From contig NC_091478.1 of NCBI RefSeq assembly GCF_036971445.1, positions 11,222,001-11,286,000 on the forward strand: a stretch of DNA of 64,000 bases. Direction: 5' to 3'. The stretch's first letter is position 1. Every line of letters begins with the position of its first letter. Positions 1-64,000 of the stretch are shown here, piece by piece. The translations under genes and the position numbers were made by a program. Source of the stretch: Narcine bancroftii (Eukaryota). The notes under the pieces are model-generated. The model saw only the letters and a list, made by a program, of their open reading frames with translations. It was not told the origin of the DNA and made no database searches.

Positions 1-11329: not shown

Positions 11330-13315
11330 CCTGATTGAGTTGGTCGTTGAGGAGTCTGATGGTGGAGGGGCAGCAGCTGTTCCTGAACCTGGTGGTGCCA
11401 GCCCCGTGGGCGCCTGCACCTCTTTCCTGATGGCAGCAGCGAGAGCGGAGCCCGTCCCAGGTGACGGCAGCAGCGAGAGCGGAGCCCGTCCCAGGTGACG
11501 GCAGCAGCGAGAGCGGAGCCCGTCCCAGGTGACGGCAGCAGCGAGAGCGGAGCCCGTCCCAGGTGACGGCAGCAGCGAGAGCGGAGCCCGTCCCAGGTGA
11601 CGGCAGCAGCGAGAGCGGAGCCCGTCCCAGGTGACGGCAGCAGCGAGAGCGGAGCCCGTCCCAGGTGACGGCAGCAGCGAGAGCGGAGCCCGTCCCAGGT
11701 GACGGCAGCAGCGAGAGCGGAGCCCGTCCCAGGTGACGGCAGCAGCGAGAGCGGAGCCCGTCCCAGGTGACGGCAGCAGCGAGAGCGGAGCCCGTCCCAG
11801 GTGACGGCAGCAGCGAGAGCGGAGCCCGTCCCAGGTGACGGCAGCAGCGAGAGCGGAGCCCGTCCCAGGTGACGGCAGCAGCGAGAGCGGAGCCCGTCCC
11901 AGGTGACGGCAGCAGCGAGAGCGGAGCCCGTCCCAGGTGACGGCAGCAGCGAGAGCGGAGCCCGTCCCAGGTGACGGCAGCAGCGAGAGCGGAGCCCGTC
12001 CCAGGTGACGGCAGCAGCGAGAGCGGAGCCCGTCCCAGGTGACGGCAGCAGCGAGAGCGGAGCCCGTCCCAGGTGACGGCAGCAGCGAGAGCGGAGCCCG
12101 TCCCAGGTGACGGCAGCAGCGAGAGCGGAGCCCGTCCCAGGTGACGGCAGCAGCGAGAGCGGAGCCCGTCCCAGGTGACGGCAGCGTTCCGCTTGTGTTT
12201 CCTCCGTGATGCACCTTTCTCGGGGTCTTCCCCCCCCCGTGGTATTGCCCCCCCCCCCCCCCCACCCACCCAGGCTGGGCTGTGAGGCAGCCGGTTGACC
12301 CACTTCCCACCGCACATCTGTAGGACTTTGCCAAGGTTCTTCGACGTCACCGCAAACTCCTCAGAAAGTGGAGGCGCCGGCTGATGTGCTTGCTTCGCCG
12401 TGACATTTGCGTGTTTGGCCCTCGGAGATAGTGACTCCCAGGAGTTTAAATTTGCTCACCCCCCCCCCCGATTTTGGTGGCATTGAGTGCGAGGTTGTTT
12501 GTGCACCATTCAGTTAAGTTTTCAATCTGCCTCTTGTATACTGTCTCATTGCCTCATTTTATTCAATCGTGGAATTGACAGCAAATTTATAGATGGTGTT
12601 ATTGTTATTACTGAGCCTCACAGTCACAGGTAGAGCAGGAGGCTAAGAATGCAGCCCTGTGGTGCTCTGGTACTGATGGAAATTGTGGAGGAGATGTTCT
12701 TACCAATCCACAATGATTGAGGCCTGGAGGTGAGGAAATCCAGGATCCAATTGCACAGTGGGGTGTTGAGGCCCAGGTCTTCGAGTTTGCTCATCAGGTA
12801 TGAAGGGCTGATGGTGTTGCATGCTAGAAGGTAGTAGATAATGTATCCCGATGGATACATTTTTGCTGTCCAGGTGTTCCAGTGTTTTGTGTAGAACCGG
12901 TTAGATGGTATCTGGTATAGACCTGTTGGTGTGTTAGGCAAATTGGCACTGATGCACGTCACCACTCAGACAGGAGATGATATGCTTGAACATCAGCCTC
13001 TCAAAACACTTCATCACTGTGGGTGTGAGTGATCGGTAGTAATTTAGAAGACCACCGTACTCTTCTTGGGCACAGATATGATTGTGGTCTATTTGAAACA
13101 GGTGGTACCACAGCCTTCTGGAGTAAGACGTCGAAGATGTCTGAATATACATTGGCAAGTTGGTCAGCAAGGTTTTAAGTATTCTGCCATGTATTCTGTC
13201 CAGACCGGATGCTTTCCTTGGATTCACGCTCCTGAAGGCAGCCTGCACGTCATTGTTGGATACTGATGTGGGGGTGCACAGTGGTGCTGCCTTGGTCTGG
13301 TGGTCAAATTGGGTG
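11330..13315 (-). mobile_element. Rex1/Babar-type LINE (degenerate RT) in NSMCE4A intron 1
   Basis: ORF remnants 'SVNPRKASGLDRIHGRILK', 'VMKCFERL', '[14 protein letters not shown]...[15 protein letters not shown]'. Confidence 0.85.
11428..12186. repeat. 34-bp minisatellite (GACGGCAGCAGCGAGAGCGGAGCCCGTCCCAGGT), about 22 copies
   Basis: Visually identical tandem units, embedded in the LINE. Confidence 0.95.
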
Positions 13316-14464
13316 ACTTAATGGTGGGGCAGACTCTTATGGCTGACTAGCCTATTTCTGCTCGTTGGTCTTAGGGTATGGGGGATGTAAGTTAATTGGG
13401 ATATTTGGGCAACATATGGGCCAGAAGGGCCTGTTTTTTAAAATATACAAATTTAAAATTCAAATCTTTCAACAGCGCAAACAGATCTTTTGGTGGTCCC
13501 AGAGTAATTATGATTAGGATTATGGAGGTACAGGAAGGTTTAAGAACCTTCCCAAAATGTTGGTTACCCTTAACTTCCTACGGATGTTGCAAAATCTGCT
13601 GACTTTCTCCAGAATATTTGTAGATGTCTGTAGACCTTCTTGTTTAACATCCTATCAATGAAGTCTCTCCTTCCTGAAGTCTACATGTCTTGCTGACTGA
13701 GAGTTGGATTGTTGTTCTGGCATGAGAAAGACTCTCAATCTCTATTGTGTATTTTGACTACTGCATGAGCCAGGGTTCCTGACTTGTTTTATTACCCTTT
13801 ATTAGAGAAGATACAAGTATTGCCAAAAACTGATGGAAAACCATGAACGGCAGCACAAAGCAGCAGCCATGGTTATTACAAAAACAGACTTCCATTGCCC
13901 CCATTGTGCTTCCAGACTGGGACTGCAAAGTCACCTTCATGCCCACAGATGAACTACACAACAACATGTCTCCTTTGAATTGAAAGATGACTAATAATAT
14001 AGAGATTATTTGCATTAGTTATGGTGCACGAAAGGGCCAGTGTTGATCTCCAAATTGGGCTGTCATTCTTCCATTGCTCATAGTACCTGTGCATTTGTGC
14101 AAACCCAACCTTTGTATTTGCTGCTGGATCAAAATAGAAAATGCCGGAACCACCTGTGAAACGAGAAATGGTTAATGATTCAGATGGAACCCTTTGTAAG
14201 AAGTCTGCTTGGTGTTTTCTATCTGTTTCTGAATTCCAGTTAACCCAGTAAATTTTCCACTTGATGCTTGGACCTCTGCTGTCCCTGGGTTTTTTAAGTT
14301 ATATTGCCTATCGGACCTCCAGACCTGGAGGTCTTCTCAAACATCATAAGCTTTATTCTCAGTATTCTGCTGTTGTCTCGTGTCCCTCCTATCTTTGTAA
14401 CTCTTGAATGTTTTTTTTTTTACAGTAGTACCCCAATTTTCTCACTGTCCACTTCGTATTTCAG

Positions 14465-14545
14465 AGAATCGGGAGGATATGATCAGACCCAATAGTAATA
14501 AATTAACAGAAGCACTGGAGGAAGCTAATAAATTGTTTTCAAAAG
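14465..14545 (+). CDS. NSMCE4A: NSMCE4A exon 2 (QNREDMIRPNSNKLTEALEEANKLFSK)
   Basis: Acceptor TTTCAG|, donor G|GTGAGT. Confidence 0.95.
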
Positions 14546-14901
14546 GTGAGTACTATTTAGCTCAAAATATGCTGGAATTGAAGGGCCTCATTTAAGGGCC
14601 AAGGAACAACAAAAACCAAAAGACACAAATAATTTTTGTCTTAATTCAAGCCAACTAAACTGGCTAAAGTAGTGTTATTTCCAACAATTAAATTGTAACT
14701 AAAAGTAGTTGGGGTTTTTTAAGCCTGGTTAATTTGTTTGATTTTTTTTTTCTATGTCTCTCGGTTCCCTGCTATTCATTTAACATTTGTTTTGCATTGT
14801 CGTATTTGCATGATGACATTGTTCAGAACTGAATTATATTAAAAGATTTGATGCTTCCTAAAAAAACCCAGAAATTATATTTCATGGTTTTTTTTAAACA
14901 G

Positions 14902-15032
14902 TACGACAGACAAGCGAGGCAGCCTTGGATGCTCAGTTTCTCGTACTTGCTACAAACCTGGGTCAAGAGAAAGCTAATCAGCTACACACAGACATGATGG
15001 TGTTTGATCCATCAGTCTTTGCAGAGGAACTG
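14902..15032 (+). CDS. NSMCE4A: NSMCE4A exon 3 (VRQTSEAALDAQFLVLATNLGQEKANQLHTDMMVFDPSVFAEEL)
   Basis: Acceptor AAACAG|, donor CTG|GTAGGA. Confidence 0.95.
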
Positions 15033-15997
15033 GTAGGAAGATATCATTCCTTTGAAAGTGTTTAAAACCTAAGGAACAATATTGCCAAATGGATTGTATC
15101 TAGGGGTTTGTTATCAAACTAGAAAGTTTAAAGTGTGCAAATTTGAACTTGAAATATACCAAATAAAACTTTGTTTTATTTCATTTTGTGCAAGACTGTG
15201 GAACGTGCCTTGTAATTGATGATTTTTGGTGTGATCACTAAATTGATCACCAGGAATGGCTTCTACTGATCGTGATGGCCAAGCACTAAAGGACCATGCT
15301 GACAAATTGGTTCTGCATCAATTGCTGTGAGAGTTAAACACAAGGGTTAAAATTGCTTGTCCTTATGTACTAACATGTTGTAGATGGATCATTGATAGGA
15401 ATGGCCCACTGGTGTCTGGTGCAATCAATGCGTTCTCTGTGATCAGGATATATCTGGATTTCAGAATTGTGCACCCAAGAAGTGGTTTGGTTCTTCAACA
15501 GCTCTAGAATGGTATTTAATGCATTCTTCAATGACCCAACTGTCAGTCTTGACTAGGGAATAATGACAGAGCTCTACATAAAAGTGCCAAAGACCAGGTG
15601 AAGCATTTCCAACCAGAGATGCTGAGTGACTGATCCATCAATATTGTTCTAGAAATTGACCTTCAGAGTCACCCACCATTAACAAATGCGGTCTGGGGAA
15701 GTTAAAGGGACTCTGGTCATCTTGGCCTGAAACCTTACTGGATTATCCAGGTAAATAGAGTGCCTTCAAGAACAGGTTAGAGACAACATCTTGCAGTAGG
15801 AGATTTGCCTTCTAACTCCCTAAAGCCTTTCCTGCTCTTACCAAGCACACATCAGCTGTGTAATGGAATACTCTTCATCTTCCTGGATAACTATTGCTTA
15901 AACATTCAAGATACTCAATGCCATCCAAATAATTTTTTTAGGGCAAGAAAATAACAATGTCTTTAAATTGAAGCAAGATATAAACTGATTCTCTAGA

Positions 15998-16253
15998 TCA
16001 TCCCTTCTCAACCATTTTTTTTGGATATGGCCTCCTTGGGACTCTGGTCAAAGTTTATGGGCCCCCTTCCCTGTGAAGCAGTCCAGTTTCGGTTTCTTCT
16101 GTACTTCTACCAATTACAAAAAACATAAATAATTATTACGTGAGATGAAAAGAAAATAAGTCTTTTATTTAAATGTGCTGTGGCCCCTGGGGGGCACAGG
16201 CTAGTGGGGGGGGGGGTGGTGTGGAGGCGGAGGGCCCCCATTGAGAATGGCTG
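15998..16253. mobile_element. Non-autonomous DNA transposon (MITE); second copy at about 27660-27858
   Basis: Two similar copies sharing CAAAGTTTATGGGCCCC..CCCTGTGAA.CAGTC, with imperfect terminal inverted repeats (..TTCTC.ACC / TTGA.AATGGCTG). Confidence 0.6.
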
Positions 16254-16406
16254 CTTTCGATTAGTGGCAGTAGGAATGTTTTTTGTTCTGGATCTTTTTC
16301 AAATATGTTAATGTTGCATATTGCATCAATGTAACATTGTCAGAAATGTTTATTTTGATGTACAAAAATGCTATTTCATCTTGAGTTTTTGATGGTTTCT
16401 CTGCAG

Positions 16407-16552
16407 TTAACGTTCATGGGTTTGAGACGTCTGGAAACTGAAGGGAGCGATGAAGATGATGAATCTGCAGGGTGGCTTCCTAAAGATGCCTGGACTAAAC
16501 TAGGAAATGAAGCAGAAAAGTACTTTAAAAGAGCTCCAGCCTTTCATTATAT
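16407..16552 (+). CDS. NSMCE4A: NSMCE4A exon 4 (LTFMGLRRLE...WTKLGNEAEKYFKRAPAFHYM)
   Basis: Acceptor CTGCAG|. The in-frame join to exon 5 requires a GC donor, AT|GCAAGT. Confidence 0.9.
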
Positions 16553-16742
16553 GCAAGTTCAACTCTTTTATCCAATTATCTGTGGCAATTAATGGATTTT
16601 AGTGTGGTACCTATACTTTGTTCAAATGCAGCATATTCTGGTGTTTGGACATCCACTGTTAAGTGCTTTTGAAATGATTGAAGGTGCAAAAGAAAAGGAA
16701 GTTTTTTTCTTTACAAAGTTTTCTATACATCTTTTGGTGCAG

Positions 16743-16842
16743 GCTGGGATCTTTCAAAAGTGAACCTCCAGTTCCACGACAGAGAACAGAGAGACAGAAA
16801 AGAATTCCAAATAAGGAGGAACGCAGAATAATGCCTACACAG
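16743..16842 (+). CDS. NSMCE4A: NSMCE4A exon 5 (LGSFKSEPPVPRQRTERQKRIPNKEERRIMPTQ)
   Basis: Acceptor TGCAG|, donor CAG|GTTTGT. Confidence 0.93.
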
Positions 16843-17389
16843 GTTTGTTTATTTGTGTATTTGTGTATTTCATTATTTAAAGTACTGAACGTATTTAGAC
16901 TTCAGGAATGGTGACATAGTTATTACAAAAACCATCAGAATCTGTTTTTAAAAACTCAGCCCAAAAATTGGAAAATGGAAACGAATTACTTTTAACACTA
17001 AAGTGAGAAGAAAGCTGCCAGACTTTAACTTTTAAACCTAGTCACCCTTTAAAATTTAAGCTGGCTCAATAAATGTGAAATCATCATGAGATTAATGTTG
17101 TGCCAATGCCATTTAATAGATTCATTTTTAACTAGCTTAGGTCTTTGATTGTTCAGAACTCCCAAGGATGAAGCTTGAATGTCCACTCAGCATAATAACT
17201 TCTTGGTCTGTTTTGTAAAATGGCAAGAAAAAACTGCTGTACAATGGAAAATTACATATTGGACTTTCAGGAATAATAGCTTTCATTTTAAAATTTGACT
17301 GGTCACAAGTCTTGTTTCAAGAATTGACAGCTGAGAAAACTCTGATCCAAACATGAATAGTAGGGAAGTTTCTAGAAAAAATTCTGAAG

Positions 17390-18445
17390 GCAGGGTTCAA
17401 GGCCAAAACTAAGGAGCTGATTGTTGACTTCAGGAAAGGAAAACCAGAGGTATACAATCCAGTGATCATTGGGGAAATCAGAGATGGAGAGGGTGAGCAA
17501 ATTTAAGTTCTTGGGAGTCACTATCTGGGAAGGTCTTTGCTGGACCCAACACCAATGGCACCATGAAAAAAGCACGTCAACACTTCTACTTCCTCAGGAG
17601 TTTGCAAAGGCTTGATAGGACACTAGAAACCCTGGCAAATTTCTACAAAGATGTGGTGGAAAATTTGCTGACTGGCTGCACCACAGTCTGGTATAGGGAC
17701 ACCAATCCCCCTGAGTGAAAACCCCTACAAAAGGTAGTAGACACAGTCCAGGATATCAGGCAAAAGCCTCCCCACTATTGAGTACATCTACAGGGAATGC
17801 TACTGTCGGAGGGGAGCAGCAATCATCAAAGACCCACCCCTCCCCACCCAGGATACCTTCTGTTTTTACTGCTGCCATCAGAAAAGAGGTATTGGTGTTG
17901 CAAGGGCAGCACAGTTGGTGTAGCAGCTAGCTCAGTGCCTTTACAACACGAGCGATCGGGACCGGGGTTTGAATCCCGTGCTGTCTGTAAGGAGTTTATA
18001 TGTTCTCCCCGTGTCTGTGTGGGTTTTCCCCAAGGGCTCCAGTTTTCTCTGACCATTTGAAACATACTGGGGGTGTAGGATAATTGGGCAGCATGGACTT
18101 GTGGGCTGAATGCTGTATGTCTACATTAAAAAAAATTAAACAAGACTCACACCACCAGGTTTAGGAATAGCTGCTCCCCTTCCACCATCAAACTCCTCAA
18201 CCACAAACTCAATCAGGGCCTCATTTAAGGACTTGTGCACTTTATTGAATTTCTTTTTTATTCTCTCTGTTTTGCACAGTTTGTTTACATTCGTTATCTG
18301 TTTTCAGTTCTTTGCTTGTTTACGTTTACGCTGTGTACATTTGTTTTTGCACTATGAATTAGTCGTAATTCTTGCGCGCCCGCAGGAAAAAGAATCTCAG
18401 GGTTGTATGTGATGTCATTTATGTACTCTGACAATAAATCTGAAA
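17390..18445 (+). mobile_element. Rex1/Babar-like LINE 3' part with a nested SINE (about 17904-18135)
   Basis: 'KTKELIVDFRK...V.KFKFLGVTI' remnant and ACAATAAATCTGAAATCTGA tail; the SINE interrupts the LINE. Confidence 0.75.
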
Positions 18446-19468
18446 TCTGAATGATCATTTGGAAACTGAGAGTAATCAAAGATGGCCAGTTTGGGTTTAT
18501 CAAGGATTGATTGATCAATCTGATTAAATTTTTGAAGAGGTAAGCCATTTATTGATGAGGGCGCCATATGGTCCAAAAGGCAAGGACCTGTAGAATCTTG
18601 GTAAGTTGGTAAATTGGCTTGGTAATAGGATTTACAATGCTACTTTTTGTGATTGCAAGAGTTCTGCTACTTGGTAGCCTGGACTGCTTTTGGTCTCATT
18701 GCTGTTGAGGAGGCCACATTGCACTGAATATAGTCTGAGTTTTAAGGAGGTGCACGTGAAATTATGCCTTGTCGATTAGGGGTTTCTTTGGTCCTTGGAA
18801 TGGTGATGCAAGTTCTCACATTCCACTGTTGCCTGAACACCTAGCATTTCCCCCTACAACTGTAAGAACTTTAACCCTACCTTCCCTCACCTGGTTCTTT
18901 CAGCCCCTTTTGTTGTCTGTTGCTGCCTATCACAGATTTGTTTATGTCCCACTCTACCTCTACCCATTCACTTGATTCTTCCTGCTCATCATCCCTCAAA
19001 TCAGTTAACTTCAACTGGCCTTTGTCTCATCTTTATACTGGCCATCTTCCCAGTTTACTCAATCCTAATATGGGTGCTTAACTCAAAACATCAATAACTC
19101 CTCCCCTTCACCTGTTTTATTGCTTAGTTCAGGGATAGAACTGTAAAATCCAGACAGGGTTGATGTAATCAGGAGTTTTTGACATGCCAACAAGTAGTTA
19201 ATTGGTCTCTTCAAAACTGACCATGTTATGGTAAGGTTGTCATTATCAGTCTACTAACACTAAAACCTATAGTGCCTGCCAAATGAGTGGTCACATAGTG
19301 CTATTTAATAAGAAAATAAATTACTGAATCAAAATTAGAACTAATATCCAAGTTCTCCAGGTTTGACTGTTTTAGCCAATTTTTAAAAAAAATCTTTTTT
19401 AGGTTGCAAATAATCATAATTTTGAGCAACCTTGTTCTGTAAATTGTTATTTTGTTTTGTATATAAAG

Positions 19469-19559
19469 TTGAAGAAAATGGAGGAATCTCATCAAGAGGC
19501 AACTGAAAAGGAAGTTGAGAGGATATTGGGACTCTTGCAAGAATACTTCAAATCTGACC
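19469..19559 (+). CDS. NSMCE4A: NSMCE4A exon 6 (LKKMEESHQEATEKEVERILGLLQEYFKSD)
   Basis: Acceptor ATAAAG|, donor C|GTGAGT; strongly conserved peptide. Confidence 0.96.
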
Positions 19560-19599
19560 GTGAGTACAGTGCTTGCCAACTCTTGTACTGATGAAACAG

Positions 19600-20075
19600 G
19601 TCAACACACAAAATGGTGCAGAAAAGATTTACTTGGCTATTTTCCAGAATTCAGGGACTAAGTTACAGGGAAAGGTTAAATAAGTTAGGACTTTTTCCCC
19701 TGGACCATAGAAGAACGATGGGGGGAACGATAGAGGTATTTTAAATTATGAGGAGGATAGACAGAGTAAATGTATAGGCTTTTTCCACTGAGGGTAAGTG
19801 AGATACAAACCAGAGGACGTGGGTTAAGAGTGAAAGGGTAAAAAGTTTAGGAGAGTGGAATGGGAAACCTTTTCACACAGTGCTTAGTGGGAGTGTGGAA
19901 TGAGCTGGCAGTTGATGTGAATGCAGGCTCAATTTTAATTTTTAAGAAGAATTTGGACAGGTACATGAATTGGAGGGCTATGATTAGATTGCAGGTCAGT
20001 GGGTCTAGGAGAATAATAGTTTGGCTAGAGGGGCAGAAGGGCCTGTTTCTATGCTATATTTTTCTCTGGTTCCGA
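19600..20075 (+). mobile_element. CR1-type LINE 3' fragment
   Basis: 'VQKRFT...LSYRERLNKLGLF.L..RR' remnant and CR1 3' UTR. Confidence 0.7.
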
Positions 20076-21189
20076 TAGTAGGTGATGGATGAATACCATG
20101 GAAGCGTGGAAGAAATGGGGGAAAAAAAGAAGCTAGGTGAAAGGAAGAAGAGGCAGTGGGCTGAGGTAGGAAGGGAATGGGGAGCTCGATGAAGGAAGGT
20201 ATGCATGTCACAAGATATAGAAGGAAAGAAGAAGGAATTTGGTCAGAGAGGTAAAGAAAACCCACAGAGGTGTGGGGGAGGTTGGGGGTGTTGGTTGAGA
20301 AAACGAGCAGAGGTGACTGGAAATTGGTGGAGTGGATGTTGATGCCGTCTAGTTGTAGACTGATTATAAAATGCTGTTCCTCATGTTTGCATATGGCTGT
20401 TTTTCCTTCAGTATGCATGGTGAAAGCTCAATTTTGTCAGTTCTACCTTAATTTATGTAATCCAATACATTAATATCTAAAGTATACTTTAAGCATATTT
20501 GATTACTTCTAGTTCCAAGTCTTGTGTGCAGAAATTAATTCCACTCATAAAGTTCATATTGTCATGCTTTGGTTTTCTATTCACTTAATTATTCTTGAAC
20601 AGTCACTTTCTCAGTCCACCTAATTCTGTCTTTTAACGAACAACTGCTTGCCTAAATAATTACCTTAAAAATTATGACTGATATTGTACAGAACTCCAAT
20701 TCCTCCACTGTACCACCAAGAAAAGAACAACTTCACAGGCCAACACTTTCTTCCCCAGCAGTGAACCACTGAATAAGTGAACCACTGAATAAGGGTGCTG
20801 TAATACCTTGGCTCCAGCCATCATCTTCATCTTTGTCTCTTCAGCTTCAATTATTAAAACTTCTGATCCTTACTGTCATTCTCATAGCATAATCCATTAT
20901 CTCTAAATTACTGGCATTGATTGGTTACTAATCTCATCTTTTGAGTTTTGAAAGTTTAAGATTTCAACTCCTAATGCAGAGGCTGACACTGTAATGCAAT
21001 AGAGAGGGAATTGTATAGGTATGAAGGCCCTTTATTTTTAAATTAGGTGTTAAACTGAGGTACTGTCTATTTTCTACAGTAACTAACAGATCCCATGACA
21101 TTCTGAAGAAAAAAAGTTGTTCATGACCAACAATTGTGAAACTTGTATTTGTGATAATTTCATTGATAATTAAATGTTATCTTTTACAG

Positions 21190-21284
21190 CTGAAACACCA
21201 ATCAATTTCTTTGACTTTGTAATTGATCCACATTCTTATTCACGTACTGTGGAGAATATATTCCATGTTTCATTCATTGTGAGG
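21190..21284 (+). CDS. NSMCE4A: NSMCE4A exon 7 ([32 protein letters not shown])
   Basis: Acceptor TTACAG|, donor AGG|GTAAGT; Nse4 C-terminal signature. Confidence 0.97.
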
Positions 21285-22499
21285 GTAAGTGTTACACGAA
21301 GTAATTAGATTGAAGGCCAGCTATTGGCATTAAAATAATTTTTATACACAACTGTGATAGAGGGATTCAAGATGAAGAGCTCAGGCCCAAAACATTGGTT
21401 ACCTTTTACTTCCTGTAGATTCTGCATGACCTACTGAGTTTCTCCAGCACATTTGTGTATTGCACTTGACCCTAGCATGTGCAGAATTTCTTATTTTATT
21501 CTTGGGTGTTTATTTGTTGACTATCAATGCTGGATCAAGATAAACATGACAAACCTCTGGCACTTTCAGGTCATGATGTTATTTCTCATTCGAATGCTGA
21601 AGCCTGTTGCAACATCCTAATTGGGATCAATTCCTTTTAAGAACTGCCCATTTTTCCTTGTGGTCTTCATTCAAATTGGGAAGTATTTGTATATTGGACT
21701 TCACAAGTACAATTTAAAAAAAAAGTTTAATTGGAAAAACTTTTTGTTTGTAAATCCTGCAATTAATCTGCAGCCAGTATTTCCAAATGGGACCATTAAT
21801 ATCTTGTATGTGTTTTTGGATGTGGCATGCATTTGCTTTAAGCTCTCTTCCATCATATTAAACAATTACATTCCTTGTCATTTTCTTGTTTAAATGGTTT
21901 GTGGGTCGATCCAGGATAACAAATTTCTGACCAGTGTTTTAAATTCCAACTTTACAGATGACTCCAACTCCACAGTCCACTACTATTGTTACAAAGGTCT
22001 AAAGAGAAAACACTGCTTTGAATAGATTTTGAATGGCATGGGAATTCTCACCACATTAGCCTCTTTTAAACTGCAGCACCTGGATAGCCCTCCTGGGACC
22101 TGGGTGCTATTACTGAGGCAAAGATGCTGGAAGCACCTTTCAAATTGCAGGGGGATTGACCCATTAAATCGGCAACCTGACGATTTATGAGGAATCCCAT
22201 CCCACGCTCACTGGAAGTACTGCCAAATGTTCAGAAGCTGGCTGCCCGGTGATGCACGCACGCGCTGACATCATCGGAATAAATGGGTCGGCCATTTTCC
22301 TGTTCAGATTGCCTATGGACACAACCTAGGAAAATTTAACTGGGTTCCCTGACGATCTCTGAGGTAGGTCAGTGACCCGGATGGATTCTGGCAAGGTTGA
22401 CCAGGTCCGACCCTTTCTAACTGCCACTTAACTGGGGCGCTGACCGGGCAAATTGCCTGGCTAACCCCATCCTGGGGTTGTGGATTTGTTATCAGAGAA

Positions 22500-23550
22500 G
22501 TGATTAAGTAGATAGGCTTGTACTCTCGAGTTTGGAGCCTGTGTCATGGAAATATATAAATTATTATGTCTGACAAGGGTCCCTCTGGTGAGCTCATCCA
22601 GAAACTCATGAGCCATGGAAACTTGGCTGATTGGATTCTAAATTGGCTGCCCCACAGAAAGCAAAAGTACTGTAATGGATGGAGCATAATCTGACGGAGA
22701 TGAGTGTTTCGTAAGGATCTGTTCTGGGACCCCCTGCTCTTTGTGATTTTCCAAAAGATTGGATGAACAAGGAAAGCAGTAAGTTAGAAAATTTATAGAT
22801 GTTAGAGGTGTTTTGGATATTGTGGAAGGTTGTCGTAGGCTACAATGGGATAGAGGTACAATGTAGATTTGGGTAGAGAAGTAGCAGATGATGGAATTCA
22901 ATCTGGAAAAGTGAAGTAATTCGCTTTGGAAGATTGAAATGTTGTACATGATTAATGGCAGGATTTGTAACTGTGGAAGATTAGAGGGATCAAGTCCATA
23001 AATCCCTCAAGTTGGCATGCAAGTTGAGATGGTTAAGAAGGTATATGGTAATGCTGACTTTTATTAGACAGAGAATTGAATTTAAGTGCCATGAGGTAAT
23101 GTTGCAAGTCTAAAGCAGATTAGACCACACTTATTGTGTTTAGTATTGGTTGCCTTATTTTTGGAAGGATGTGGAAGCTTTAGAGAGGGTGAAGAGGAGT
23201 ATTATCAGGATGCTTCTTGGAGCTTGAGCTTTTCTTTTTGGAGCAGCAGAAGATGAAAGGTGATTTTATAAGATTGAGGAGCATAGAGTGGACATCTGTG
23301 ACCTTTTTCCTTGGATGTTAATGGCCAATACCAGAGAACATGTGTTTAATGTGAAAGTTTAAGGAAGATGTCAAAAGTCGGTTTTTATTTTACACACAGA
23401 TGCGGTGGCTGAGGCTGATGCAATCAGAAGATTGCCTATCTCAGATAGGCACATGGATGTAAGAACAATGGATTGAGGGAGGGAAGGTTAGATTGGTTTA
23501 TCAAGGTCAGTACAATGTTGTAGGTTGAAGGGCCTGTGCTTTATTGCAGG
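22500..23550 (+). mobile_element. CR1-type LINE, degenerate RT to 3' end
   Basis: Degenerate [20 protein letters not shown] and LERV.R motifs. Confidence 0.7.
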
Positions 23551-24123
23551 GGTAAACACGTTAGATGCAGAGTTGATGGTTCCCCTGGCTGGGGTCTTTG
23601 AATGTTGGAATCTTTGGCATTCTCTACCCAATACTTTTGTGTTTGTCAGTTGTAGATTATATTAAAACCAGATTGCTATATTTTTTGATGTTAAGGGAGT
23701 TTAAGGGTTACGGGGTAAGTGCAGGAAAGTGGCAATGCTATCTTACTGAATGGTAGAGAAGCCAGGAGTGGCCACTGCGTATGATATGTTTACATGTTTC
23801 GTGTCAGTGGATTTTAAATCTAGCCTTCCCTGCAAAAGAAATGTGTATCCGTGCTTTATGGCAAAGTTAAGGATTCCTGTCTGGGACAGGGGATGAGTCT
23901 ATCTTGCTGGAGAGTTTGTTACTTGGTGTTCTGCAGAACTTGTTTGCAATCTAATTCATTTTCAGCCCCTCTCACCTGTGATTCAAGGCCTGTATAAATC
24001 TATTAAATCTGATTTGAATGCTCATTTTACAGGGTGAAGTACTCTGTTCCAAAAGTTGTCATCCTTATGACTGGAATTGAGCCAGACTAAATTAAACTAA
24101 TAATGACTCCTTGTTTCTTTCAG

Positions 24124-24172
24124 GATGGTTTTGCTGCCATTGGGCTTGACCAAGACAAACTTCCAATTATTG
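24124..24172 (+). CDS. NSMCE4A: NSMCE4A exon 8 (DGFAAIGLDQDKLPII)
   Basis: Acceptor TTTCAG|, donor G|GTAAGT. Confidence 0.95.
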
Positions 24173-24260
24173 GTAAGTTACTATTTTCAGTTTTGAAAGC
24201 AAAAACCAAAAAACGAGTCTATTTCATCAGGAAATTTTTAATTTTTGTATTATCTTTAAG

Positions 24261-24346
24261 AGCCAGTAAATGAAGGTGTGGGTAATGACAGGCCACAACA
24301 TCAAAGACAACAGACAGTTATTTCTTTGAGTCAACAGGAATGGAAG
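24261..24346 (+). CDS. NSMCE4A: NSMCE4A exon 9 (EPVNEGVGNDRPQHQRQQTVISLSQQEWK)
   Basis: Acceptor TTTAAG| after an 88-nt intron; donor AAG|GTATGT. Confidence 0.92.
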
Positions 24347-24516
24347 GTATGTTTAGTGAACAAAAATTAATAAAATTTCATCTTAATGAAATTCAAGATT
24401 TATAAATGATCTTGTAGTTTACTGGCTTTACATTATTTTTCAAAGTAACCATTGAAGCAATGTCCTATAATAAAACCACTGCTGCAAATGAACTGATAAC
24501 ATTCTGAATTATTGTA

Positions 24517-24881
24517 CAGTAAAAGTCCTAAAATCCAGACTGCTTGGGGATTGGGTCAGTTTGGATTTTCTAGATTCTTGGTTATTTATATTTTATATTT
24601 ATTTATATTTCTAGATTATTCTTTAAAGAGAATAAACAGGTAAACTTTGATAGTTTATTAATAAAACATTTTTTCATATAAAGTACAAAATAAGAAAAAT
24701 AATATTTTTTCTTACATTTCTGTAACTTCCACGTGTTCGCTTGTTGCTGCTGTGCATCTATGGCGCTTATCTTCATGCAAGCACACGCGCAAAGGCCAAG
24801 AGTTTTCAAGAGGTCTGGATTTCAGGCAAGAATTTTTGAGTAGTCCGGATTTCTGGCATCTGGGTTTTTAGACTTTTACTG
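24517..24881. mobile_element. Tc1/mariner-pogo-type MITE
   Basis: TIRs CAGTAAAAGTC...GACTTTTACTG flanked by TA on both sides. Confidence 0.85.
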
Positions 24882-25240
24882 TAAATTCTTTTAACAGTTT
24901 TGAATTTGTAAAATGATCTTCATCACTTAAAGAACCTGGAATGCTCTGGTTGGGTGTTAATCAAGTCAGAAAAATAATATTTGAGAAACAAGAGTGTAGT
25001 TGAAGCATTTGCAATAATTATTAAGTCTAATAGAGGATTTTTGTGCCCAAAAATTATTTTTGTCCAGGTAATAAATGCTGGTTGGTCAGTTTCATGATTT
25101 GGTTTCAGTGCTGGTTTTACCAGTGTGCAGTACCAATATTAGTTTTATAATAATTTCAGAGTTATTGATATCAACAAAAAAAAACATAAAGAACATCAAC
25201 AAAACTGTATCTTAACAAGTATACCTTTTTTCCTCTCCAG

Positions 25241-25309
25241 GAAATAATTGATACATTTGAAATAGCAGATGCTATGATACCACCACTATCCAACCAAGGA
25301 GACCCATGA
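25241..25309 (+). CDS. NSMCE4A: NSMCE4A exon 10, coding end (EIIDTFEIADAMIPPLSNQGDP*)
   Basis: Acceptor CTCCAG|; TGA at 25307-25309. Confidence 0.92.
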   Translation, partial: EIIDTFEIADAMIPPLSNQGDP

Positions 25310-25329
25310 TACGATGTATGTTTTGAAAT

Positions 25330-27320
25330 TTTTTCTTTTTTTTTCTATCCCCTCTCTCTAATCAAGGTTACCGTATCAATTAATTAAAAAAATTAATAAT
25401 GTGGAACCACTGGTGACTCCTGGAGAACAGGCAATGAACCATCAGAACATACAATAATTGTTTATTCTTCCTGTTGTAAAAAAATTTTTTAAATGGACCC
25501 CATAATTTCATAAAATGAAACTTTCTATCCTTAATATTATTATCTAATTTTCTCTAAATTTAAATTGGACATTACATCATATAATCACTCTGTATGAGTA
25601 GGGGGATGAATCATCTTTCCATTTCAATAAATTGCTTGTCTGGGTAACAATGTGGTAAAAGCTAAAATTTTTCTTGAGATGTTGATATAAGTTTATCAGA
25701 ATCGCTAGAAAAAACAAACAAAGCAATTAACAGGCAAGGTTCCAAATTAATCTTAAGAATTGTTGATCAAATTTGGAAAATATCTTTCCAGAATCTCTTA
25801 AGTTTGGGCACTTCCAAAACATGGATCAGAGAAGCTTCAAAAATTTAATATTTCTCACATAATTGATCAATATCTGCATAAAAAAACAAGATAATTTAAG
25901 TTTGGACTTACAAGTTCTGTGTACAACCTTCAATTGTAATAAGCAGCGTCTTGCACAAAATGAGAAATCATTAAGCTGAAAATGTTAAGTTCAATCTCGT
26001 TCCCAATTGCTCTTGATCCCAGCCATGGGAACTGAATTTAAATCCAATAAATTATTATAAATGCATGATGTTAATCAACCATGAAAATATAACCGTAAAT
26101 TTAAAAAATTATCAAGAATATTAGTGATGGAAATTCACAGAAAATCTGAAAGCTTAGACTGAACAAAATGTCTAATTTGTAAATATCTAAAAAAAGTATC
26201 TATTGGAAAGATTAAATTTAGCTGATAATTGTTCAAAAAGATGCAAAATAATCTTGAATAAAGATATCATTAAAACTTTGAATACCTATTTTATGCCATT
26301 TCTTGAAACCTTTGTCCAACAAAGACAGTTGAAAAAGATTGCTCGCTGTTAAGTGGATAACTCTGGCAATTCTAGAGCTAATACATGCATACGAGCGCTG
26401 AGCCCAACCGGTGGTGATGCGTGCATTTATCAGACCAAAACCAATGCGGGCCCGCCCGGCAGCTTTGTGACTTTAGATAACGCAGGGTCGATCGTTCGTC
26501 CCTGGGTTTTCTATAAATAGGACTAGCCAGTGAAAAACCATTAATTCAGAAGAATGTCCTAAATTGAGCCCAAATTCTCAACCTATTTCTAATTAATGGA
26601 TTATATGTTAATTTGGAAAAAGAAAATGGTTAAAAAAATCATTGTATCCATTCCCTAAGGCACTGGTTCACTCTAATTTACAGCAATTGGATATGTTTAA
26701 TCTCCACAGGGGAACACGGCAGGGTTGGTGGTTCAGTCCTTTGCTTTTTGATATAGTATTGGAACCATCAGCTGTGCTTTCCAACAGTGTAGAGAATTTA
26801 ATGGAATAATTAGAGGAGGAATTGAATGTAAAGTATCACTTTATTGGAGATTATTTACTGCTTTTTATTTCAAATCCTGAAATTTTTATACCAAACATGT
26901 TAATTTTGTTTGATAGATTCAGTCATTTCTCAGGTTATAAATTAAATTTACATAAGAGCGAACTTCTACCCTCAAAAGGTACTTTTGCAGGTAATTCCAA
27001 TTTTCCATTTAAGACATTTCCAATATTTAGGAATTTCAATCATGAAGTTATTGAAAGAGAATTTCTGGGTATTACTCCATAATAAACTATCATTAATGGG
27101 TTGGTCACCCTCATCTGATACAATGATGGGATGTATAAATTCAATTAAAATTAATATTTTACCTACATTTTTGTATCTTTTTCAAGCCTTACCATTTTTT
27201 TTCCCAAATCCTTTTTCAGCTCATTGGATTTGGCTATGTCTACTTGTATATGGGCAGGAGGAAAAAAACAAATAAAGCCCATCTTCAAAAGACATTAAAT
27301 GGAGGATTATCACTTGTATG
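25330..27320 (-). mobile_element. Degenerate L1-clade LINE with inverted 5' segment
   Basis: About 25330-26640 on - encodes the ORF2 C-terminus (NPLIRNRLRIWAQFR; CLLQLKVVHR; Cys/His motif). About 26650-27320 on + encodes RT (LHRGTRQG, SPLLFDIVLEP, KVSLY, LYLFQALP, GGLSL). Confidence 0.8.
26340..26503 (+). pseudogene. 18S rRNA fragment (5' domain / V2 region), about 165 bp, diverged
   Basis: GGATAACT.TGG.AATTCTAGAGCTAATACATGC, GATGCGTGCATTTATCAGACCAAAACCAA and GTGACT.TAGATAAC match eukaryotic SSU rRNA conserved blocks. No other rDNA nearby. Confidence 0.92.
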
Positions 27321-27938
27321 TGTAAATCTACAGTAAGAACACTAGTACAGACCTGCTGATGGTTAGATGTAGAACCAGTCCCAGAAAACTGAGATATGGA
27401 GTCCAAAGGGTTAAGACCTCAGCATCTGAAGACTCATTTGTCAGTGGGACAATAGTTAAATGGGTTGTTCAATAATTCTCCATAATTAGACAAAGTGATA
27501 CTAGGTACCTGGATTGTACTGCCAGAGGAAGTAGTAGAAACAGATGAAACAGTAACATTTGAGGCATTTAGATAAATACATGAACAAGTAGGTAATGGAT
27601 ATGGAGCATGTGCAGGCAGAGGGGATTAACTTTAAATCGAGATCATTGTCAATAATAGTGTAGCCATTCTCGACCTCTGTTTTGGCTGTGGCTCCCTCGG
27701 ACTCTGCTCAAAGTTTATGGGCCCCATCCCTGTGAAACAGTCAAGTTTTGGTTTATTCTGTACTTCTATCAACTACATTAAAAAAATTTTTTTACGTGAG
27801 ACGAAAAGAAAACAAAGTTTTTACTTAAATGTGCTGTGGACCCCGTTGAAAATGGCTGAACCATAGGAAGATATTCTAATATTTTATTAAGCCTTTACAT
27901 TGCATTTTTTTTACAAAATGTAATGTTTACTTTTGCAG

Positions 27939-28115
27939 GTACCTTAAGTATTCCACAGAAAATGGAAGATGGAATTTTGCAGAAATTAAGCTATTTTGTA
28001 TATGTGACATGAAGTTTTTCATTTATTACATTTTATTGTATGTTTTATGTATTTTTGTATTATAAATTCATTTTCAGGTTTTTCAGAAATAAATGGTTCA
28101 GAATTGCACATGTAA
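27939..28115 (+). other. NSMCE4A: Probable non-coding terminal (3' UTR) exon of NSMCE4A
   Basis: Acceptor TTTACTTTTGCAG| at 27938, AU-rich sequence and AATAAA at 28088-28093. Candidate upstream donor GAT|GTATGT at 25315/25316. Confidence 0.55.
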
Positions 28116-29639
28116 GATTTTGTTGCTGATCAACACCATTATGATAATTTAGGCACTTGGGGAGCCACATTGGTCAGAATCTTGTCAGGCCAGGTCAGAT
28201 ATTGGACCATCTTCAATGAACATTTTGGCACCTATATTTTGGCACCTCATGTTTGAAAGGCACAGAAAACAGAATGCTGGAAGATCTCAGTGGGCAAAGC
28301 AGCATCTGTGCAGGAAGAAGCCATTTATTGATGTTTCACGTTGAGACCCTGCATTAGGGCAGCACAGAGGAAAGATAGCCAGTGTACACCAGTACAAAGG
28401 AGGGATGGAACTGAGGCTAGGAGGTGAGATGGGATAATGGGCAGATGATCTGAGGTGGGGTAGGAGATGGGAAAGGTGAACAAAATGAGAAGAAAGCTGT
28501 GCGTGTGTGTGTGAACATCACTGGGGATATTAGTTACCTCAAAATGGAAAATCAAATTTTCATTCCATTGGGTTGTAAGCTACCCAAGCTTAATGTGGGA
28601 TGTGATTCTATTTTGTCTTTGGCCTGTCTGTGTCAAAGGAGAAGTATGAGACAGATTTGTGAGGGAGTGCAAAAGAGAATTACAACTACGAACAATACAA
28701 ACCTCGATGGGCTTTGCTGATTGAAAGGTGAAAATAATGTCATCCTTGGGGATCTTAAAAATCTTGCCACCATGGAGTTCTCCGCCCAAGATAACAGTGC
28801 CTGTGCTATGCAGTGTGCCACAATAGGACACAGACTCCAGGGAGCAGCATCCAGTGCAGGACACCAGAAATGCAAAGAACACCTTCCATGGAGAAGCTGA
28901 AGCCTGGGAGATAACCCTCCAGGGAAAATGACCAACGAGGGACCCACACAGGCTGCTGTATTGGAAGTTTGGACCTGGAGCTCAGACTGCCAATGGATTG
29001 AATTGGCTTATGTGCGGCTGCAGAGATCGTGAGAGCTCTGGATATGAATCCACAGGCATTCATTGTCATGAATCCACAGACATTCATTGCCTTTTGCTTC
29101 TCTTATTATTAGGGGTGCCAGGCAATGGTCATGGTGACACTGACTTACAGCAGACAAAAGTTGAAGTATACCATGTATATTCCATTTTTATTTATTACGA
29201 CAATAAAACCTTGAACCTTACAGGAGCAATAGGAAAAGTTTGTTGCCACAATAGATGTGTCAGGTGGACTGGGGCAAATTTGAAATCATGAAAAAGGAAC
29301 TGTAGGAGACAAAAGTATTGGAACAATGCCAGAGAAGGTAGAGTATTGAAGAGGAAGCACAAACCCATAGAAGCAGTGAGGGATTGAACAAACTTGAAAT
29401 GTTGTGGCTGTGGCAATGTCTTAGTTGGGATATTATCCAGGAACAGAACAGTGGAAACCACAGTAGAACTGTGAGAGAGACTCATGTAAGCTCCATCATG
29501 GAGAGGAGGAAAACCTCTTCAAAGTGGGTCTGTCATTAAGAGAATCTGCAGTGGAGCCATGGTAGACAACTGCAATAACAAGTGCAGATCAGCAGTGTGA
29601 TGGAATATTCTTCATTTGCCCGAATGAGTCATGCTCGAA

Positions 29640-30170
29640 TTAGACAGAGGATAGGTGCTCCACAAAACAATCTCCTAGTGTATGTCCAGTCTTTCTGATA
29701 TAGAGGACACAATTTTTGACATGCTCTGTAAGTGATATCACAAGTGATTCTTCACCTTGGAAGGACTGTTTGGGGTCCTGAATGGTGGTGAGGAAGGTGT
29801 GGACACCAGTGTCACAGGGTAGTTACTGAAGGAGCGATTAGCAGGAAGAAGTGAGTGGACAGGAGAGTCACAGAGGGTGCGATCTCTCCAGAAAAGAGAG
29901 GGTACATGTGTCTGGAGGTGGGAAATTATGGAGGATAATGTGTTGCATACAGAGGCTAGTGAGGACAAGGTTGGTTCTAGTGATGGAGGGGGCCAAGGCA
30001 GACACGTGGGTCGTAGAGGGGAACCCACATCTCTTGAAGGACATCTCATGGGTCCTGGAAGACTTCATCCTGGGTGCAGATGTGACAGAGGAATAAAAAG
30101 GAACAGAATCCTTCCGCAGGACAGGGTGTGAAGAAGTGTAGCTGAGCTCAGTGGGAGGTGGTGGGCTTGT
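29640..30170 (-). mobile_element. Penelope-like fragment
   Basis: Reverse complement of the family at 9880-10400 and 33600-34330. Confidence 0.6.
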
Positions 30171-30457
30171 ACAAAATATTTATATTGACCATCTCCTTCC
30201 TTTCCGTGCCTCTATTCAGGTGCTTATGTGCTTTTCTGCCCGTACCTGGACGGTGCCCAGTTGAGGCCTGAAACGTTGGGTTTTTAAAAAAAAACTTTGC
30301 CGCCAATGTCTGTGCCTTTTCACCCCTTGTTTTCAGGCTACGACTCCTTTGGGACTGAAGTTAAGGACCCCCCCCCCCCCCCTCACCGCGAAGCAGTCGT
30401 TTACTTCCATACTTCTCCCGACTGCATTTTTCTTTTAAATCATGATTTGTCTGTTGA

Positions 30458-30720
30458 CCCCTCCCCCCCATCTGTTGTGGGTTCTCCCCCCCATCTGTTG
30501 TGGGTTCTCCCCCCCTCCCCCCCATCTGTTGTGGGTTCACCCCCCCTCCCCCCCATCTGTTGTGGGTTCTCCCCCCCCCATCTGTTGTGGGTTCTCCCCC
30601 CCATCTGTTGTGGGTTCTCCCCCCCATCTGTTGTGGGTTCTCCCCCCCTCCCCCCCATCTGTTGTGGGTTCTCCCCCCCATCTGTTGTGGGTTCACCCCC
30701 CCTCCCCCCCATCTGTTGTG
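30458..30720. repeat. Variable minisatellite, core CCCCCCATCTGTTGTGGGTTC(T/A), about 10 units
   Basis: Directly visible, about 110 bp upstream of the ATE1 exon 1A ATG. Confidence 0.9.
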
Positions 30721-30832
30721 GCCGTCGGGCTGTGCACTCTTTCTGGGCTGGGTGGCGTCGACCTTCCTTCCATGTGACTGGCATCCCCTCCCCCTGTCTG
30801 GCAGGTGACCGGCTGCACACCCTCTCCGCGGA

Positions 30833-30917
30833 ATGCACTCCATCGTGGAGTACAAAGGCCTGAAGTCGGACTATCGCTGCGGCTACTGCAGCCTGGCGAA
30901 CGGAAAGGCGGCCGTGG
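30833..30917 (+). CDS. ATE1: ATE1 alternative first exon 1A (MHSIVEYKGLKSDYRCGYCSLANGKAAVG)
   Basis: Resembles mammalian exon 1A (..VEYKGL....CGYC); donor G|GTAAGT, phase 1, compatible with exon 2. Not in the ORF track. Confidence 0.9.
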
Positions 30918-31154
30918 GTAAGTCCGTGCGCGCTGGGAAGCCCTCGACTTGGTGACCGGGGCTGGCGAGTCGCTGCAGACCCCCCACCCCCGCCGACTCA
31001 GGCTCCCCTCCACTGCTCGCTTCGGGCTCCAGCCGCCGGCCGGCCAAGTGTCATCCGCCTCGCGTTCCCTGCGAAGGCCTCAATGGTCTGAACAGGGCCT
31101 GGGCTCCGCGGGTGGGGCCGACGGGGCCTTTCCGGTGGGCGCGGCCGTCTTTCC

Positions 31155-32204
31155 GCCCCGCCGATTGGTGGGGGCCTGACCCCCCCCCCCGCCGATTGGT
31201 GGGCGCCTGACCCCCCCCCCCGCCGATTGGTGGGCGCCTGACCCCCCCCCCCCCGCCGATTGGTGGGCGCCTGACCCCCCCCCCCGCCGATTGGTGGGCG
31301 CCTGACCTCCCCGCCGATTGGTGGGCGCGGCCGTCTTTCCGCCCCGACGATTGGTGGGCGCCTGACCCCCCCCCGCCGATTGGTGGGCGCCTGACCCCCC
31401 CCCCCCGCCGATTGGTGGGCGCCTGACCCCCCCCCCCCCGCCGATTGGTGGGCGCCTGACCTCCCCGCCGATTGGTGGGCGCCTGACCTCCCCGCCGATT
31501 GGTGGGCGCCTGACCTCCCCGCCGATTGGTGGGCGCCTGACCTCCCCGCCGATTGGTGGGCGCCTGACCTCCCCGCCGATTGGTGGGCGCCTGACCTCCC
31601 CGCCGATTGGTGGACGCCTGACCTCCCCGCCGATTGGTGGGCGCCTGACCTCCCCGCCGATTGGTGGGCGCCTGACCTCCCCGCCGATTGGTGGGCGCCT
31701 GACCTCCCCGCCGATTGGTGGGCGCCTGACCTCCCCGCCGATTGGTGGGCGCCTGACCTCCCCGCCGATTGGTGGGCGCCTGACCTCCCCGCCGATTGGT
31801 GGGCGCCTGACCTCCCCGCCGATTGGTGGGCGCCTGACCTCCCCGCCGATTGGTGGGCGCCTGACCTCCCCGCCGATTGGTGGGCGCCTGACCTCCCCGC
31901 CGATTGGTGGGCGCCTGACCTCCCCGCCGATTGGTGGGCGCCTGACCTCCCCGCCGATTGGTGGGCGCCTGACCTCCCCGCCGATTGGTGGGCGCCTGAC
32001 CTCCCCGCCGATTGGTGGGCGCCTGACCTCCCCGCCGATTGGTGGGCGCCTGACCTCCCCGCCGATTGGTGGGCGCCTGACCTCCCCGCCGATTGGTGGG
32101 CGCCTGACCTCCCCGCCGATTGGTGGGCGCCTGACCTCCCCGCCGATTGGTGGGCGCCTGACCTCCCCGCCGATTGGTGGGCGCCTGACCTCCCCGCCGA
32201 TTGG
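31155..32204. repeat. 27-bp minisatellite (GGTGGGCGCCTGACCTCCCCGCCGATT), about 38 units, between ATE1 exons 1A and 1B
   Basis: About 10 variable units (C-run length differs) followed by about 28 near-identical units. Confidence 0.95.
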
Positions 32205-32261
32205 GCGCGGCCGCCTGGTGGGTGGGCGGGGTCCGCTCGTTCCGCCCCGCTGTGGAGGATC

Positions 32262-32358
32262 ATGGCCGCCAGCGCTGCGACTATCCTGGAGTACTTCCCC
32301 GAGGAGGAAGGGTACATGTGTGGTTACTGCAAGGACACTTCCAGTAACTACTCGAACG
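32262..32358 (+). CDS. ATE1: ATE1 alternative first exon 1B (MAASAATILEYFPEEEGYMCGYCKDTSSNYSNG)
   Basis: Resembles the human ATE1 N-terminus (..DYFPSEDFYRCGYCK...SNG); donor G|GTAAGG, phase 1. Confidence 0.95.
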
Positions 32359-32799
32359 GTAAGGGGAAGGCCGTCAGCGCGGCGATGCGGAGGGGTGCGG
32401 CGAGAGGTGGTCCCCGTTCGGGGGGGCTGGGTCAAGGCCCAGTGAGTTCAGCAAGAGGCCGGGAATGGGCTGCTCCTCGCTCTCACGCTCTTCTGCAGCT
32501 TGGGGTCACCAAGTCTGGCAAAGCTCTGGGGTGCAAGTGTGGATTTGGGGGTTGTTTATTGTATTTATAATAGCCTCATCGAGCTATCATTCAACACAAA
32601 ACGGGCAACGTCAAAGCATCATGCTCAGCTGGTCATTTATACAGCAGTGGAACAGAATCCACCCCCCCAGGACGAGGTAACTGGGAGATGGTACAAAATC
32701 TTTACATTGTCTAGCTCCTTTCCTCCTTCCTCGCACCTCTTTATTCAGACACCTACGTGCTTTTCTGCTTGTACCTTGATGGGGCTCAGTGCGGGCCTG

Positions 32800-35740
32800 A
32801 AACGTTGGTGCGTGGGAAAATGTTGGCAGTCCTCTGAACAAAAAGGTGAAAGGGGGGGGGGGCACCATCCCAAAGGCAGGAGGTGATAGTTGGAGGAGGG
32901 GGGGAGGGCGGAGCAGCAGGCAGGGGGAGGAGGGATGGCGAGGTGAAAAGAGAGGGAAGGGGCAGAGAGCTGAGGGAAAGATGGGGTGGGGGGGGGGTGG
33001 AGGAGAGCAGGTTAGCAGAAACCAGGGAAGTCTGTGTTAATGCCATCTGGGTTGGAGAGTGGCTAGACAGAAAAATCAGTTCTCCAATTTTCAGGTGGTC
33101 TTGATGGGTTAGTACAGAGGCCAAGGATAGATGGGTGAGTGGGATGCAGAACTGAAATGGCTAGCCATTGAGAGGTCCTTGCCACTGGTGCTGACAAAGC
33201 CAAGGTGCTCAGCAAAACATTCTCCCAGTGTCCAATATAGAGAAGGCCACAAAGGGAGTACCGGATGCAGCCAATCGGGTAGATACATAAGTGAAGTGTT
33301 ACTTCACTTGAAAGGCCTGTTTGGGGTCCCAGTCTTCCGTTGAGGTAGGAGGTGTGGGCGCAACCGTGGCATCTCCTGTGGCCACAGGGGAACGTGCCAG
33401 AGGAGGATGATGATTGGTAGGGAGGGTTGAGTGCACAAGAGAGTCACTGAGAAAGCAGTCCCTACAGAAAGCAGAGAGGGGAAGATGTGTCCGGTAGTGA
33501 GATCCTGTCGTAAGTGCCAGAAATACCAAACGATGCGGTGTTAGTTGAGGATAGGTTGATAGAGATTATCTGAAATGTTTGCTTTATTCCACAAACGTGG
33601 CTTCCCCTCTACCACCATCAACTTAGCCCTCACCTGCATCTCCTCCATTTCCTGCTCCTCTGTCCCCAGACACAGGGTTCCCCTTGACCTTACCTACCAT
33701 CCCGCTAGCTTCTGCGTCCAACACATTATCCTCCTGAATTTCCAGCATTTACAACAGGATCTCACTACCAGAGACATCTTTCCCCTCTACCTGGTGTCAG
33801 GTAGAGGAGAAGATGTTTCTCCTACTAGATACTACTATATCCTACCATTAGACAAATTCCCCTCTCCGCCTTCTGCAGGGACTGCTCCCTATGTGTCTCC
33901 CTTGTCCACTCCTCACTATCCACCAATCTGTTGCAGTCACAGGATACAATCCCTGTGATCGCAGGAAATGCTCCACTTGCACCCACACCTTCTCCCTCAC
34001 TACCATTTGGGGCGCCAAATAGTCTTTCGAAGTGAAGCAACATTTCACATGTGAATCTTCATCCAGTGCTCTTGTGGTCTCCTCTGCATCAGAGAGACTG
34101 GACGCAGACTGGGATATCACTTTATTGAGCTCCTTGGCTCTGCCGCAATAACATGGATAACCCAGAGGTCACCCATTTCAATTTTCCATACCATTCCCTT
34201 GCTGACATGTCTATCATGGTATCGTGCACTGCCAGACTGAGACCACCTGCAAATTGGAAGAACAACACCTCATCTTCCGACTGGGCATCCTCCAACCAAA
34301 AGGCATTAATTTTGACTTCTCTAGCTTTTGTTTAACCCCCTCCCCCTTTCTTCCTCCATCGCCTTTTCCTACCTCTTACGTTATTTTACACAGCCACTGT
34401 CTTCCAGGAAATTATTCCAAATTTCCTGGAACACAGTCTGTGTAAAAAGATTAGAACTAGGATAAGGACTCATTTCCATTCTGAAATTTTACCTCCTCAA
34501 TCCATAGTTATTTGCACAGATTGCTTGCAGTCTAAACTGAACTGTGGCGATCTGTAAGCAATAGGAGTCTTTAAATACTGCACTTCAGGTATTCTGTCTA
34601 AAATTGAGATGTGATGCAGATATTTGGAGTTTTAGTTGTTCCTGTGTGAATGGCAACTCCTTGAAGGTAGGGAGACACCAGAAAGGAAAAATCACGCAAG
34701 TTCTATGTTTTAAAAAAAAGTCTCTCCATTCTGTCCCCTTTCGTGTACAAACGTGATAAATTCCCACCTCGATTCTTATCATCCTTTCATTGGTCTGGAT
34801 TCCTCTCCTAGCCAGAGTTGTCTGAATTCTGAAACTCTTGAGTTTTCCTGCTTTTGGCTTATTCTTTGAAAAAGGGCTCAGGCTTGAAATATCAGCAATA
34901 TATCTTTGTCTCCTAAAGATGCTGAAAAGACTGGCTGAGTACCTCCAGCATTTCGGTGTGTTTTTACATTTTTACCTCTCCTCCCCCCTCTGCCTTTCGT
35001 AGGGACTGTTCCCTCTGTGACTCCCACATGCACTCATCCCTCCAGACCCCAACCCCGGCACCTTTCCCTGTTGTCGTAGGAGGTGCCATACTTGTGTCCA
35101 CACCTCCTCACTCAACACAGTCCGGGGCCCCAAATGGGCCTTTCAAGTGAAGAAACACTTCACTTGTGTATCTGCAGGATTGATTTGCTGCAATCAGTTC
35201 TCCCTTTGTGGGCTTCTCTACATCAGGCAGACTGGGAGGCCACTTTCTGAGCATCTAAGCTCTATCAGAACCAGTGAGTGGGACCTCCCAGTGGCCAACC
35301 ATTTCAGTTCTGCAGCCCACTCCCATTCTCACATGTCTGTATGTGGCCTCATGTACTATCCCACCAAGACCACTCTTAAATTGGAGAAACGATACCTGAT
35401 TTTCTGTCTGGGCACTCTCCAGCCAGATGGCATTAACCTTGACTTCTTTGGTTTCTGCTAACCTGCTCTCATTTCCCTCCTCCCATCTTTCCCTTGGTTC
35501 TCTTTTCACCTACCCATCCCTCCTCTCCTTGTTTGCTCCTGTGCCCTCCCTCCACCACCTATATTATCTCCTGCCTTTAGAACCATGTTCATTTTCCCCC
35601 ACACCTCCCATTTTACCTTTTTGTAGATGTTTCAGCAGTTGTCTGAACATTTATCTTTGCTATATAAAGGACACTATTTGACCAGCTGTGTTTCTCCAGC
35701 ATCGTATTTTTACTTCAACCATGGTGTCTGCAGACATTTG
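32800..35740. mobile_element. Cluster of Penelope-like fragments in both orientations
   Basis: About 32800-33560 (-), 33570-34330 (+) and 34860-35740 (+); 'KHFTCVSAGLICC..FSLCGLLYI.QTGR', 'PVANHFS', 'KLEEQHLIFRLG.LQP.GIN.DF'. Confidence 0.7.
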
Positions 35741-35884
35741 TGTTTTATAAAATGGACAATATTGGAAATACTCAAAGGTCAGACTGCACATGTTGGCAGA
35801 GAAACAATTCATGTTTCAGGGATTAAGAATAGTCAAAACAGCTGTTAGAGTTGGTAGGCTTGTAATAGGTTTTAATTGCTAATA

Positions 35885-36927
35885 CAGGTACACAATCCTT
35901 TATCCGGACATCTAAAATCCAGAAAACTCCAAAATCTGGCAAGTGGGGAGAGAGACAGCAGCGCGAGTCGGGCGGGCGAGGGGGAGAGACCGGCAGGGCG
36001 GGCGAGGGGGAGAGACCGGCAGGGCGGGCGAGGGGGAGAGACCGGCAGGGCGGGCGAGGGGGAGAGACCGGCAGGGCGGGCGAGGGGGAGAGACCGGCAG
36101 GGCGGGCGAGGGGGAGAGACCGGCAGGGCGGGCGAGGGGGAGAGACCGGCAGGGCGGGCGAGGGGGAGAGACCGGCAGGGCGGGCGAGGGGGAGAGACCG
36201 GCAGGGCGGGCGAGGGGGAGAGACCGGCAGGGCGGGCGAGGGGGAGAGACCGGCAGGGCGGGCGAGGGGGAGAGACCGGCAGGGCGGGCGAGGGGGAGAG
36301 ACCGGCAGGGCGGGCGAGGGGGAGAGACCGGCAGGGCGGGCGAGGGGGAGAGACCGGCAGGGCGGGCGAGGGGGAGAGACCGGCAGGGCGGGCGAGGGGG
36401 AGAGACCGGCAGGGCGGGCGAGGGGGAGAGACCGGCAGGGCGGGCGAGGGGGAGAGACCGGCAGGGCGGGCGAGGGGGAGAGACCGGCAGGGCGGGCGAG
36501 GGGGAGAGACCGGCAGGGCGGGCGAGGGGGAGAGACCGGCAGGGCGGGCGAGGGGGAGAGACCGGCAGGGCGGGCGAGGGGGAGAGACCGGCAGGGCGGG
36601 CGAGGGGGAGAGACCGGCAGGGCGGGCGAGGGGGAGAGACCGGCAGGGCGGGCGAGGGGGAGAGACCGGCAGGGCGGGCGAGGGGGAGAGACCGGCAGGG
36701 CGGGCGAGGGGGAGAGACCGGCAGGGCGGGCGAGGGGGAGAGACCGGCAGGGCGGGCGAGGGCCCATTCGGATGGGCAAGGGGGTTGGGGGAGATGGCAG
36801 CATGACTGGAAGCGGGTGGGGATGGATACGGCAGCACAATTCGGGTGGGCTTAAATCTGGCTTTCCAAAATCCGAAATTCGGAACACACTGTCCCCCAAT
36901 GATTCCGGATAAAGGATTGTTTACCTG
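35885..36927. mobile_element. TA-flanked MITE containing a minisatellite
   Basis: 24-bp TIRs CAGGTACACAATCCTTTATCCGGA / TCCGGATAAAGGATTGTTTACCTG (1 mismatch), TA on both sides. Confidence 0.88.
35970..36762. repeat. 26-bp minisatellite (GGGCGGGCGAGGGGGAGAGACCGGCA), about 30 copies
   Basis: Visually identical tandem units. Confidence 0.95.
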
Positions 36928-39900
36928 TATATCTCATGAGATGGAGACAAATAGTTCCAAAAAAGAAATGAGGCAAAGATTGACTTTGTGAAAGTGAGGG
37001 CAGGATGAAAATGAGCAAAGTTATAAAACTTGAGTTCTGCATAATCTGCAAGGAGTCCATTCTGTTTTTTTTCAATTCCTCCGATAATGACTCTGAAATG
37101 TTTCTTTCTTTCTGAACTGTGGTTTCCTCTGTACCTTTGTTAACAAAGCCCTTGACTACATCTCATCATTTCCTGTTTCTTCAACCCCTCTCTGAGTAGA
37201 ACAAACCTTTCATCTTTACTATCCTCCCTTTTGGCACTTCACAGCAAGCATTCTCTTTGTGACTTAATGATCCACTTCTCCTTTCCCACCAACCTCCTCT
37301 CTCACTAACCCTAACCCTATTCTGACTTTCAACCAAAGATAATGCAACACTTGTCCTTGCACCTCTTCCCATCTCCAGGGACCCAAACAGTCTTTCTAGA
37401 TGAAGCAGTGATTAACTTGTATTTTTTCCATTCTTGTATTTGTTGTTCAGTGTTGGTTGTCTCAGCATTGAGGAAACCAAATACAGAATGAGTAATTGCT
37501 TTGCCAAACGAACACCTCCATTCATTCTGCAGGAACGACTCTGGTTTTTCTCTCACCTTCTACTTCCAATTTCCTTCTCTCATTTTCACTCTGACCTTTT
37601 GGTGTGGTCACCTTTTGGTGACACACAGATCCAACAAAGCAAGAGGTGCAGCATCTCATCTTTGGGCACAGAGCAGTCTTCTGGATTAAATTTTGATTTC
37701 TACAACTCTACAACTCAGTCAACTCTAATCTCTCTGTATCAGTTCATTTTTGCTTTTTTTTCTCAGTTGAGAACATTTTCAACTTGACATTCTCACATCA
37801 TCCTGCTCTTCATTTTTGTTTGTTTCCTTCTGCTCCCTTTCATGCATTGACCTAAAAATCTCTTTGTAGCTTATTCCTATGGTCACCCCAGTTTTGCCCA
37901 AAAAAGCTTCTTTTGTCTTCCTTTCAGTTCCGCCGAGATGTCTCTGACGTGAAACGTTAACTCTGACTCTCCTCCATTGGATACAGCCTGACCTGCAGTG
38001 TATTTTCATTTTTCTCCCATTTTGTTTTCAATTGATAATCAACTGCAGTTTTGATTTTTCTTCAAGGTTATCGCATTCATTGATGGAAATTGATACCTCA
38101 GATCTTGTTTTTATGAGCTTGGATAAATGAGTATGGAACACTACTTCAGTAATTAAATGTGATATCTAATTGCGTGGTATTTGTCAGTAGTTTGCTAACA
38201 TTGTCCTCCTCTGCTTCAAGGTGGATTAATTTGTCTTTTAAATGCAATGAAGGGTTCAACACATTAATATTGTGTGGAAAACTAGGTTAGGATAAGTTTT
38301 GAATTGATAATTTTATGGGGGAATTTTGATATTTCTTGTTAACACAAAATAATGTGTGTGAGGAGAATACCTTCTGCTATCAAGAGATGTGAGGATTGGT
38401 AGATTAATTTGCCAATGTAAATTAATCTCAAAGGTAGCGGACATAGCTAGATTCATCACAGGCTCCAAAATCCCATCATTGAAGAAGATGATGAGAGACA
38501 CTGCCTCAAGAAAACAGCCAACATTATATCTCCCTGGCCACAATCTCTTCTCGGTGCTATTTTTATGAGAAGATAGTGTTCAAGAACAGTTTCTTTCCAA
38601 CTGCTATCAGGCTTTCCGGACTGCTGCAACATCGAAAAAGGGCTGTCGACCCTCTTTGTCTTGCACTATGGTAACTTAATATTAATTTCTTTTGTACTCA
38701 TCTCTTTAATCTATACTATTGCAATTGTTTTTTTTCATGAAGTACCTGTATAGCTGCATCAAGTAAGAATGTTGGTGTACGTGGACATTGATAAAGAGTT
38801 TATTGTCATATACATGGTGCAATGTGCAGGTGAATGGTAGAATCTGGGCATAATTGCTGAGTTGCCAAGGAGTGTTAAAATTAAATGGAATTAATGTAAA
38901 TGGATGGTTTAATTTCCCCAATATTGATTGGGATTTTCTTAGTGCAAGAGAATTAGATGGGACCAAATTTGTTTGGTGCACTCAGGAAGGTTTCTTAAAG
39001 CAGCATGCAGATTAGTCCAAACAAGGAAGGGGTCATGCAAGGCCCTGTATTAGAAAATGAGCCTGGCCAAGTGATCAAAGTTTCAGTGGAGGAGCATTTT
39101 GGGAATAGTGATCATAGCTCCTTAAATTTCAAGCTCGTTATGAAAAAGAATAAGCTGGACCTTGTGGGGAAAATGCAAAATTGGGGGAGAAAGACAAATT
39201 ATGGCCTTATTTGAAGCTTGGAGAAGTTGATTGGGAGCAGAGGTTCATTCTTCATATTCTCTATTTTGAGAGCAAGAAAAAGATGGTCCTTTGAAGAAGA
39301 TTTAGCTGTATGCCCTTAAGGGCCTGGTGGGATGTATCCCACATGACATGCTGAAAAAAAGCTGTTTAAATGCAGAAGTCCTTTTCTTCTGGAAACAAAA
39401 GGCATTTTCGGATGGCCAAAATTTCCGCTTGTAAAGCCGCATATTATGGCCACTTGAATGCACAGGAGGTGTCTGCGAGGCTAACTTTGTAACCCTCCTC
39501 CAAGATGGATAATCGCCTCAGCACAGAGCCCCCCACCCCGGCCATCTAAATGTAGCTGCCTGAAAGCGGCTGCATTCGGGATGACAGTCAGCTGGCGAGC
39601 GCCTGACAGCTCCTCTCCCAGCTGCCCCTTCCCCCGGTGCGGGACATCAGGGCAGGGGCAGCCGGCGTAGGCTGTCAGTGCGGGGACTGAGAATCATGAC
39701 TTATCGAAACCTCTCACCTTTTAAGTTTAGTGGGATTTTGTGTGCGGGCGTAAGCCCCATACTCCCTCACTGGCCGCCCCAGCCCCGTACTCCCCCACCG
39801 GGGGATGTCCCCGCGCTGATAGCCCTCACCAGCTGTCCCAGCGCTGACAGCCCTCACCAGCTGTCCCAGCGCTGACAGCCAGCCATCCCAAAATCCCAAA

Positions 39901-40429
39901 TATGACAGCCCAAAGGGATAGGAGCCGGAGTGGGCTCAGATGTGCATCCAGTACAGCTGTCCCTTCAGGTGGCCAGCGCTGCACTTTTAGTGCTGCCACC
40001 TGAACGGCATTTCAAAGGGTCGCTTCCTCCTCTTCAGGCGCATTCTTAGCGGAGAATCCACCTGAAGAAGCCTACAGAATAGAGTGCAAATTAAGAATCT
40101 GTCCTTGCTGGAGAACTGTGTTAAATTGACAGCATTGCCCTTCAGAATGAATAGCCATACTTTGGAGAGTTCAGAAGAGATTTTCGAGAATGGTGCAATT
40201 AACCAGAATCTTCACTTGTATTACAATGGTTCTTCTAAGAGCAGAAGACACTTAATTAGGGTGTTCAAATTGCAAATGGTTTTCATTCAGCAACAAGGAA
40301 AAACTCTTCATTGGAGAAATATCTCTACAGCTTTGGAATAAAAGCTGGTTAATGAGATCAGGCATTACTAAAGATGGGTCAAATTGTGCATTATTTTATG
40401 ATTCCATTCCTTATGCCTTAGTTAACTAG

Positions 40430-40759
<330 letters not shown>

Positions 40760-40879
40760 TGATATGTACTTTCTTATGAACTCTTGAAAGTAACAGGAAA
40801 TATGGCAACCACTTTGTACAATTTAGAGTCACATCAAGAAAAATAACTTCTGATTACCTTTGTTAATGTTGCTTGAAGC

Positions 40880-41425
40880 CTACATGGTTAAATCCAAGTA
40901 AAGGGAAGATACTACACAGTGAATGGTAGGGATCTGGAGAGTGTTGAAGAGCAGAGTGATTTAGGAGTACAAGTACATAGGAACTTGGAAGTGGTGTCAA
41001 AGGCAGATAGGGTGGCACATTAGCCATCATTTATTGAGTACAGAAGTTAGGAGGTTGTGCTACAGTCGTATAGGATGCTGGTAAGTTTTAGTCACCATGC
41101 TTTCGGAAAGAAGTCGAGCTGTAGAGGGTGCTGAGAAGATTTACATGGATATTGCCAGGACTCGGGGGCTTGAGCTATGGGGAGAGGCTGAGCAGACTAG
41201 GGCTTTGACCCTTGGAGCATAAGAGAGTGAGGGGTGACCTCATTAGAGTTGTGTAAAATCATGAGAGGGATAGATTCAGTAGGGGAATCTGTAGCCAAAG
41301 AACATCAGTTTAAGATGGGTGTGGGGAGGAACCTGAGGGATAATGTATTTTTACACAGAGTTGAGGGTGTATGGAACGGGCTGCTGGAGGAGATGGTTGA
41401 GGCAGGCACTATTGCAATGTTTTAG
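40880..41425 (+). mobile_element. CR1-type LINE fragment
   Basis: Degenerate ORF2 C-terminus (DLGVQVH, LSYGERLSRLGL..LE). Confidence 0.65.
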
Positions 41426-41639
41426 AAAAAATTAGAAAAAAGACCATGGGAAAAAGCGATGGTGGACCTGTCCTCCCAGAGTTCCATGCAGCAACAAAAG
41501 GGCTGCATGCATGGAACATTTGTAGAGAAGTTTCAGCTGCATAGAATTCTGGGAGGCTAGGTCCGCCATTGCTTTTCTTCCCATGATCTTTATAAATTTT
41601 GTGCTGTTTAAAAATTGTCTGCTATTGCTATTTATGTTC

Positions 41640-41654
41640 CTCTCTCTCTCTCTC

Positions 41655-41698
<44 letters not shown>
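41640..41698. repeat. (CT)n microsatellite
   Basis: Directly visible. Confidence 0.9.
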
Positions 41699-41700
<2 letters not shown>

Positions 41701-42394
41701 CTGCTGTGACTTTCCCATGGCAAAGTTTATACATTCTTAATCTTTTCTTCCTTCACTTTTCTGTACTCGTGCAAAAACTTGGGTCATTTCAATCCCACAA
41801 TGCAATTACCTGTTTCACACTTGCCTGATTGCAACGCTGGCGTCTGCAGATGCCAGGGATTGTTCTCGGGGGTTTCGGCGTGAGACAACGTTATCTGATG
41901 CCAGCGTTGAGCTGATTTTGCTTTCACACTATCACTTTAAAGGCCAATTGGCAGTTAATTCCTGGGATCACTTGCATGTGTGATAGGGCTCTCAAAAATC
42001 GTGTTTTTTTACCTCTTTGCAAAACCACATGATTTTCAGAGCCTAAACATCTGCCCCTTTAAAACAATTGTCTATTTATTCCATTACATCAGTCCAATTA
42101 AGTTCTTTCCAAAGCAGTTCCACTGTCACTGCAAAGTCACTACAGACTTGTAGGCTCCACTTTCGGCATAGCTCTTGCATTTTTAATGAGGTGGCTTTTG
42201 TGAATTGTTAATATCTCTTTGTGAAGTGTTACTGAGATGTCCCTATTATGATACCTATACTCCATAATCTATACCTTTTATTAAAGACATATTTTATCCT
42301 AATTTTATTAACCCATTTTGTACAATCATCATTGCGTGGTGAGCCAGATATTTAATTCAAACCATAATCCATATTTGAATTTAATTTACAATAA

Positions 42395-42490
<96 letters not shown>

Positions 42491-42779
42491 TAAGGATTAT
42501 GTTTGATGTCAGGTAACCAGATTCCTTCCATGTTAGACAATTTTTCCTTGTAATTTTTAGTTTGTGTTTGGAGAAATATCTGACGTCAACTGGGGAAGCA
42601 TCAATCAAATGGAGCGTAAGCAGGTGGAAACTCAAAAAACTATAGATACTGGAAAATGGAGCCAAAATAAAGAACCTGTTGAAGGGCAGGAAGGAATTGA
42701 TGTTTCTGCACGTTCTACCAGCAGTTTATTTTCTTTCCTTGACAGGAGGTGTTATCACAATACAATGAAAAGTTAGTTC

Positions 42780-43745
42780 AGAAGGTTAAGGTTATTCATG
42801 GAGAAGTTGCAAACTGATTTTGAAATTGGTTGTGTGGGATGAAACTGAGAGTGGTAGTGGAGGGTTGTTTCTAAGACTGGAGGCCTGTGACTTGTGGTGT
42901 GCTTCAGGGATCTGTGTTGGGACCATTGTTGTGTTTTGTCTATATCAATGACCTGGATGATAATTGGATCAGCTGATGACACAAAAATAGGAGGTGTTGT
43001 GGATAGAGAGGAAAATTTTCAAAGCTTGCAGAGGCATCTGGACCAACTGGGCCAAAAAAAGGCAGATAGAGTTTAATTCAGACAAGTGTGAGGTGGTGGA
43101 TTTTGGAAGGGAAAACCAAGGTAGGGCATGCACAGCAAATGCTCGGGCACTGAGGAGTGCGGAAGAGCAATGTGATCTGGGAATACAGTTACATTGTTCC
43201 CTGAAGGGTTGTAAAGAAAGCTTTTAGGATTTTCTGTTGAAGTTGTTTAAGACATTGGTGAGGCCAAATTTGGAATATTGTGTGCATTTCTGGTCACCTG
43301 ACTACAGGAAGGATATCAATAAGATTGAAAGAATACAGAGAAGATTTACTGGGATGTTGCTGGGTCTTCTGCAGTTGAGTTACAGGGAAGGATTAAGCAG
43401 GTTAGGATTTTATTCCTTGGAGCAAAGAAGAATGAGGGGAGATTTGTTAGAGGTTTACAAGATATAGACAGTGGATGTGAGTAGGCTTTTTCCACTTAGA
43501 TTGGGGGAGGTTATAGTTTTAAGCAGAGATGGGAAAGGTTTAGATGGAACGTGAGGAGAAAGTTCTTCATTCAGAATGGTGGGAGTGTGGAATGAACTAC
43601 CATCTGATGTGAATGCAGGCTCGATCTTGAATTGTAAGAATAAATTGGATAGATACATGGATGGGAAAGGTCTGCAGGGTTATGGAATGGAAACAGGTCA
43701 ATGGGATTAGTGGAATAATGGTCAGCACAAACTAGAAGGGCTGAT
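42780..43745 (+). mobile_element. CR1-type LINE (RT to 3' end)
   Basis: '[11 protein letters not shown]' and 'LFKTLVRPNLEYCVHFWSPDYRKDINKIERIQRRFT...YSLEQRRMRGDLLEVYKI'. Confidence 0.9.
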
Positions 43746-44959
43746 AACAGGTTGCTGTCGCTCAAAACATTCCTGGATAAAATGTTCCTTGGGTGGGGAG
43801 GGGTGGGGGGAAGAAAGATTGGAGGAGGAGTGAGGTGTTGTGGCAGTATTGAGTATGGAGTATATTGTGAGTCAGAAAATGTCCTGGAACAATTGAACAT
43901 GGAATCACCTATCAGTGAAAATGGATCAATAAAACGTAGATGCTGGAAAGATGATTGCTTAGAATTAAGAAATGGAGGAGATGCAAATTCTCTATTCTCT
44001 GCCAACTTGTTGAAGGGCATATTTCCAGAGAAATTCTGAAATATTCAAACGCTATAGTGGGAATGTTGAGGAATTACAACCAAGTTACCATTAACATAAA
44101 GGATAAAGAGGAGATGGTTTCAGAAATGCATTCAGTAGAACTTTCTTGATAGGTGTGCTTCAAGAAGGAATCAAACATGAGAATGAACTCAGAATGAAAC
44201 CAAATGGAAATGCGGCTTGTGGTAAATGAATCATCACCAAAGAAGAAGATATTGCTGGAATCTTAACAAAGAAGCATCCAATTAAAATTCTAGATGGACT
44301 TTGCATAGATTAATCACCTGTTTCAAATGTGTCAAGTAAAGAACAGAGAAAAAGTTGCAGGGACCCTGGCTGTAATCTTGGAAGCATCTATAGATGTGTG
44401 TGTGTGTTTGGCACTTTAGGGTTGGAATGATGCATTTTCAATCCTGGTTCAAAAACAAAATACTTGCACAGACTGGTCACATTTCTCTCTTGTGGTAGAG
44501 AATGTGGAAATACTGGGAACATGTGGTGTTTTTGAGAGATTGCTATTGGAACTGTGTAATCATTTTTCTTGTAATGAATAGAATCTTAGTTAAAACTTCA
44601 TTTTAATTCTTTTAAAAATCTGTCCCAAATCTGGAGGAGTTTCTTTACAATTATCTAGCATTTATAGTGAAAAGTTGAATTAATATTTTGAAGTGTGAGC
44701 ATTTCCACTTCCATAGAACATGTACCGACTTCCATAGAACATGTTATGATTAATGGTGTAATAGCTGTTGCACTTTAAATTCAAACAAATTTGTTTTTAT
44801 CATTTACTATCAGATGTACATATTTAATCTTCATGTAATGATTTTGATGAGGCTGTATATGTAAATGAGCTGTACAAGAACACAGGCATGTATGGATAAA
44901 AATGCTTCCAATTTTGATATTCAATAGGAAAACCAAAATTTACATTTTTATCTTTCGAG

Positions 44960-45060
44960 ATGTCGTATTTTGGAGTTTAAACTTACAAAGTCCTCAAAGA
45001 AAGTATTAAAGAAAATGACACGTTTCCTTTCCAAAGGAGAAGGAGCAAATGAAAGTGGTG
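44960..45060 (+). CDS. ATE1: ATE1 exon 4 (CRILEFKLTKSSKKVLKKMTRFLSKGEGANESG)
   Basis: Matches the SKSHKKVLKKM..FL.KGE motif; acceptor TTTCGAG| (GAG), donor G|GTGAGC. Confidence 0.92.
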
Positions 45061-45412
45061 GTGAGCATCTACTACTATGTTGTTTCGAACTGCTAGTTTG
45101 TACTCAAACTAGCTTGTCTTTCATATTATTTGGTTGACATTTAGTATTGTTTCCTACTTCCCAATCTGTATTACAAACTTAGCTTCAATTTCATCCCTTT
45201 TTAAATGTCTGTTAGATGATGTCCATAGATTCTCTTCTGTTAACTTTTTCAATGACATTATCTACCTATGTTGCCACTTTCAAGGATCTATGGCACTTCA
45301 AGGTCTTGTTCTTCATAACTCTTAGACAACATGATACATTGTATCTGTTTATTCTTTTTGAACTAATCGAAGTCCACATTGCAATTATATTTTGTCTTAT
45401 GTAATGAAATAG

Positions 45413-45655
45413 AACCTATGGATTCCATCAATGAAGATACTGGAATTGATCATCCATCTGCAACATGTCTGTCAGAAGTTGATATTGATCTGGAGAAACC
45501 TTTGAAGATTGTGAGCCTTGAAGAAATGCCCAATTCTACTGAAGTGGCTGAGAATCCTCAAATAGACTGTGCTGTTGATACCAGGGACCAGAGTCAAAAA
45601 CATTCATCCACAGAGGCTAATGCTTCCACTGGCTCATTTCACTGTTTTAAACCAG
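45413..45655 (+). CDS. ATE1: ATE1 exon 5 (EPMDSINED...GSFHCFKP), variable region
   Basis: Acceptor AAATAG|, donor CAG|GTACAT; EPMDS start and KPG end conserved. Confidence 0.9.
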
Positions 45656-47264
45656 GTACATTTTAAGAATTTATTGAAAGTAGGATCTTCAATGTAATGT
45701 TCTTAGGAAAAAAATGACTAGCTGTTGATATCTGAATGTCGTTGACTATTACGAAACTGACCAAAACCATTCAACATGTCACCTCATTAACAATTGGCGG
45801 ATCTTCTGTTGATCCCAAATGCCTGGTCTCGGGCCAAGTCATTTGTTTTGCTGAAGCCACCAGCACAGTCTTCCGCTGGGAGCTCTGTGCACGCAGCAAA
45901 TGTCTCCAGTTTGGCAACATACTGAATTTGCAGAAGCACTTTGATAACATGGTGAGATTCTGGGCCTGAGTGAGCCAAAAGTATGAACAAGACCACATAT
46001 ATCTTTGATATTCAGCATTCAAGAATGATAAGAACCAGTTTGAAAACGAAACAAATTAAATTTTTTATTACCAAGGTATTGTTAAATCATTAAAATGATT
46101 ACTTGCCTTTCTCACAACAGCTGATCTGTCATCTAGTTGAGTTAGGCCTCCTGTGCCGGGTTTAGGCATTGGAAGGGGCTTCAGTATATTTATATGGAAA
46201 CTCTTGTTAATTGTAGAGGATTACTCAGGGAGCTGCATGTGATGGCAGAAGATGTCATTGTTGGCTTGTGGTGGAATTTAGCATTTATGTGGATAATATT
46301 GGCAAAGGACAAAGTTCCACTCTTTTTAAATGAAAAAGCTTCCTGGTTTTTTCTTTAGATAGCTAAGATATAATTTATAGAGCTTTAAGAAGGAATTAAG
46401 AATTTAACTAGTGCTGGATTATGTATCTGTGCATAAATCATGAAACTCCTTTGAAATATTGAAAGTATAGAATATTCCACTTTAACATCTCATGCAAAAT
46501 GACCAGTTTATTTCCTTCTTCCCAGTACAAACCATATATATGTGCAAGATTCATAGTTTTCAATACACTGGTATCACCAGAGGGTGGCAGTGCGGTATAG
46601 CAATTTTGTCCACATTTGGAACCTGAAAGAAATGCGGGATTGCTGTACATTTTTGAATGTCAAAGGTAAAAGTGGATTTTGTGGTTCTTGCTTTGCTTAC
46701 TCCTGTAGGCAAAATTCTTGTATCTTGTCAGAACAGGATAAGAGAAGGGACGTTACGTGTTGATGCTAGTTTTGTGTATTTGTTTGGATCTGTTGTCATG
46801 TGACCAAGTTGCCTTAAACTTGCTAGTATTTTACTTTTTCATTCGGATGATAAGATGATATCAATGCCAAATTAAGAGATTTGATAGAGGTTTACAAGAT
46901 AATTGAAAGGTATAGACGGAGTGGGTGTGAGTAGGCCTTTCGCACTTAGATTGGGGGAGATCAATACGAGAGGTCATAGTTTTAAGCTGAAAAGGGAAAA
47001 GTTTAGGGGGAACATTAGGGGAAAGTTCTTCACTCAGAGTGGTGGGAATGTGGAATGAGCTGACCTCCAGACGATTGGAGTCAGGGGAATTGTATTGGCA
47101 TGGATTGAGGATTGGTTAACTGACAGAAGACAGAGAGTGGGATAAATGGGTGTTTTCTGATTGGCAAACAGTAGCAAGTGGGGGGCCACAGGGGTCGGTG
47201 CTGGGCCTGCAGCTGTTCACCATTTACATTGTTGATTTGGGAGAGGGGACAGAGTGTCGTGCGG

Positions 47265-47907
47265 GGACTGGAACAGGACAAGCTGGCAAGCTTGTGGAAA
47301 ACCCCATTTGGAAGATGGGTTGTGAGTGCTTTGTTCAGCCTGTTCAAAGCCCTTGTGGTTCAGACAAGAGGAGAGGACTGGCTGACTAATGTTTCACTTG
47401 AATTAAGAGAAACAAAAAGGAACTCTCTTGTGACCTGGAAGAAGGAGATGATCATCTGGAGAACCCTGAGGGGGCAAGTTTCTTCGGCAAGACACTGAAG
47501 TGGCTGATTACAAAGGAATCAGTTGTGGGTGTCCAGCGTCCAACAAATCTCTCTCTGAAAACCGACAAGAACCTTCCTGAGCGATAACCATGTACCTTTC
47601 AAGCACCAAAGCCTGGTGAACTTTATAAATGTTAAATTCTGTGCACAGTCTAAGAATTGCCTGCAACCAATGAACTTGGAGGAATGAGAAGCGAGATGGA
47701 CTGTGAATCAAAGAACTTTTCTGAACTTACACATTGCGCTTAGAATTAGAAGGGGGTTTAGTTAGGTTTGTTAAGTCAATAGTGATACGTTAGTTTGATT
47801 CTGTTTTCATGTTTAAAGATAATTAAAAGTAACTTTTGTTTAAGTAACCATTTGTTTTGGTGAATATCTATTGCTGCTGGGTTTTGGGGTCCTGTAGGCT
47901 TGTAACA
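47265..47907 (+). mobile_element. Partial LTR (3' part), same family as 59553-60561
   Basis: Ends TGTAACA; similar to the reverse complement of about 59553-60190. Confidence 0.8.
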
Positions 47908-47909
47908 AT

Positions 47910-48830
47910 AGTAATTGGACTAAATGATTACTGCCCAGTGTCACTGATCTCGACGATCATGAAGTGCTTTGAGCGACAGGTAATGGAACATATCAAGTCA
48001 CACCTTCCATTGTCATTTGACCTGTTCCAGTTTGCCTACCATCCAAATTGGTTTACAGAGGATGCCACAGCCTTGTCCCTCCCCCTAGAGAACAATGCCT
48101 GATATGCCAGACTTCAGCTCGGCATTCAGCAAGATCATATCTCAGAGGCTCAACACTCTTCTCTGCAACTGGATTCTGGACTGCTTACCAAAATGACCAG
48201 GTTGCTAAAACCTCATGCCCCATCACTCCGAGCACGAGTACACCTCCGGGCTGTGCGCTCAGCCAGCATCTCCTCATGCTGCCAACTCGCAACCGCGCTG
48301 CCAGATTCCGTTCATTTCACTTGAGGCTGGTACAACAGTTGCTGGTCTCATCAGTGTCAATGACAAGTCGGCTTCGAGGAAGTTGGGAGACTCATAAAAT
48401 AAATTGAGATCAACCTGAGTCTCCACATTGTCATGCCAAAGGAGAGGTTTGTGGAATTCAGACGGATGAAGATTGATCACTATTCACTGCACATGAATGC
48501 TTCTGTCGTGGAGAGCACGGAGTTCCATGCTGTGCTTGTGAAGGACATCCTGGACCCACAACATCACCGAAGTGCTAGCAAGGCGCAGAATCACTTGTAC
48601 TTTCTAAGCAGCTTGAGGAGCACAATTGAGAGTATCTGACTGAATCATTGTTGTGTATGGTCGTTGCAAATCATCGTACTGGAAGCCAAGACAGAGGATC
48701 ATCTAAACGACCAGTACGATCACTGGGGTCTGCCTTTCATCTATTGATGAAGTTTACTGGAAACATTGCATAAATAGGGTTCAAAGAATTATGGTGGACT
48801 CTTTCCATCCAAGCACATCTTTGCCATCAA
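47910..48830 (+). mobile_element. Rex1/Babar-like LINE fragment
   Basis: '[38 protein letters not shown]'. Confidence 0.8.
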
Positions 48831-49357
48831 GGAGGGCAAAGTGCTTATAATTGGAGATTTTAATTTTCGTTCAAGGATGGCCACAAAATAGAATAGCTTA
48901 CGCAGTTATAGGGTGTACAAGATTAAAAGATTTAATGAGTTGGCATTCAGTAATAGTAAACCTATGATCAAATTTGCTCTGGTGACTGAGAAGTTTAAGG
49001 AATTATTTTGTCAAAATTTGGCTTTGAAACTTGGTTTGACTTTAAAGAAGGTAAACTCGTTCCCTTACATCGTTCGTTATCAGTTTGGAACTGTTCACAG
49101 TTCTCAATCTCTCGACACTGAAGTTTTCGTTGTTGCTTGGGCGTTAAAAGTGAGATAGGGTAGGGATTATTTCATTGCATTATTTCTTATGCTCCAAGTA
49201 TTGACTTAGAAAGTTGGCATTTAAGATGAACTTGGATGTGTTGATTTGTTTTATTTAAGTTTGTGTTTGGTTCGATTCAAATAGTAAAGTGAAACTGCAT
49301 GTATTTTTATTATGATACAATCTGTCCTGTTTGTTTTTGTAACAAAAAAAAAACAAG

Positions 49358-49608
49358 GTCAAGGAGCCGATCCAAATAAACCACCATGCCGCAAAGCAAA
49401 AGATATTCGGAGGGAGAGGAAATTGAAAAAGCTGCTTCAGAAACAGCAACAAACTGAAATGTCTAATGTCCCCCAAAACCAAGAAGCCGATGGTGATGCT
49501 CCAGATACTCTTCTCTTGCCACATCGTAGCAAACGACCAAATCAACCAAAGTCATTAGAAGAATTTATTTCTGCATCTTTATCTTCAGATGCAGTGCATC
49601 ACTTCGAG
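49358..49608 (+). CDS. ATE1: ATE1 exon 6 (GQGADPNKPPCRKAKDIRRERK...NQPKSLEEFISASLSSDAVHHFE)
   Basis: Acceptor AACAAG|, donor GAG|GTACCT, phase 0. Confidence 0.95.
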
Positions 49609-50205
49609 GTACCTTTTCAATATAAACATGATTACTCATGTTGGGCCTTTATTCGATTTAATATTCTTGTACTAATTACAATTATGTGCTTTCCTGATAT
49701 CTTTGTTTTAATATTTAAATACTTGAATAGATATTGATTACATTTGATCACATTTCCAATCTATCTTAAAAAAAATACAAATCTATAAAGCACCGACGTT
49801 CTTTTTTTTTCATTTCATCTCATTTTTTTCCAGTTCTTTTCCGAATGACTTTCATCCAAAAGGTTTAAATTCACAAGCTTTTTGCTACAGATCCAAAAAA
49901 AAAATAGAATTGACCTTTTGGAGTGAATTATTTTAAACTATATTGGCTGACCATCCAAAATTATGATGAATAATTCTGTGTTTAAAATTTCAAATGCCTC
50001 TTTCATAAAATCATCCCAAATTGGGGAAAAGATAATGTTGCTGTTGGTATTTGGTAATGGTGCTAAACTGCAAGAACAACACCTTTGATGTCTACACTTA
50101 ACATAATGCCCAAGTAAAACTAAAGCTCTGTTGTTTGTACATGATACATATCCATGTCTCATTTTGATGCATATTCATGTGTTATTATTTAGAAGCTTCT
50201 TAAAC

Positions 50206-50410
50206 CAGGGGTTCCCAACCTTTTTGTTCTTCTGTACCCCTTGGGCACCCCTAAAAATTAAGGATTAAATAAAATGACAATGTGCAATCTGACTGCAGAT
50301 TACAACACTATGTATTGTTCAGTAGTGGTTATTCTCTCAGACCCAATGTACCCCCTGAAAAGTACAAATGTACCACTGGGGGTACATGTACCCCAGGTTG
50401 GGAACCCCTG
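50206..50410. mobile_element. hAT (Charlie-like) MITE
   Basis: 15-bp TIRs CAGGGGTTCCCAACC / GGTTGGGAACCCCTG; 8-bp TSD TCTTAAAC / TCTTAAGC. Confidence 0.92.
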
Positions 50411-51789
50411 TCTTAAGCACTAGTCTTCCATTACCAGCAGTCTTCTAGTCTGTTTAATAAAAAATCAACTAGCCCTGTACATCTTGAATGTCTTTTTCTC
50501 CACTCACCTCCCCCCCTCAACTTTGACTATGAACACATGTCATTCAGTATGTGACACTTGCATATGAGGGAAAAGTTATTTTGATTGTCTATACTGTATA
50601 TCCCTTTGATTTTATAAATTTCTATTAGTTTTAAGAAGCTTCCAGATAGTCACATGAACATTATAAGGAATCGAGGGGCATGCATCATGTGCAAGGAGCA
50701 GAGTTTTAGTTTAATATGGGCACCATGCAGACATGGTGGGCTGAAAAACCTGTTCCTGTACTGAACTGTTCAATGATCTACTTTCAACTGATTTTAATTT
50801 CAGTTAAGACTTATTTGTTTGAAGGAATTGTGTGGAAGAGAGAGCCCAACTGCATAGACAATATGTTAAAATTAAATCTATTTTAAAATTTAATATAGAG
50901 ATAACAGGCCCTTCTGGCCCACACTGCCCAAATACACCCATATAACCAATTCACCGACAAACCTCTAGGCCTTTGGAATGTGCTAGGAAACCCATGTCAA
51001 CACAGGGTGAGCATACAGACAGTGCTGGATTCTAACCTGGTTTACTGGTGCTGCAATGGTGTGCTAACCACCACGCTAATTGTGCCACCCAAAAGTTGAT
51101 CAAACACACAGAAATGCTGGAGGAACTCAGCTGGTCTCGCAGTTTCCATAGGAGGTAAGGCTACATTACCGACATTTCAGGCCTGAGGCCTTCTTGAAGA
51201 AGGGATTAGGCATGAACGTCAGTTGGTATATATCTTTATCAAGCATGGACACTAGATGACCTGCTGAGTTCCTCCAGTATTTCTGTGGTTACCTTGAAAA
51301 AGGGCTCAGGCCTGAAATGTATCTTTACTTCCTGTGGATACTGTGCAACCTGCTGAGTGCCTCCAGCATTTGAGTTTTTACTACAATCACTGAATCTGCA
51401 CACCCCACCTTAAAGCAGATGGGTTGTTACTTTCAATATTCTTTTTGAATGTGTATTTATCATCTGCAAAGTCTACCATTTTCTGAGATGAAGTAATCAA
51501 TACTTTTGTCATTCTTGTAACAAAGCCTACTGTATTTTTTAATTGCCTGTTTTTTAATTGTCCACTTTAACTTCCTTATTTTGGCCACTGGGTGTCTCTA
51601 AATCCTTCAGTGTTCTCTTGCACCAGACCACTGCGATTTTTCTCCCTTTCTGTACCTCATTCTATCTATATTTTGACTGTTGATGTCAATTTATTTGCTG
51701 ATATTGACAATATTTGTCATATCAATTGCATTTACTCACCAAACCTTGTGAAATCCTTGATATCTCAACTCTATTTTTGAGGCTGGACT

Positions 51790-52250
51790 TTTGGGGAATA
51801 GAACAATGCAGTACGGGAATCGCTGTCCCCAATGTCAATCTCTTTTGCCTGTCATGATCCATACCCTTGATTCCCTGTATGTGCCTATCTAGAAGCCTCT
51901 TAAATGCTACTATTGTGTCTGCTTCCACCACAACTGCTAGCCCATTCCAAACACCTATTGCTCCCTCTGTGTGGGTGGGAAGAAATTCCCAGCCTGCTTT
52001 AAACATTCAAACTCTTGCTGAAAATGCATGTCGTTTAGTATTTGACATTTATTCCATGGGCAAAAGATCCTCACTATTTATCCTATTTTTATCTCATAAT
52101 TTTGAACTTCTATCAGGTCTTCCCTTAGCCTGTCATGGTTCAGAAAAAAATACCTTTTTATAGCTCATAATTTATAATCCAGGCAGCATCCAAGAAATCT
52201 CTTCTGCAGCCTTTCCAAAACTCTCTACACACTTCCTGAAATGGGGTGAC
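51790..52250 (-). mobile_element. CR1-type LINE 3' fragment
   Basis: 'GVWNGL..VVEADTIVAFKRLLDRH' on the - strand. Confidence 0.7.
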
Positions 52251-54813
52251 CGGAATCAGACATTTTGGTGTCTGCAGCGTGGCACCCACATTTTGGTGAC
52301 AGACATTAGGCTGCCAAACATTTTAACGGGGAAAAAAAAGCCAAGATTTTTTGTAGCCTTAGGAAATTTTGGCGCCAACCCAAATAATAAATATAAAATT
52401 ATAAATCTTATTAATTCATTAATTAATTTTATTGAAAATTGTTTGTTATAAAATTATTAAGGATTTTATCACACCACTTTTTCCTACCAAGAATCACTTC
52501 TGTTGCAAGTTTCGTAACTGAAACTATCTGGAATTTCAAGGTTGAGCAAATTTGTTGGATTGCGAGGTGCCTGATGCATTTTATTGTGCTGCCTTCTTTT
52601 GTCCTTTTCAAGGAATGAGGATGCAGAATGGCTCCTTGGATGCCTGTCACACATCTGCCAAACGTTGATTAAGAAGCGTGGAAGTAGCTTCTAAAGTTTC
52701 TTGAGCCCCGGTGCTTCAAGTTGGTTTTTAATCTGTGCTACTTTGACTGATACTTCACAAATCACTTCACATTTTTTCATATGGATTCGTCCTTTGCATG
52801 TATTCTTATTTTTGCACTCCCTAAACAAAATCAAATCATCTCACTTACTGCCCTTGTCAAAAATATAAAGATAACCGTTAAAGGGGGGGGGGGGGGAATT
52901 TCTCTTTGCCTCTATTACTTAAAATGCCAGCCTAAATATTAAAAAAACCGGATGATGATCCAAGACACTAAAGTTACTGTCAAATGCACTGTGAGACAAC
53001 TCAAACACAAATAAGTCCATCAACTGAAAGAGTACATAATTTTACATATCACTCTATAAGCACTTAAATCATGATGAATCCCATGAACCTCAATGATTAT
53101 TGGTATAATAAGTGAATAACCTAACTGTGCTAAAATGTCCACTGCCACACTGTGAGTGGTAAAATGTCCGGTGCAAATTGTGGAGATCAAAATGTCCTAT
53201 GCCCCCAGAATCGCACACTTCAAGTGCAACCTAACCAGTGTTTTATGTTGCTGCAACATGAATTTATTGTTCTTGTATTCGATGTCAAACCCATTGAGGT
53301 CATATGTGGAAAGGTGATTTTTATAAGAGGACTGAAACTGATGCTGTGGCTCAACTCATTCATACTGACATTGCCTTCCTGAACTCGTCTTATTTGCCTG
53401 TGTTTGACCCATATAATCCCTATAAGCCAGTCCTATCAATATATAATTGTAATATCACTTCCTCTTGGCAGCTTGTACTTCACACCCACCACTCTCTGTA
53501 TGGAAAAGGTTACTCTCAGCTTCTCTTTAAATTTTTCACCTCTCATCTTTAATCTTTGCCCTCTTGTTTTTGACGGTCTTACCTTGTCTATGTCTCTCAT
53601 AATGTTACATTCCTTCATAGGGTCACCTCTCAGCTTCCTTGCTCCAAAGGGGAAAAAGTCCCAACTTTTCCAACTCCACCTCCTTATAAACCCTCTAGTT
53701 TATGTACATCTTTGTGAATCTTCTCTATGACATTTTCTGCAAGCTTAATGACATTCTTGTGGTTCCAATTATAGCAAATGTTTTGATAAATGTCTCAGTT
53801 CCCAATAATATAAAGACAAAATTCTGAACCTTTTCTAAATAATTATCAGTGTATCTAGTGAATGTATTCATGCCTACTTTGTACATCTGCAGTTGCTTGT
53901 GAAAAAGATTTCTCAAACTTTCGGAATTGTTATTTGAAGCTTTTCTACAAATACTTGAAGGCCAGAATTTGTTTATGAACTTGCCAGCATTGATAAAAAT
54001 ATTTTAAATAAGATAAAAGCCCATTTATAAATAAGTTTCTTTCACTCACTAAATCAATCATGGGAAATGTTAAGATGACAGCACACAAATGTAGCAGTCC
54101 ATTGTCCTTTTCTTGCAACCCATTTATCATAGATGGTCAGCTGAACAATTTATGCCCTTTTGCTATTCATTGGAGTGGAACTAGTTCTATTTGAAGCATA
54201 AATAAAGAATTCAGATGCACATTATGACATTGATGTTCAGAGTTTCAGTTTTATTCTTGAGCTTGGAGCATGTTCCTCTTTTTTGCCCATTGTTTTATTT
54301 CCAATGAGTTTGACAACCAAAAGATTAATAAAAAGTTTACAAGAATATTGAGGAAGAATGGATGGTTTGTGTTTTATCAAAATATTCAATTTAATGGTTC
54401 CTTGCCTTTTTGTTAATTTCATGCTTTTTCTAAATAGGTTGTGAATAACAGTATGCTAACGTTCACATACAGTGTATTTATTTCTAAAACATCCTTTTAT
54501 AATGGGATCCTGAAGGGTGACCTGAGAGCTATTTGAAATTAAGAGGTTTATAGTGATTGTCTTTTTCTCCAGGTTAGTGTAGCCTAAAATGAAAGGGCAT
54601 AGATTTAAAAGAGAACCGAAAGGCAACTTTTCCATACAGAAGGGTATGTGGAATCAGCTGCTTGGGGAAGTGATAGAAGTGGGTTCAAAAAACATTTAAA
54701 AGATACATGGAAGATAAAAAAAAACTTTTGAAGTGCAGTCAAATGAGACTTGTTTGGATGGCATGGATGAATTGGGCTAAAGGGCCTGTTTCCATGCTAT
54801 ACAGGTCTGATTA

Positions 54814-55499
54814 CAGTAAAAGCCCTGGTATCCGGCACCTATGTATATTGGTAGATGGGATAAGTATATTTTACGGTTGCTTGAGACATACTCTTACAAT
54901 GCCTAACTAATACATCTGTGTTAAAAATAAACAGTTTAAAAGACAAAAATACTATACAGTACTTGCGCTAAACAAAGTTCAATTCCATGAATATATAAAG
55001 CATTTTATTTCATTTTCAATCACATTCTCTGAAAACATTCAACCATTGCTACATCTGCAGGTTCCTCCCCCACCACGGAGCCACCTAAAAAACAAACAAT
55101 AACATGATAGATAATTACCCCTCGCCTCCCCCAAGTTTATAGATAAACTCTGACCAGGGTGACTCTTACCAAGCAGAGATAAGGAGACACTTTTAAGAGA
55201 AACATCCCAACAGCGAGGGACATCAACTCGCTCTTCATCCTGGGCAATAGCATTGCTGTTTCACACAACAGCTGCTACAAGCAAAGCACAACCAAGGAAC
55301 TCCACTGGCTGAATATTTGCTCCCATCTTCACCAAAGGTTTATGTGTTGCTTCAGAGAACATTTACCATTTTAAACTTGCGTATTTTTTTACCTATTATT
55401 TTATTCTTTTTTTTAAATAAGTTTATTTCCCTCATTTTTCTTTTGTTGGTTGCTTGATACTCCCAGTTGATTGAATTCCAGATGCCAGGGGTTTTACTG
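54814..55499. mobile_element. TA-flanked Tc1/pogo-type MITE
   Basis: Imperfect TIRs CAGTAAAAGCCCTGGTATCCGG / CCAGATGCCAGGGGTTTTACTG, TA on both sides. Confidence 0.82.
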
Positions 55500-56224
55500 T
55501 ATGAGTAATATTTATGTGGTGAAACTAAGATGTGGATGCTCTCAGAATGACAAAAGGTGAAAGATATATTTTCCAGAAGTTGTTGGATCAATAAATCAGA
55601 TGAATTTTGGAGCATTATGCTGATAAACCAATTTGAAAAAAAATAATGAACAAAGAATCAAAAATTGCAAATCTTGCTCGCTATGACCATTAAGACCATT
55701 TTATGTTGATTTTTTTTTTCTTTTAGAATTTTTTATCATGGTAATGTAATGAAATCTACATGCTGAAACGTAAATATTAAAGAAAGTTTTGGTTGCGAAT
55801 TGTGGCATTAGATACATCTCCACCAAAAGAATCAATTTTCTTAGTTTTTCAACTTTTACAAGTGGTTTCATTAACTAGTTGTTGATCTGTAAAATGTGAA
55901 ACCAGAATTGTGAAATAAAAAAAATATAGAATTAATATTGAATGTTAAGGTATGAATTCAAGTTCTCCCTCTGAAGCATAACAATATTAGCATGTAATGA
56001 TTTCTCAAACTGTTGGCATTCTGCAATAGTGAGACAAACTAATATTCATTGAGGGTCATTGTAAAGGAACTTTATTTTAGAATCGTCTTTAAAAATTTTA
56101 TATGCATGATGTTTTATGGTAACTATGATATTGGATACTAGTGTATTTCAATTTTTATATCACAACTTGTATCTTTGATTTCATAACTGACTAATTTAGC
56201 TATTTCAGTCCTTGATTTTAATGA

Positions 56225-56398
<174 letters not shown>

Positions 56399-57552
56399 TA
56401 ATTCTTAAATTTTATAGGTAAAGCAACTAGGCCGGTGAAAGGATTGTCACTGGATTCAGAGGAAAATGTATTCATTGAAATATTTCTTCTCCTTTCCAAT
56501 CTCAATAGGGTTTTACATTAATAGATAAATACCTTATAACTCTACCTGTAAAAATATATATATATACTGCAAGTGAGAATAAATATAGCATTTTTGTTTT
56601 AAAGCTTTGTGACAAGATTGTATACATAAACCCTAACCGTAATCAAATTATAACCATGTGTGAAATTTCATAAAACATTAGATTCATTTAAGAAATTATA
56701 ACAAATATTCTGCAATTTCTGAAATGACCAGAATCAAATTTATGAGCATGTATGATCACGTTAACAAAAATATTTTCAAACCAATTCCAAAATCAGAAGC
56801 CATTTCTTCTTTGCAGTTAGATGATCAGTTATAGTACAGTTTTAACAATGCACTTCTGTTTTGCTATGAAATGTGACATCGTAAAACTGTGCTGGGGCAG
56901 TCCTGTACATATGCATGCACAGATCTTAAGTGCCGTGTAGAATTTTAATTGTTATGGGAGTCCAGAGCCCAGAAATTGTATACAGTATCAATAATGTTTA
57001 ACCTGATATCAGGAAAGACTCGAATTCTTTCTAAATTAAATTCTTTCAGATTAATGTTTACCCTGCACTTTTGGGCCCACCTATCTTAGAAAGGGCACGT
57101 GTGTTGTTCTATGTGAATTCCTTGGAATGATGCCAAGCACAGGAGACTATTTCCAGTGACAGTGGGGAAAAAAGTAAGAGGTGATGTTTCTATTTTCAAA
57201 TTGAGCTCCGATAGATTGAACAGAGGAAAGACTTGTTCTTTCCCGAGATTGATGTGAAAAGATCATGTTTAAAATTGTCAAGAAGGGATTTTCCTTGCAT
57301 AGATTGCTTTCACGGTCCAACCAACAACCTTTACACTCGTGCTGGGTTTGCAGAGTATCCTTCATAATAATGTTTTGAATTAGTCAAGAGACCAGTAGTG
57401 AACTCCACCGTACAAGCAGTTACGTGTGCAAGGCAGAGACCATATGGTCCAAGGGAAAAGTCAAGTCATTCTAATGATTCACCAACAATTTGACAGCCAA
57501 TTTGTCAGGGTAAACATAAAGAATGTTAGCAGCTTGGAAACATGGGTGAACA

Positions 57553-57900
57553 TAGGAAGTAGGAACAGGAGTAGGCCAAAAATAGCCCATCGAGCCTGCT
57601 CCGCCATTCAATTCGGTCATGGATGATCTTAAAGTTCAGTACCCCATCCCCGCCTTCTCTCCGTAACCCCTAATTCCCTTATACTGAAGAAATATATCTA
57701 ATTCCCTCTTAAATAGGAACAAAGGAAGTAGGAACAGGAGTAGGCCAAAAATGGCCCATCGAGCCTGCTCCGCCATTCAATACGATCATGGCTGATCTAA
57801 TTTATGAGCTAACTCCACCTACCTGCCTTCTCCCCATATCCCCTAATTCCTCTATCATGTAAAAATTTATCTAACCGAATTTTAAATATGTTTAATGAGG
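57553..57900 (-). mobile_element. Two tandem CR1-type 3' ends
   Basis: AGGAAGTAGGAACAGGAGTAGGCCAAAAAT.GCCCATCGAGCCTGCTCCGCCATTCAAT occurs at about 57554 and 57723. Confidence 0.75.
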
Positions 57901-58042
57901 CAGATGAAAAGTTGCTCATCCAGTTGATGTTGTTCATTACCAACAAATGGCCATCAAATAGAAAAGAATATACTAGCTACAAATTTGTAGAGCTTAATTT
58001 GACGTTTAGTTGAATGAATATTGAACTGGATGTGGAGAACCT

Positions 58043-58067
58043 GCGCTACTCTTGCCTTCAGTGGTAA
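58043..58067 (+). promoter_or_regulatory. Candidate intronic splicing-regulatory RNA docking element (GCGCTACTCTTGCCTTCAGTGGTAA)
   Basis: Complementary, with G-U pairs, to both 56239-56263 and 58153-58175, which span the 7A and 7B acceptors. Confidence 0.75.
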
Positions 58068-58162
58068 AACTAAATAGTAAATCTTTGCCAATTTAATTTC
58101 CTATTCTAAACATTTTATCAATTATTTACATTGAATGTTTACATGGATCTCCTGCCCTGAAG

Positions 58163-58291
58163 GTGAAACTAGTGCCAGTTTCCTTCGATGATCCAGGTTT
58201 CACTGAATCCTTTAACCAATCAGCGACTCTATATTCCAAGTATCAGATGGCTGTGCACCATGATTCAGATGATGAATGTAGTGTGTCAGAG
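58163..58291 (+). CDS. ATE1: ATE1 mutually exclusive exon 7B (VKLVPVSFDDPGFTESFNQSATLYSKYQMAVHHDSDDECSVSE)
   Basis: 129 nt, phase 0/0; acceptor CCTGAAG|, donor GAG|GTAACT; paralogous to 7A. Not in the ORF track. Confidence 0.96.
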
Positions 58292-58709
58292 GTAACTTCT
58301 TTAATATTTCTTACTTTACTGTGCAGTTTCTTACATTAAGTGCGGTTACTTTAATGGTATTTCATGGAAAAAAATAGTTCCAATATGGTCATGATGAAAG
58401 GCCTGCAGTATATCTTTGCTCCCTACAACATTTTGAGCATTCTGGTTAAGGAAGTAATCTTTCCAATTTGTCAACTGCCCAATAATAGTCTTCCATTAGT
58501 CCATATTCAAGTTTGCCATCTGATTGTACGTATACATATACAGCGTGACAGAACGGGGCATTTCTGGACCATTGTGCACGTGTGTGCAGACACACAGATG
58601 CGTGTGCAGACATGCACAGGCACACACAGACTCCATACACCCTTCACCTAAACGATGGATAAACAGAGATTTCCAAAATAAATGTATGTGAAAATTATTT
58701 ACGGTTTCT

Positions 58710-59320
58710 AGGATTGTTCAACAGTCTCATTGCCTGCGGGAACAAGCTGTTTCCCAGCCTGGCAGTCCTGATTATTATGCTCCTGTACCTCTTCTTTGAA
58801 GGTAATTTCTCACAGATATTGTATAAGGGTCCTCAATTATTCTCTATGCTCACTTTAAGTATTGCTCCCTGTGGATTTCATTGATTGAGGGAAGGGAGAC
58901 CCCAGTGACCTTCTCAGCAGTTTTAATCACTCCCTGTACTGACCTCCAATATGATGCTTTGCAGCTTCCATACCACATTATGATGCAGCCAGCCAGGACA
59001 CTCTCTGTTGTGCTTCTGTATGGTGGCTGGTAATTTTGCCCTCCTCAACTTCCTGCTGCTGCCCCTTCCTGATGAGGAGGTGTTGTGGTCCCAGGATAGG
59101 TCGTGCTTTATTTAAAGTCCAAGGAAATTTGTGCGCTCCATTCTACCGATGACTTGAGTTGTAGATATGTAGTGGGGAGTGGTCTTTCACCCTCCTGAAG
59201 TCCACAATCATCTCCTTTGTCTTGACCACTTTGAGACTTAGTTGTTGTTTTTGACACTGTACAAGCCTTTCAACCTCCTTTCTATAAGCCGACTCATTGT
59301 TGCCGATGAGGCCAACTGTC
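58710..59320 (-). mobile_element. Rex1/Babar-like LINE 3' fragment
   Basis: Minus strand shows degenerate 'KTKEMIVDFRR', 'KFPWT', 'TESVLAGCIIMWYG'. Confidence 0.65.
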
Positions 59321-59552
59321 GTGTGCCAGCATGGGAGTTTCTCTTTGTTAAATTTATGATGTGATAATGACTGATTTGATTTTCTTAAAAACAGCAGATT
59401 ATGCCCTTGTTCTTTCTATACAACTAAGTTAATGTTTATACATTCACTATTGGGAGTCTATAAAATTCTATTTGTGTTCTCATTGGCCTTTTAATGGGGG
59501 GAAAAAAAATGTTTATATTTGATTGCCATTCTTTTTCTTATTTTACTTACTG

Positions 59553-60208
59553 TGCTACAGGCCCAGAGGACCCCAAAACCCAGCAGCAATAGAAATTCAC
59601 CCAGACAAATGGTTACTTAAATAAAAGTAGTTATTAATTTTCGTTAAACATAAAAACAGGATCAAACTTTAACTTGATACTATTAACTTAACCTAACTTA
59701 ACCCCCTTCTAATTCTAAGTTCACGTGTATGTAATGTGTATAAGTTCAGAAAAGTTCTTTGATTCGCAGTCTAATCTCACTTCTCATTCCTCCAAGTTCA
59801 TTGGTTGCAGGCAATTTTTATACTGTGCACATTATTTAACATTTATGAATTTTCACCAAGCTCTGGTGTTTAAAAGTAATTGATTACCCTCAGGAAGGTT
59901 CTCGTTGGTTTCAAAGAGAAATTTGTTGCTCATTGGACACATACAAACTGATTCTCTCCAATCAGCTACTTCAGTGTCTTGCCGAAGATACTTGCCACAT
60001 CACGGTTTTCCAGATGATAACCACTTCTTCTGCAGGTCACCACAGAGTTCCTTTTTGTTTCCCTTATTTCAGGTGAAACACTCCGGCCAGTCATTTCCTC
60101 TTGTATGGACCACAAGGGTTTTTAACAGGCTGAAGTCAGAACTAACAACCCATCTTCAAAATGGGGTATTTAAACAAGCTGCCAGCTGCAGAAACCAGTT
60201 TTTTTTTT

Positions 60209-60258
<50 letters not shown>

Positions 60259-60561
60259 CCCCCCCCCCCCCCCCACATCGGACCTAATCTTCTGAGTTCG
60301 TTTATCTATTGCTTTCAAAACAATAATCCATCACTCCACAGCAGGTCCAATTAACACCTACTTGTGAAGTCTCTATAGGCCTTGTATACAAGTTTTTACA
60401 AAGGCACTCAGAGCCTGGACTGACTGGCTTGAGCAGAGCTCTGGCATTTTAAATAAAATCAGTTGTGTGAAGTGTTTGTTTGTGACCTACACTACCCCCA
60501 CAATTTATCTCCTTCAAAAATATATCTATATACAATATAAGATATGATATAATCTGTCACA
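59553..60561 (-). mobile_element. Solo LTR, 1009 bp
   Basis: TG...CA termini (TGCTACA...TGTCACA) with a perfect 4-bp TSD ACTG (59549-59552 and 60562-60565); internal (CT)n at about 60213-60255. Orientation is tentative. Confidence 0.85.
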
Positions 60562-60949
60562 ACTGTTTTCTAAATCTTAACATTTGATTTCCGGAATTGA
60601 GAAGAACAACCAAGACATCAGATAATTTAATGGGAAGGAGGAAATTAAATTGTGACACCTAACATGAAAACAAAAAAAAAAATCTTGGATCTTGTGTCTC
60701 ATGTTGTGAAGGCTGGAAGAGTAGATTAAAATCTACAATTCTCAGTTTCTCTATATCCCCACTGAATTGAAAGATAGCAAACGAAACACAACTATTAAAG
60801 AAAGCAGAACCAGTTAGAAAAATCCTGAAAATAGACATGTCCATCATGATTTATGAAAGGGAAATTGAACTTGACATGTCTAAGGAATTTTGTATGATTG
60901 TCAGGTTAAAGGATTATCTGTAAATATAGGGAATCAGTCAGTTACTTCA

Positions 60950-62507
60950 CAAAAGCCATTCAATCCATTAAGCTTATAATGTACAAAGACAACTGTCTTC
61001 AAACAGTTTGCAAACAAGTCATGATCTATCAATGGTCATATCATATATTTTTGGGTAGGTTCATCTCTATTGACAACAATAATTTGTTCATATTCAGTAA
61101 GTATCGAATAAAAGGGATGTATGTCATTGTAATATATTAATATGGATACACGGATTTGATTTGCAGCTCTTTTACACCATCTTGTTAACAGCCTGTTGAA
61201 GGGGCCAATGGTGTTATTTTTAAATCTTGCAACCGCGGTGTCTGTGACAAAGATGGCAGTGCCTGTGCTGGGCAGCATAGAACGAGGGGTGGCAGTTTCT
61301 GGGGGAGCAATGGACTGGCGGAGGACACCCTCTTGTCGAGAAGCATTGGAGACCATTCTACAGAAAGGTGACCACTGCAACAGATCAGCAAGGAATCTCA
61401 GCTACTGAAGGACCCATACAGGCTGCGGGGTGCTGGAGACTAGCTCTTGGGAACCAGGTATTGGTTTCGAATTTCAGAAGGTGCTAAGGGCAAGAAGGAC
61501 TCCTGAAGGTCCTTGGGCGCCGAAGGCTAACTGATCATATTGGAGGTTTGGACCTGAAGCTCGGTCAGCCAATGGTTTGAACAGTAGTGTGTCTGGCAAC
61601 AGAGGCCTCAGGAACATTGCAGGTGAATCCACGAAGACTCTTGACTCTAAAGAGATTGGATTTTATTTTCCCCTTTTGTTAGGGGCACCAGACAATGTTC
61701 ATGGCCACTCTGTTTTGACTTGTAGCATACGAGTTAAAGTATATCATGTGTATCACGTTTCACGTATTATTACGTAACAATAAAATGAAGCTTTGAACAT
61801 TTGAGCTTTCTTGCTTGACTTGTGAGCCTGTTAAATCATAAACACTTGGAAACTCTTCATTATTTAGAGGCTCAATCAATAATCCCTCCAAATAACATGG
61901 GTTTGGAAAGAACATTGGATTAGGAACATCAATGCTTTGTACATCACTTTAAATTTACGTGGAATCAAAATATTCAGTGTTAATGGGTGCAATCACCTGT
62001 GGGCATCATTCATTTTTCAGATGTGTGCAGGTATCTGAAGTGGTTATATTTTTCAAAGATGAGGCTGATAGTTGTTAAAAGAATTATTTATTTATGAAAT
62101 CAAACAAAGTGAGGAAGCCATTTTTAATTTTCCTTTGGGCTAGAGCTGTTGAAAAGAATATTCCTCCCAGATGGGTTGGAATATTATGTGGGCTTCATCA
62201 TTGATATTTAAAATATGGTGCAGGTGGAATATTATTTGTCTCTTTTAATTTAGAGATACATCATGGCCAATGAGCCCGCATCATCCAATAACACTTCGTA
62301 TAAATTAACCTACTAATCCTGGACGTCATTGGAATTCATTGACTTTTATTCGATACTTACTGAATATGAACAAATTATTGTTGTCAATAGAGATGAACCT
62401 ACCCAAAAGTATATGATATGACCGTTGATAGATCATGACTTGTTTGCAAACTGTTGGAAGACGGTTGTCTTTGTACATTATAAGCTTTAATGGATTGAAT
62501 GGCTTTG
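60950..62507. repeat. Long inverted repeat: arms about 60952-61114 and 62343-62506
   Basis: About 163-bp arms are reverse complements with roughly 4 substitutions and 1-2 single-base indels; spacer about 1.2 kb. Confidence 0.93.
61250..61795 (+). repeat. Unclassified interspersed repeat (related copies at about 28785-29215 and 4940-5150)
   Basis: Shared AAGAT..CAGTGCCTGTGCT start, GGA.GTTTGGACCTG.AGCTC block and ACAATAAAA end. Confidence 0.55.
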
Positions 62508-64000
62508 TTGCTTCATGTACATAATTGTTTAATCAGGAGAGATTCTGCACTGATTCATTTTTTGGGGATTTGTGTTCAATTTAGCAAAAGCCTTTCTTTC
62601 ATTTTCAACTTTTCATCTAATTTCCACTACTCCTATCAAACAAAATTGGATTAATTAGGGTTAGCGCTAAGTGTTTTCTCATTCAAGGTTAGTGTTGAAG
62701 GTCACTTCTGCAAGTACTGGTGAATCAAACATTGACCATTTCTCCAGGATATGTCATGAAGTGATTTATAAAGAGAGGAAAATATTTCTATGTACGAGTT
62801 GTATGGGGGCATGTTTTCAGTGTGGCCGATTCTCCTTCGTTTTGTATTGGTGTTTACTTTGGAACCTGAGCATTTCAAAGCCCAATTACCCTGTACTTGT
62901 CTCAAACCAGAGAGCAGACCAAGATTGGGAACCATTTCTTATTGTTCAGATTAAGTCGTATGTACTTAAATTGTAAACAACATCTTTTTCAAAGCTGCCT
63001 TATCAAAATATAAATTAATACTTTGAATTACAAATGTTTCACGAGCTGCCCCATAACTTTAAAGGGTTAATCATTTGTTGTATGAAGGAATTAGATGTTA
63101 ATATGGATATCCTGGTTTCCAAAATTCTGTCCGGGAATAGTTGTGCACAGGAAAATATCCATTGAGATATTGGCAAACTAAGTGTAGCTAAAAGAAGGTA
63201 ATGACATTTACTCTCGTGTAAATGAATATCGGTCTTCAACCTTGCAATAAAGAGTTAAAATTGGTCTGGAAGGTTAGATTTGTTTTGTGAAAGGTTGGGT
63301 TTAATATATTTGGTTTTCATCAGTATTTGATGAGGTGTAACACTGAAGATTATTGTGGAAGGTTTGCCCTTTTGGAATTGAGGGTTATTAATGAGAATTA
63401 ATGATGAGATAACAGGTTGGAATAAAGTTTTGAATGACAGTTTATAATTAGTGAATCGTTTAAACGATTCGTGCTGGGATCTTCAGTTCATAAGCAATGG
63501 CTTGGGTTATATACCAAATAAAATGTATCCAAGTTTACCAATGTGGCACTAATGTGAGCATGAAAAGATAGCAGAGGGATTTAAAACTTGGAAAATAGAA
63601 TGAAAAGGTAGATTTTCATGTTTTTTTTCAGAGACAAGTCAATCTTTGGCATTAAATTTGTGTCTATCAAATTACTCCAAAAGAAAAATTAAAATGCAGG
63701 ATCTGGAAAGTGGTTTGCAAGATTTTTATCTCATGGACAAAGGAGGACGTACTTGGAGAGATGTGGTGAAGGCTTATCAACAGCAATATTTCTGTAAATC
63801 CTTCCATGTTTTTTAATTTTTGCTTTGGAGATACAGCACTGTTATAGGGCCTTCCTTGTACACGAATATGTACTGCCCAAATACACCCATGGGACCAATT
63901 AATCTTACTAATCATGTGGGAGGAAACCCATGCAGACACAGGGAGAATGTACAAACTCCTTTCAGTGTCACTGGCGCTGATAGACTGTTGTGGTCACCCT

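Follow-up and report, generated by a model that had tools for sequence, protein, structure and literature searches.

The 28-bp enhancer repeat of TYMS is a promoter minisatellite with transcription factor sites, and the promoter VNTR of TPMT reportedly is another such minisatellite. Promoter VNTRs that carry transcription factor sites are described as well known in PMC8096271. Among 10,264 human gene-proximal VNTRs, 163 were linked to expression, twice as often when located within 100 bp of the start site (PMC8024321), a prior that comes from short VNTRs (mostly <140 bp) and not from an array of 1 kb. Tandem CCAAT boxes are also a feature of the LTR12/ERV-9 U3 region, where 5–17 tandem elements of ~41 bp contain CCAAT, GATA and MZF1 sites and where NF-Y binding and enhancer activity have been shown (PMC11853044). 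For NF-Y, boxes have to lie at least 24 bp apart, and the CCAAT promoters targeted by c-Fos favour spacings of 31, 41 and 52 bp (PMC4982600). In addition, NF-Y keeps promoters nucleosome-free and helps to fix the start site (PMC6624317).

In the mouse, Ate1 and Dfa, the latter overlapping exon 1A, are transcribed from a shared bidirectional promoter (P-Ate1), which is the interval between exons 1A and 1B of Ate1 (PMC2773024). The preliminary description of the DNA studied here had mentioned this bidirectional promoter with its antisense Dfa transcript, which that paper bears out. Here we report on a 64,000-nt stretch of the genome of Narcine bancroftii, an electric ray (the window; all coordinates are those of the window) in which a repeat array lies between the two ATE1 first exons. 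No report of this array was found in a literature search whose coverage left out most subscription journals; among the matches listed, none pairs ATE1 with a repeat term, none concerns Narcine, and 0 deal with elasmobranch minisatellites.

Structure of the array

The preliminary description had proposed a 27-bp array of about 38 copies, and this was confirmed by TRF, by cutting at the CCAAT box, by motif counts and by read depth. TRF reported a period of 27 and 37.5 copies at 31156–32204, and cutting at each GATTGG yielded 38 boxes, all of them CCAAT boxes on the minus strand, which span 31163–32204 and delimit 37 complete units. Arranged head to tail and with a unit within 7–100 bp, the array is a promoter minisatellite. 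Its 3' end lies 57 bp 5' of the exon 1B ATG (32262), as had been estimated.

The 37 units comprise 28 identical 27-mers, one single-base variant of them (31605), seven poly-C units of 29–33 bp and one distinct 33-bp unit (the B unit, 31316–31348), which is a near copy of the left-flank module described below. From left to right, four poly-C units are followed by one 27-mer, the B unit and three poly-C units, which together form a heterogeneous block (31163–31442) with CCAAT spacings of 27–33 bp and with poly-C and B-type contigs in sequencing run X1. Comparison of the unit sequences places the remaining 28 units of 27 bp (27 identical and the single-base variant) in a homogeneous block at 31443–32198, where a T interrupts the C-run and every unit contains a quasi-palindrome. 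The left-right polarity of the array may in part be due to this T, which breaks the C-run in the major unit.

The unit has a GC content of 0.74 and three CpGs. The CpG observed/expected ratio was 0.77–0.82 over 31001–32500, and the one 27-mer of 29 that deviates does so by a change other than a CpG transition. ATG is absent from both strands of the array, and AG is absent from the plus strand across 31096–32255.

Location of the array in ATE1

Each of the two first exons agrees at 100% identity with the N-terminus of a RefSeq isoform, which supports the earlier assignment of the gene as ATE1 and of the array to the interval between exons 1A and 1B. The coding part of exon 1A (30833–30917, plus strand; 28 codons, phase 1, GT donor at 30918) matches N. 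bancroftii isoform X9 over 29 aa. That of exon 1B (32262–32358, plus strand; 32 codons, phase 1, GT donor at 32359) matches N. bancroftii isoform X3 over 33 aa and is spliced to exon 2 in runs X6 and X7. The shared exon 2 (40586–40652, plus strand, end approximate) is the target of the loose end of an RNA contig, and a 21-aa piece of it matched Pfam ATE_N (E 1.2e-4, 22.6 bits, under the 27-bit cut-off). Pfam gave no match for exon 1A or for the first exon of the upstream gene, and for exon 1B it gave weak unrelated matches only. A downstream exon shares 99% identity with ATE1 of Narcine bancroftii and 62–75% with the remaining shark and ray proteins (46 hits from 123 candidates), and N-termini of the 1A and 1B types are both present among the 41 ATE1 proteins retrieved from sharks and rays.

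Several other features of the gene were recorded. Exon 2, read as 40586–40660, apparently ends at a GC donor (GCAAGT) and not at GT. Two paralogous exons at 56246–56395 and 58157–58306 match alternative Narcine ATE1 isoforms, and they fit the mutually exclusive ATE1 exons 7a/7b reported for mammals (PMC7797038). The isoform X5 model of Scyliorhinus canicula ATE1 has a 15-residue N-terminal extension before a 1B-type start, which is not repeat-like. At the gathering threshold, Rfam gave 0 matches in 29500–37500, and the ATG frames on the minus strand at 30400–31160 are short or run into a 23-bp repeat.

The start of exon 1A is 330 bp upstream of the array, on the same strand. Transcripts from 1A therefore carry the array within their first intron, and only the 1B start is adjacent to it. 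The array is thus not the core promoter of 1A, on which it could act only indirectly. A coding role was considered for the array and rejected: the reading frame of the 1B ATG stays open across the homogeneous block but has no ATG there, and none of the Narcine isoform N-termini that were read (7 of 9) has a repeat extension. In-frame near-start codons upstream of the 1B ATG are limited to one ACG (31614), a CTG (32250) and an ATC (32259).

Transcription factor motifs in the unit

The inverted CCAAT box had been described as standing in good NF-Y context in each unit, and this was borne out, as 37 of the 38 boxes are one mismatch away from a 13-base NF-Y consensus. The window contains 41 matches to this consensus against 2.9 expected in shuffles. 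Judged by consensus match and by spacing (27–33 bp, above the 24-bp minimum), the boxes are predicted to be NF-Y sites of the multi-CCAAT type.

The GC box, likewise claimed for each unit, was only partly upheld. CCCCGCC occurs 37 times in the array, but the canonical hexamer (GGGCGG/CCGCCC) occurs in none of the 27-bp or poly-C units and in 1 of the 37 units overall, the B unit. Between 30725 and 32360 there are four such hexamers, located in the left flank (31153), in the B unit (31339) and in the unique leader (32224 and 32242), and the two full matches to the GC-box consensus KGGGCGGRRY in the window both lie outside the array, in the unique 57 bp. Having no canonical GC box per unit, the amplified unit is not a CCAAT + Sp1 composite. 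The shorter GGCGG present in the unit might still allow weak Sp/KLF binding.

TGACCT had been noted in the homogeneous units and was found 29 times in the array. We judged it unlikely to be a nuclear-receptor element, as the half-sites are 21 bp apart and have no 5' extensions of the kind typical of monomer sites. TATAA had no match in 30725–32360.

Read depth and length variation

Four of the nine runs listed (X1, X5, X6 and X7, from three studies) were compared, as assembled contigs, with 32145–32690, and the unit was present with 0 differences in all four. In run X1 (DNA), the unit contigs had depths of 134.3 and 137.3 in comparison to 5.44 for a 1239-nt flank contig, a ratio of 24.7–25.2, which as a contig depth gives no exact copy number; the window predicts 26.4–27.0 copies of the words of these contigs. 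X1 may be the source sample of the assembly, in which case the agreement tests the assembler and not an independent animal. Nevertheless, such agreement excludes an array inflated during assembly, as well as large copies at other loci; reads with only a few units, which the preliminary description had named as the mark of an artefact, were not what the ratio of ~25 against the 26–27 predicted revealed.

The B-type contig of X1 stood at 0.81 of the flank depth (4.4 vs 5.44), and three poly-C contigs stood at 1.5–2.0 times that depth. A 30-bp unit at 2.0 times the flank depth in X1 is absent from the window, which implies either that homopolymer error blurs the C-run lengths or that the second haplotype has different ones. 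The left units had been described as variable in C-run length and the right ~28 as near-identical. The division itself stands, with poly-C units restricted to 31163–31442 and the right 28 consisting of 27 identical units and one variant, but the exact C-run lengths are unreliable.

Run X5 (DNA) comes from another sample and study and has another organism label. It contains the full 57-nt tandem cycle without a difference at a depth of 18.9, and a 258-nt flank contig without a difference at a depth of 4.7. The ratio of unit to flank is 4.0, corresponding to ~5 perfect units, with a crude sampling range of 1.7–13; it is a rough value, as cover is patchy (none at 32205–32238 or beyond 32496) and no X5 contig joins unit to flank. 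Library bias may lower the X5 ratio, the GC content being 0.74 in the unit vs 0.64 in the flank contig. The data suggest that the array differs in length between samples, with ~27 perfect units in X1 vs ~5 in X5. The claim of a variable copy number thus gained a hint from the ratios of ~25 and 4.0, but the crude range of the latter (1.7–13) and the lack of any record that spans the array keep it from being more than that.

RNA from exon 1B and from the array

Runs X6 and X7 were treated as RNA because their contigs contain an exon junction. In both, a 1068-nt contig extends from 32175, which is 30 bases inside the array and is also the start point of the DNA contig, across exon 1B into exon 2 (40586); the intron at 32362–32690 is without cover in both runs and was not used as evidence. 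Exon 1B is therefore transcribed and joined by splicing to exon 2 (2 of 2 RNA-like runs examined), and the array, 57 bp before the 1B ATG, is at the promoter of an expressed gene. Both runs also contain the unit, and the closed promoter that the preliminary description had envisaged as a counter-argument was not observed.

The tandem cycle of the unit was found in X6 at a depth of 111.5 and in X7 at 19.9, and the poly-C unit was found in X6 at a depth of 2. Some RNA covers the array sequence, as seen in these RNA-like, strandless contigs. Spread over ~26.5 copies, the unit depth amounts to 4.2 (X6) and 0.75 (X7) per copy, a low level with which starts inside the array, antisense RNA and 1A pre-mRNA are each compatible.

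Origin of the array and other minisatellites in the window

The left flank contains a promoter module with a canonical GC hexamer (31134–31162, plus strand), 27 bases of which (31134–31160) are repeated exactly in the B unit (31320–31346). At the right end, the unique 57-bp leader (32205–32261, plus strand), which is covered by RNA-like contigs, is a degenerate, CCAAT-less relative of this module with full GC boxes at 32223–32232 (plus) and 32239–32248 (minus). The array is bracketed by a 12-bp direct repeat (31136 and 32202), and flanks and units align with one another. These findings agree with the original proposal of an amplified promoter module. Once the extra units are subtracted, the 1A donor and the 1B ATG are 308 bp apart, and the only CCAAT box in this interval belongs to the amplified unit. 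Membership in the LTR12 or another retroviral U3 family was rejected, as the unit aligns to the gene's own flanks and the locus alone accounts for the X1 depth. A DNA hairpin driving the expansion found no support, single-stranded DNA folds of the two strands having unremarkable z-scores of -1.1 and -0.9.

Besides this array, the window contains three other minisatellites with units of at least 23 bp, and seven arrays make up 6.1% of the called bases of the 64 kb. One of these minisatellites (30460–30721; 23–31-bp units, 10 core copies) stops 111 bp short of the ATG of exon 1A, so that each of the two alternative ATE1 first exons is closely preceded by a repeat array. A CpG-rich array of 34 bp x 22 (11428–12185) lies beside a dispersed repeat and has 20 of 20 counted units identical; upstream of it there is a coding first exon (~10921–11155), which by synteny resembles that of NSMCE4A. 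An array of 26 bp x 30.5 starts at 35970, with all 30 complete units identical and with 31 GGGCGG hexamers. It is located in ATE1 intron 1, inside an element with a 27-bp terminal inverted repeat (35882–35908 / 36904–36930, 96%), and this element (35882–36930) is probably a DNA transposon. G-rich 13–14-bp repeat arrays at 243–2792 flank four N gaps (1575 N), which indicates that not all repeat tracts are resolved in the assembly.

The array of GC hexamers inside an intronic element implies that motif arrays arise away from start sites too, and with two equally homogeneous arrays in the window, homogeneity and motif content are weak signs of function. In size, in homogeneity and in having a motif per unit, the ATE1 array is ordinary within the 64-kb window. 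CCAAT was present in 4 of 1485 circularised 27-mers of nearby GC-rich unique DNA and both motifs together in 0 of 1485, a rate that leaves room for selection of a CCAAT-bearing unit. The capture of a CCAAT box would thus be uncommon, although in a genome with many arrays of this kind some promoters should show it.

Discussion

We consider it reasonably probable that the array, a genuine promoter minisatellite, originated by local duplication of a CCAAT module, was amplified and tolerated in repeat-prone DNA, and is largely saturating in its effect. The proximal CCAAT module of the exon 1B promoter would have been duplicated in tandem, giving the 33-bp B unit; the middle of the module, presumably single in the ancestor, would then have changed to the poly-C form, with duplication of the block, and the T-interrupted 27-bp variant would have expanded last, at the end that faces exon 1B. 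Such growth could be ascribed to the readiness with which the local DNA makes GC-rich minisatellites, and its tolerance to the absence of an ATG and of a splice acceptor from the array: longer leaders gain no upstream ATG frame, and the 1A pre-mRNA gains no acceptor.

The array would most likely act as a redundant multimerised NF-Y platform at a promoter that stays active. It is predicted to bind NF-Y and to add start sites. CCAAT boxes usually lie 60–100 bp before the start site, and the last box, only 57 bp from the ATG, is close for this position, so that transcription could be started within the array by boxes lying deeper in it. A few boxes are probably enough to saturate output, and copy number would then change expression little.

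Several other explanations were weighed against this one. An origin of the array in misassembly, or in the inflation of a short repeat, is extremely unlikely: four N gaps in the window adjoin G-rich repeats, the C-run lengths of the reads differ from the consensus and no examined record spans the array, but the X1 depth ratio fits the prediction, B-type and poly-C contigs occur in X1 at 0.8 and 1.5–2.0 times the flank depth, and the unit is free of differences in 4 of 4 runs from three studies. The array might instead be a transcriptional rheostat, in which the number of NF-Y sites sets 1B output and, via antisense transcription over exon 1A, the 1A/1B ratio. The 38 near-consensus boxes beside the 1B start and the apparent difference between ~27 and ~5 perfect units point in this direction, as do the bidirectional mouse interval with Dfa overlapping exon 1A (PMC2773024), promoter VNTRs whose factor sites can alter transcription (PMC8096271) and the LTR12 U3 CCAAT arrays that are NF-Y enhancers (PMC11853044). 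However, the unit has no canonical Sp1 hexamer, neighbouring boxes at the 27-bp spacing are off phase at 2.6 helical turns (alternate boxes, 54 bp apart, and the poly-C units are near phase), the window has similar arrays at sites other than promoters, and the copy number of the BORIS promoter minisatellite had no clear relation to reporter output (PMC4973313). On balance we regard the rheostat as unlikely.

An effect at the level of RNA appears quite improbable. Here, starts inside the array would produce multi-unit 5' leaders that pair into a long duplex and lower the translation of 1B, so that longer arrays buffer or reduce the protein. Folding models indicate that long leaders could slow the translation of 1B: five sense units folded at -69.7 kcal/mol (z -5.0, a value inflated for a repeat since shuffling destroys periodicity; none of 200 shuffles reached this stability), with an antisense z of 0.04. 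The tandem cycle is present in both RNA-like runs (111.5 and 19.9), the 1B contigs reach the array and the array offers no upstream ATG. On the other hand, a leader with two units folded no better than shuffles (z -0.67), the contigs give no strand, start or single molecule, and the depths of 4.2 and 0.75 per copy are explainable by low-level 1A pre-mRNA, antisense RNA or DNA. It is very unlikely that the expansion is harmful, with a methylated or weakened 1B promoter, as in the GC-rich promoter expansions of human disease (of the EPM1 type), which can silence genes (PMC8744678). The unit does have three CpGs, but both RNA-like runs join exon 1B to exon 2 and contain the unit, in arrays that may differ in length from that of the window, and neither the CpG observed/expected ratio of 0.77–0.82 nor the sole 27-mer variant, which is not a CpG transition, speaks for silencing. 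We see a slim chance for a 38-site NF-Y lattice that combines these effects, with a ladder of starts at 27-bp steps in both directions, a sense duplex that limits ATE1-1B translation, antisense transcription over exon 1A and an array length (~5 to ~38 units) that sets the 1A/1B balance.

ATE1 is an essential N-degron enzyme, and its alternative N-termini are conserved across sharks and rays. For now, the locus adds another promoter minisatellite, set in repeat-prone DNA and standing out by its size and its motif (38 CCAAT boxes). If the length variation is confirmed, it would represent a natural allelic series of a core-promoter element, which would test whether NF-Y sites are additive or saturating, whether boxes at the off-phase 27-bp spacing are fully occupied and whether start sites spread into the array. 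Should the 38-site lattice be true, the natural alleles would test how promoter output scales with the number and phasing of NF-Y sites.

Comparison with known systems

Like human eVNTRs (PMC8024321, PMC8096271), the array consists of a GC-rich 20–40-bp unit by the start or ATG of an expressed gene, has a factor motif per unit and apparently varies in length. It differs from them in being ~1 kb long with 38 copies, whereas the human loci are mostly below 140 bp (PMC8024321), and in that the repeated motif is the CCAAT box itself. Its position between the alternative coding first exons 1A and 1B is shared with mouse P-Ate1, for which the available text of PMC2773024 mentions no repeat and contains 0 occurrences of 'CCAAT'. 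With twin and multiple-CCAAT promoters (PMC4982600 and PMC6624317) it shares direct-repeat boxes at least 24 bp apart beside GC boxes, the absence of TATAA and, in the poly-C units, spacings of 29–33 bp near 31. In contrast to the CCAAT dimers of PMC4982600, the spacing of its major unit is 27 bp, off the helical peaks, although with alternate boxes, 54 bp apart, it comes close to the peak at 52 bp. By analogy, the LTR12/ERV-9 U3 array appears to be the nearest functional analogue: there too, tandem CCAAT boxes of the same orientation and of variable number lie upstream of a start, and RNA extends across the repeats. LTR12 is retroviral and has thousands of dispersed copies, whereas the ray unit comes from the host gene's own promoter and its NF-Y sites are predicted.
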